Assembly (NCBI GenBank): GCA_017621635.1
Contig: JAGASU010000039.1
Coordinates: forward strand, 1-46,303
Direction of reading: 5' to 3'
DNA length: 46,303 nt
DNA from: Alphaproteobacteria bacterium
GTDB taxonomy: Bacteria; Pseudomonadota; Alphaproteobacteria; RF32; CAG-239
This document shows positions 1-46,303 of the stretch, one piece after another. A model generated the notes under the pieces. The model worked only from the letters and a program-made list of their open reading frames with translations, did no database searches and was not told the origin of the DNA. A program made the position numbers and the translations under genes. How positions within the stretch are numbered: the first letter of the stretch is position 1; every line of letters begins with the position of its first letter.

Positions 1-94
1 AAACTTTGTTGGTGTCGTTGAGCATTTTCTGTCCTTTCTGTTATGATGATTTTGGTATATAATCCTTTTTTTTAGAAAATGGAAGAGCAGATAT

Positions 95-121
95 AAAAAA
101 AGGCTCTATTTGCATAGAGCC
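95..121 (-). terminator. Rho-independent terminator of the napHG-tatAC-flavodoxin operon
   Basis: Hairpin GGCTCTA / TAGAGCC (102-108 / 115-121) with a 6-nt loop. On the minus strand it is followed by a U7 tract (plus-strand A-run 95-101). It lies directly 3' of the flavodoxin stop. Confidence 0.6.
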
Positions 122-139
122 TTAAGGTTTATAAGGAGT

Positions 140-712
140 TTATTTGTTAAAACCAAGGTCTTCTAACCAACCGCTGATTCCAAGCGTGCGGCTGCTGTAT
201 CCGACCCAGCTGTTTTCTGCGACATCGCAGCCGGTGCATTGTGCGGTTAAGTCTTTAACCGTGTTTTGTACACCGCCGCCACCGTGTGTGATAAACGGAA
301 TAACTTTTTTGCCTTTTAAGTCATAGGAGCTTAAAAATGTGCTGACGGCCGGTGCAATTGTTCCCCACCAGTTTGGTGAACCGATAAAGATAACATCATA
401 TTGAGCAATATCGGCAACTTTGTCTTTTAGCTCGGGGCGATAACCATCATTAATTTCCTTTTTGGCCTGTTCTGTTGTGGCACGATATTCTTCAGGATAC
501 GCCTTTACTGTTTCAATACGAAACAGAGTGCCGTTTGTTTTTTCAGCAATCGCTTCGGCAACTTCTTTGGTGTTACCGGACCAAGAATAATAAGCAACAA
601 GAACTTTAGCGTTTTCGGGTATTGTCATTTCCTTTTTTTCTTCTGCATAAGCAGGGTTAATGAAAGCGGTCAGGGCTGCCAGTATGGCAGTAAAACTCAA
701 AAATTTTTTCAT
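140..712 (-). CDS. Flavodoxin (Flavodoxin_4-like) with N-terminal Sec-type signal peptide
   Basis: ORF 140..811 trimmed to the ATG at 712, which has a GGAGA Shine-Dalgarno just upstream. The N-terminus MKKFLSFTAILAALTAFINPAYA/EE is a signal peptide. The mature part (VLVAYYSWSGNTKEVAEAIAEK ... VIFIGSPNWWG) fits the flavodoxin FMN-binding pattern. Confidence 0.8.
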   Translation of the reverse strand: MKKFLSFTAILAALTAFINPAYAEEKKEMTIPENAKVLVAYYSWSGNTKEVAEAIAEKTNGTLFRIETVKAYPEEYRATTEQAKKEINDGYRPELKDKVADIAQYDVIFIGSPNWWGTIAPAVSTFLSSYDLKGKKVIPFITHGGGGVQNTVKDLTAQCTGCDVAENSWVGYSSRTLGISGWLEDLGFNK

Positions 713-773
713 ATAATTTCTCCTATATCTGTTTAAGACGTTATTTAAGATAATTTTTAGAGGTACCTCTAAG

Positions 774-1502
774 TCAAGCTTTTTTTGAGGCGGGGGATAA
801 TTTTTTTGCAAAATATAATCCTAACTCGAATAATATATATGTTGGGCCGGTTAACATCAATTGACTGACGATATCCGGCGGGGTGAGTATGGCTGAAATT
901 ATTAAAATCAGGGTAAAAATGTAAGGGCGTTTGCTTTTGACGGCGTTGTAAGTGATGATGTTTGCTTTTATGAGAGCGTAGGTGATGAGGGGAAATTGAA
1001 ACATTATTCCAAAGATGACGGATAATTGCAAAGAAAGGCTTATTATGTTTGATATGCCGAACAAGGCGTTGATTTCAGCAGTGGCGTAGCTCGCGCCGAA
1101 TCGAATAATCAGCGGGAGGATAAAAAACAAGCAGAAGACGACGCCTATGATGAAGAGTGTGCTTGAGGAGATAACAACAGATTTGATAAAGCGGCGTTCG
1201 TGGTCATAAAGAGCCGGCAGGATAAAGTTCCAGAGTTGTTTGGCTATATAGGGGAAGCAGATAAGGAAGTCAAGAATTAGCGCTGTTTTTAATTGCAATA
1301 TAAAAATTTCCATCGGAGAAAAGAAATTTAAGGTTACGGAGAGGCCTTTGGTGAGATATTTTATCAGGAAGTCTAAAAGTATCGGAGCCAGAAAAAGCGC
1401 TAATGGCAAGATTATACCGATTGCGATGAAACAACGAATGAGCGTGTGGCGCAATTCTTCAAGATGAGAGATCAAATCGGTATTGTTTTGTGTGTCAGGC
1501 AT
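774..1502 (-). CDS. tatC: Twin-arginine translocase subunit TatC
   Basis: 242 aa, polytopic. The N-terminus LISHLEELRHTLIRC is typical of TatC, and six hydrophobic segments are present. The start overlaps the tatA stop by 1 nt (TAATG). Confidence 0.9.
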   Translation of the reverse strand: MPDTQNNTDLISHLEELRHTLIRCFIAIGIILPLALFLAPILLDFLIKYLTKGLSVTLNFFSPMEIFILQLKTALILDFLICFPYIAKQLWNFILPALYDHERRFIKSVVISSSTLFIIGVVFCLFFILPLIIRFGASYATAEINALFGISNIISLSLQLSVIFGIMFQFPLITYALIKANIITYNAVKSKRPYIFTLILIISAILTPPDIVSQLMLTGPTYILFELGLYFAKKLSPASKKA

Positions 1503-1711
1503 TATTTTTCTTGTTTGTTGTCTTCTTGAGCGGCAGCTTTTTCGATAGTTTCTTTTAGCTCGGTTGCTTCATTTTGCAGAGCTTGTTTGGCTTTTTTGTA
1601 TTCATAAGAGGCTTTGCCCAAAGCGCGGGCGAGTTCGGGAATGCGTTTGCCGCCGAAAAGCACTAAGACAACGATTAATATTAAAATGAGTTCGCTTATT
1701 CCTATTGACAT
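1502..1711 (-). CDS. tatA: Twin-arginine translocase subunit TatA/E
   Basis: ORF 1502..1873 trimmed to the ATG at 1711 (AAGGAGA SD). MSIGISELILILIVVLVLFGGKRIPELARALGKA is the canonical TatA TM helix, FGG hinge and amphipathic helix. Confidence 0.85.
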   Translation of the reverse strand: MSIGISELILILIVVLVLFGGKRIPELARALGKASYEYKKAKQALQNEATELKETIEKAAAQEDNKQEK

Positions 1712-1722
1712 ATTTGTTCTCC

Positions 1723-3021
1723 TTATTTGGGGGCGGTTTGTTGTGATTTCAGAGGGGTTACTTTTATGGCGGATACGGGGCAAACGGCTTGGCAGGCGCC
1801 GCAACCGATGCATATATCCGAGTTGATTTGCGGGAAATCGCCTTGTGGTTTTACAATTGCCGAACGCGGGCATTCACGAACGCATAAACCGCATTGAATA
1901 CAAATATCGGTATTGACTTGGGCAAGGCCGATTTGAGTTTTGCGCTTTTCTTCAAGCGATAGGCGGCGAATTGCTCCGGAAGGGCAGATTTGAGAGCATT
2001 TATTGCAGTTGTAAGAGCAATAATTTTTGCCGTAATCAAGATGAACTGCCGGAAAGGTGTTATCGGCTTTTTTGATGATTTTCATCGGACAGTTTTCAAC
2101 ACATAAGTTACAGTTCAGGCATTTGTTGGCAAAGCGTTCAGGGGAGCCGGCACCGGGAGGCAGTAAAACGGTTTTGACTTTATGGGCAATATCCGAGCTT
2201 AATTTTATACCGGCTTTATATGCGGCGGCAAGGGTTGCAACAGCAGCCGTACCGATTAAAAAGCGGCGGCGAGAGGCTGAAAACTCAGGTGTTCGCGGTT
2301 TGAGTGCGGTTGATTTTCTGCTGTATATTATTCCGTGATTGTGGCAAAGAGAAAGACATTTGAAACATTTTATGCAGGTTTCGTTATTTATTGTTTTGTT
2401 TTTAAAATCAATACAGCCCGACGGGCATTTTTGCGCGCATAAACCGCAGGCGACACAAGAATCGGCGTTTATTTTTATTTTATATACCGAATAGCGGGAA
2501 ATCAACCCCAAGAGTGTTCCTACGGGGCAGATATTGGTGCAGAAATACCGGCCTTTAAAAATGGTTAACAGGGCAATGAGTGTGATCAATACAATTCCGA
2601 AAGTTGTTTTGCTGAGGGCCGAGCCTGCAATTGTATAAGGGTCAATCAGACGTAAAATATAAACCGTGCCGCCCAAAAGCGTGCCGAAAGTTATGGCAGC
2701 GATAAAATATTTTCCGCTTCGACTTTTTTGCCAAGGTAATTTTTTGGGATGAAAAAGAAATAAGCAAAATTCTTGAAATAAGCCCAGCGGACAAAGGGTT
2801 GAACAATAAATGCGTCCGAAAAGAAGCGTTATTAGAAAAATCAGGCCAAGAAGTATACCGGCTGAGAGTGTAAAATCACTTATGGCGCGTTCAATAAGCG
2901 GAGCGATATTTATATCAAAAAGTCTGACAGGGTAAAAAAAGCCTAAAAATCCGGCAATGTATATTGCTGCAATCAAAAAGGCACAAAAGAGCCGTATTTT
3001 TTGAATTGTTTTGTTTTTCAT
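1723..3021 (-). CDS. Fused NapH/MauN-like membrane Fe-S protein and NapG/MauM-like polyferredoxin with internal twin-arginine motif
   Basis: The N-terminal half has about 4 TM helices, two C-x3-C-P motifs (YCSTLCPLG, FCTNICPVG) and two CxxCxxCxxxC clusters, which is the NapH pattern. It is followed by SASRRRFLIGTAAVATLAAA, LLPPGA and four further Cys clusters (CLNCNLCVENCP, CNKCSQICP, CIQCGLCVRECP, CIGCGACQAVCP), which is the NapG pattern. Confidence 0.8.
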   Translation of the reverse strand: MKNKTIQKIRLFCAFLIAAIYIAGFLGFFYPVRLFDINIAPLIERAISDFTLSAGILLGLIFLITLLFGRIYCSTLCPLGLFQEFCLFLFHPKKLPWQKSRSGKYFIAAITFGTLLGGTVYILRLIDPYTIAGSALSKTTFGIVLITLIALLTIFKGRYFCTNICPVGTLLGLISRYSVYKIKINADSCVACGLCAQKCPSGCIDFKNKTINNETCIKCFKCLSLCHNHGIIYSRKSTALKPRTPEFSASRRRFLIGTAAVATLAAAYKAGIKLSSDIAHKVKTVLLPPGAGSPERFANKCLNCNLCVENCPMKIIKKADNTFPAVHLDYGKNYCSYNCNKCSQICPSGAIRRLSLEEKRKTQIGLAQVNTDICIQCGLCVRECPRSAIVKPQGDFPQINSDICIGCGACQAVCPVSAIKVTPLKSQQTAPK

Positions 3022-3189
3022 CGGTTAATATCCCTGTTAAACCCTTTTTATTTTAGGCGTGTGAGATTTTTTATCAAGGTTTTTGGTGGGGTTGTGAACG
3101 ATTGTCTTAAGAGTTTGAGTTTGCTCTATATCTAAAATTATTGACTTTTATTGTTTGTGCGATATGCTTCTTTAAAAAGGAGACTGAAA

Positions 3190-3621
3190 ATGCGTTATAC
3201 AATCGGACAAGTTGCGAAAAAGCTCGGGCTTACGGCTCATACTTTGCGTTATTATGATAAAGAAGGGCTGTTGCCTTTTGTTAAGAAGGGGTCTTCAGGA
3301 GCGCGGGTTTTTGAAGATGATGATTTGGACTGGCTGTTGATTTTAGAGTGTTTAAAAGCAACGGGTATGCACTTAAAAGATATAAAGAAGTATATGGATT
3401 TGTGTTTGGTCGGAGATTCTACGCTTCAGGAACGCATGAATATGTTTGTGCGACAGAAAAAGAGAATCGAAGAACAAATGCAACAATTAAATAAGTATAT
3501 GGAAAAAATTGATTTTAAAATTGCTTACTATACTGAGGCCGTTAAAAATGGCAGTGCTGATATTTATAAAAAAAATAAATATTTAGCGCAAGAAAGAGAA
3601 CGTATTTTCGGGCATAAATAA
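3190..3621 (+). CDS. MerR-family transcriptional regulator
   Basis: ORF trimmed to the ATG at 3190 (AAAGGAGA SD). MRYTIGQVAKKLGLTAHTLRYYDKEGLL is the MerR-type HTH, followed by a coiled-coil dimerisation helix. The gene is divergent from the napHG-like operon. Confidence 0.85.
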   Translation: MRYTIGQVAKKLGLTAHTLRYYDKEGLLPFVKKGSSGARVFEDDDLDWLLILECLKATGMHLKDIKKYMDLCLVGDSTLQERMNMFVRQKKRIEEQMQQLNKYMEKIDFKIAYYTEAVKNGSADIYKKNKYLAQERERIFGHK

Positions 3622-3626
3622 CTTTT

Positions 3627-3926
3627 TTACAAGATACCTTTTATTGCTTTGAATATAGGAGTGGCCTGCGTAGAAATTGTTCCTGAATAGTTGGGGTGAG
3701 GTGAATCCGTCAGCAGGCTATAGAAATATGAAACACAGAACAGGCGAACGGCACAGGTTAGCCCCATTTTTTTATCTTTATTAGCACTTATCATCTCAAA
3801 TAGGTTGTTTCTTTTAATGTTTTCTCTTTTACAGATGGTGTCAACAGCTTCCCATTCGGCATTTGCTAAACGCATGCTTGTCTTTTTATTGGAGATGAAG
3901 ATTACTTTACTTGTCAGTTCTGCCAT
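3627..3926 (-). CDS. Small ribbon-helix-helix (RHH_4-like) protein, paralog 1
   Basis: Trimmed to the ATG at 3926 (AAGGA SD). KKTSMRLANAEWEAVDTICKRENIKRNNLFEMI ... GLTCAVRLFCVSYF resembles the RHH_4 pattern (strand, helix, helix, then a conserved 'LSSAIRVF'-type helix). It is paralogous to 4087..4380. Confidence 0.6.
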   Translation of the reverse strand: MAELTSKVIFISNKKTSMRLANAEWEAVDTICKRENIKRNNLFEMISANKDKKMGLTCAVRLFCVSYFYSLLTDSPHPNYSGTISTQATPIFKAIKGIL

Positions 3927-4086
3927 GATTTTTCCTTTGTTATATACTTTTGTATTACTTTTTATAGTATATATTATAAAATGCAATCTTTATTTTGCTG
4001 TTTTTATGATTTTTTTCTTTTTTTTATATATTTTTAAAAGAAAATAAGGAATTTTTTGTTGTTTTTGAGCAGAATGTTTTTGTTTG

Positions 4087-4380
4087 TTAGACTATTCCTT
4101 TTATGGCTTCAAAAATTGGATTTATGAAGTCGGTTGAGTCATTATCGGTTTTGGGTTTATTTGAAATTGAATTTTTGTAGTAAATGATTGAAAATAAACG
4201 GATAGATGAAGTTAATCCCAAGCGCTCGTCCCTGTTCATATCAATCAGTTCGAAAAGGGTTTTTCTTGAAATGTTTTCTCGCTTGCAAATAGTTTCGATG
4301 GCTTCCCATTCGGCCGGCGCCAGCCGCATACTGGTTTTGCGATTATAGATGGTTATTACCCGATTTGATAATGAAGTCAT
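4087..4380 (-). CDS. Small ribbon-helix-helix (RHH_4-like) protein, paralog 2
   Basis: AAGGAGA SD. RKTSMRLAPAEWEAIETICKRENISRKTLFELI ... GLTSSIRLFSIIYY. It shares the C-terminal motif NPIFEAIKGIV with paralog 1 (TPIFKAIKGIL). Confidence 0.65.
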   Translation of the reverse strand: MTSLSNRVITIYNRKTSMRLAPAEWEAIETICKRENISRKTLFELIDMNRDERLGLTSSIRLFSIIYYKNSISNKPKTDNDSTDFINPIFEAIKGIV

Positions 4381-4403
4381 GACTTTCTCCTTGTTTTTAT
4401 GTT

Positions 4404-4432
4404 ATTCTATGATAATAATTATTTTAATGCAA
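4404..4432 (-). promoter_or_regulatory. Sigma70-like promoter of RHH_4 paralog 2
   Basis: The minus strand reads TTGCAT, a 17-nt spacer, then TAGAAT. It sits about 25 nt upstream of the SD and ATG at 4380. Confidence 0.4.
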
Positions 4433-4597
4433 CTGTTATTTTATTTGTTTTATAGAAATTTTATATGGTTTTAAGTTCTTTTTGTTTTTATTTTTCTCTT
4501 TAGTTGGGGAAATTCGTTATATTTTTGCTAAAATTGATTTTCTTTGTGGAAAAATACTTTGATTTTATTTTAAAATGTTGTTATTGTTTTTTTTGTT

Positions 4598-5209
4598 ATG
4601 AAACAGGAAAGTTTGAAAATGGATACATTTGAAATTTATTGCAAAACCACACAATGTTTTGATGAGATAGAGAAATTATGTTTTATGAGAGGTTTTGCCT
4701 TGGCAAAAAAGAAGTCCGGTGATGAAAATCTTATGGCTAAAGCTGTTATGAAATGCAGAGAATTGAGAAAAAAGGTGCAAGCGTTACGGTGTGAGAGTTC
4801 GCTTAAACGGAAGCAGTGTAAACTATTTTTGGGCGAAACGGACGGGCAGATGGTTGATCAGATGCTGCAACAACTTGATTTCAGTTTAAAAAAAGAGCGT
4901 GAAGATAAAGAATATTTTAATACCTTGTTTAAGGAAGCTTATCGTCCGGGTGTAAGATATCCTTATGAAAATGATTATCCGGAAGATGAACCCAGAGCCA
5001 AGTTTTTATTATGGGAGTCAGGGGTTAATCCGTATCGTGATTTGCAAAATATTAAGAAAAATAAAATTTCTGAGGTTTCTTTAGATTTATTTGAAATATG
5101 TGATTTGTTTTGCGATTTCAGGAGAATTTTAAGAGAGGACAATACTAACGAAGGTATGTCTGAAAAAATAAAAACAGTGTTTGCTGCTTATCGTATTTCA
5201 TTAGATTAA
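4598..5209 (+). CDS. Hypothetical protein (helical, Cys/Lys-rich, no recognisable domain)
   Basis: Long ORF in otherwise non-coding AT-rich context. An alternative start at the ATG at 4619 has a better SD (AGGAAAG). The 3' end overlaps the convergent ELM1 gene by 9 nt. Confidence 0.5.
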   Translation: MKQESLKMDTFEIYCKTTQCFDEIEKLCFMRGFALAKKKSGDENLMAKAVMKCRELRKKVQALRCESSLKRKQCKLFLGETDGQMVDQMLQQLDFSLKKEREDKEYFNTLFKEAYRPGVRYPYENDYPEDEPRAKFLLWESGVNPYRDLQNIKKNKISEVSLDLFEICDLFCDFRRILREDNTNEGMSEKIKTVFAAYRISLD

Positions 5210-6172
5210 GTTTTTTATGTCGTCTGCTATTTGTTTGGCAATATTAAGCGGTTTTGCGGAGATATTTTCAGGCGGGGTTTCAGAGAGTTCTTCGGCGTAT
5301 TTTTGCTTGTAGAGTGTTTGGACGAAACGTAAGTGTTTTTTTGTGAGCCAGTCTGTTCCGGTAAATATTTGTAAAGGTTTGTTTGCGGCGGTTGCTTCAC
5401 AGCACATAGAAACAGAGTCTCCGGTGACAATAATATTATCAGCGCAAGCCAGAAAACCGAGATAGGGGTTATCGCCTTCATCTCCCCATAAATAAGTATA
5501 GGCGGGAATAGTATTAAGGCGGGATATGATTTTGTCTTCGGCTGCTTTTCCCGTGCGCCGAGAAGTCGTGATTAGCAGAGAGCCGCCTTGGGTTTGTTTT
5601 AGGGCAAGGACTTTATCGGCTAAAAGTTCGGCATTTTTTAATGAAAACGGGTGTTTTTTTATTGCTCCGCCGATGATAAGGGCTGTTAACGGGCGGGGGA
5701 GATGAGCAAATTTGTCTTGCCAGTTTTGTTTGGCAGCGGATAGTTTTTCCGGTGTGACGAAGTGCGGCGAGCCGGTTGTATATTTGATATTCGGGGCTGA
5801 AAATTTGTTACGGTCGTGTTCGGGAACATAAACAGCGGAAAATTCTTTTATGCCGCTTTTGCCGATATGTAGGAGCTGAATTAATTTTGTGGCGGGATTT
5901 TGCTTTTTTATAAAACGGGCAACGGGTGCCGTGCGACGCGAGGAGGATAAAACAAAATCAGGAAAAGGCGCATGGAATAAGGTTTTCGAATCGTTTGTTA
6001 AACCGATGAGGGTGTTAGCGCGAATAAAGTTTGGCAAGGCGGCCAGCTTTGTGTATTTGATTTCTTTGGTTATAATTTCAAATAAGTTTTTATCAAGCTG
6101 ATTGGCTACTCCCAAAGCCTGACTACGGCTGCCGTTGCGATTATCTAACAATATCCAGATAGTTTTTTTCAT
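5201..6172 (-). CDS. ELM1 / DUF1022-family protein (putative glycosyltransferase-like)
   Basis: 323 aa. Motifs IWILLDNRNGSRSQALGVANQL, SSRRTAP and a second TTSRRTGK match the two-lobed ELM1-family pattern common in alphaproteobacteria. Confidence 0.7.
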   Translation of the reverse strand: MKKTIWILLDNRNGSRSQALGVANQLDKNLFEIITKEIKYTKLAALPNFIRANTLIGLTNDSKTLFHAPFPDFVLSSSRRTAPVARFIKKQNPATKLIQLLHIGKSGIKEFSAVYVPEHDRNKFSAPNIKYTTGSPHFVTPEKLSAAKQNWQDKFAHLPRPLTALIIGGAIKKHPFSLKNAELLADKVLALKQTQGGSLLITTSRRTGKAAEDKIISRLNTIPAYTYLWGDEGDNPYLGFLACADNIIVTGDSVSMCCEATAANKPLQIFTGTDWLTKKHLRFVQTLYKQKYAEELSETPPENISAKPLNIAKQIADDIKNLI

Positions 6173-6278
6173 AAATTCAGGTCTTTTGGTTAAATTAGTG
6201 TCTTTTTTTAGGCTTTTATTAAGTTATATATGATATTTGAGAATATATGCAAGTAGAATTTTGCTTAAAAGGGTTTTT

Positions 6279-6581
6279 ATGATGTTAAAATATTTTGTTT
6301 TTTTCTTGTGCTTTTGTAATGCTTCTTTGGCATTTGCACAAGCGGCGAACTTGACTGACGCCAAATATTTGGCGGTTTTGAAGGTTGTGACTGACCATAA
6401 AATGGAAGATGCGGAAATTAAACCGGATTTAGAAAAATTAAGAGAACATCAGCGCTTTAAGAAAGAACTTCAAAAAATGGTCGGAAAATTAAATAATTCC
6501 AGACCCAGCGAAGCTACTAACCGAAAGATTATGCGGATTTTGCAGAAGGCCGGAAAAGATGTATATAATGAGTTAAAGTAA
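6279..6581 (+). CDS. Small secreted protein, unknown function
   Basis: Trimmed to the ATG at 6279. MMLKYFVFFLCFCNASLAFAQAA is a signal peptide, followed by a charged helical mature part. Confidence 0.55.
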   Translation: MMLKYFVFFLCFCNASLAFAQAANLTDAKYLAVLKVVTDHKMEDAEIKPDLEKLREHQRFKKELQKMVGKLNNSRPSEATNRKIMRILQKAGKDVYNELK

Positions 6582-6589
6582 GGAGATTA

Positions 6590-6985
6590 ATGATGAAAAA
6601 GTTATTTGTATTGGCTGCTGTTTTGTTGTTTAGTGCTTGTTCGACTAAATATATTTTGATGGATGAAGATGATAATCCGGTCAGAGAAGGGCATTATACT
6701 TCCGAAGAAGAAGCCAGATCCGGAATGGAAAGCAATTTGAGCCAAGCGAATGAATATATTAATAGTGTCAGTGAAATTTCTTCTAACGATGTTTTTGTGG
6801 TAGGAGAGGGAGCTGATTTTGTAACGTACCAGTATAAAAATGTGCGTGTTGATGAAATTTCTCCGTTGGCTTCGATGTATTGTGCGGATATGACATACGG
6901 CAGTTCGCCTTATTTAAGAGAAGTCAGCTTGTATCATAACGGTTTTATGCGGGCAACGTTTGATTGTGTCAATCTTGCAATCTGA
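6590..6985 (+). CDS. Lipoprotein, unknown function
   Basis: MMKKLFVLAAVLLFSAC contains a lipobox (LFSAC). A GGAGA SD lies upstream. Confidence 0.6.
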   Translation: MMKKLFVLAAVLLFSACSTKYILMDEDDNPVREGHYTSEEEARSGMESNLSQANEYINSVSEISSNDVFVVGEGADFVTYQYKNVRVDEISPLASMYCADMTYGSSPYLREVSLYHNGFMRATFDCVNLAI

Positions 6986-6988
6986 GAG

Positions 6989-7029
6989 TTTATTCCCTAT
7001 ATTAATTTAGAAAGGCATGAGGGAATAAA
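6989..7029 (+). promoter_or_regulatory. SD-sequestering hairpin in the cbpA-like leader (candidate RNA thermometer)
   Basis: A perfect 10-bp stem pairs TTTATTCCCT (6989-6998) with AGGGAATAAA (7020-7029) around a 21-nt loop. The right arm contains the only good SD (GAGGGA, 7019-7024) for the ATG at 7031. Confidence 0.4.
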
Positions 7030-7030
7030 A

Positions 7031-7957
7031 ATGACTAAAGATTTATATGATGTTTTAGGTGTCAGCAAGTCGGCAACGGCGACAGAGATAAAGTCTCAAT
7101 ATCGAAAGTTGGCGAGAAAATACCATCCGGATTTAAATAAAGATAATAAAGAAGCGGCGGAACGTTTTAAAGAAGTTTCGGCGGCTTATGATATTTTAGG
7201 CGATAAAGAAAAGCGACAAAAATATGATAATAAAGAAATAGATGCCGAGGGCAAGCCGACCGGCTTTGGAGCGGGTGGCTTTAATGCCGGCGGTGGTTTC
7301 GGCGGGTTTGGAAACGGAGGCTATCAAAGCTATTCTACGCAAGGTTTTGATGGAGCCGGATTTGATTTTTCTTCATTGTTCGGGGAGGATATTTTCAGCC
7401 GTTTCAGCAATAACGGCGGAAGCGGTTTTTCTCAGGCACGCAGGCAGAAAGGGCAAGATGCGGCTTATTCTCTGGATGTTGATTTTTTGGATGCGGCATT
7501 AGGTGTTGAAAAAAGCCTTATGATGAATGGCAAACAATTAAATGTTAAAATTCCGGCAGGAACGACGTCCGGTCAAGTTTTGCGTTTAAAAGGGCAAGGT
7601 TTTGCCGGAACGAACGGCGGTGAAAATGGTGATGCCCTTATTACGATAAATGTTCGTCCTCATGCTTATTTTAAGACGGAGGGGAAAAATGTTGTGATTG
7701 ATTTGCCGATTTCGATGAAAGAGGCCGTACTCGGTGCAAAAGTGATTGTACCGACGATTAGCGGAAAAGTTAATTTAAAAATTCCGGCTTATTCATCAAG
7801 CGGGGAGAAGCTTCGGCTTAAAGGTAAGGGAATTAAAACAAAAGAGGGGGCCGGAGACGAAATTGTTAATTTGGTTATTATGGCACCGCAAAAGAAAAAT
7901 GAAGAACTGGAAAATGTTTTAAAAAATTCAGTTGAGGAACAAATGAGGTCTTTTTAA
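7031..7957 (+). CDS. cbpA: J-domain co-chaperone, CbpA/DnaJ type without zinc finger
   Basis: J domain DLYDVLGV...YRKLARKYHPDLNKD (HPD motif), a G/F-rich linker and two DnaJ C-terminal beta domains. No CxxCxGxG repeats are present. Confidence 0.85.
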   Translation: MTKDLYDVLGVSKSATATEIKSQYRKLARKYHPDLNKDNKEAAERFKEVSAAYDILGDKEKRQKYDNKEIDAEGKPTGFGAGGFNAGGGFGGFGNGGYQSYSTQGFDGAGFDFSSLFGEDIFSRFSNNGGSGFSQARRQKGQDAAYSLDVDFLDAALGVEKSLMMNGKQLNVKIPAGTTSGQVLRLKGQGFAGTNGGENGDALITINVRPHAYFKTEGKNVVIDLPISMKEAVLGAKVIVPTISGKVNLKIPAYSSSGEKLRLKGKGIKTKEGAGDEIVNLVIMAPQKKNEELENVLKNSVEEQMRSF

Positions 7958-8523
7958 TGAACTTTGAGTTACTTGAAAAATTTGAATGGTATAATGATCC
8001 GGAGAATGTGCGGTTTGAACAAGACGGCGGAATGATTATTTTTGCCAAAGAGGGTGGTGATTTTTGGCAGAGCGTACACCGCGGGTTTAAAAAAGATGAC
8101 GGGCATTTCTTCTTTTGTAGGGAGAACGGAGATTTTAGCCTGACCTTGAAATGGAACTTCGAGCGATTAGAAAAGTTTTCGCAATGCGGGATTATGCTTA
8201 GAATCGATGAAAGAAATTGGTTTAAAGCGTCTTTGATGAATGAAAATGCTGATGAGAGTGTGTTGGCTTCCTCTCTGAGTATTGGCGGACATTCCGATTG
8301 GAGTGGTTTTTCATTAAATAAACCGGTTGAAGAAATTTGGTTTAAGTTGAGCAGAGTTGGTGATGATTATGTGTTTTTCTATTCGCTTGACGGGATTAAG
8401 TTTGTCAAGCAACGAATGTTTTATTTGAAAAGCTATGAGGAAGTGAAGGCCGGAGCGTATATTTCCAGCCCGAATCAAGGTGACTTTTGTGCCGAGTTAT
8501 CTCATTTGAAACTTGACGTTTAG
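7957..8523 (+). CDS. DUF1349-family protein (concanavalin-like fold)
   Basis: The pattern WYNDP...DGGMIIFAKEGGDFWQ...GDFSLTLKW...QCGIMLRIDERNWFKAS...GGHSDWSG fits DUF1349. The start overlaps the cbpA-like stop (TAATG). Confidence 0.7.
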   Translation: MNFELLEKFEWYNDPENVRFEQDGGMIIFAKEGGDFWQSVHRGFKKDDGHFFFCRENGDFSLTLKWNFERLEKFSQCGIMLRIDERNWFKASLMNENADESVLASSLSIGGHSDWSGFSLNKPVEEIWFKLSRVGDDYVFFYSLDGIKFVKQRMFYLKSYEEVKAGAYISSPNQGDFCAELSHLKLDV

Positions 8524-8626
8524 GCGAATCGTGTTGTTAAAAAAGTGTAAACTTTATTTGAAATAAATTCAAAAATATCCTCTTGACATTTTTTTAAATT
8601 TAGTGTTTTTATAGTTCTGTAATAAC

Positions 8627-8644
8627 ATACATTTTAGTATGTAT
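8627..8644. promoter_or_regulatory. Inverted repeat, candidate TetR operator
   Basis: ATACAT, a 6-nt spacer, then ATGTAT, located about 20 nt upstream of the TetR gene SD (AGGAGG, 8654-8659). Confidence 0.35.
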
Positions 8645-8663
8645 CTATAATTCAGGAGGCTTG

Positions 8664-9275
8664 ATGGCTAGAAAATGTAAAGAAGATGCTGAAAAAACAA
8701 GACTGGCGGTTTTAGAATCCGCGTTGGATGTTTTTTCGGATAAAGGATATGCTAAAGCTACTTTTGATGAAATTGCCGCGCGAGCGGGGTTCACAAAAGG
8801 GGCGGTTTATTGGTATTTCAGAAATAAAGCGGATTTGGTTGCGGCGTTGATTCTTGAGTACGTTGGTGCAAAACGTCAAGAGGTTATGAAATTGTTACCT
8901 GAGGGAAATACGTTTGATGATTTATTAGATTATTTTATTATATGGGCAGATGCTGGAGCGAAAGATTTGCGTTTTTCGAGATTTCAGCGTTTTGTTATGT
9001 GTCAAATGGAGTGGTCTGAAGCCGTTTTGAGCAGGGTTGAAAAGACATTAGCGACGACAAAGGACTGGCATTTAGAGAAAGTTAATCAAGTTTTGACAGA
9101 ATCAAGCAAGCGCGGCGAGTTGAAAGAAGGTATTAATATTGATGTAGTTCAACATGTTATCATATCCACATATATGGGGATTGTTTTTTCTTCTATCAGC
9201 AAGCGAGTGCCTTATGATTTGGTAGAAATGGTCAGAACAGGTTTAACATTATTATTTGAAGGGCTTAAAAAGTAG
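8664..9275 (+). CDS. TetR/AcrR-family transcriptional repressor
   Basis: The N-terminal HTH is KATFDEIAARAGFTKGAVYWYFRNKADL. AGGAGG SD. It lies immediately upstream of the efflux genes. Confidence 0.85.
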   Translation: MARKCKEDAEKTRLAVLESALDVFSDKGYAKATFDEIAARAGFTKGAVYWYFRNKADLVAALILEYVGAKRQEVMKLLPEGNTFDDLLDYFIIWADAGAKDLRFSRFQRFVMCQMEWSEAVLSRVEKTLATTKDWHLEKVNQVLTESSKRGELKEGINIDVVQHVIISTYMGIVFSSISKRVPYDLVEMVRTGLTLLFEGLKK

Positions 9276-9286
9276 AGAGGATTGTA

Positions 9287-10462
9287 ATGAAAAAGAAAGT
9301 ATCAGTTGATGTCATTAAAAATTTGAAATTAGAAAAAGGGGCTTTTATGAATAAGAAATATTTATTCTTCGGGGCGGCTATTTTGCTGGCTGCTGTTGCA
9401 GGGTGCCATTTTTACGGTCAGAAGAATGCGCAGGGCGGAATGCCGGCGATTAATGTGACTTCAGCAGTTGCGGAAGAAATTGAGATTAATAATCCGAAAA
9501 CATATGTTGCGTTGGTTGAGGCGATTAACAGCGTTGATGTTGTTGCCAAGGTTAGCGGCAGTTTGGACAAGGTTAATTTTAAGGAAGGCGGGTATGTTAC
9601 AAAAGACGAGCCTTTGTTTGTGATTGATAAAGACCGTTATCAGGCAAATTATAATCTGGCGGCGGCACAACTTGAAAGCGCAAAGGCTAATCTGACAAAA
9701 ACTGAACGTGATTTTAAAAGACAAAAGCAGTTGAGTGCAAAAAATATTGCTTCAAAAGCAACGTTTGACAGTGCAGAAAGTGCATATTTACAAGCTAAAG
9801 CTGCTGTTGCTCAGGCGGAGGCTCAGCTTGAGTTGGCCAAGATTGATTTAGATAATACCGAGGTTAAGGCATATATTGACGGTTTTATCGGCAAAACAAA
9901 AGTAACGGTCGGAAACTATGTTAACGCTTCGGCTGAGCCGTTGGCGCGTGTGGTTCAGGTTAATCCGATAAGAATCGCTTTTTCATTAACTGATAAAGAA
10001 TTTTTGGAAATGAAAGCAGCCGGTGAGCGTGATTTAAATGACTTTGTTGTTAATATTGAATTGGCAAGCGGAGAGATTTTCAGTGAAAAACTGGATAAGG
10101 TTTTTGCCAACAATGAAATTAACATGGGAACAGCGACAGTTGCCGTTTATGCGGATATTAACAATGACAAAGGGTTATTAAAACCGGGGGCTTATGTTAA
10201 AATGTTTATTACCTCGGCTCAACCTAAAAAGGGGATTGTTGTTCCGGAGGTTTCTATTATACAAAATGAAGAGAACTCGCAGGTTTATGTTATTACAGCC
10301 GATAATACCGTGGCTCTTCGTAATGTAAAGCTGGGTGATACATATGATGGCAAGCAGGTTATTGAGAGTGGTTTAAAAGCCGGTGAAAAGGTTGTTGTCG
10401 GCGGACAGCAAAACCGAATGATGCGTCCGGGTGCCGCTGTTAAAGAAGTTGAAGCGAAATAG
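9287..10462 (+). CDS. RND efflux periplasmic adaptor (membrane fusion protein, AcrA-like)
   Basis: Lipobox LLAAVAGC, a coiled-coil hairpin (ANYNLAAAQLESAKANL...AQAEAQLELAKIDL), and barrel-sandwich and beta-barrel segments. An alternative start at the ATG at 9347 (MNKKYLFF) is possible. Confidence 0.9.
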   Translation: MKKKVSVDVIKNLKLEKGAFMNKKYLFFGAAILLAAVAGCHFYGQKNAQGGMPAINVTSAVAEEIEINNPKTYVALVEAINSVDVVAKVSGSLDKVNFKEGGYVTKDEPLFVIDKDRYQANYNLAAAQLESAKANLTKTERDFKRQKQLSAKNIASKATFDSAESAYLQAKAAVAQAEAQLELAKIDLDNTEVKAYIDGFIGKTKVTVGNYVNASAEPLARVVQVNPIRIAFSLTDKEFLEMKAAGERDLNDFVVNIELASGEIFSEKLDKVFANNEINMGTATVAVYADINNDKGLLKPGAYVKMFITSAQPKKGIVVPEVSIIQNEENSQVYVITADNTVALRNVKLGDTYDGKQVIESGLKAGEKVVVGGQQNRMMRPGAAVKEVEAK

Positions 10463-10481
10463 TTTGTAAGGGAGCGTAACT

Positions 10482-13400
10482 ATGTTTTCGAAGTTTTTTA
10501 TTGAAAGGCCGCGTTTTGCGGTGGTTATTGCTATTGTGATGAGCTTGGCAGGTGTGATTGCTTTGTTTACGTTACCGATTGCGATGTATCCTGAAATTAC
10601 GCCGCCGACGGTGAGTGTGACAGCAGATTATACCGGTGCAAGTGCCGAGACCGTGGCTAATACGGTGGCTATTCCGATTGAGAAGGAAATTAACGGCGTT
10701 GATAATATGATGTATATGAACTCGTCTTCGTACAACTCGGGACGCTATCAGCTGGACATCAGTTTTGAAATCGGTACCGACCCTGATTTGGCGCAAGTTA
10801 AAGTGCAGAACCGTGTTCAGAAAGCGATTAACAGTTTGCCGGATGAGGTGCAGGCGCGCGGTGTGAACGTTGCCCGCCGTTCTTCCGAAATCTTAGGGTT
10901 CTTGCAGGCAATTTCTCCGAACGGAACGCATGACAGAAACTTTTTGAATAACTATGTAACCAATAACATTAAAAATAACCTCGGACGTCAATATGGCGTT
11001 GGTGATGCGAATGTTATGGGTTCGGATTTGAGTATGCGTGTTTGGTTAGACGCGGATAAAATGGCGGCTCTTAACTTGCCGATCAGCGCTGTTCGGGCGG
11101 CGATTACCAGCCAGAACTATCAGCCGTCGCTGGGTTCTGTCGGTGGTGAACCGAATGACGGAACAAGCAAAATGGTCTTTTCTTTGGAGACAAAGGGGCG
11201 TTTGAACGAAGCGAGCGATTTTGAAAATATTATCGTTCGTACCGAAGCCGAGGGCGGTTTGGTACGTTTGAAAGATATTGCAACGGTTGAAATCGGGTCA
11301 GAAAATTATTTGATTACTTCCGATGTAGACGGACAACCGAATGTGGCGATTATGCTTAACAAGCTTTCGGGTGCGAACGCGCTTAAGGCAATGGAAGCGG
11401 TTAAGGCCGAGCTTGCCCGTCTGTCAAAATATTATCCGGAAGATTTTGAAGTTAGAATCTTTTTTGATGCAACGGAGTTTATTCGTGTTTCCATTGAAGA
11501 AGTTGTCTTTACTTTGATATTGACGTTCTTTTTAGTGGTTGTGGTTTGCTATGTCTTTTTACAGGACTGGCGGGCAACACTTATTCCGTCAATTGCTATT
11601 CCGGTATCAATTTTGGCAACGTTTGCCGTAATGTTAGCGTTAGGGTATAACTTGAATATTTTAACGTTGTTCGGCTTGATTTTGGCGATTGGTCTGGTGG
11701 TCGATGACGCAATTGTGGTTGTGGAACGCGTGCTTTATTTAATGCAGACTGAGAACCTGACCCCGAAAGAGGCTTCTATTAAAGCGATGGAACAGGTGTC
11801 CTCGGCGGTTGTGGCGACAACGTTGGTGTTACTCGCGATTTTTGTGCCGATTGCTTTTATGGGCGGAGTGACCGGCCGTATTTATCAGCAGTTTGCGATT
11901 GCTATTTCATTTGCCGTATTGTTTTCCGGTGTAAATGCTTTGACTTTGAGTCCGGCGTTGAGCGCAACGTTACTCAGGCCGATTAAACCGAGAACATCAG
12001 GTTTCTTGTATCGTTTTGAGCAAATGATCAACGCTTCAAAAAACAGATATGTTAAAACCGTGGCGTGGCTTGGGCGCAAGATGGCCATTATTGTTTTGAT
12101 TTTGGCTATATTGGCGGGGTTAAACTTATTTTCCGTTATGAATATCAAATCATCGTTTTTGCCGGATGAAGACCAAGGTGTGATTATGGCAAATATTCAA
12201 TTGCCGGAAGGGGCTTCCGGAAAACGGACGCTTGATGTGATTGATAAGACGCGTGGGATTATGAAAACCGAAAATAAAATAAAATCGGTGATGAATTTAC
12301 GCGGGTTTAGTATTCTTGCAGGACAAGGTGAAAACGTCGGCTTTAACGTTATTTCTTTGGAGCCGTGGGCTGATCGTAAAGATATTATTGATTATTCAAC
12401 AAATATCAGAAATCGTTTACAAGCTGCGGTTAGCGGTATTCCGGAAGCAAATATTATGCTGTTTGAAATGCCGGCTATTCCGGGGTTGGGAAATAACAAC
12501 AGTATGGATTTGCGTTTACAATCCATTGAAAGTACGGATATGACCGAGCTTGAGAAAAACTTAAATCAGTTTTTGATGAAGCTTAACCAGTTACCGGAAG
12601 TGGCGATGGCTTATTCAACATTTACGTCTAAGACGCCGCACGCTTATTTGGATATTAACCGTGAAAAAGCTGAGTTAATGGATGTGTCAATCGGGAATAT
12701 TTATTCCACCTTGCAAACCTATCTCGGGTCTATGTATGTAAACGATGTAAACATCGGAACACAGGCCAACAAAGTTATGGTGATGGCGGACTGGAAGTAT
12801 CGTAAGAACTTGGAGAGCATTAAAAATCTTTATGTTCAGAGCAATACAGGCAATATGGTGCCGTTGGGTAGTCTTATTGAAATCAGACGTGTGACGTTGC
12901 CGCGTGCGGTAGACCGCTATAACCAGTATCCGGCGGCAACGATTAACATTACGGCTGCGGAAAACTCCAGTTCCGGTGCGGCGATGGAAGCGGTGGAAAA
13001 ACTGGCTGATGAAGTGCTTTCCAATAAGTATGCTTATGAGTGGTCCGGTATGAGCTTACAGGAAAAGCGGAATCAGGGACAAATCGGCTTTTTGGTTGCA
13101 TTAGCTATCTTGTTTGCATATCTGTTCTTGGTAGCGCAATATGAGAGCTGGTCAATTCCTATATCAGTTATCCTTTCAGTGCTGACGGCAATGTTGGGCG
13201 CGTTTATCGGAATGTTTGTGACCGGATTACCTTTGAGTATTTATGCGCAGTTAGGTTTGGTCTTGCTTGTCGGTTTGGCGGCGAAAAACGCAATTTTGAT
13301 TGTGGAATTTGCTAAAGAAGAACATGAAAAGGGGACATCGTTGGTTGAGTCGGCCGTTGTCGGGACGAAAGAGAGATTCAGAGCGGTGTTGATGACAGCA

Positions 13401-13586
13401 TTGACCTTTATTTTGGGTGTGGCGCCGATGGTTTGGGCAACGGGGGCATGCTCGGGATCGCGTGTTGCCGTTGGTGTACCGGTTTTTGCCGGAATGCTTG
13501 TCGGAACATTGTTTGGATTGATTGTGATTCCTCTTTTGTATATTATGGTTCAGACCATAGTTGAACGAAAAAAGAAAAAGCAATAA
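10482..13586 (+). CDS. RND multidrug efflux permease (HAE1, AcrB/MexB-like)
   Basis: 1034 aa with 12 TM segments. [19 protein letters not shown] is the canonical start, and the conserved TM4 segment is [12 protein letters not shown]. Confidence 0.95.
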
Positions 13587-13604
13587 TTCTTTTGCAATGA
13601 ATTG

Positions 13605-13634
13605 AAACGGCTGCTGTTTTGGCGGCCGTTTTTT
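13605..13634 (+). terminator. Rho-independent terminator after the RND pump gene
   Basis: Stem ACGGCTGC / GCGGCCGT (one G-U pair), a 7-nt loop, then a T-run. Confidence 0.6.
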
Positions 13635-13987
13635 GTATTCTGAAAATTATCGGGCTGATAAGTGAAAACTCTTGGGATTATATATTTTGTGTAAAATAAA
13701 GGGGGATTTTATTTTATAATTTAACCAACGTTAAGTGCGAAAACTTTTTTAATTTAAGCTATTTTGGGCTAATATCTTGGTGTTTATAAATAATTTTTAA
13801 AATATGGTTATTAAGGGTTGACATTTCATCATAATATTTAGTATAAGAATCTAACGTTCTTTAAATGATTATACTTAATAGTCGGGATTTGAGGTAGAAT
13901 GCTTGCAGGACGAAGAAATAAAATACTTTGGAAGATTATGGAAACAAGAAATTCTTTGTTTTGCGTTTTGTTTGTCGGGAGAGGGAA

Positions 13988-14983
13988 ATGCCTGAAATTT
14001 CAGTAATCATGCCGGTTTATAATACGAATGAGGACTATTTTCGGGAGGCTATAGAGAGTGTTTTAGGGCAGTCTTTCAGGGATTTCGAGTTTATTATTGT
14101 TGATGATTGTTCAAAAAAGTATATTGAAGATATTGTTCTTTCTTATTCTGATGAGCGGATTTGTTATTATCGACTGGCTGAGAATAGCGGTGCGGCGGCG
14201 GCGAGAAATTTTGCGCTTTCTAAAGCTTCGGGAAAATATGTGGCGTTTATGGACTCGGATGATGTTTCTTTGCCTGAACGGCTTGAAAAACAATATGCTT
14301 TTTTTAGAACACATCCTGAAATCGGTTGTTTGGGGACGAAAGTTGAAATCTTTGGCGGTCAAAAGGAAAATATGTTTTTTCCGAAACCAGTCAAGCACCA
14401 AGAGATTGAAGAATATTTGTTGTTCTTTGGATGTGTGTTTTGCCAGTCAAGTGTTATGGTGCGCAAGGAAATTTTGGATAAAAATAACATTGTTTATAAA
14501 ACAGAATATGTTCCGGCGGAAGATTACGGGTTATGGCTTGACTTAATCGGCAAAACGAAGTTTGAAGTTTTGCCTGAAATTTTAGTTAAATACAGATTTT
14601 ATGCGGAAAATATATCTAATGTTCAAAATAAAAAACAAAGAGAAAAGTGTCTGGCGGCGCAGATTTCAGCACTAGAGAAATATTGCGGGGTTTGTTTTGG
14701 CGATAAAGAGATTTTGGCTTCGTTTTTTCGCGGTGATAGTTTGGCTGAAGGTGATGATTTAAGGCTTTATCCAGTTTTGCGCGATATGATTGAGGCTTTG
14801 GATAAAAAAGGTGTTTTAAGAGAATCGGTTTGCCGGCTTTTAAGAAAAAGATTTAAGAAATTTTATTACCACACACGCAGTCTTTCAGGACAATGGGGGC
14901 TTTTACGCTCGCCGTTAAACGGTTTGCTTCGGGTTTCCTTGGCTTGGCGTGTTTTTTGTTTAATTACAAGAGGAGTTTTTTGA
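13988..14983 (+). CDS. Family 2 glycosyltransferase
   Basis: Trimmed to the ATG at 13988 (GGGAGAGGGA SD). [27 protein letters not shown]...IIVDDCS...YVAFMDSDD carries the GT2 signatures including DxD. Confidence 0.85.
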
Positions 14984-14984
14984 T

Positions 14985-15950
14985 ATGAAAACGATATTAG
15001 TGACCGGAGGGACTGGTTTTTTAGGCTCTAATCTTTGTATTCGTTTGATTAGTGAGGGTAACAGGGTTGTTTGCGTTGATAATAATTACACGGGGCGGAT
15101 GAGTAACGTGGAGAGCATTCTTCATCATCCGAATTTTCGTTTTATCGAGCATGATATTTGCAAGCCTTTAGATGTTAATGATGAGAAGATTGACCAGATT
15201 TATAATATGGCTTGTCCGGCCAGCCCTCCGGCATATCAGGGAAGTTACTCGATTAAAACGACGAAAACCTGTGTGTTTGGCGCGATTAATATGTTAGAGC
15301 TGGCTAAAAAACACGGGGCAACTATTTTGCAAACTTCGACTTCGGAAGTTTATGGTGAGCCTTTGGTGCATCCGCAGGTGGAGAGTTATCGCGGTAATGT
15401 TAATCCGAACGGCATAAGAGCTTGCTATGATGAAGGAAAAAGGTGTGCCGAGAGTTTGTTTTTTGATTATTGGCGTCATGAAGGGGTTGATATTAAGGTG
15501 GTGAGAATTTTTAACACCTACGGACCGAATATGGATCCGAATGACGGGCGTGTGGTTTCAAACTTTATTTGCCAAGCGCTTTCCGGTCAAGACATCACCA
15601 TTTATGGCGACGGACACCAGACGAGGTCTTTTTGCTATGTGGACGATTTGATTGAAGTGATTATCCGGATGATGAACTCGGAGAAAGGCTTTACGGGACC
15701 GGTTAATATCGGCAATCCTGGGGAATTTGCCATTAAAGAGTTGGCGGAGATGGTGGTTGAGAAAATCGGCGGGAAATCTAAAGTAGTTTATAAGGATTTG
15801 CCGGCAGATGATCCGACACAGCGCAGGCCGGATATTACGCTTGCCAAAGCAAAGCTTGGGTGGGAACCTAAAATCAAGCTTGACAAGGGGTTAGAGCGAA
15901 CAATAGAATATTTTAAAACACAAATTAATCTTTTTAAGAAGGCGATATAA
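14985..15950 (+). CDS. uxs: UDP-glucuronate decarboxylase (UDP-xylose synthase)
   Basis: SDR fold with [14 protein letters not shown] and the catalytic YDEGKRCAE. The length and the C-terminal [16 protein letters not shown] pattern are typical of UXS. Confidence 0.9.
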
Positions 15951-15951
15951 A

Positions 15952-17289
15952 ATGAAAGTAGGAATTATCGGGACGGGATATGTTGGTTTGCCGACGGGTG
16001 TCGGGTTGGCTGAACTGGGCAATGATGTTATTTGCATTGACAGAGAGCCTAAGAAGATTGAGGCACTTAAAGCGGGCAAGATTACGTTGTATGAAGACGG
16101 ATTGGAAGAACTGTTTAATAAGAACGTTAAAGCCGGACGAATTAAATTTACTACCTCGATGAAAGAGGGTGTTGAAGATGCGGATTTAGTGATTATCGCA
16201 GTTGGCACACCGCCACATCCGGTGACGAAAGAGGCGGATATGAAATATATTCATGCAGCGGCAACCGAACTGGCGGAATATTTGAGAGGCTATACAGTTA
16301 TTGCGACCAAATCGACGGTTCCGGTGGGGACGGGCGATGATATTGAAGCTTTGATTGCCAAGAAGAACCCGTTTGCCAACTTTGATGTTGTTTCATTGCC
16401 GGAGTTTTTACGCGAGGGCTTTGCCGTGCATGATTTCTTCCATCCTGACCGTGTGGTTGTGGGGGCAAATACCGAAAAAGCGCGCAATGTGATTAAAGAA
16501 CTTTATAAGCCGTTTGAGGGCAAGACAAATATGTTATTTGTGAAACGGCGCTCAAGTGAAACGATTAAATATGCATCAAATGCGTTTTTAGCTATAAAAA
16601 TCCATTATATTAACGAGATGGCTAATTTTTGTGAAAAGACGGGTGCGGACATTACCGAAGTTGCCAAAGGGATGGGGCTGGACAGCCGAATCGGCAATCG
16701 GTTTTTGAATCCGGGGCCGGGGTATGGTGGCAGTTGTTTTCCGAAAGACACAATGGCTATGGCTTATATGGCGCGGCAGAATGATGTTGAGATGACGTTA
16801 ATTAAGGCGGCGATTGACGGTAATGTGAAGCGCAAAAAAGAAATGGCAGAGCGGATTTTGGAAATGGTTAAAGGGATTGAAAAGCCGAGAATCGCTGTTT
16901 TGGGGCTGGCTTTCAAAGACGGGACTGATGATTGCAGAGAGAGTCCGGCAATGGAGATTTTGGGCAATTTGCTTGAACATAAAGTTCAGGTGACGGCATA
17001 CGACCCGAAGGCGATGGGGACAGCCTGCCAACTTTTGGGTGATAAAATTTGTTATGCCGATGATATGTATCAGGCGCTTGAAGGTGCTGATGTGCTGGCA
17101 ATTTTGACCGAATGGGGCGAGTTCAAAACGCTTGATTTGGCGAAAGCCGGCTCTTTAATGCGACATAAAAATATCGTCGACTGCCGCAATCTCCTTGATG
17201 TTAACGACGCTTTGAGAAACGGCTTTGATTATCAGGGAATCGGGAAAAAGGCGGTGAAGGCCGATGTTGATTTGAGAAAGGCTGTGTAA
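15952..17289 (+). CDS. ugd: UDP-glucose 6-dehydrogenase
   Basis: MKVGIIGTGYVGLPTG Rossmann start, catalytic GGSCFPKD, 445 aa. Confidence 0.95.
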   Translation: MKVGIIGTGYVGLPTGVGLAELGNDVICIDREPKKIEALKAGKITLYEDGLEELFNKNVKAGRIKFTTSMKEGVEDADLVIIAVGTPPHPVTKEADMKYIHAAATELAEYLRGYTVIATKSTVPVGTGDDIEALIAKKNPFANFDVVSLPEFLREGFAVHDFFHPDRVVVGANTEKARNVIKELYKPFEGKTNMLFVKRRSSETIKYASNAFLAIKIHYINEMANFCEKTGADITEVAKGMGLDSRIGNRFLNPGPGYGGSCFPKDTMAMAYMARQNDVEMTLIKAAIDGNVKRKKEMAERILEMVKGIEKPRIAVLGLAFKDGTDDCRESPAMEILGNLLEHKVQVTAYDPKAMGTACQLLGDKICYADDMYQALEGADVLAILTEWGEFKTLDLAKAGSLMRHKNIVDCRNLLDVNDALRNGFDYQGIGKKAVKADVDLRKAV

Positions 17290-19367
17290 TGATTAATCCT
17301 AATCCTATAATTTCTGTTATTGTTCCTGTTTATAATGCAGAAAAATATTTATGCCAGTGCTTAGATAGCATAATTAATCAGACGTTTGAGGCAATAGAGA
17401 TTCTTTGTGTTGATGATGGCTCAACAGATTCGTCGTTGGCTATTTTGAATAGATATGCTTCTAAAGATGATCGTATAAAAGTTTTTTCTCAGAAAAATTC
17501 AGGTCCTGCTAAGGCTAGAAATGTTGGATTAGAAAATTCTTGCGGTGACTACATTATGTTTTGTGATGCCGATGATACGTATGAGCCTAATATGTGTGAA
17601 GAAATGTATCGGACTATTAATGACAAAAATGTTGATGTTGTTATGTGTAATATTTCTGCTTTTGATAAAAATATTCGTTTTTGTAATTCGGGATATTATT
17701 TTCCTTTTAAAGAGGGGACATATCAGGTTACAGATTTAATTAAAGAAAAAACAAATGTGTATTTGTGGAATAAGATTTTTAGAAGATCTTTAATCGACAT
17801 GTTTAGAATGAAATTTCCTGATGGTCATAAATCAGATGATAACGCTTTTATTTATCAATATTTAATGGCTTCTAAATCTATTTATTTTCTGGATGTAAAA
17901 TGTTATAATCATTATGAGTGTGAGAACTCTATAATGGATTTGTATCGTTCGGATGGAATTAAAATTGAAGATGTTTATGATAAAGTAGATATTATGCTCT
18001 TTGTGTATCGTTTTTTGCAAAAAAATAATTTAGTGTCTTTAAATAAAATATGTTTTTCAAATTTGTTTTATAATGAATTGTTTTATGCTTGGCAAAATCT
18101 TCCAAATCGGTGGATTTCTTTGTTTTTAAAGAGAGTTGCAACAGTGATAGATACAATTGGAGTGGAGAATTTTGAATATGAAGATATTGAAAAAAGATTG
18201 TTAATTGATAAATTAAAAGAAGAAGCGTTTTTTTCTGTTCAATATTTTTTAGATTTGAAGATTTTACAGGCAGGTAAAGTTCGGAGAAAATTTGTTGGCG
18301 AGGGTTTTCCTGAGCCTGCTTTTTCTGAAAAGGTTGTACCTGTCGTATTTAATTGTGATAGTAATTTTGTTAAGTATTTTTCTGTAGCATTGCAGTCTTT
18401 AGTGGAAAATATAACATCTGAATTTAACTATGATATAGTTATTTTAAACAATGATATTTCGGAACAACAGCAGGATACGATAATTAAATATTATGAATAT
18501 AAAAAAAATGTTTCAATTCGTTTTTATAATATGAATATACTTACCAAAAGTTTTAATATTGATAAACTTAAAACTGTTAATCATGTTAAATTAGCAGCTT
18601 ATTATCGTTTGTTTATTCCGACGATTTTTCAACATTATAATAAGGTTGTTTATTTAGATTCTGATATTATTTTAAAAAATGATATTTCTCAATTATTTAA
18701 AACTAATATTGATGATGTTGCCTGTGCAGCAGTGAAGGATGTTTTTGTTTCTAATGTGACGGCTGAAAATGAGCTTTATTTTAAAGGTTTTTATGAATAT
18801 AGTAAGACTGTTTTAGGTATTACAGATTTGAAGAAGTATTTTAATTCGGGAGTGATGTTATTTAATATAAAAAAGTGTTTGCGAGAAGATTATCAAATAA
18901 AGTTTATGGACGTTGCGCAAAGAAATAATAAGTATTTTAATGATCAAAATGTTTTAAATGCTGTGTTACAGAACGATGTAAAATTTTTAGATATCAATTG
19001 GAATGTGCAGTTAAATTTTACATGTCCTTTGGTTGTTCTGAATATGAACGAGTTTAGTAATTTGCATATTTTACATTTTTGTAGCCGGTTTAAACCATGG
19101 CAGAGGTCTTTTGAAGAAAGATATGATGATATTTGGTGGAAATATGCCAGGAAATCTCCTTTTTATGAGATTATACTTAGAGATTTTCTTACGGGGGAAC
19201 GTGAATCTCAATTTAGGCAAATTTTTACTTATAGAAAGGATAAATTAAAATATTTGCGTTATAAAATTTTATCAAAAATTACGTTTGGTAAAATGCGTAA
19301 GCATTATAAGCGGAAGAAAAAAGAGCTTAAAATGCGGTTGAAAGAGATTAAAAGGTTATTGAAATAA
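17289..19367 (+). CDS. Two-domain glycosyltransferase: N-terminal GT2 and C-terminal GT8, with a basic amphipathic tail
   Basis: GT2 part: ISVIVPVYNAEKYL...CVDDGSTD...IMFCDADD. GT8 part (from about residue 349, nt 18333): VPVVFNCDSNF...AAYYRLFIP...VVYLDSDI...NSGVMLFN...LHFCSRFKPW. The start overlaps the ugd stop (TAATG). GC is about 23-32% in sampled lines. Confidence 0.85.
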   Translation: MINPNPIISVIVPVYNAEKYLCQCLDSIINQTFEAIEILCVDDGSTDSSLAILNRYASKDDRIKVFSQKNSGPAKARNVGLENSCGDYIMFCDADDTYEPNMCEEMYRTINDKNVDVVMCNISAFDKNIRFCNSGYYFPFKEGTYQVTDLIKEKTNVYLWNKIFRRSLIDMFRMKFPDGHKSDDNAFIYQYLMASKSIYFLDVKCYNHYECENSIMDLYRSDGIKIEDVYDKVDIMLFVYRFLQKNNLVSLNKICFSNLFYNELFYAWQNLPNRWISLFLKRVATVIDTIGVENFEYEDIEKRLLIDKLKEEAFFSVQYFLDLKILQAGKVRRKFVGEGFPEPAFSEKVVPVVFNCDSNFVKYFSVALQSLVENITSEFNYDIVILNNDISEQQQDTIIKYYEYKKNVSIRFYNMNILTKSFNIDKLKTVNHVKLAAYYRLFIPTIFQHYNKVVYLDSDIILKNDISQLFKTNIDDVACAAVKDVFVSNVTAENELYFKGFYEYSKTVLGITDLKKYFNSGVMLFNIKKCLREDYQIKFMDVAQRNNKYFNDQNVLNAVLQNDVKFLDINWNVQLNFTCPLVVLNMNEFSNLHILHFCSRFKPWQRSFEERYDDIWWKYARKSPFYEIILRDFLTGERESQFRQIFTYRKDKLKYLRYKILSKITFGKMRKHYKRKKKELKMRLKEIKRLLK

Positions 19368-19388
19368 TGATTATTAAGGAGAACTGTT

Positions 19389-21080
19389 ATGGAAGAATAT
19401 TATAAGCCTAGAGTTGATGAAATTCAGGAATTTATTGAGATTGCACATGATTTTTCGAATCCGTTAGAAATTGTCAGAGAAGCGATTAGCAATTCGTTTG
19501 ATGCCGGTGCAAAAAATATAGGTATTTCATTTGCTATGGAAAATAAAGATGGTGACAACCTTCTAAAAATAATTTTAGAAGATGATGGTTGTGGTATGGG
19601 AAGAAAAGAACTGGAAGCTTTTTTTAATTTGGGGGATTCTACAAAAAGAGAAGACGAAGCCTGTATTGGCGAAAAAGGTCATGGAACAAAAGTATATTTT
19701 AACAGCTCTCGTGTTGAAGTATTCACAAGAAAAGGTGAAGAATGTTTATATGCACGAATGGATTTGCCTTTTAAAAAATTGTATAATAGAGAAATTCCTC
19801 AAGTTTTGATTCGTGAAGAAGATAGTTCAACTTGTTTAAAAGGGACAAAAATCATTGTTTGGGGGTATAATAATAATCAAAGGGAAAAATTCAGGCATAG
19901 TCTTTTAAAGGATTATATTTTTTGGTTTACAAAATTCGGCTCTATGGAAAAAGAATTTGGAATAACTGAAAATTGTGATGTCAAGTTACATTTGAAAGGA
20001 TTGGATAAAACAGAAGAAGAGGTTTTGGATTTTGGGCATGTTTTTCCGGACGATACTAAGAATTTGAACAAGTTATGGGAAGAATATGACGTTTATGCTC
20101 CTGACTATTATTGTAGAAAAATTGTAAAATCCGGATGTTTAGAAAATGCACCTGAAATCACGTATAATGCGATTTTTGTTATTGAGGGTAAAAAAGTTAA
20201 GTATAAATATAATGATATGTTACGCAGAAGCGGGTATGCGGCACCATTTGGCGCCTATACAGTACAAGAGAGATATGGGCTTTGGTTATGTAAAGATTTT
20301 ATACCAGTTCAGAGAAAAAATGAATGGGTTGTCAATAAAGGGAATGAATACACTCGATTGCATGCTTTTTTTAATTGTCAGGGGTTAAAATTAACCGCAA
20401 ACAGGGGGTCTGTTGAAAATACGCCGCATGATATATTAAAAGATATTAAGACGGAAGTTAAAAAGACTTTTGAAAGTATTTTGGAGAGTGATGATTGGCG
20501 GAACATTGATTGGTTGTCTGAACAGGTAGATGGATATAAGACTGTAACTAAAGAAAATAAAGATTTTAAATGGAGGGTGGAAAAAGTTAATGATTCGCGA
20601 ATCTGTTCTTATAACGATATTGTTTTAACAGAACCTAATCAAGAAAGCGGTGTATTGGCCTTATTTATGCAAATAGATATGCTTAATAGAGATTTATTTC
20701 CTTTTACGATTATTGATTATAATACGCATGAAGGAATTGATGTTATCGTAAAATCTAAAAATCAAAATTCTATTTCTGATAGCAAGTTATTTTATGTTGA
20801 GTTTAAACATATTCTAAAACATAAATTTAATCATTCTTTTGAGAATTTACATAGTATTGTTTGCTGGGATACTAAGTTAAAACATGATGAAATTTTAAAG
20901 GATATTAATGATGAAGAAAGACGTTTCTGCATTATTAAAGATGGTGATAAGAAGAAATACTTTTTAGATAATCCTAAAAAAGCACGTAAAATAGAAGTTA
21001 TTGTGCTAAAAGATTTTTTGAAAGATAATTTGGGACTAGAATTTCGTCCGCGGACAGAAGCTGATTGTTATTCACTTTAA
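19389..21080 (+). CDS. GHKL-superfamily ATPase (HATPase_c_3 type) with PD-(D/E)xK-like C-terminal module
   Basis: AAGGAGA SD. Bergerat-fold motifs are the N-box REAISNSFDAG (E31/N35/D38), G1 DDGCGMG (65-71) and G2 GEKGHGT (94-100). The C-terminus has E419 ... GIDVIV (D451) ... FYVEFKH (E471, K473). The ATPase call is firm; the nuclease call is tentative. Confidence 0.8.
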   Translation: MEEYYKPRVDEIQEFIEIAHDFSNPLEIVREAISNSFDAGAKNIGISFAMENKDGDNLLKIILEDDGCGMGRKELEAFFNLGDSTKREDEACIGEKGHGTKVYFNSSRVEVFTRKGEECLYARMDLPFKKLYNREIPQVLIREEDSSTCLKGTKIIVWGYNNNQREKFRHSLLKDYIFWFTKFGSMEKEFGITENCDVKLHLKGLDKTEEEVLDFGHVFPDDTKNLNKLWEEYDVYAPDYYCRKIVKSGCLENAPEITYNAIFVIEGKKVKYKYNDMLRRSGYAAPFGAYTVQERYGLWLCKDFIPVQRKNEWVVNKGNEYTRLHAFFNCQGLKLTANRGSVENTPHDILKDIKTEVKKTFESILESDDWRNIDWLSEQVDGYKTVTKENKDFKWRVEKVNDSRICSYNDIVLTEPNQESGVLALFMQIDMLNRDLFPFTIIDYNTHEGIDVIVKSKNQNSISDSKLFYVEFKHILKHKFNHSFENLHSIVCWDTKLKHDEILKDINDEERRFCIIKDGDKKKYFLDNPKKARKIEVIVLKDFLKDNLGLEFRPRTEADCYSL

Positions 21081-21090
21081 AAAAGTAGTT

Positions 21091-21115
21091 AGAGTCGGGT
21101 TACCGGCTCTTTTTT
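21091..21115 (+). terminator. Terminator of the glycan/GHKL operon (hairpin shared with the convergent gene end)
   Basis: Stem AGAGTCGG / CCGGCTCT (one G-U pair), loop GTTA, then T5. An A-run upstream makes it potentially bidirectional. It overlaps the stop codon of the minus-strand gene. Confidence 0.55.
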
Positions 21116-22323
21116 GTATTGCCGGCCAGAAGGAGTGTCGGGGTGGAAAGGGCTTGGTGGAGCTGGGTTAAGAGCTGGCGGTGGAGGTTTTGTTCGTTAT
21201 TTTCCGGATTGGAAAAAGCGGTGACGAGGGTGTAGGTTAGTTTGTCTTTGATTTCATTAAAGCCGATATAGGGTTCAAAAAGCTTGGTTTGGCTTGAAAA
21301 GTTTGTTTTCGGGTTATGTGCCTGAGCATTTTTGATTATTGCGGCAATGGCTGTGATTTCTTTAATTTGCGCAAGTTCTGTTTTTATGATTTCGGGGATT
21401 TGTTGCAAATCGTTTTCTACGGAAATTTCTTTTTCTGTCATTTCGGGTGTGGTTTGTTTGGCTTGATATTGAGAATGGCCTTTGGCGTCTATGGTTAGTT
21501 TTGCGGTTAAATTACGATCAAAAGGGGTACGGATGACGGCTTGTTTTTTGAAAATCGGGGTTAGCAGCGTGTTTTTGTATTCGACGAGGGTGTAGGCGTT
21601 GTATTCTGTTTCTTTGAGTTTGCATTGGATTGCGCGGGTTTCCAGATCATATGTTATCTGCAGTTTTCGTTTAAGGCGGTCACTACTTTGAGTGATTTGT
21701 TTTGTTATTTGTCCGGCGGAAATTTCGAGTGTTGTTTTATTGTCTGTAAATTCAGGGGTGTCACTGTCTGTTTCTTGTTTTACGGCTTCAAGGCTGAGGG
21801 ATTTGCCGTTTTTGCCGAGTGTGCTTTTTATGGTTTGATTGCGGGTTGTGGTATAACGATCCCCGACGTTATTTATTTCATTTTGGCGGGTTTCTGAAAA
21901 AGATTTGTCTTGCCCGTTAAATTCAGAAAGTTCGATTGAGGTTTGGGTGTTGATTTGGTATTTAGAGAGGGCTTTGCTGTCTGAAGTCTTTTTTTCAAGC
22001 CGGACAGTGTTTTTTTGCGTTGAAAAATCAATATTGACTGATGAATTTGGGCTTTGTGCTTCAATTTTTAAGCCAAAGTTGTCTGCGCTTTTGCCGGTAT
22101 GCTTTAACTTTGTGATTTTCATTTGCGGAGGGATTGAGAACTCGGCTTTGATGATTTCATGTAAAAGCGGGAGTGTTTGATTTGGGGTGAGAGGCGTTTG
22201 ATTTTGTGAAATTTGTCCGTTTGTCAAGGTTAAAATATCCGTGTTGCCTTTTTTGAAAAGAAGCTCATCGGGAGTGTTTTGATATAAAGTTATATCGTTT
22301 GACAGGGATATAGATGTTGACAT
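21100..22323 (-). CDS. Hypothetical T/Q/N/K-rich protein, no signal peptide or TM
   Basis: ORF trimmed to the ATG at 22323 (AAAGGAG SD 6 nt upstream). 407 aa, polar and predicted beta-rich, with no recognisable motif. Confidence 0.55.
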   Translation of the reverse strand: MSTSISLSNDITLYQNTPDELLFKKGNTDILTLTNGQISQNQTPLTPNQTLPLLHEIIKAEFSIPPQMKITKLKHTGKSADNFGLKIEAQSPNSSVNIDFSTQKNTVRLEKKTSDSKALSKYQINTQTSIELSEFNGQDKSFSETRQNEINNVGDRYTTTRNQTIKSTLGKNGKSLSLEAVKQETDSDTPEFTDNKTTLEISAGQITKQITQSSDRLKRKLQITYDLETRAIQCKLKETEYNAYTLVEYKNTLLTPIFKKQAVIRTPFDRNLTAKLTIDAKGHSQYQAKQTTPEMTEKEISVENDLQQIPEIIKTELAQIKEITAIAAIIKNAQAHNPKTNFSSQTKLFEPYIGFNEIKDKLTYTLVTAFSNPENNEQNLHRQLLTQLHQALSTPTLLLAGNTKKSR

Positions 22324-22386
22324 AGAGGCTCCTTTGTTCATTTTTCTTGACTTTAGCAAAAAAAATTAATTGTTTCAAGAAAAAAT

Positions 22387-22415
22387 ATTGACAAAATTTT
22401 GTTGAAGCGGTATGA
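22387..22415 (+). promoter_or_regulatory. Near-consensus sigma70 promoter
   Basis: TTGACA (22387-22392), a 17-nt spacer, then TATGAT (22410-22415), about 30 nt upstream of the ATG at 22445. Confidence 0.5.
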
Positions 22416-22444
22416 TTTGGTAAAATCTATTAATTTTGTATATT

Positions 22445-22912
22445 ATGAAAGTGTGTATTAAAATTCGGAAAAGCAGGATGTGGATACCTGCTTTGGGTGT
22501 GGTTTTAGCTTATGGCTTTCTCCACAATTGCGTTATTGCACCGCATACTGATTATCATGTGGTTGACTGGAATAATTTGATTTTGGGCTTTGCCGTGGTT
22601 ATCGGTATTGGTGGCGCAAGGGACGTTGTTTTGAAAAAATTTGCTTATTTGGGCGATGTGGTTGATCAGGATTCCGCCAAAGGGTTAGTTAGAAACAAGT
22701 TATGGATTCCGTTTATCGGTTGGTGTCTTGTTTTGGGCTTCTTTAACAATATCTGTCTGTGTCCGTATTTTGACGCGGTTAAGACGGTTGAGTGGAGCGG
22801 TTTGATGGCGGCGCTGAGTGTGTTGCTTACAGTTAGCGGAGCGCGTGATTATGGTATTTATTCGCGCCATCGTCAGAATGATGACGTTTCGATTCAGATG
22901 AGTGATGAGTAG
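22445..22912 (+). CDS. Small integral membrane protein built from two tandem 2-TM repeats
   Basis: Internal duplication: WIPALGVVLAYGFLHNCVIAP...VDWNNLILGFAVVIGIGGARD versus WIPFIGWCLVLGFFNNICLCP...VEWSGLMAALSVLLTVSGARD. The start is uncertain (TTG 22436, ATG 22445 or ATG 22478). Confidence 0.6.
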   Translation: MKVCIKIRKSRMWIPALGVVLAYGFLHNCVIAPHTDYHVVDWNNLILGFAVVIGIGGARDVVLKKFAYLGDVVDQDSAKGLVRNKLWIPFIGWCLVLGFFNNICLCPYFDAVKTVEWSGLMAALSVLLTVSGARDYGIYSRHRQNDDVSIQMSDE

Positions 22913-22918
22913 TAAAAA

Positions 22919-22952
22919 AGCTTCTGAACCTTTGGGTTCAGGAGCTTTTTTT
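22919..22952 (+). terminator. Strong rho-independent terminator
   Basis: 12-bp stem AGCTTCTGAACC / GGTTCAGGAGCT, loop TTTG, then T7. Confidence 0.75.
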
Positions 22953-23020
22953 GCGGGATTTAACTTTCTTTTTAGAGAATTGATGTAGACTGCCGTCAGA
23001 TAAGTTTGAGGTGTGTTGAT

Positions 23021-24295
23021 ATGAGCAAATACAGAATAATCGGAAATATGACGGGCAATTCAATGGATGCCGTTGATTTGGTTTTGACGGAATTTGACGG
23101 GGAGAAAATGGTTGATATTTGTACTTTCAGCCGTCCCTATTTGCAAGAAATGCGAGAAAAAACGGAGTGGCTCAGGGGGGCCGTTTTTAATAAAACGCGT
23201 GAAGAAATTGAGGCCATTCCGGAGTTTTTTAAGATTCATAATGAATACATTTGCGGAATTGCCGAGTGTATTGATGAAATGTGCCAAAAGTTTGGTATTG
23301 ATAAAAGAACAGTAGATGCCATAGGGTTTCACGGGAAAACACTTGACCACAATCCACCTTCTCGCGCAACAAGAGAGAAAACGAAGCCTTATACTTTACA
23401 AATGGGGTCAGGGCAAATGCTGGCGGATTTGAGTGGGATAAAGGTGGTTTATGATTTTCGCTCTGATTTTGTGATGGCGGGGTTTGATGGAGCGCCAATG
23501 GCTGCGCCGCATAACGCGCGAATAGCGGCAATTGAGGGAGATGGGTGTTATTTTAATGGCGGAAATACGGCAAATTTTGCGCTTATTGCCGGCAAAAAAG
23601 CGGTTTTTGCCACTGATACGGGGCCTTTTAATGAATATACGGATAATTTTATCAGGCAAAATTCCGCTTATGCGTATGATGTTGACGGAATGTTTGGCAA
23701 ACAAGGACAGCTTGATGAGAAGATGGTGGCTTTTTTGTTTGATATCGGGCGGAAATATTATGAACAGGCGTTACCGAAATCCGGTGATCCGGCTTATTAT
23801 TTTAAGGAAGATGTTTTTGAATATGTGCGAAAGCGCGGCATTTTGTTTGAAAACGCGGTGCGGACATTTGAATATTTTGCGGCTTATATTGCGGTTCAGG
23901 CGTTAAGTCTTGTGCCGGCTGCAATCGAAATTCCCAAAAACATAGTTTTATTTGGCGGGGGCTGGAAAAATCCGGTGGTGTATGGTGATTTTTGTGCGCT
24001 TCTTGGCGGGAACGGGTTTGTTTTGCCGGAGCATAAAGAGATGTTTGCTTCTCTGTTGAGGCGATGTTCGGGTGGTTTTAAGGTGCGATATTCTGATTTC
24101 GGCGCGTATATGGAAGCGCGGGCTTTTGCCGATATGGCGCGATGTCGACTCGAGGAACAGGGGTGGAACGTACCGGAGGTAATGGGGCAAAAAATTATTG
24201 CCGGACGGATTGCTTTGCCCCAAAAAAAGAGTGATTGTTTTTATGATGATTGTCTTTGTCGGGCGGCGAAAGGCTGGCAGCGGGAAAAGAAATGA
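23021..24295 (+). CDS. anmK: Anhydro-N-acetylmuramic acid kinase family protein (divergent)
   Basis: Trimmed to the ATG at 23021. It aligns by eye to E. coli AnmK blocks: GNSMDAVD (GTSLDGVD), GFHGKTLDH (GCHGQTVWH), LQMGSGQ...YDFRSDFVMAGFDGAPM (LQIGDNN...GDFRRRDIALGGQGAPL), DTGPFN (DTGPGN), LFGGGWKNP (VCGGGSRNP). Confidence 0.8.
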   Translation: MSKYRIIGNMTGNSMDAVDLVLTEFDGEKMVDICTFSRPYLQEMREKTEWLRGAVFNKTREEIEAIPEFFKIHNEYICGIAECIDEMCQKFGIDKRTVDAIGFHGKTLDHNPPSRATREKTKPYTLQMGSGQMLADLSGIKVVYDFRSDFVMAGFDGAPMAAPHNARIAAIEGDGCYFNGGNTANFALIAGKKAVFATDTGPFNEYTDNFIRQNSAYAYDVDGMFGKQGQLDEKMVAFLFDIGRKYYEQALPKSGDPAYYFKEDVFEYVRKRGILFENAVRTFEYFAAYIAVQALSLVPAAIEIPKNIVLFGGGWKNPVVYGDFCALLGGNGFVLPEHKEMFASLLRRCSGGFKVRYSDFGAYMEARAFADMARCRLEEQGWNVPEVMGQKIIAGRIALPQKKSDCFYDDCLCRAAKGWQREKK

Positions 24296-24957
24296 ACGAA
24301 AATGTGTTAGAGAAATGTGTGTTTGACGAAGCAAAGCTTTTGGCTTTCGGGTTTTGCCCTCAAGAAGGAAAGTTTGTTTATACAGAAAAGATTTTAGACG
24401 GGCAGTTTCGGTTGGAAGTTTGTATTTTTAAGAATGGAGAGGCCGGTTGGGAGGTGTTTGATGAGGATACGGGGGAGATTTATACTTTGGCCAAGGTTTT
24501 CGGGGCCGAAGGCGCTTTTGTGGGTGAAGTGCGGCTTCAGGTGGGGGAGATTTTAGAGCGAATCGTTCATAAATGCGGAACAGAAAAAGTTTTTAAAAGC
24601 TTACAGAGCGAACAAATTGAGCGGTATGTTAGAGAAAAGTATGGCTGTGATTTTGAATATTTATGGGAGAAAACACCGGATAACGCGGTTTTTCGGCGTC
24701 AAGATAACAAAAAATGGATCGGGGCAGTATTGACTGTTGCGGAAAATAAGATTTACGGAAATTTGCAAAAAAAAATAGAGATTCTTGATTTTCGTGCCAA
24801 ACCGGAAGAGATTGAAGAAATTGTGGACGGGAAAAAATATTTTTCGGGTTATCATATGAATAAAAAACATTGGGTGACGGTTTGCCTTAACGGTTCGGTT
24901 GACATTGAGGAAATATTTTACAGAATTGATGAGAGCTATTTGTTGGCTAAAAAATAA
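24292..24957 (+). CDS. MmcQ/YjbR-family protein with an extra N-terminal domain
   Basis: Start set at the ATG at 24292, which overlaps the anmK stop (ATGA). The C-terminal half (YLWEKTPDNAVFRRQDNKKWIGAVL...GYHMNKKHWVTVCLNG) fits the YjbR pattern. Confidence 0.7.
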   Translation: MNENVLEKCVFDEAKLLAFGFCPQEGKFVYTEKILDGQFRLEVCIFKNGEAGWEVFDEDTGEIYTLAKVFGAEGAFVGEVRLQVGEILERIVHKCGTEKVFKSLQSEQIERYVREKYGCDFEYLWEKTPDNAVFRRQDNKKWIGAVLTVAENKIYGNLQKKIEILDFRAKPEEIEEIVDGKKYFSGYHMNKKHWVTVCLNGSVDIEEIFYRIDESYLLAKK

Positions 24958-25106
24958 AAAGGAGGTAAAAAACTTTGAAATAGCGTGAGTTTTTTAAGTT
25001 ATGCTCAGTGAAATATTTGATTTTGACTTTTAGAATACAGACTTTAATATTTTCGTGTGAGCGGGTAGCCGCTTTGATGGAACGAAATTTTTGAAAGGAC
25101 TTTATT

Positions 25107-25256
25107 ATGAAAAAGTTAGCTGTTGTCGTTGTTTTGTTAGCTTTGTCTGCATGCACAGGCGCTCGTGGCCATATCGGCAATCAAAAAGTTTGCACAAATG
25201 ATTATTTGCTTGGTGTTTTGTCTTTGAGTGAAATTGTTGCTCCTTGCGGCAAATAA
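25107..25256 (+). CDS. 49-aa lipoprotein (below the ORF-track length cutoff)
   Basis: MKKLAVVVVLLALSACTGARGHIGNQKVCTNDYLLGVLSLSEIVAPCGK has the lipobox LSAC. It has a promoter-like TTGACT, 16-nt spacer, TAATAT (25023-25050) upstream and a terminator downstream. Confidence 0.5.
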   Translation: MKKLAVVVVLLALSACTGARGHIGNQKVCTNDYLLGVLSLSEIVAPCGK

Positions 25257-25279
25257 GCTTTTTTGGTGTTAAAGTTTTT

Positions 25280-25313
25280 AAGTTCTTCTTTGTCAAAAGG
25301 AGAACTTTTTTTT
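25280..25313 (+). terminator. Rho-independent terminator after the small lipoprotein gene
   Basis: Stem AAGTTCTTC / GGAGAACTT (one G-U pair), then a T8 run. Confidence 0.5.
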
Positions 25314-25372
25314 GACTTTTAGTGAGAGAATGTATAGACTCGGTTTATTAATAAGTTTTGAATGAGAGAATT

Positions 25373-25711
25373 ATGGAAGAAAAGACAAGTATTTCTTTTG
25401 CGCCGATTTTGATTATGGAGTTTATCCGCCAAGTGACGGTTGCCCGTGCGTTGGCGGCTGAAACGGCCGAGCTGACGGTTAGATTTAAGATAGCAAAAAA
25501 ATATTATGATGAAATAATGGCTTATCCGTTGAAAGCGCAATTAATCAGGTTGTATCTTTCTTATGATGAGGGGACGGAGGTTTTGAGCGTTAAAACAGAC
25601 GAGGTGTTGCTCGGGCGGTTTCGCGAGCAAAAGTCTTTAATGGAAATTGCCGGAAAATATGAAGGGCAATATGCGGAAAGGTATAAAGATTTTATCAGTG
25701 TTTCGGAGTAG
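25373..25711 (+). CDS. Hypothetical protein (112 aa)
   Basis: Trimmed to the ATG at 25373 (GAGAGA SD). The promoter-like element TTGACT, 17-nt spacer, TAGACT lies at 25312-25340. The gene ends 7 nt before the next gene. No recognisable motif. Confidence 0.5.
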   Translation: MEEKTSISFAPILIMEFIRQVTVARALAAETAELTVRFKIAKKYYDEIMAYPLKAQLIRLYLSYDEGTEVLSVKTDEVLLGRFREQKSLMEIAGKYEGQYAERYKDFISVSE

Positions 25712-25718
25712 TCTTAAG

Positions 25719-26570
25719 ATGATTGAAAAATATACGTTTGAGGGTGAAAAAAAAGGGGTAAAACTGCTTGTTTTTGCTGCTATTCATGGTAATGAAACGG
25801 CGGGGACAAATGCAATCAGGAGGTTATTAAAAGAATTTGAGGCGGGAAAAATCAAACTTTGTTCCGGCTGTTTAACCTTGGTGCCGGTTTGTAATGCGCA
25901 GGCGTATGCAAAAGATGTGCGCCAGATTGATGAGAATCTTAATCGGGTTATTAAAATTTTTGAAGAACCGAAGACATATGAACAAGGGCTTGCTAATGAA
26001 TTATGTCCGTTGATTAAGAAGCATGATGTACTGCTTGATTTACACTCAACACATTGTGAGGGCGATGTGCCGTTTGCTTTTTGCGATTATCCGGATGAAA
26101 ATAACCAAAAACTGATTGCCGGACTTGATGTTGGGTATGTTTTGGAGGGGTGGCCGCAAATTTATGCCGGAAATTGTGAAATCGAGGATTTTTCAACCGA
26201 ACGGGCGGCGCATGATTTCGGCAAAACGGCAACTACGCTCGAATGCGGGTATCATAAAAGCGTTGAGGCAATTGAGATTGCTTACAATGCGATTATAAAT
26301 ATGTTGGCCGGTTTTGAAATGATTGAGAAAGAAAAGCCGGCGGAGCGGCCTAAAACACATATCTTAATGCAGGGATATGTGGTTAAAAAGAAAGAAGGGA
26401 AGCTTTGTAAAAATTACAAACACTTAGATAAAATCAAAGCAGGTGAGACAATTGCTCGGTATGATAACGGCGAGGTTTTAACGGCGCCAAATGACGGGTT
26501 TATTTTATTACCGAATTTGAGGGCGGAAATCGGCGCCGAGTGGTATTACTTCGGGATAGAAAAATCATAA
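25719..26570 (+). CDS. Succinylglutamate desuccinylase/aspartoacylase-family zinc hydrolase (M14-like)
   Basis: Trimmed to the ATG at 25719. Contains LLVFAAIHGNETAG (HxxE zinc site), DLHS and a TLECG block. Confidence 0.8.
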   Translation: MIEKYTFEGEKKGVKLLVFAAIHGNETAGTNAIRRLLKEFEAGKIKLCSGCLTLVPVCNAQAYAKDVRQIDENLNRVIKIFEEPKTYEQGLANELCPLIKKHDVLLDLHSTHCEGDVPFAFCDYPDENNQKLIAGLDVGYVLEGWPQIYAGNCEIEDFSTERAAHDFGKTATTLECGYHKSVEAIEIAYNAIINMLAGFEMIEKEKPAERPKTHILMQGYVVKKKEGKLCKNYKHLDKIKAGETIARYDNGEVLTAPNDGFILLPNLRAEIGAEWYYFGIEKS

Positions 26571-27344
26571 AAAGGCGGTTTTTGCCTTTTTTTGCTGTAT
26601 CATCAGGTTGAAATTAGCGATTTTGGTTTTTTCTTCGCCTTTTTGTTGCCAGATGAGGCTTTGTGTTTCTTTGTTTAAGCTGATACCTTGATAGCCTTGG
26701 GCAATTAAGTATTGCATTTTCATAAACAATGACGGGATTTTTTTATGAATATTCTCGCCTAAATACATACTGTATGTCCGGTTATTGTCTTGCGTTAACG
26801 GGGCTTGAGTTTTGTTTTTTTCAATCTTTTTTTCAAGATAGATAACTTTGGCGCCGTCTGAGGGATCTAAGTCAACCTTGGTGATTGACATCCCATAATG
26901 CAAAGCGTTAATCCAACTGGCGGGATTGTCTACGGCAATTTGAATGATGGAGTGTGTTCTGCCGGAGTCAATGGCGTTTTGTTCAATGTATTCAAGCATT
27001 CTTTTCATCAGGCTTGAGCCTCTGTATGCCGGATCAACCAAGATTGCTTCAAAGATGACTAAATTTTCATTCGGGGTGTCGGATTTAAATTCCGGCATAT
27101 CTCTCGGTTCGTTGTTTTGCGGGGTGCCGTAGACGGTTTGAGCAATCAGTTCGCCGTTGTCAAATACACCTAACATATTTGAACTTGTGCCGTTTAAAGA
27201 TTTCATATAATCGGCTTCGGTTCTGTGTAAAATGAAATGTTGTTCATCGGGATGAAGACCGTTGATGATTTTTTGCTGTAAAGACATAACGTCTTTTAAG
27301 TTTGTGCTGTCTAATTTTTTAACGATTAAATGTTTTTTGTTCAT
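26565..27344 (-). CDS. GNAT-family N-acetyltransferase
   Basis: Trimmed to the ATG at 27344 (AAGGAA SD). The acetyl-CoA motif A-like segment is FEAILVDPAYRGSSLMKRMLEYIE. An extra C-terminal region of about 90 aa is present. Confidence 0.75.
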   Translation of the reverse strand: MNKKHLIVKKLDSTNLKDVMSLQQKIINGLHPDEQHFILHRTEADYMKSLNGTSSNMLGVFDNGELIAQTVYGTPQNNEPRDMPEFKSDTPNENLVIFEAILVDPAYRGSSLMKRMLEYIEQNAIDSGRTHSIIQIAVDNPASWINALHYGMSITKVDLDPSDGAKVIYLEKKIEKNKTQAPLTQDNNRTYSMYLGENIHKKIPSLFMKMQYLIAQGYQGISLNKETQSLIWQQKGEEKTKIANFNLMIQQKKAKTAFL

Positions 27345-27371
27345 TTTGCTCTGTTCCTTGAGGGAGATTAT

Positions 27372-27500
27372 AAAAAAAGATTTGAGTTTACTCAAACCTT
27401 GCGACTGCTTATCCGGGGGGATCAGATAATCATCGTCGCATTGTCAGCCTGCGGCAACGCAGAGCAAAATGTTTTATTTGTAAAGACATTATTTCACTCA
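27372..27500 (-). ncRNA. Candidate structured leader or small RNA with a C-rich loop (speculative)
   Basis: Three minus-strand hairpins: CUGCG-UUGC-CGCAG; UGCGAC...UUAUC-UGAUCCCCCCG-GAUAA...GUCGCA; and UUUGAG-UAAA-CUCAAA followed by UCUUUUUUU. No convincing promoter was found, and the strand assignment is uncertain. Confidence 0.25.
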
Positions 27501-27563
27501 GTTGTTAAAACTTGACAATATAAATACCACCAAATGAGTTTTTTGTCAATATGTTTTTTATTT

Positions 27564-27628
27564 AAAATAAAAAAGCTCTCTTTCGTGAACTGTTTCTCCA
27601 AATTAGGATGCTTCACTAAAAGAGAGCT
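27564..27628 (-). terminator. Terminator of the Cys-rich membrane protein gene
   Basis: A long interrupted hairpin pairs AGCTCTCTTT-c-GTGAA (27574-27589) with TTCAC-ta-AAAGAGAGCT (27612-27628). It is followed on the minus strand by UUUUUAUUUU. Confidence 0.55.
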
Positions 27629-27642
27629 TTGTTAATGTAAAA

Positions 27643-28050
27643 TTAGTCTGCTTGGTCTACTTCTATAATAAATCCGCCCAATTGCCCGTTGGGAAAGGGT
27701 TGTGGTTGGGGTTGGTAATTACGCGGGTCTTGCGTGGGAGCAGCAGGAACGGGGGCAACCTGTTGCATACCGCGATGAAATTTTTTAGAGGGAATTTGCG
27801 GATTTTGTTTTGCAAACTGCGGATTATTAAAATTATATCCGTAATGTTTATTGTAATAATTGTCAGCATAACGGCAGCGTCCGCAATTGCCAACCATAAT
27901 GCCGGCCATAAATACTAAAATCAGCAAAACGAGCAGCATAAAAATTTTTTTGCAATGACAGCATTCACAATCATAACCGCGGAGATTGTTATAGTCGTTC
28001 TCTGTTTGGTTATCGGTTTCGGGGGTCCGATTGTTTCTGTATTCAACCAT
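27643..28050 (-). CDS. Cys-rich single-pass membrane protein with a Q/P/N-rich C-terminal tail
   Basis: Trimmed to the ATG at 28050 (GGAGA SD). CECCHCKK, then the TM segment IFMLLVLLILVFMAGIMVG, then NCGRCRY, followed by a low-complexity Q/P/N/Y-rich tail. Confidence 0.5.
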   Translation of the reverse strand: MVEYRNNRTPETDNQTENDYNNLRGYDCECCHCKKIFMLLVLLILVFMAGIMVGNCGRCRYADNYYNKHYGYNFNNPQFAKQNPQIPSKKFHRGMQQVAPVPAAPTQDPRNYQPQPQPFPNGQLGGFIIEVDQAD

Positions 28051-28153
28051 TTTTTTTCTCCAAAATATTAACATTGAAAAATACTCCTCTTAATAAAGGT
28101 GCTTTTGATATAATCCTTAACGAGGGGTTTTCCAGTGTGAAGTAAAATTTTGT

Positions 28154-28181
28154 TTGAAAATTTAAATTTAGGTTTTAGAAT
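28154..28181 (+). promoter_or_regulatory. Sigma70-like promoter for the M50B-like gene
   Basis: TTGAAA (28154-28159), a 16-nt spacer, then TAGAAT (28176-28181). Confidence 0.4.
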
Positions 28182-28199
28182 TCTGTTCAAGAGGGAAAA

Positions 28200-28859
28200 A
28201 TGGGGCGTATTTTTGATTTAATTTTAGGGGCGCTTAAGTGGCCGGTTGCGTTGTGTTCGCTGTTTTATCTGCCGGCGATGGTGCAGGCTTTGCATTATTT
28301 TCAATTTAATAATATGAAATTTTTTGCTTTTTTGGGTGGCGGACTGGCCTATTTGGCAATTAAGATTTTGGCTTTCGCGCGGTCTAATGTTTCTATGCAG
28401 ATTTTGGCACACGAGTTTACGCATATCTTTTTTGCGTGGCTTACCTTTCATAAGGTGGTACATATTCACCTAAACCCTGATGAATCCGGCGGGGCGATGA
28501 GGTTTAAGGGAAAGGGGAACTGGCTGATTGTTATCGGACCATATTTTTTTCCGTTATTTTTGTTTTTTTTAATGCTGCTTTCGACATTCTTTGCCGATAA
28601 AATTCCTCATAGCTTATGGGTTAACGGAATGTTTGGCTATTTTTTTGCGTATCATTTAGAATCAGTGTTTGTACAGATTCACGGGCAACAGCCGGATTTT
28701 AAGGAAGTCGGTTTTCTTTTTTGCTGGATGTTTTTGCCAGGGGCGAATTTGTTTGTTTGCTCGGCGGTGGCGGCGTTTAATAACGGCGGTTGGGAGGGTG
28801 TTATGAAATATAGTGTTATTGTTTATAAATTAGGGCTCAGCTATTTTACCAACTTATAG
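28200..28859 (+). CDS. Polytopic membrane metalloprotease-like protein (Peptidase_M50B-like, HExxH)
   Basis: HEFTH lies within a TM segment (ILAHEFTHIFFAWLTFHKVVHIHLNPDESGGAM), which resembles the M50B pattern HElGHalaa...G..v..i.l..dgsG. About six hydrophobic segments are present. Confidence 0.6.
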   Translation: MGRIFDLILGALKWPVALCSLFYLPAMVQALHYFQFNNMKFFAFLGGGLAYLAIKILAFARSNVSMQILAHEFTHIFFAWLTFHKVVHIHLNPDESGGAMRFKGKGNWLIVIGPYFFPLFLFFLMLLSTFFADKIPHSLWVNGMFGYFFAYHLESVFVQIHGQQPDFKEVGFLFCWMFLPGANLFVCSAVAAFNNGGWEGVMKYSVIVYKLGLSYFTNL

Positions 28860-29733
28860 TGCAAGTTTCAGGGGTTGCCGATATTTTAGCCGTAAGGCCT
28901 ATTGGCAGAATATGACGAGCGGGAATATGTCCGTAGGCAAAATCGGTGATAATGGGGATGTTTAAGTTTTTGGTGAAATCTTTAATGCAGTCATTGATTG
29001 TGCCATCTTCGGGATCAACTACCGGACAGTCGGTGAATTGCCCGATGATGATACCTTTTAGGGCATTAAAGCCTTTTTGTTGTTTTAACTGGTTAAGCAT
29101 TAAGTCTATTTTGTAGGTTTTTTCTTCAATATCTTCAAGCAGGAGAATTTTGCCGGATAAATCCGGAAAATACGGTGTGCCGCATAAATAGAGCAAGACG
29201 CTGAGACAGCCGCCGATGATTACGCCTTCGGCGGTTCCTTCGTGAAGACTTGTTCCTGAAGTTATTAAATGATTGTTTTCAAACAGGGCGGAAAGCAAGG
29301 AAGCTTCGGTTTGCGGGGCAATTGTTTTATCGTTTAGGTCATAAAGGGGTAAAAAACCGGTTAAAGAAGGATTTTTTGTTTTGGCGTACAGCGCATTTTG
29401 CAGGGCTGTTGAGTCGCTTAGCCCGACGACGGGTTTTAAGTTGTTTCGGATGATTTCATAATCCAAATAATCGAGCATACGGGTAGCGCCGGCTCCTCCG
29501 CGCAGGCAGAAAAGAGCTTTTATTGAGGAGTCTTCAAACATTTTATTTATATTCAGGGCGCGCTCCTTATCTGTTCCTGCCATATAGCGATAGCTGCTGT
29601 TAAGGTTTGAGGCTAATATGGGGGTTAGATTCAGTTTTTTAAAAAAGGCGAGTGTTGGGGCTAAGTCTTTTTCTTTTAATCCGACAGAGGGGGCAATTAT
29701 GCCTATTTTATCGCCTGCTTTTAAAAAACTCAT
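28846..29733 (-). CDS. ldcA: LD-carboxypeptidase (peptidase S66)
   Basis: Contains GIIAPS, RGGAGATRML, GLSDSTAL (nucleophile Ser), LLEDIEEKTYKIDLMLNQL and YGHI. The start overlaps the upstream Mur ligase stop (ATGA). Confidence 0.85.
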   Translation of the reverse strand: MSFLKAGDKIGIIAPSVGLKEKDLAPTLAFFKKLNLTPILASNLNSSYRYMAGTDKERALNINKMFEDSSIKALFCLRGGAGATRMLDYLDYEIIRNNLKPVVGLSDSTALQNALYAKTKNPSLTGFLPLYDLNDKTIAPQTEASLLSALFENNHLITSGTSLHEGTAEGVIIGGCLSVLLYLCGTPYFPDLSGKILLLEDIEEKTYKIDLMLNQLKQQKGFNALKGIIIGQFTDCPVVDPEDGTINDCIKDFTKNLNIPIITDFAYGHIPARHILPIGLTAKISATPETCTISW

Positions 29734-31097
29734 TTTAGTTTCTCCAAAATTTCGAAGCCCATATCGGTAATGGAATTATCGCGTGCGCCCATTAAGACAA
29801 TGCGGTCGCCTGCGCGGGCAATATCTAAAAGATGTTGTTTTAGGGTATCTCTTGTTTCAAAGAAGAGAGCGTTTGCATTGTGACGTCTGGCGTAGTTAAC
29901 AAGATCTTTAGATGAAATATCCCGTTTGACGGTGCCGCCGGCAAAATAGATTTCCGGAATTAAAAGAATGTCGTCGGGTGACATATGTTGGATAAAAGAA
30001 TCCATAATTTCTTTTCCCATTAAACGCATTGGCGAAAAGCCGTGCGGTTGGAACATAATCAGCAAGCGTCCGGAATAGCTTTTTAAGGCGGACATTGAGG
30101 CGTTTACTTTATCCGGATTGTGGGCAAAATCGTCTATTACCGTGATATTGTCGGCAACACCTAAGACTTCAAGCCGGCGTTTTGTGCCGAGAAAGGTTTG
30201 CAGAATCTCACAAGATACTTTGGCGTCAATTCCCAAAAGCGAGCAACAAGCAATAGCGCACATTGCGTTTAAGACATTGAATTTTCCGATTAAATTTAAT
30301 GAATAAGTTTGGTTGCGGAAGGTATAAGTTGTGCCATTTGGGACAGCAGTGATGTTTTCGGCGTAAAAGTCGGCGGAGTTATCCTTGATACTAAAAGTTA
30401 TCGTGTTGGGGGAAAGGGCTGATAAATCAGCGCTGTTTTCGCAGTCTTTGTTAATAACGGCGCCGTGTTTTGCCCTTTTGATAAAATCACCGAACAGGTC
30501 TTTCAGCTCATCAATTGATTTGTGGTCAAGTGTGATGTTGTTTACAACGGATATGTAGGGGGTGTATTTTTCAATTGAACCGTCGCTTTCGTCTGCTTCA
30601 ATCACGCAATATTCACCATTGCCCCAAATGATGTTGGGGATACCGGCATTGTTTTCATAGTTTTTCAAAAGCGCGCCGTTGATAACTAAAGGGTTCATCG
30701 CTGCTTTATCCAAAATATAGCCAATCATTGCGGTAACGGTTGATTTGCCGCTGGTACCGCCGACGGCAATGTTGTATTTATATGAAGCAAAAATTTCAGC
30801 TAACAAATCCGAACGGCGTTTTACTGGAATGCCGAGTTCTTTGGCGCGTTTGATGTCCGGGATAGTGTCTTCGACGGCGGTTGAAGCGTAAAGAACTGAA
30901 AAGTCTTTATCTAACATAGAGCCGTCTTGCGGAAAGATTTTAATACCGATATTTTCAAGAGCTTGTTTGTTTTTTTGTTCTTTGCCCTGATCAAAGCTAC
31001 GGTCTGAGCCGTAGATGTCATTGTTTTGATGTTTTAAGACCTGCGCCAGCGCACTCATGCCACTGCCGGCTATGGCACAAAAACCTATTTTTTTCAT
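29730..31097 (-). CDS. Mur ligase family protein (MurC/Mpl-like; the context favours a murein-peptide ligase)
   Basis: P-loop GGTSGKSTV, EADESDGS, DHKS, NAMCAIA, GTKRRLE and DFAHNP motifs. It is translationally coupled to ldcA. Confidence 0.85.
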   Translation of the reverse strand: MKKIGFCAIAGSGMSALAQVLKHQNNDIYGSDRSFDQGKEQKNKQALENIGIKIFPQDGSMLDKDFSVLYASTAVEDTIPDIKRAKELGIPVKRRSDLLAEIFASYKYNIAVGGTSGKSTVTAMIGYILDKAAMNPLVINGALLKNYENNAGIPNIIWGNGEYCVIEADESDGSIEKYTPYISVVNNITLDHKSIDELKDLFGDFIKRAKHGAVINKDCENSADLSALSPNTITFSIKDNSADFYAENITAVPNGTTYTFRNQTYSLNLIGKFNVLNAMCAIACCSLLGIDAKVSCEILQTFLGTKRRLEVLGVADNITVIDDFAHNPDKVNASMSALKSYSGRLLIMFQPHGFSPMRLMGKEIMDSFIQHMSPDDILLIPEIYFAGGTVKRDISSKDLVNYARRHNANALFFETRDTLKQHLLDIARAGDRIVLMGARDNSITDMGFEILEKLK

Positions 31098-31155
31098 ATC
31101 AGCTCCTTATTTGTATTCGTTTTTTTCTTTTTAACGGAAAATAGTTAAAAAATAC

Positions 31156-31170
31156 TTGAACAGTGTTCAA
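31156..31170. promoter_or_regulatory. Perfect palindrome, candidate TetR operator between divergent units
   Basis: TTGAACA-g-TGTTCAA lies in the 118-bp region between the Mur-ligase/ldcA operon and the TetR gene. Confidence 0.45.
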
Positions 31171-31215
31171 AAGTTTTCTAAATTTAAGGAAAATAATATA
31201 AAAAGAGTGTTGCAG

Positions 31216-31812
31216 ATGAGCGCAAAAGCAAAAGAAGACATCAGAAACGACCTTATCGCTAAAGCAAGGGAGATTTTAGTTGACAAGGGACTGGATTTTT
31301 TAACGGCGAGAAAACTGTCGGATTATTCGGGATATTCGGTCGGGACGATTTATAACCAGTTTAAGAGTCTGGATTTGTTGTTTATACAAGAGAATATCAT
31401 TACTTTAGATGAGCTTTGGCAGGCGCTTAAAAGTGCGGAACTCGGGTCAGATGCTTATAAAAATTTGAACAGCCTTTTAAATAAGTTTGTTGATTATGTG
31501 CTTGAGCATAAAAATGTGTGGTTTGCGCTGTATCATTTTCATTTTATCAAGGGGCTGGGTAAGAACGATTTGGTTTATTTGAAAAAGATTATCAAGATTG
31601 TCAAATTATTAGAAAATAATCTGCGTAAGTTGTTTGTTCGGGTACCGGCGAAAGAGCGTTTGGTTTCGGGAGAGGTTTTGTTTGCCACCCTTTTTGCGCT
31701 CAGTTCGTTTTTGACAACAGAAAAAGAGTTTGCCCATTTAGAAAAGAAATATGTGGTCAGAGTGTTGTTTAACACCTATCTGGCCGGAATGTCTTGTCTG
31801 GCAAAAAAATGA
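31216..31812 (+). CDS. TetR-family transcriptional regulator
   Basis: Trimmed to the ATG at 31216. The HTH is LTARKLSDYSGYSVGTIYNQFKS. Confidence 0.8.
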   Translation: MSAKAKEDIRNDLIAKAREILVDKGLDFLTARKLSDYSGYSVGTIYNQFKSLDLLFIQENIITLDELWQALKSAELGSDAYKNLNSLLNKFVDYVLEHKNVWFALYHFHFIKGLGKNDLVYLKKIIKIVKLLENNLRKLFVRVPAKERLVSGEVLFATLFALSSFLTTEKEFAHLEKKYVVRVLFNTYLAGMSCLAKK

Positions 31813-33144
31813 TTATTCCTCAAGATCGGCGACAATTTGTTTAGTGACTTCTTTGGCATCGCCTAAGAGCATCAGGGTATTGTCGGCATAAAATAACGGG
31901 TTGTCTATTCCCGAATAGCCGGTGGCAAGAGAGCGCTTGACGAAGATGACTTTTTTGGCTTGTTCTACTTCTAGGATCGGCATTTGGTAAATCGGGCTGT
32001 CGGTTTTGGTTTTGGCAAGCGGGTTTGTGGTGTCGTTAGCGCCGATGACATAGGCAACGTCTGCGGTCTGAAATTCTTGATTAATGTCTTTTAGTTCAAA
32101 GACATCGTCGGGATTAATATTTGCTTCGGCCAAAAGAACGTTCATATGTCCGGGGAGTCTTCCGGCAACGGGGTGAATAGCGAATTTTACTTCGACATTA
32201 TATTTTGTTTTTAAGATTTTTGCCATATTGGCAAGTTCGTGTTGCGCGCCGGCGGCAGCCATACCAAAGCCGGGGACGATAATAACCTTATTGGCATTTT
32301 CCATCAGAAAAGCGGCGTCTTGGGGAGAGCCTTGCCGAATTGTTTTGTTTTTATCGGGAATATCGTCGGTGATGGCAAGCGGCGGGGAGAAGATGATTTT
32401 CTTTAAACTACGGTTCATCGCTTTGGTCATAATATAGGATAAAATTGTGCCGCTGGTGCCGATGAGCGTGCCGACAATTATGAGCAGAGTGTTGTTTAAG
32501 CTGAAGCCGACTAATACGGTACTCCAACCGGAAAAAGAATTCAGGATTGAGATAATAATCGGCATATCCGCACCGCCGACAGGTAATATAAAGAGTAAGC
32601 CCCACAGGCAGAGCAAAGCAATAAAGCCCCATAAGTATTGGCCGCTGTTATGATAAGCATAAAAGCCGCTGATGATTGTTAATATGAGGATAATTAAACT
32701 GATTGTTTGAAGCGTGTCTTTATCGGCGGGCAAGCGGGCGCCGGCGAGTTTTAAGAAAGCGGCAATCGAGCCGGTGAACGTGATAAAACCGATACTGATG
32801 ATAAACAAAAGAAGCAAGGGGTGATAATCGGCGTTAGATGTTTCCGTTAAGCCGATTAAGCCGGCGGCCAGTCCGCCCAAACCGTTGAGCAGGGCTATCA
32901 TTTGCGGCAGATCAGGCATACTGATTTTATGTGCGGCGATTACGCCGGTTAGCGCGCCGGCGATTAATGCGGCGATGGAAGGAATAAGATATTGCGGGTT
33001 AAGTTCATATAGTCCCCAAATAATCGCAATTGACATTGCAAGCATGGCGTAGATATTGCCCCGATAAGCTTTATATGGGGTTGAAAGGCCGTTGATGGCA
33101 AAAATGAACATAGAATAAATGAGGACAATGAGCGTTTTAATCAT
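31813..33144 (-). CDS. pntB: NAD(P) transhydrogenase subunit beta
   Basis: Trimmed to the ATG at 33144 (MIKTLIV...). Polytopic N-terminal part plus the dIII NADP(H) domain (VIIVPGFGMAAAGAQH...HPVAGRLPGHMNVLLAEA). Confidence 0.9.
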   Translation of the reverse strand: MIKTLIVLIYSMFIFAINGLSTPYKAYRGNIYAMLAMSIAIIWGLYELNPQYLIPSIAALIAGALTGVIAAHKISMPDLPQMIALLNGLGGLAAGLIGLTETSNADYHPLLLLFIISIGFITFTGSIAAFLKLAGARLPADKDTLQTISLIILILTIISGFYAYHNSGQYLWGFIALLCLWGLLFILPVGGADMPIIISILNSFSGWSTVLVGFSLNNTLLIIVGTLIGTSGTILSYIMTKAMNRSLKKIIFSPPLAITDDIPDKNKTIRQGSPQDAAFLMENANKVIIVPGFGMAAAGAQHELANMAKILKTKYNVEVKFAIHPVAGRLPGHMNVLLAEANINPDDVFELKDINQEFQTADVAYVIGANDTTNPLAKTKTDSPIYQMPILEVEQAKKVIFVKRSLATGYSGIDNPLFYADNTLMLLGDAKEVTKQIVADLEE

Positions 33145-33418
33145 CTTGTTTGTCTTTCGGTTTGAACATATTGAGCATACGGGCGGAAACATAAAAGCCG
33201 CCGAAAATATTGACTGAGGCAAAGAAAATGGCGGCGTATAATAAATAAGCTTCGTTTTGTGCGTGAATATTGTTCAGGGCTTGAAAGGCTCCTATGATAA
33301 CAATGCCTGAGATGGCGTTGGTGACACTCATTAAAGGTGAGTGCAGAACCGGCGTGACACTCCATATAGCAAAATAGCCGATAAAACAAGAAAGTATAAA
33401 AATATCTAATAAACACAT
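33137..33418 (-). CDS. pntA: NAD(P) transhydrogenase subunit alpha part 2 (membrane)
   Basis: 93 aa, 3 TM. The pattern FILSCFIGYFAIWSVTPVLHSPLMSVTNAISGIVIIGA is typical of PntAB. AAAGGAG SD. Confidence 0.85.
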   Translation of the reverse strand: MCLLDIFILSCFIGYFAIWSVTPVLHSPLMSVTNAISGIVIIGAFQALNNIHAQNEAYLLYAAIFFASVNIFGGFYVSARMLNMFKPKDKQDD

Positions 33419-33429
33419 AGGTAACTCCT

Positions 33430-34479
33430 TTATTGGCGCAGGTTATTCGGGTGTTCGTAAAACGGAGCCGGCGGGTGGGGAAATTGCGACGGGCGCGGCG
33501 TGTAAACCATTGGGGCGATGTAGTTTAGGCTTAAGTCAATTTGATTGTTTTCTTTGGAAATTAGCGAGATGAGATTATACATATTATTTGCCCAAAGGAC
33601 AGAAGCCGTATCTGGCGCTAACCGTTCAAAATACAGATTACGATGAAAATGATAATGCGGATTTTTAGCAAAATTGTCTTTAATCCCGATATTTTGAGTG
33701 GTTGTGTCAGTGACGACAGCCCCGTTTGCCAAGACATCAAGCTGTTCTGTGGTCATGACTTGGGGTGAATTGCCGTTTGGTGTGGCTGCGGCGGAAAGAA
33801 TAAAGTTTTTGCCGGTTAAGAGTTTGGTTAATTCTTCTTTATTATCGGCCATAGCAAAATCTGCGCCGACGGACTGAGCCAGTTCTTTGCTTTTTTCATT
33901 AATATCAACAATTGTGACGCGGCAGCCTTGGCGCTTGAAGACAGTTGCGGCTTGCAGGCCGGTAACACTGGTACCGATGATGAGGGTTGTGGCGGCTTTA
34001 ATGGAAGCGGCGGCAGTCATTAACTGCGGGGCAATACGCGGAGAGTGGTAGAGGGCGTATAAGGCGCCCATATAGCCGCGAATCGTGTTTTGAGCGCTTA
34101 ATATGTCTATACTTTGAGCGATAGACGTGCGCGGGACAAGTTCGAGACGGATAATGTTTAAGTCTTTGGGAATGTAGGTAAAAATGAAATTGCGAAAATC
34201 AGCGATTAGGGTTTGTTTGTCGGTTAAGAGTTCGATTTTTTGTTGTAAAGGCGGGAGAACTTGCAGGATAATTTGTGATTTTTTATAAATGATGTCAGGA
34301 TTTTCTATTAAACTTGCTTTGGCGTTAAGATAATCTTTGTCTGCAAAGCCTGCTTTCAGGCCGTATCCTTTTTCCAGCATAACAGAATGGCCGTCTGCTA
34401 TGAGCTGTTTTACGACGTCGGGTGTTAAGGATACGCGCGTTTCGGCGCTATCTTGTTCTTTTATTGAGCCTATGAGCAT
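33430..34479 (-). CDS. pntA: NAD(P) transhydrogenase subunit alpha part 1 (dI, AlaDH/PNT fold)
   Basis: E..ETRVSLTPDVVKQLIADGHSVMLEKGYG start. The Rossmann segment reads LIIGTSVTGLQAA (see findings). Confidence 0.85.
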   Translation of the reverse strand: MLIGSIKEQDSAETRVSLTPDVVKQLIADGHSVMLEKGYGLKAGFADKDYLNAKASLIENPDIIYKKSQIILQVLPPLQQKIELLTDKQTLIADFRNFIFTYIPKDLNIIRLELVPRTSIAQSIDILSAQNTIRGYMGALYALYHSPRIAPQLMTAAASIKAATTLIIGTSVTGLQAATVFKRQGCRVTIVDINEKSKELAQSVGADFAMADNKEELTKLLTGKNFILSAAATPNGNSPQVMTTEQLDVLANGAVVTDTTTQNIGIKDNFAKNPHYHFHRNLYFERLAPDTASVLWANNMYNLISLISKENNQIDLSLNYIAPMVYTPRPSQFPHPPAPFYEHPNNLRQ

Positions 34480-34548
34480 AAAAAAACCTTTTTTTAAGTT
34501 TTATATTTATATGATACCTGAGATATAAACAGCAAAAGAAGAATATCA

Positions 34549-35082
34549 ATGTCAGAATATCGGAAAATTTTTGTATCGTTTTTTAAAATCGGCTTGTTTA
34601 CGTTTGGCGGCGGTTATGCAATGATGCCGTTGTTTCGACAAGAGCTGATTGATAAACATAAATATATCACGGAAAACGAACTGATTGACTATTACTCTAT
34701 CGGACAATGCACGCCGGGGGTGATTGCCGTTAATGTGGCGACGTTTACGGGATATAAAATTAAAGGTGTTGCGGGGGCGGCGGTTGCAACATTGGCAATA
34801 GTTTTACCGTCTTTGGTGATTATTATGGCGCTTGCGGGGATTTTGCAGGCGTTATCAGATAATCAGATTGTGTCGCACGCGTTTGCCGGTATCCGGATAG
34901 GTGTGATTGCGCTTGTTTTGAATGAAGTCATTCATTTATTTAAAAAAGCAGTGTCTTCACGGCTGCAGTTAGGAATTTTTATGCTTATTCTGGCGGTATT
35001 GCTGTTAGGCAATGTTTCGGCGATTATGGCCGTGATGATGGCGGCCGGTGTCGGCGGGGTGCGGTTTATGAGGTTGAAATGA
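34549..35082 (+). CDS. chrA: Short-chain chromate-transporter (CHR) family protein, first of a pair
   Basis: FFKIGLFTFGGGYAMMPLFRQELIDKHKYITENELIDYYSIGQCTPGVIAVN is the CHR signature. Confidence 0.85.
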   Translation: MSEYRKIFVSFFKIGLFTFGGGYAMMPLFRQELIDKHKYITENELIDYYSIGQCTPGVIAVNVATFTGYKIKGVAGAAVATLAIVLPSLVIIMALAGILQALSDNQIVSHAFAGIRIGVIALVLNEVIHLFKKAVSSRLQLGIFMLILAVLLLGNVSAIMAVMMAAGVGGVRFMRLK

Positions 35083-35597
35083 TATACGCAATATTGTTTT
35101 ATGAGTTTTTCAAAATCGGACTATTCGCCATTGGCGGCGGAATGGTGACGATTCCGTTTTTGTTTGATTTAACCAAAAGGTTTGATTGGTTTACGGCCGA
35201 AGAACTGACAAATATGATTGCGGTGTCGCAGTCTACTCCGGGGCCGGTCGGGGTTAATATGGCAACATACGCCGGCTTTCAGGCGGCAGGCGTCGGCGGG
35301 GGAATTATGGCAACGTTCGGGCTTGTTGTTCCGTCAGTGATTATTGTGATTATGGTATCAAAGCTTTTGAGGCGTTGTGCAGAAAACAGATTATTGGGTG
35401 AGGTTATGGCGGCTATCAGGCCGGCGGTGGCGGCGTTGATTTTGCAGGCAGGTTTTGAGCTGTTTAAATTATCAGTGAAAGATTATTACGCGGGAGCTTT
35501 TGCCGCGGCGTTTTTTGCGTTAGTTTATTTTTATAAAAAAAGCCCGATATTTTACATTATTTTGGCGGCAGTTTTAGGAATTATATTTAAATTGTGA
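35079..35597 (+). CDS. chrA: Short-chain chromate-transporter (CHR) family protein, second of a pair
   Basis: FFKIGLFAIGGGMVTIPFLFDL...MIAVSQSTPGPVGVN. It overlaps the first gene by ATGA. Confidence 0.85.
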   Translation: MIYAILFYEFFKIGLFAIGGGMVTIPFLFDLTKRFDWFTAEELTNMIAVSQSTPGPVGVNMATYAGFQAAGVGGGIMATFGLVVPSVIIVIMVSKLLRRCAENRLLGEVMAAIRPAVAALILQAGFELFKLSVKDYYAGAFAAAFFALVYFYKKSPIFYIILAAVLGIIFKL

Positions 35598-35660
35598 TGT
35601 CATAAACGCTTGCTATTTAAAATTTTTTTGCTATAAAAGGGTAAATTTTAATATCAGGTT

Positions 35661-35692
35661 ATGCCTTTTAGAGAGCTTAAAAGGCATTTTTT
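35661..35692 (+). terminator. Hairpin plus T-run: chrA-pair terminator and/or typA leader attenuator
   Basis: 10-bp stem ATGCCTTTTA / TAAAAGGCAT, 7-nt loop, T5. It lies 17 nt before the typA ATG and downstream of a promoter-like TTGCTA, 16-nt spacer, TATAAA (35610-35637). Confidence 0.5.
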
Positions 35693-35708
35693 AAGGAACA
35701 AACAGAAA

Positions 35709-37523
35709 ATGAGTATCAGAAATATTGCCATTATTGCCCACGTTGACCACGGCAAAACAACATTGGTAGACGGCCTTTTGCGCCAAAGCGGAACATTCAG
35801 GGATAACCAAAAGGTTGAAACCTGCGTGATGGACAGCAATGATTTGGAACGCGAACGCGGTATTACCATTCTTTCAAAATGTACGTCGGTTGAGTGGAAC
35901 GGGACGAATATCAATATTGTGGATACTCCCGGACACGCGGATTTCGGTGGTGAGGTTGAGCGTATTCTCTCTATGGTTGACGGTGTGGTCTTGTTGGTTG
36001 ATTCTTCGGAAGGGCCGATGCCGCAAACGAAGTTTGTGCTGGGCAAGGCTTTGAAAATCGGGTTAAAACCGATTGTTGTTATCAATAAAGCAGATAAGCC
36101 TGATGCCAGACCCGATGAAGTGCTGGATGAAATTTTTGATTTGTTTGTCAGCCTTGACGCGAACGATGAACAGCTTGATTTTCCGGTGTTGTATGCTTCG
36201 GGGCGTAACGGTTGGGCGGTTAAAGAATTAAGCGATGAGAAAAAAGATTTGCGCCCGTTGTTTGAGCTGATTTTATCGTATGTTCCCGAGCCTGTTTGTG
36301 AAAAAGACAAGCCGTTTTCAATGTTGGCGACAACGTTGGAAGCAGATAAATTTGTCGGCCGTATTTTAACCGGTAAGATTCACAGTGGGACGTTGAAAGT
36401 TAATGACGCGGTTAAAGTTATCAATAAAGACGGCGAGATTGAGCGCACCCGTATTACCAAGATTATGGCATACAAAGGGCTTGAACGTGTGGCTTTGAAT
36501 GAAGCCAAGGCCGGTGATATTGTGGCTGTGGCCGGTGTGGTTAAAGGGACTGTGGCTGACACGATTTGTGCTATGGATGTGACCGAGGCAATTGAGGCGC
36601 AGCCGATTGATCCGCCGACATTGTCGATGACATTTTCTGTTAACGACTCGCCTTTGGCCGGCCGTGAAGGGGATAAAGTTACTTCCCGTATGATTTGGGA
36701 CAGATTGCAGAAAGAAGCTGAATGCAATATTGCTTTGAAAATTTCCCGTTCGGAAACTGCCGAATCGTTTGAAGTGGCGGGACGCGGCGAGTTGCAGCTC
36801 GGTGTTTTGATTGAAACGATGCGCCGTGAAGGGTTTGAGCTTTCGATTTCCCGTCCGCGCGTGTTATTGCACAAAGACGAAAACGGCAATATGCTTGAGC
36901 CGATTGAAGAAGTTGTGGTGGATGTTGATGATGAGTTTTCAGGAACGGTGGTTGAGAAGTTAAGCCAACGCAAAGCCGAACTTTTAGAGATGATTCCGTC
37001 GCAAATCGGCAATAAAACCCGTTTGATTTTCCATGCGCCGGCACGAGGATTGATTGGCTATCACTCAGACTTTTTAACCGATACGCGCGGAACCGGTATT
37101 ATGAACCGTGTATTTTACGGGTATGAGCCTTATAAAGGCGAGATTGAGAGCCATCGTAACGGTGTGCTGATTTCCAGCGAAGCCGGAACGGCGATTGCTT
37201 ATTCGTTGTGGAAACTACAAGACCGCGGTCCGATGTTTATTGAACACAACAGTCCGGTTTATGTGGGAATGATTATCGGCGAACATACCAAGTCTAACGA
37301 TTTGGAAGTTAATCCGACAAAATCCAAGCAATTAACGAATATCCGTGCTGCGGGTAAAGATGAGGCGATTGATTTGATTCCGCCGCGGAAGTTGTCGCTT
37401 GAACAAGCTTTGTCTTACATTCAGCAAGATGAACTTTTGGAAGTTACGCCGAAGTCACTTCGTTTGCGCAAAAAGATATTAGATCCGATTTTGCGTAAGC
37501 GTTCGAAAAATGAGGCTATGTAG
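35709..37523 (+). CDS. typA: Translational GTPase TypA/BipA
   Basis: Trimmed to the ATG at 35709. IRNIAIIAHVDHGKTTLVD, DTPGHADFGGEVER and NKADK GTPase motifs. Length and C-terminal domain are typical of BipA. Confidence 0.95.
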   Translation: MSIRNIAIIAHVDHGKTTLVDGLLRQSGTFRDNQKVETCVMDSNDLERERGITILSKCTSVEWNGTNINIVDTPGHADFGGEVERILSMVDGVVLLVDSSEGPMPQTKFVLGKALKIGLKPIVVINKADKPDARPDEVLDEIFDLFVSLDANDEQLDFPVLYASGRNGWAVKELSDEKKDLRPLFELILSYVPEPVCEKDKPFSMLATTLEADKFVGRILTGKIHSGTLKVNDAVKVINKDGEIERTRITKIMAYKGLERVALNEAKAGDIVAVAGVVKGTVADTICAMDVTEAIEAQPIDPPTLSMTFSVNDSPLAGREGDKVTSRMIWDRLQKEAECNIALKISRSETAESFEVAGRGELQLGVLIETMRREGFELSISRPRVLLHKDENGNMLEPIEEVVVDVDDEFSGTVVEKLSQRKAELLEMIPSQIGNKTRLIFHAPARGLIGYHSDFLTDTRGTGIMNRVFYGYEPYKGEIESHRNGVLISSEAGTAIAYSLWKLQDRGPMFIEHNSPVYVGMIIGEHTKSNDLEVNPTKSKQLTNIRAAGKDEAIDLIPPRKLSLEQALSYIQQDELLEVTPKSLRLRKKILDPILRKRSKNEAM

Positions 37524-37528
37524 CTTAT

Positions 37529-37561
37529 AAAAAAAGCGCCCGAGAAATCGGGCGTTTTTTT
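37529..37561. terminator. Bidirectional rho-independent terminator
   Basis: Stem CGCCCGA / TCGGGCG with a GAAA tetraloop, flanked by an A7 run and a T7 run. It lies between convergent typA and gene 37561..38055. Confidence 0.8.
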
Positions 37562-38055
37562 CATAGATGATACAACGGAGCGTCTTGCAACTTTTGAATA
37601 AAAGCGGTTGCCCGGTTGCGTTGTTTGTGTGTCAGTTCGGTGTCATTTTGCACTAAAGTACTGAACTTGGTGAGTTCGTCTTTGTTTATTAAAATGGTGT
37701 TTTGCGTAAAATTTTTCCAATTTTGCCAGCTGGCATTTTTGAGTAATTGGAAAAATTTGTCAGCATTAAAGACAAACTTAAAGCTGCCTTTGGTGATTCT
37801 TAAGCACTCGGTGTGAGGAGTGTCATTGCAGAATAAAAAATACTCCTCAAAGATGTCTCGGCCATATAAGCAGTAGAGAGTGTACTTTTGATGCGGAGCA
37901 AATTTTCTTTTGCCTTCGTAATTTTCGCCGATAACCTTTCCTTGATGCGGGTCAGGCACAGCGACACATTCCAGTTTTAAGGGAGCATATGTCCGTCTTA
38001 AAAATACTCGTTCAAAACCATAAGTTTTGATAAGTGCATTGATAATTGTTTTCAT
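37561..38055 (-). CDS. Hypothetical protein (164 aa)
   Basis: Clean ORF bounded by a terminator and a divergent promoter region. No recognisable motif. Confidence 0.5.
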   Translation of the reverse strand: MKTIINALIKTYGFERVFLRRTYAPLKLECVAVPDPHQGKVIGENYEGKRKFAPHQKYTLYCLYGRDIFEEYFLFCNDTPHTECLRITKGSFKFVFNADKFFQLLKNASWQNWKNFTQNTILINKDELTKFSTLVQNDTELTHKQRNRATAFIQKLQDAPLYHL

Positions 38056-38193
38056 AAGGTGTTTATTAATAATTGGTTTTCATTTTAGATGATAAAGATT
38101 TTTGTTTTAAAATCAATATTTATTTTAGAATATCGGGGTGGGTTTAAAGCATATGAAGAATGCTTATATTGTGGCGTATCAGATGGAGGAGAT

Positions 38194-38856
38194 ATGTTTG
38201 ATATTGTAGAAGAAAAGAAAGAACCGAGTTTTTTGAGTCGTTCCATAAAGGATTTTTGGGCGTTTTGGACAAGCCCGACGGGGGCGTTTATTTTGGCGGT
38301 ATCAGCGATTGCACTGGGGTATTATCAATTTTATATCAGCCGGCCGATTTTGCGGTATGAAACGAATATGGTCAAGCTTATTTCTTCAAGCAACAACAAT
38401 GAGTATGCGGTAGATGTACACGGGAAAAAGTATAAAGATTTGTATATGACGAAAGTGTATTTGTATAACCAAGGGGAACAGGCGCTTTCGGGGGCAGATG
38501 TGTCGCATATCGGGCATGATCCTATCCGGATTGAAATTCCCGAAGATGCGAAAATGCAACATTTTAACCTTGATAATGATGAAACGACCAGTGCAATTTC
38601 GGCAAAAGTTGTGCCGTATGGTGAGAATTTGGTTTTAAATTTTGACTTTTTAAATCCTGATTATCAGTATGTGGTTAATATTTTGCACGAAAATCCGACT
38701 GATGAAATTAAGGTGGCGGGGAGTGCTTTGAATGTTAATAAAATTACACGGGCAATCAGTGACAGAGAGCTTAAAACCTGGCTTATTTGGGGGTTGGGGG
38801 CGTTATATTTACTCTTAATAATTCGCTATGTGATGAAAAAGCTTGTCAAACATTAA
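38194..38856 (+). CDS. Hypothetical membrane protein: TM helix, beta-rich domain of about 150 aa, TM helix
   Basis: Trimmed to the ATG at 38194 (GGAGGA SD). The N-terminal TM is GAFILAVSAIALGYYQFYI and the C-terminal TM is WLIWGLGALYLLLIIRYVM. Confidence 0.5.
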   Translation: MFDIVEEKKEPSFLSRSIKDFWAFWTSPTGAFILAVSAIALGYYQFYISRPILRYETNMVKLISSSNNNEYAVDVHGKKYKDLYMTKVYLYNQGEQALSGADVSHIGHDPIRIEIPEDAKMQHFNLDNDETTSAISAKVVPYGENLVLNFDFLNPDYQYVVNILHENPTDEIKVAGSALNVNKITRAISDRELKTWLIWGLGALYLLLIIRYVMKKLVKH

Positions 38857-38921
38857 AACTATTTTAAGCAGTTTTCTTTATAAAATAAGCGAACGGTTTA
38901 ACTTTTTTGAAGGGTAAATTA

Positions 38922-39563
38922 ATGAAAAAATCTTTTATTTGCAGTTTATTGGCGGTTTCTTTGTTGAGTGCATGTGCAACTGATCCGTATACGGGAGAAA
39001 GCAGAGTTTCCAAGACCGCATGGGGAACAGGAATTGGTGCCGCGGCGGGAGCCGGTATCGGGGCTTTGGCCGGCGGTAAGAAAGGGGCATTGATTGGCGC
39101 GGGTATCGGTGCGGCAGCGGGTGCCGGAACAGGGGCTTATATGGATATTCAGGCGCGCAAGTTGCGGCAGGAATTGTTGAATACCGGTGTTCAGGTGCAG
39201 GAAGCAAACGGACAGATTTATTTGATTATGCCGGGGAATATTACATTTGACAGCAATGACGCTAATATTAAGCCGGCGTTTCAACCGGTGTTAAACTCTA
39301 TTGCCAAGGTGATTAAAGAATATAACAAAACGATGGTTCAGGTTAACGGCTATACGGATAGCACCGGAAGTGCTGCAACAAATAACTCTTTGTCAATGAT
39401 GCGTGCAAATTCAATTTCAAATTATTTGAGATTGCAAGGTGTTGACGGGAACAGAATCGTTTCTAACGGCTATGGTTCTTCTAATCCGATTGCCTCTAAC
39501 GCGACAGCAGCGGGAAGAGAACAGAACCGCAGAGTTGAGATTGTACTGATTAACAGACAATAG
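38922..39563 (+). CDS. yiaD: OmpA-family lipoprotein with glycine-zipper segment (YiaD-like)
   Basis: Lipobox LLSAC. The glycine zipper GIGAAAGAGIGALAGGKKGALIGAGIGAAAGAGTGAYMD and the OmpA_C block NGYTDSTGS...NNSLSMMRANS...NRRVEIVL align closely by eye with E. coli YiaD. Confidence 0.85.
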   Translation: MKKSFICSLLAVSLLSACATDPYTGESRVSKTAWGTGIGAAAGAGIGALAGGKKGALIGAGIGAAAGAGTGAYMDIQARKLRQELLNTGVQVQEANGQIYLIMPGNITFDSNDANIKPAFQPVLNSIAKVIKEYNKTMVQVNGYTDSTGSAATNNSLSMMRANSISNYLRLQGVDGNRIVSNGYGSSNPIASNATAAGREQNRRVEIVLINRQ

Positions 39564-39583
39564 GCTGAGGAACATATTTTCAG

Positions 39584-39610
39584 AAAGCCGCTGTTTACAG
39601 CGGCTTTTTT
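39584..39610 (+). terminator. Rho-independent terminator after yiaD
   Basis: Stem AAAGCCGCTG / CAGCGGCTTT, loop TTTA, then a T-run. Confidence 0.8.
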
Positions 39611-39628
39611 GTGTGTATTGCGTAATTT

Positions 39629-39735
39629 AAACGTTCCTATTTTTTCAGCAACCGGCTCTTTGAGAAAAATGTGCAAAAACAATAAGAAAAACTAGCGCAA
39701 AATTAAAAAAAACTGCATAAAAAATAGGAACGTTT
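39629..39735. repeat. Perfect 17-bp inverted repeat enclosing 73 bp
   Basis: AAACGTTCCTATTTTTT (39629-39645) is the exact reverse complement of AAAAAATAGGAACGTTT (39719-39735). Each arm contains the palindrome AACGTT, and both copies are followed on the plus strand by a T-run and CAGCA. Confidence 0.6.
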
Positions 39736-39760
39736 TTTTTCAGCAGTTCGGAGACTAAGT

Positions 39761-41194
39761 GTGTTATTAAGAAAAATACGGCTGGCATATATATTTGAAT
39801 TGGTTTTATTGGCGGGAGGGAGCTTTTTTTTATTATATTGTTTTGCTTTTTACCGCGGGGTTACATGGGATGAAAGAGAGCATACTTATGCTTCTTTTAT
39901 GTTTTTTAAGGGGTTTTTGCCGTATAAAGATTTTTTTGAGCATCATCATCCTTTGTTATGGTTTTTGTTTTATCCCGTATTTTTTATTTTTCATAACAGC
40001 GAATATATTTGGTATGCATTAAGAGCGGTTATGCTTTTGATTTTGGCGGTGGACTGCGTTTTTATCAGTAAAATTTGCCGATTACTTTCTTCTGACAAAT
40101 TATTTTCGAGGGTAGCGGTTTTGTTTTTTTTATGTTCGGAATGTATACTTCATAGCGGGAGCGAGTTTCGTCCGGATAATTTGATGTTAATGTTTGGCGT
40201 GGCGGGAATTTATTATTGGCTTTGTTTTGTGAAATACGGGTGGCAAGCGGCGCTTAATTTGTCCTTTTTGATGTTTTTTTTGAGCTTCTTGGCTTTGCAA
40301 AAAGCGGTTATGATTATTTTACCGGTGGCGTTCGTCAGCTTGTTTTTGGTGAGTCGAGGTAAGATGTCTTGGCAAGCTGTCGGCAAGGCATTTATTTTAC
40401 CTGTCTTTTTTACGATATGTTTTGTCGGGTTTTGGTATTATACGGGGGCTTTGAGGGACTATTTCGAGCTTAATTTTGTTCTTAATTTAATGCAGCGGTT
40501 TGAATTTTCTTTTGAGATATATGATACGCTTTATTGCTGGTTTGGTGTTGGTGGCGCTGTCGGAATATTGTTTTTTTGTCGGGATGTTTTGCTTAAGGTG
40601 CTGGCAGTTTTATGTTTGGTGACGTTTTTTTTGCTGCAGATTGTTTTTTATACGCCGTGGATTCAATATTGGTTGCCGGTATATCCTTATTTTGCGATTA
40701 TTTGTGCTTTTTGGGCGTTGAAATGGCAAAGTATAATTATCCGTTTTGTTATTTTAAGTGTCTGGTTGGGGGCGTGTATCTTTTTTTGGGGCAATAAGGC
40801 TCAGGAAATTCGTTCTTTTACGCCGATGAAGCATATGGTGTTGCTGTCGTCAGAAATCTTAAAAATTGTTGATGAAGATGAATTTATTATCGGTAATAAC
40901 GAAACACTTGGCGGATTACGCTTTGAAGCTATGGGGTATTATTGGTTTGAGCGGGGATATACGGCGCTTTTAGATCACCGGCAGTTTCATCGGCGGGAAT
41001 GGCCGGATAAAGAAAAAGTGATTAAGGCCAGAAAACCAAAAGTTATCGCTAAAAATAATCAAAGAGTTTGCTTGAGGGAAGATAATTTAGCTTTCTCGTT
41101 TGATCATTGCTATGAAACGGAAAATTTGTTTTATCAGAATTTTTTAGACGAACATTATTATGATCGGGGTTTTGTTTATGCTCGGAAAAATTAG
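39761..41194 (+). CDS. Polytopic GT-C-type glycosyltransferase (ArnT/PMT_2-like)
   Basis: 477 aa with about 11 hydrophobic segments. The first loop carries an acidic motif (TWDEREHTYASFMFFKGFLPYKDFFEHHHP) typical of GT39/GT83-like enzymes. GTG start. Confidence 0.65.
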   Translation: MLLRKIRLAYIFELVLLAGGSFFLLYCFAFYRGVTWDEREHTYASFMFFKGFLPYKDFFEHHHPLLWFLFYPVFFIFHNSEYIWYALRAVMLLILAVDCVFISKICRLLSSDKLFSRVAVLFFLCSECILHSGSEFRPDNLMLMFGVAGIYYWLCFVKYGWQAALNLSFLMFFLSFLALQKAVMIILPVAFVSLFLVSRGKMSWQAVGKAFILPVFFTICFVGFWYYTGALRDYFELNFVLNLMQRFEFSFEIYDTLYCWFGVGGAVGILFFCRDVLLKVLAVLCLVTFFLLQIVFYTPWIQYWLPVYPYFAIICAFWALKWQSIIIRFVILSVWLGACIFFWGNKAQEIRSFTPMKHMVLLSSEILKIVDEDEFIIGNNETLGGLRFEAMGYYWFERGYTALLDHRQFHRREWPDKEKVIKARKPKVIAKNNQRVCLREDNLAFSFDHCYETENLFYQNFLDEHYYDRGFVYARKN

Positions 41195-42800
41195 AAATTT
41201 CAATTTAGCAGAAGATTATGATATTAATTTTTTAGGGCGGATTTTTGTAAAAAGCTTTTTTATTTGCTTTATTGTTTGGTCTTATTTGTTGTTTTGGCTT
41301 TGGTGGGGGGACCATGATTGGGGCTATATTCGTAATCAGCTTGCTCTAAAGGACGGTTTTTTTGAAGCAAGATACAGTCAACACTTATTTTCGGTTGTTT
41401 TGTTTAACGGGCAGGTTTTGCCGGTGTTGGTGTGGATTTGTTCAATTGCGGCGTTGGTGCTGACAGGAGTTCTTGCGGCGGTTTATTTGAAGTTACCCAA
41501 AGAGAAAGATGTTTTTTATATATTTGTGCTGTTTGCCGGACTAAATCCGTTTGTTATTGTTTTTTTCTATTATGTTTATTTGGCGTTGCCGTTTATGGCA
41601 TGGCCACTTGTCGGCGTGGTCGGGTTAATGATTTGTGCGAAAGATAAGTCTTGGAAGCGTTTTGTTATCGGGAGTGTGATTTGGTTTTTGGTTTTGGGGA
41701 GTTATCCGCCGAATGTTGCGTTGTTGCTGACACTCTTTACGGCAAGGCAGATTATTGATTATTGTTATGAAAATGAAGGGCTAAAGAAGATTTTTTTAGC
41801 GTATGTTTATTTTTGCGGGCAGTTTATTTTAGCTTTTGCGGGATTTAAGTTTGTTTACCGGATTTTAGAAAGCCGCCGGCTTATTAATTTAGATATGTAT
41901 AATATCAAGATGCGCAGTATTGAAGAAATTATTGCACATATTCCGCTTGAAACAGGATGGTCTGTCGGGCAATTTTTTAATATTTATACGTTTATGTCGT
42001 GGGATTATTGTATTTTATTGTTTATTCCGGTTGCGGCGGCGTTTTATTTGCTTTATTACAAATGTAAAAGGAGCCGCGTGGTTTTGAGTTTGCTTTTAAT
42101 CGGAGTGCTGTTGTGTTCGCGCTTTGCTTTTCTTATCAGCCCGCGGTCAGAGGTCAGTGCGGTGAGGCTGGAGTATTTCGGGCGTTTTGGGTTAGGGCTT
42201 TTTGCTTTGAGCATTATTGGCCGGCTGAGGCAGAAATGCTCAAAAAATTTGTTTTTATTGTGGGGTGCGGAAGTACTGTTTTTATTTGTGCAAACAGATT
42301 TTGAAATACAAAAAGTGCAAAATTTCAGCTTTTTGGCGGGACGGAAATATCAGGAAAGATTAGTGGACAGGATTGTTTCTCATCCGAATTTTGTTATGGA
42401 AAAGAAATATATTGCTTTTTCATTTGGAAATCCGATTTTTCAGAAACATTTTTTAGAGGGTAAAAATTTGCTTGGCGAACCGATTGTGTTCGGGTTGGTT
42501 TTTTATCATGATGTTATTAAAATGTTGTTTTGGGAGAATATGGATGAACCGGTAGCAATTGGCACAGGAATTAACGGCAAAACTATTTTGCGGGTAGACC
42601 ATAGTGATGGCGGGCCGTATTGGCTTAATCGCGATTATTGGAAAAATAATCCGGAGAATATGAATAACATAAGGTATTGGCTTTATATGGAGGCAAAACA
42701 AAACGGCGTTTATGTTGACGATAAGTATATTATTTTGGTGTTAGATATGCTTAATTTTTATAAGAATCGCGAGTTTGTTATTACGAAACTGGACGAATAG
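41178..42800 (+). CDS. Large membrane protein, putative GT-C/GtrII-like glycosyltransferase, paralog 1
   Basis: About 350 aa of multi-TM N-terminal part and about 190 aa of soluble C-terminal domain. First-loop motif WGDHDWGYIRNQLALKDGFFEARYSQHLF. The start is uncertain (ATG 41160 or 41178). Confidence 0.55.
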   Translation: MLGKIRNFNLAEDYDINFLGRIFVKSFFICFIVWSYLLFWLWWGDHDWGYIRNQLALKDGFFEARYSQHLFSVVLFNGQVLPVLVWICSIAALVLTGVLAAVYLKLPKEKDVFYIFVLFAGLNPFVIVFFYYVYLALPFMAWPLVGVVGLMICAKDKSWKRFVIGSVIWFLVLGSYPPNVALLLTLFTARQIIDYCYENEGLKKIFLAYVYFCGQFILAFAGFKFVYRILESRRLINLDMYNIKMRSIEEIIAHIPLETGWSVGQFFNIYTFMSWDYCILLFIPVAAAFYLLYYKCKRSRVVLSLLLIGVLLCSRFAFLISPRSEVSAVRLEYFGRFGLGLFALSIIGRLRQKCSKNLFLLWGAEVLFLFVQTDFEIQKVQNFSFLAGRKYQERLVDRIVSHPNFVMEKKYIAFSFGNPIFQKHFLEGKNLLGEPIVFGLVFYHDVIKMLFWENMDEPVAIGTGINGKTILRVDHSDGGPYWLNRDYWKNNPENMNNIRYWLYMEAKQNGVYVDDKYIILVLDMLNFYKNREFVITKLDE

Positions 42801-42893
42801 CTTTTTTAGGTGTGAAAAAAGTCTGGACGGGGTTTGTATAAATATAAAATTAGCGATAAACTATTTAAAATGGTTCTCTTAGAAAGAAAAAAG

Positions 42894-44501
42894 ATGTGCT
42901 TTGGCGAGAAACAACGGGATTTTTTGACGTATAAAGATGATGAAAAAGGACAGCTTCGGACTTTTTTTAAGGTTTGGGGAGTCCTTAATATTGTTTATGC
43001 GTATATGGTTTTTAATTTCTTTTGGGGAAATCATGATTGGGATTTTTTAAAGGACGGGGTTAAGCTTTCATCCGGCTTTTTTGAGGGACGATTCAGCCAG
43101 CATATTTTTTCTTATTTTTTATTTGACGGGCATATTTTGCCGGTAATAACTTATTTTTTGAGTTTTGCGGCATTGGTCGGGCTGGCGTTTGCGGTTGGCA
43201 GATATTTGGAAATTCCGCAAAAGATGTGGGGCGGGTTGGCACTTTTTATCGGGTTAAATCCGCATATGTTTGTGCTGTTTTATTATTTTTATTTGCTTTT
43301 GCCGTTTATTTGCTGGGCGGGGCTTGGTGTTTTGGCGTTGTTTTTAGCCGAGCCGAAATTCGGGGTGGTGAAATTTCTGGGAGGAGCTGTTTTTTGTGTT
43401 TTACTGTTGGGGAGTTATCCGCCTAATTTAAATTTTATTTTAACTGTATTTTTAGCGCGTCGGTTATTAATGATTTGGCTTCATAAACAGACGGTTAAAG
43501 AGGGCTTTTTTTGCGGTTGTTTCTTTTTGGGACAGCTTGTTGCGGGGTATCTGGGATATAAGGTTGTTTTTTCAGTTTTATTAAAATGGGGGTATTTGAA
43601 TAGTGAATGGTATAATTTGCAGGTACGCTCGGTAAGCGAAATGCTTGGGGCTGTTCCGGTTGAGTTGTGGCGTTCTTTGGAGCAGTTGTTTCACTTTTAT
43701 CATTTTATGGACTGGGCGTATTGTGTTCCGCTTGCGGCGGGCTGTTTTGCGGCGATAGGGCTGTTTATCAAAAATGCAGAGAATAAAATCATTGCCGGAG
43801 TTGGAATTGTTGTGATTTTTCTGGCGTCACGATTTGCCTTTCTTGTGTCGGCGAGTTCTTATGTTGCCGTTTTTCGCTGTGAATATTGGGGACGCTTAGG
43901 ATTGTATGTTTTTGCATTTAGTATTTTGTCGCATTTTAAACAGCGGGAAATAAAAAATTTTCTTTTTGCTTTAGGGATAATTGTGCTTTGGATTTTTGTT
44001 AAAACTGATTTTGAGATTGAAAAAGTACGTTATTCAGGGTTTAGGGCGGAGCGGCTCTATCATACGCGACTGGTGGAGCGGGTTGTACAACATAAGAGCT
44101 TTGATGCACAGAAGAAATATTTATCACTTGCGTTTGGCGGTTCTGATTTTTGTTTAAAATATTATGATTCAAACTATGTGGTTAAAGAAGGGGAATTTTT
44201 GGGAAAATTGACCTTGCCTTTTCAGCTTATAGAGGTGCTGTTTTTCGAAGAAAACCAAAATCCGGTGGATATTCAAGCAGGTGTGTGGGCTTCTCAACTC
44301 TATACCAAGGGGCCGAAAAGCGAAAAATATAGGAAGCAGCCGTTGAATGTTCAAAATATGCGTTATTGGATGTATAATGAAGCCAAGGTGTTTCCGAAGG
44401 AGGATTTTATTTATGCAGATGATAAGTTTTTGTTGCTGAATTTAGATGAGTTGCTTTTTGCACGTTATCGGGAGGTTGTTTTGAAAGGAATCGATTATTG
44501 A
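42894..44501 (+). CDS. Large membrane protein, putative GT-C/GtrII-like glycosyltransferase, paralog 2
   Basis: Collinear with paralog 1 (WGNHDWDFLKDGVKLSSGFFEGRFSQHIF; GLNPHMFVLFYYFYLLLPF; LGSYPPNLNFIL; MRYWMYNEAK). The start was chosen by alignment with the paralog; TTG 42834 and ATG 42870 are alternatives. Confidence 0.55.
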   Translation: MCFGEKQRDFLTYKDDEKGQLRTFFKVWGVLNIVYAYMVFNFFWGNHDWDFLKDGVKLSSGFFEGRFSQHIFSYFLFDGHILPVITYFLSFAALVGLAFAVGRYLEIPQKMWGGLALFIGLNPHMFVLFYYFYLLLPFICWAGLGVLALFLAEPKFGVVKFLGGAVFCVLLLGSYPPNLNFILTVFLARRLLMIWLHKQTVKEGFFCGCFFLGQLVAGYLGYKVVFSVLLKWGYLNSEWYNLQVRSVSEMLGAVPVELWRSLEQLFHFYHFMDWAYCVPLAAGCFAAIGLFIKNAENKIIAGVGIVVIFLASRFAFLVSASSYVAVFRCEYWGRLGLYVFAFSILSHFKQREIKNFLFALGIIVLWIFVKTDFEIEKVRYSGFRAERLYHTRLVERVVQHKSFDAQKKYLSLAFGGSDFCLKYYDSNYVVKEGEFLGKLTLPFQLIEVLFFEENQNPVDIQAGVWASQLYTKGPKSEKYRKQPLNVQNMRYWMYNEAKVFPKEDFIYADDKFLLLNLDELLFARYREVVLKGIDY

Positions 44502-44516
44502 GGTTTGAAATAAAAA

Positions 44517-44550
44517 GAAAACCGCTGAGTTCTCTCAACGGTTTTCTTTT
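44517..44550. terminator. Bidirectional terminator between GT-C paralog 2 and ackA
   Basis: Stem GAAAACCG-c-TGAG / CTCA-a-CGGTTTTC, flanked by A-rich and T-rich runs. Confidence 0.65.
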
Positions 44551-44566
44551 GGACTGTTTAGATTGA

Positions 44567-45751
44567 TTATGCGCCGAAAACAATGTGCATTGTGTCTTTA
44601 GCAATCATATATTCCTCATCGGTCGGGATAACAAAAACACGAACTTTAGAATCCGGTGTGGAGATTTCTGTTATACTGCCGCGCTTGTTGTTGGCTTCTT
44701 CATCTAAGGTTATGCCTAAATAGCTTAAACGTTCTAAAACAAGCTTTCTGACTAAGGAGCCGTTTTCACCGATGCCGGCCGTGAAGACGATAGCGTCAAC
44801 ACCGCCTAAAACGGCAATATAAGAACCGATGAAACGGATAATGCTATGAATATAGGTGTCCATAGCGTCTGTTGCGTTTTGTTCTACGCCGTAGAGTGTT
44901 TCTACATCACGGTTGTCAGAATAACCGCAGAGGCCGAACATACCGCTTTTTTTGTTAAGAATTTCATTAACCTCGTCAGGGGTTTTGTTTTGTGATTTGC
45001 AAATGTAAAGCGGAATATAGGGGTCAATATCACCGCAACGGGTTCCCATAATTAATCCGGCAAGCGGCGTGAAGCCCATGGAGGTATCAAGGCAAAGACC
45101 GTTATTAACAGCGGAGATAGAAGCACCGTTGCCAAGGTGACAGGTGATGATTTTGCCTTTTTTGCCGATGAGTTCGGCTGCTTTTTGCGATACATAAGCG
45201 TGTGATGTGCCGTGGAAACCATAGCGGCGAATCTTGTATTTTGTGTATTGTTCAAGCGGCAATGCATAGAGATATGCTTCTTTAGGCATTGTTTGATGAA
45301 AGGCCGTATCAAATACAACAGTTTGCGGAACGTTTGGCAAAAGCTTTTGTACGGCTTTAATGCCTAAAACGTGGGCGTGGTTGTGAAGCGGTGCAAGCTC
45401 GGCCAGATTTTCTATCTGGTCAACAACAGTGTCTGTTACTAAGACAGAGTTTTTGAAGATATCTCCGCCTTGTACGACACGGTGGCCGACAGCGTCAATT
45501 TCAGCCATTGAAGTCAACGCGCCGTTTAGGAGTTCGGCTATAACTTCATTGATGGCTTCATTGTGTGTGGGGAGGGCGACTTCACGTTTGCGTTTATCCC
45601 CGTTCGGGAATTTAATTTCTACAAAAGAGCCGTTAATTCCGATACGGTCGGCAACACCTTTGGCTACAACGTCGTATTTGTCGTCTGTTACGTTGAACAG
45701 CTGATATTTTAGTGAGGAGGAGCCAGAGTTTAAAACTAAAATTTTTTTCAT
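44567..45751 (-). CDS. ackA: Acetate kinase
   Basis: MKKILVLNSGSSSLKYQLF start, plus the HRVVQGG, GFHGTSH and TCHLGNGASI motifs. Confidence 0.95.
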   Translation of the reverse strand: MKKILVLNSGSSSLKYQLFNVTDDKYDVVAKGVADRIGINGSFVEIKFPNGDKRKREVALPTHNEAINEVIAELLNGALTSMAEIDAVGHRVVQGGDIFKNSVLVTDTVVDQIENLAELAPLHNHAHVLGIKAVQKLLPNVPQTVVFDTAFHQTMPKEAYLYALPLEQYTKYKIRRYGFHGTSHAYVSQKAAELIGKKGKIITCHLGNGASISAVNNGLCLDTSMGFTPLAGLIMGTRCGDIDPYIPLYICKSQNKTPDEVNEILNKKSGMFGLCGYSDNRDVETLYGVEQNATDAMDTYIHSIIRFIGSYIAVLGGVDAIVFTAGIGENGSLVRKLVLERLSYLGITLDEEANNKRGSITEISTPDSKVRVFVIPTDEEYMIAKDTMHIVFGA

Positions 45752-45772
45752 TGTTTGAGTTCCTTATTTCTG

Positions 45773-46303
45773 TTATTTAACGGCTTGAATAGCGGTTATG
45801 GCAATCATTCCGATAATGTCTTCAACCAAAGCACCGCGGGAAAGGTCATTTACCGGCGCATTTAAACCCTGCATTATCGGACCGTATGCTTCCGCACCGT
45901 ATAAGCGCTGTAAAAGTTTGTAACCGATGTTGCCAACTTCCAAGCAAGGGAAAATCATAACGTTGGCGTGTCCTGCAACTTTTGAAGAGGGGGCTTTCTT
46001 TTTAGCGACAACCGAATCGAGTGCGGCGTCTGCCTGTAATTCACCATCAATTAAGGCTTTGCCTTTGAGGTTGCTGTTTTCAAGCATTTCTTGCGCGATT
46101 TTGGTGGCGTTTCTGACTTTGTCTACCATTCCGCCGGAACCTGAGCCGTAGGTGGAATAAGAAAGCATGGCAACTTTCGGGTCTAATCCGAATTTAATAG
46201 CGGTTTCGGCACTGGCTAGAGCCATATCGGCAAGTTCCTGCTCGGATGGGTTGATGATAATGGCGCAATCTGAGAAAATATAGGGTTTGTCATTGGCAAC
46301 CAA
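45773..46303 (-). CDS. pta: Phosphate acetyltransferase, C-terminal part (gene runs off the window)
   Basis: PTA_PTB domain blocks are YIFSDCAIIINPSEQELADMA, LSYSTYGSGSG and ANVMIFPCLEVGNIGYKL. It lies directly upstream of ackA. The N-terminus is outside the window. Confidence 0.9.
   Translation of the reverse strand: MVANDKPYIFSDCAIIINPSEQELADMALASAETAIKFGLDPKVAMLSYSTYGSGSGGMVDKVRNATKIAQEMLENSNLKGKALIDGELQADAALDSVVAKKKAPSSKVAGHANVMIFPCLEVGNIGYKLLQRLYGAEAYGPIMQGLNAPVNDLSRGALVEDIIGMIAITAIQAVK

Follow-up and report, generated by a model that had tools for sequence, protein, structure and literature searches.

The window analysed here is a 46,303-nucleotide stretch of alphaproteobacterial DNA. 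A complete open reading frame (ORF) at positions 19389 to 21080 of the + strand, running from an ATG to a TAA codon in the ORF list, encodes a protein of 563 amino acids. This gene, which we call the GHKL gene, is the last of a + strand glycan operon and starts 21 nt past the gene for a GT2-GT8 protein. The features of the region are as follows.

19376..19382, + strand: ribosome-binding site AAGGAGA, with the ATG 6 nt downstream and the GT2-GT8 stop codon 9 nt upstream (read from the sequence)
19389..21080, + strand: complete gene whose 563-aa product has a GHKL ATPase and a nuclease-like part (ORF list, homologs)
19389..19973, + strand: GHKL (Bergerat-fold) ATPase domain, residues ~1-195 (Pfam HATPase_c_3, motifs, Foldseek)
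19974..20423, + strand: middle (transducer, S5-like) domain, residues ~196-345 (Foldseek, conservation)
20424..20594, + strand: three-helix linker, residues ~346-402 (helices 347-365, 368-382 and 386-402 in the AlphaFold model)
20595..21077, + strand: C-terminal nuclease-like domain, residues ~403-563 (domain model, conserved residues)
21091..21116, + strand: terminator-like hairpin (21091-21110; 8-bp stem with 5 GC pairs) and T-run (consensus scan, sequence)

The operon is closed by the hairpin, which shares positions with the stop codon of a convergent ORF (21100-22323, - strand). The hairpin is the single terminator that a consensus scan found downstream of the GHKL gene. Any private promoter of the gene was indistinguishable from the AT-rich background (20 sites, compared to 14.3 +/- 4.5 expected).

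We found that the GHKL gene and the GT2-GT8 gene are compositionally foreign in the window. Their GC contents are 0.313 and 0.277, respectively, compared to 0.38-0.46 for the flanking genes, in agreement with the original prediction of an AT-rich, horizontally acquired terminal gene. For the source genome the finding is a local one: a surface-glycan operon has had a foreign gene inserted at its end. Next to the GHKL gene there is no methyltransferase, helicase or mobility gene, no integrase was found among the window genes with a Pfam annotation, and there are no tRNA genes in the window. A search for repeats flanking the insertion gave nothing beyond AT-rich chance matches. The identical 563-aa protein was seen on 7 contigs from metagenomes, with the same surroundings on each. 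When the flanking UDP-glucose dehydrogenase and AnmK genes were looked up by exact match, all contigs likewise had the same arrangement, and no gene-less strain variants were seen.

The position of the gene, which would be co-transcribed as the last one, could indicate that it has a function in the surface-glycan operon, perhaps as a kinase-like regulator. The short distance from GT2-GT8 on the same strand and the one terminator that follows are consistent with this. At one other metagenomic locus we found a chimeric ORF in which a GT2 N-terminus is joined to the family's C-terminal domain, which implies that a GT2 gene was once directly upstream at that locus too. However, glycosyltransferases are not among the recurrent neighbours at 80 related loci, the closest homologs are in unrelated contexts, and neither Pfam nor the AlphaFold model shows an H-box of the histidine-kinase type, a receiver or a membrane element. 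Foreign genes often land in variable glycan loci. We consider a role in glycan synthesis or its regulation extremely unlikely.

The N-terminal part of the protein has the hallmarks of a GHKL (Bergerat-fold) ATPase. All three ATP-binding motifs were at the places given in the original prediction when their positions were recomputed: the N-box REAISNSFDAG (residues 30-40, nt 19476-19508; E31, N35 and D38), G1 DDGCGMG (residues 65-71; D65-x-G67-x-G69) and G2 GEKGHGT (residues 94-100; G94-EK-G97-H-G99-T100). The only Pfam match of the protein is to HATPase_c_3 (E = 1.9e-13; 51 bits, compared to a cutoff of 25). Among 66 full-length representatives, E31, N35, D38, D65, G67, G69, G94, G97 and G99 vary little or not at all. 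The exceptions are three D65N substitutions, isolated cases of D38N, G69A and G97S, and one N-terminally truncated sequence. Based on the motifs and the profile match, we assign the protein to the GHKL ATPase superfamily.

The middle domain contains a nearly invariant K302 and an invariant R339. Foldseek searches with an AlphaFold model of the whole protein (mean pLDDT 78.8) matched the N and M domains of Hsp90 and the ATPase modules of MORC2/3/4 and SMCHD1, over 400-490 columns with E = 1e-14 to 1e-10. Judged from the model, residues ~1-345 form a MORC/paraMORC-type module, that is, a GHKL domain followed by an S5-like transducer.

Several other types of GHKL protein were considered and rejected. 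The original prediction saw no H-box and no topoisomerase or MutL-type region, and this was confirmed by Pfam, which found no HisKA, MutL C-terminal or topoisomerase domain in the 563-aa protein. A sensor histidine kinase was rejected for its missing HisKA-type domain and because the GHKL domain begins at the N-terminus. MutL was rejected because the match to TIGR00585 scored 28.8 (cutoff 180) and covered residues 24-79 only, and matches to MutL in the PDB had E >= 0.02 and were confined to the N-box. Matches to histidine kinases and to topoisomerase VI-B were limited to the GHKL core and were far under the curated cutoffs.

The C-terminal domain contains the residues expected of a PD-(D/E)xK nuclease. 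In the models, E419 starts a helix (419-432), D451 of GIDVIV (residues 449-454) begins a strand (451-456), and E471 and K473 of FYVEFKH (residues 468-474) are in a further strand (467-476). The spacings (32 and 19 residues) agree with the PD-(D/E)xK core, and so does the order helix(E)-strand-strand(D)-strand(ExK), with the E in a helix, the D at the start of strand 2 and the ExK in strand 3 as modelled. N481-H482 and C492 are also conserved.

We found that these residues are strongly conserved. Every N-box, G1, G2 and E-D-ExK residue is invariant in 36 homologs of 55-65% identity. In an alignment of the C-terminal domain that reaches down to 23-28% identity, E419, D451, E471, K473, N481, H482 and C492 are invariant, and the same seven are kept in ~45 domain-containing, full-length representatives of clusters at 50% identity, apart from single exceptions at N481 and C492. 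The original prediction had named a lack of conservation of its D/ExK residues (E419/D451/E471-x-K473) among homologs as a point against itself; the residues are conserved.

In contrast to the motif, the fold predicted for the C-terminus, that of a restriction endonuclease, was not recovered in any search. The last ~160 residues were modelled with high confidence (pLDDT 93.6). Foldseek searches with this domain model gave no match in the BFVD (best E 0.027), and against the PDB the best E was 0.28, with no nuclease among the best 50 matches. A profile of the domain found nothing meaningful among PDB sequences. Pfam, NCBIfam, PADLOC and PHROGs were silent or at noise level for the domain, and its profile retrieved solely fragments of the same family and no other architectures. 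Unlike the canonical PD-(D/E)xK fold, the domain model passes from the ExK strand to the following strand without a helix. Since the domain was recognised by none of these searches, its assignment as a nuclease rests on the motif, its spacing and the order of secondary structure. On that basis, we regard it as a probable DNA-cutting domain.

These results might also indicate that the C-terminal domain is not a nuclease. The protein would then be a clamp like MORC and Hsp90, driven by ATP, whose task is the binding, compaction or remodelling of DNA or protein. The conserved acidic, His and Cys residues would in that case hold a metal or a ligand, or bring about oligomerisation. Such a protein could, for instance, silence foreign DNA or work together with unlinked enzymes. 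In addition to the lack of a nuclease match for a confident model, two groups of relatives point in this direction. A sister clade retains the E, D and E residues, H482 and C492 and has E, V or I in place of the ExK lysine; because of this loss, the conserved residues might serve a non-classical PD-(D/E)xK role. Haloarchaeal relatives have a C-terminus without the motif and are partners of a DpdA-like DNA transglycosylase, which suggests that the GHKL and middle modules can act as a DNA-handling ATPase without a nuclease of their own. However, small PD-(D/E)xK cores with added elements often escape structure and profile searches. Furthermore, the full E...D...ExK set is strictly invariant, with canonical spacing and placement, across ~45 clusters, the pattern classically shown by active PD-(D/E)xK sites, and the validated analogue VcSduA (see below) requires its ExK lysine. 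Of the two readings of the domain we prefer the nuclease; a protein without nuclease activity appears unlikely.

The family to which the protein belongs is compact, highly conserved and rare, with a patchy distribution of the type produced by horizontal gene transfer. We found 1887 homologs. Members with 44-63% identity occur in 176 of 185,579 species, from many bacterial phyla and archaea. The nearest homolog in the genome set (63% identity) is in an alphaproteobacterial metagenome-assembled genome, without synteny to the window. Plasmid records with homologs numbered 3 of 72,556, and phage records contained none.

No partner gene is conserved with the family. We compared neighbours at 80 loci by BLAST clustering of 839 neighbour ORFs and by Pfam and PADLOC tallies of two genes on each side. 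The largest cluster of neighbours was found at only 9 of the 80 loci, and includes a gene from a Leptospira locus that Pfam calls an integrase. The stand-alone organisation that had been predicted from the window thus extends to all 80 related loci examined.

The neighbourhoods gave a mixed answer to whether the homologs lie in defence islands, a check that had been proposed with the original prediction. A subset is in such islands or beside integrases or relaxases. These loci include a NikA/TraG/TrwC mobilisation (relaxase/T4CP) module, an integrase-TA-SIR2-HNH-MmeI island in Leptospira, a locus with integrase, IS66 and Qat genes, and a plasmid accessory region with anti-restriction and ParB genes. 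Gabija adjoins a member of the sister clade. At several other loci, including that of the window, the gene is a solitary insertion among housekeeping genes, without defence neighbours. Because many homologs are of this kind, the evidence from defence islands is only partial. Signs of movement and damage were also seen: one identical protein (P0025) is found in two unrelated contexts, which reads as recent mobility, and copies are disrupted at 3 of the 80 loci and shortened at 3 more, with many fragments on long contigs.

Such findings would also fit a selfish gene, one with an exclusion or addiction function in conflicts between integrative or mobilisable elements, instead of a host anti-phage system. 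The relaxase/T4CP modules, integrases, IS elements, TA pairs and plasmid anti-restriction/ParB region next to the gene, the recurrence of an identical protein in different contexts and the damaged copies all favour this. On the other hand, defence islands typically show these contexts as well. The ATP-gated nuclease mechanism would be unchanged, and the two views differ mainly in who benefits. We think that a function in inter-element conflict is quite unlikely.

We also considered that the protein, as a relative of BbrUII/HgiDII, might supply the restriction activity of a restriction-modification system resembling Type II, with its methyltransferase elsewhere in the genome. The BbrUII/HgiDII Type II restriction enzymes (NF050001) combine a DNA-cleaving enzyme with a GHKL ATPase at the N-terminus, as the window protein probably does, and NF050001 is the best NCBIfam match of the protein. 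There is a weak PADLOC match to REase_II, and DNA methyltransferases adjoin the gene at a few homolog loci. However, the NF050001 match scored 32 bits, compared to a cutoff of 550, and covered residues 23-167 only, within the GHKL region. The few loci with a methyltransferase are among ~80, and none is nearby in the window. In addition, the family is kept at 55-60% identity across phyla, a level at which fixed-specificity restriction enzymes are rarely conserved. With no full-length NF050001 match and no adjacent cognate methyltransferase, we did not assign the protein to this type, and we judge such a system to be very unlikely.

Based on the analysis as a whole, we suggest, with somewhat better than even confidence, that the product of this horizontally acquired gene is a nuclease of the GHKL/paraMORC type, gated by ATP and made of one polypeptide, which most likely attacks DNA that invades the cell from phages, plasmids or other mobile elements. 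If it works like GHKL enzymes in general, and like VcSduA in particular, binding of ATP would cause the N-terminal domains to dimerise, and the middle domains would then close as a clamp around DNA. Closure of the clamp might position or license the two C-terminal domains for cutting DNA, and hydrolysis of ATP would reset the enzyme. There is no linked cognate methyltransferase, and therefore discrimination between self and non-self must come from elsewhere. Candidate cues are DNA modification, DNA structure or ends, or a phage factor.

More tentatively, and with a good deal less confidence, we propose that the family as a whole is a widespread, so far unannotated single-gene defence system. 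A previously unclassified nuclease domain would be its effector, be it a highly divergent branch of PD-(D/E)xK or a fold of a new kind, under the control of an ATP clamp resembling that of MORC. The family would have arisen independently of the DUF4263-based Shedu type I-D proteins. In haloarchaea, relatives of this ATPase module have become partners of DpdA-like DNA transglycosylases, a hint that the clamp may read the modification state of DNA. If the family does encode an ATP-gated defence nuclease, defence-system finders miss a conserved one-gene system that is present in ~0.1% of species, in bacteria and archaea; the label for the family in PADLOC 2.0, Pfam and NCBIfam is 'ATP-binding protein' only. 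It would also be a second, independent case of a GHKL clamp controlling a nuclease, and would help to explain how DNA cleavage is licensed by ATP-driven dimerisation. A confident model and the lack of any known counterpart also make the C-terminal domain a well-behaved object for structure determination.

The protein has features in common with several known systems. MutL, MORC, Hsp90 and SMCHD1 share with it a Bergerat ATPase and a transducer-type middle domain, and their ATPase modules dimerise upon ATP binding and form clamps. In contrast to these, the window protein has no MutL C-terminal dimerisation/endonuclease domain, CW/zinc-finger, SMC hinge or Hsp90 C-terminal domain. MzaB is likewise a GHKL ATPase of a defence system (MZA) and gave weak PADLOC and NCBIfam matches. 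It was rejected because the matches scored 18-20 bits (cutoff 850) and covered the GHKL core only, and because MZA is a multi-gene system, no Mza partners of which are present.

Membership in Shedu was rejected on the DUF4263 criterion. Neither the window protein nor 10 diverse family members matched DUF4263 (PF14082) in Pfam at E <= 1-5. PADLOC, which had been suggested as a check, gave no SduA match at E <= 1; its weak matches to REase_II and MzaB are described above. There was no match to Shedu in NCBIfam, and no structural likeness of the C-terminal domain to solved Shedu or EndoMS was seen (Foldseek against the PDB, profile against PDB sequences). A permissive tblastn search of plasmids found other GHKL 'ATP-binding proteins' with similarity confined to the GHKL core; the 5 that were scanned with Pfam had no DUF4263.

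At the level of domains and motifs, the published definition of paraMORC3 fits the window protein. Iyer, Abhiman and Aravind (2008) described paraMORC3 as a GHKL plus S5 module followed by a conserved C-terminal globular domain with E-D-ExK, corresponding here to the invariant E419, D451 and E471-x-K473 (PMC2292703). Its distribution is wide but sporadic, and a subset is outside restriction-modification operons, with some members standing alone (PMC2292703). The C-terminal domain of paraMORC3 gave profile matches to RecB-family nucleases (PMC2292703), whereas that of the window protein gave none.

The original prediction did not recognise the protein as a member of any named single-gene defence family. 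This stands insofar as DUF4263 is absent and the Shedu models are unmatched, but a named system with the same architecture does exist. VcSduA, from VSP-II of Vibrio cholerae WASA, is a Shedu of type I-D, a class formerly annotated as paraMORC3 (PMC12137116; bioRxiv 10.1101/2023.08.10.552793). It is a single-gene, GHKL-plus-nuclease system that was shown in 2025 to protect against phage, and its mutants in the ATPase glutamate (E27A) and in the ExK lysine (K557A) do not protect (PMC12137116). In Shedu of Bacillus cereus the four equivalent motif residues are E204, D249, E264 and K266. Compared by its published description, VcSduA differs in the position of the ExK lysine (residue 557, compared to 473 in the window protein) and in the long helix after the ExK strand, which the window protein does not have. 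Because the Shedu (DUF4263) criterion is not satisfied, we regard the window protein as an analogue of VcSduA and not as a demonstrated member of its class. The likeness extends to the N-terminal GHKL domain (HATPase_c_3), the Hsp90/MORC-like middle domain and the C-terminal E/D/ExK signature, and to a single gene of similar size, without a linked methyltransferase, that is sporadically distributed in the manner of horizontal transfer. VcSduA and paraMORC3 are the closest known systems.

We found that the GHKL ATPase gene, its reading frame and all the motifs quoted in the original prediction lie where that prediction placed them (motif positions were recomputed). The gene and its surroundings contain the following features:

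17289-19367, + strand, GT2-GT8 glycosyltransferase gene, 692 aa, GT2 then GT8
19389-21080, + strand, GHKL ATPase ORF, ATG to TAA, 563 aa
6 nt before the ATG of the GHKL gene, + strand, strong ribosome-binding site AAGGAGA
residues 30-40, N-box REAISNSFDAG (E31, N35, D38)
residues 65-71, G1 motif DDGCGMG
residues 94-100, G2 motif GEKGHGT
residues 449-454, GIDVIV
residues 468-474, FYVEFKH
21091-21110, terminator-like hairpin 3' of the GHKL gene, overlapping the stop of a convergent ORF
21100-22323, - strand, convergent ORF, 407 aa, enriched in T, Q, N, S and K

The GHKL gene lies 21 nt past the stop codon of the GT2-GT8 gene and is followed by the hairpin. It is therefore the last gene of a + strand glycan operon, as had been proposed. 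The gene has a GC content of 0.313 (GC3 0.230) and the GT2-GT8 gene 0.277 (GC3 0.219), compared to 0.38-0.46 for the genes around the pair. This contrast upholds the description of an AT-rich insertion, which is two genes long. The insertion is not marked by a tRNA gene, an integrase or flanking repeats in the window. An identical protein is present on seven metagenome contigs, with the same gene arrangement in 7/7. Judging by the Mpl ligase, the host appears to be an uncultured alphaproteobacterium of ~40% GC. A genuine role for the gene in the glycan operon would fit the short spacing and the single terminator; glycosyltransferases do not recur in the homolog neighborhoods described below, and we give this alternative the least weight of the four considered here.

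Several other features of the region were apparent. The GT2-GT8 gene is more AT-rich than the GHKL gene, and its start and the UDP-glucose dehydrogenase stop overlap. Its arrival may have coincided with that of the GHKL gene or come earlier. The convergent ORF and the GHKL gene have the terminator hairpin in common; the ORF has a native-like GC content (0.41) and no significant Pfam match, and is not conserved beside GHKL homologs elsewhere. GC skew on the + strand is very strong and uniformly positive throughout 1-46303 (mean 0.26; G = 11592, C = 6844), far above typical bacterial values. It is 0.10-0.38 in genes of either strand, indicating strand asymmetry rather than coding orientation.

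The N-terminal two thirds of the protein form a GHKL ATPase followed by a transducer domain of the MORC/Hsp90 type. Pfam detected HATPase_c_3 at residues 28-127 (51 bits, cutoff 25). An AlphaFold2 model of the whole protein, made from 36 homologs (mean pLDDT 78.8), aligned by Foldseek over 400-490 columns to Hsp90 N+M and to the ATPase modules of MORC2/3/4 and SMCHD1 (E = 1e-14 to 1e-10). NCBIfam and PADLOC gave weak matches only, confined to the GHKL core (BbrUII/HgiDII, MutL, sacsin, MzaB, REase_II); that to the BbrUII/HgiDII restriction enzyme reached 32 bits where the cutoff is 550. Clustering at 50% identity gave 66 full-length representatives; in these the ATP-site residues were invariant or nearly so, as were R339 (invariant) and K302 (nearly invariant) of the middle domain. 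We infer that one of these two, K302 or R339, would sense the gamma-phosphate. Three helices (residues 347-402) follow the transducer domain in the model.

The C-terminal domain is fairly likely to be a nuclease. Conservation of E419, D451 and E471-x-K473 among homologs had been set beforehand as the test of the PD-(D/E)xK-like tail, and all four residues were invariant in 36 close homologs. With eight distant members added to the alignment (23-28% identity within the domain), E419, D451, E471, K473, N481, H482 and C492 were invariant; ~45 domain-carrying cluster representatives kept all seven, with single exceptions at N481 and C492. In the domain modelled alone (pLDDT 93.6, pTM 0.87), E419 opens a helix; of the strands after it, the second begins at D451 and the third holds E471-x-K473. 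This order is canonical for PD-(D/E)xK enzymes and the motif spacings (32 and 19 residues) are typical. The corresponding four residues in Bacillus cereus Shedu are E204, D249, E264 and K266.

Motif conservation, order and spacing agree with the predicted tail, but its fold was matched by neither profile nor structure searches. The domain was not recognized by Pfam at E <= 1-5 (11 family members scanned), NCBIfam or PADLOC, and matched only two PHROGs families of unknown function, weakly. A profile search over all PDB sequences gave nothing meaningful. Foldseek gave no better than E = 0.28 in PDB, where the matches were noise such as fatty-acid-binding proteins, and 0.027 in BFVD. In the model, the ExK strand leads to the following strand with no helix in between, and the part past residue 500 is all-beta. 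Small, decorated PD-(D/E)xK cores often escape such searches. The missing fold match would also fit a non-nuclease clamp or remodeller, the weightiest alternative; the conserved E-D-ExK residues argue for a nuclease.

We found no conserved partner gene when 839 neighbor ORFs from 80 homolog loci were clustered by BLAST, in agreement with the absence of an adjacent partner in the window. The largest cluster covered 9 loci and included a Leptospira gene called an integrase by Pfam. Two genes to each side, Pfam families were scattered (Phage_integrase 5, ResIII 5, DEAD 4, N6_N4 methylase 2, transposases, PIN, AAA_21), as were strong PADLOC matches (Gabija, PbeA, AbiLi, DRT, AriA, PDC-S65, Menshen NsnA, bSEFIR). 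The gene could be the restriction half of a split restriction-modification system, our third alternative by weight. Against this, PADLOC placed type II methyltransferases near only a few of the loci, and no methyltransferase is linked to the gene in the window, as originally noted.

The expected defense or mobile-element surroundings were found often, but not always. A Leptospira island has the order integrase, ImmA, PemK, HigB, GHKL gene, SIR2, HNH, MmeI-type enzyme; another copy adjoins integrase, IS66 and Qat genes; and a Caballeronia plasmid copy has anti-restriction, ParB and RelE/ParE genes nearby. In Electrothrix the gene is inserted on its own, with a Na+/H+ exchanger gene on one side and purE on the other, resembling the situation in the window. 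Together, these neighborhoods indicate that the gene is autonomous and mobile. They also fit the second-weightiest alternative, in which the same chemistry would serve a gene for conflict between mobile elements.

The family is compact and widely dispersed. A word-indexed search gave 1887 homologs; the best 120 were all full-length (554-590 aa, 55-65% identity) and named, if at all, 'ATP-binding protein' or 'hypothetical protein'. Searching 1.84 billion representatives exhaustively with an HMM gave 1797 matches at E <= 1e-3 and only 220, many of them fragments, at E <= 1e-30. Relatives occur in at least 176 of 185,579 species (one genome per species); as the scan was pattern-based, this figure is a minimum. 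Carriers include Acidobacteriota, Bacillota, Bacteroidota, Chlorobiota, Spirochaetota, Desulfobacterota, Nitrospirota, Verrucomicrobiota, Chloroflexota and Proteobacteria, and the archaeal Thermoplasmata and Methanofastidiosia, with 44-63% identity to the window protein. Such high identity with so patchy a spread indicates that the gene is often transferred horizontally and is kept under strong purifying selection. One 565-aa homolog (P0025) is identical in two unrelated contexts (L005/L006 and L007), indicating very recent transfer; in several contigs it directly follows a NikA/TraG/TrwC mobilization module. Homologs were found on 3/72,556 plasmids and in no phage genome.

Copies also decay. 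Three of the 80 loci (L020, L041, L058) have internally disrupted copies (split ORFs) and three more (L049, L081, L090) shortened ones, ~7% of genome loci. Many fragments (P0271-P0386) are 130-330 aa, from the C-terminal half, and on long contigs. These suggest frequent pseudogenization, or assembly frameshifts.

In the 66-representative comparison, a sister clade of ~505-570-aa proteins (P0206, P0207, P0211, P0217, P0222, P0225, P0230, P0232, P0234, P0237, P0238) has E, V or I at the K473 position and retains E419, D451, E471, H482 and mostly C492; this loss of the lysine counts against a nuclease. Both members whose contexts were examined (L111, L112) stand alone, one adjoining MazEF and HicB, the other Gabija and a transposase.

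More divergent relatives were also seen. Haloarchaeal proteins of 518 aa, 27-34% identical across the ATPase and middle domains, lie on two plasmids:

L092:4943-7545, Natrinema plasmid NZ_CP082247.1
L093:4293-7557, Haladaptatus plasmid NZ_CP119784.1

A DpdA-like tRNA-guanine transglycosylase gene is directly upstream of both, and a DUF6884/YaaA-like gene, DEAD helicase and PLD nuclease are near the Haladaptatus one, indicating a Dpd-like 7-deazaguanine DNA-modification cluster. By BLAST alignment, the Natrinema C-terminus is without the D and ExK residues. A chimeric 254-aa ORF (P0343; L109:7295-8765, metagenome contig ERZ25039471 contig_10418) has ~103 residues from the start of a GT2 glycosyltransferase fused to the last ~150 of the family's C-terminal domain, apparently through a deletion; just upstream are two short ORFs (55 and 180 aa) that lack annotation. 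With the window, this makes two cases in which a family member has a GT2 gene directly upstream. Just upstream of the closest homolog (P0002, 65% identical), a partial ORF (L110:3-170) has at its end several repeats of the motif 'Y-[FM]-L-x-IP-[IV]-x-K', which may resemble the repeats by which some polysaccharide glycosyltransferases associate with membranes at their C-termini.

The gene probably encodes an ATP-gated stand-alone nuclease. The ATPase module and stand-alone setting favor this part of the original prediction, but the searches do not recognize the nuclease fold. ATP binding would dimerize the GHKL domains, with the conserved N-terminal segment (residues 7-26) perhaps serving as a strap. 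The middle domains would close around DNA, and the helical linker would relay closure to the paired C-terminal domains, which would then cleave DNA. ATP hydrolysis would reset the enzyme.

Current defense databases leave this conserved family unannotated, and profile and structure searches detected no relative of its effector domain. Its architecture and proposed logic are already known, and validated once. Iyer, Abhiman and Aravind (2008) described paraMORC3 as GHKL and S5 domains with a C-terminal restriction-endonuclease-fold domain bearing E-D-ExK motifs, a subset being stand-alone (PMC2292703). Type 1D of Gu et al. comprises Shedu homologs with HATPase_c_3 and an Hsp90/MORC-like middle domain before the DUF4263 nuclease. 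Adams et al. (2025) reported that the Vibrio cholerae Shedu VcSduA, which they equate with paraMORC3, is a single-gene defense system against T1-like phages, and that E27A (ATPase) and K557A (nuclease) each abolish protection (PMC12137116). The window protein's C-terminal domain differs in failing every available Shedu/DUF4263 test, and we do not count the protein as a demonstrated Shedu member. By analogy, VcSduA and paraMORC3 being compared by description only, we file the window protein as one that would work like a paraMORC3 / Shedu I-D enzyme; the concept of an ATP-gated single-gene nuclease is already established.
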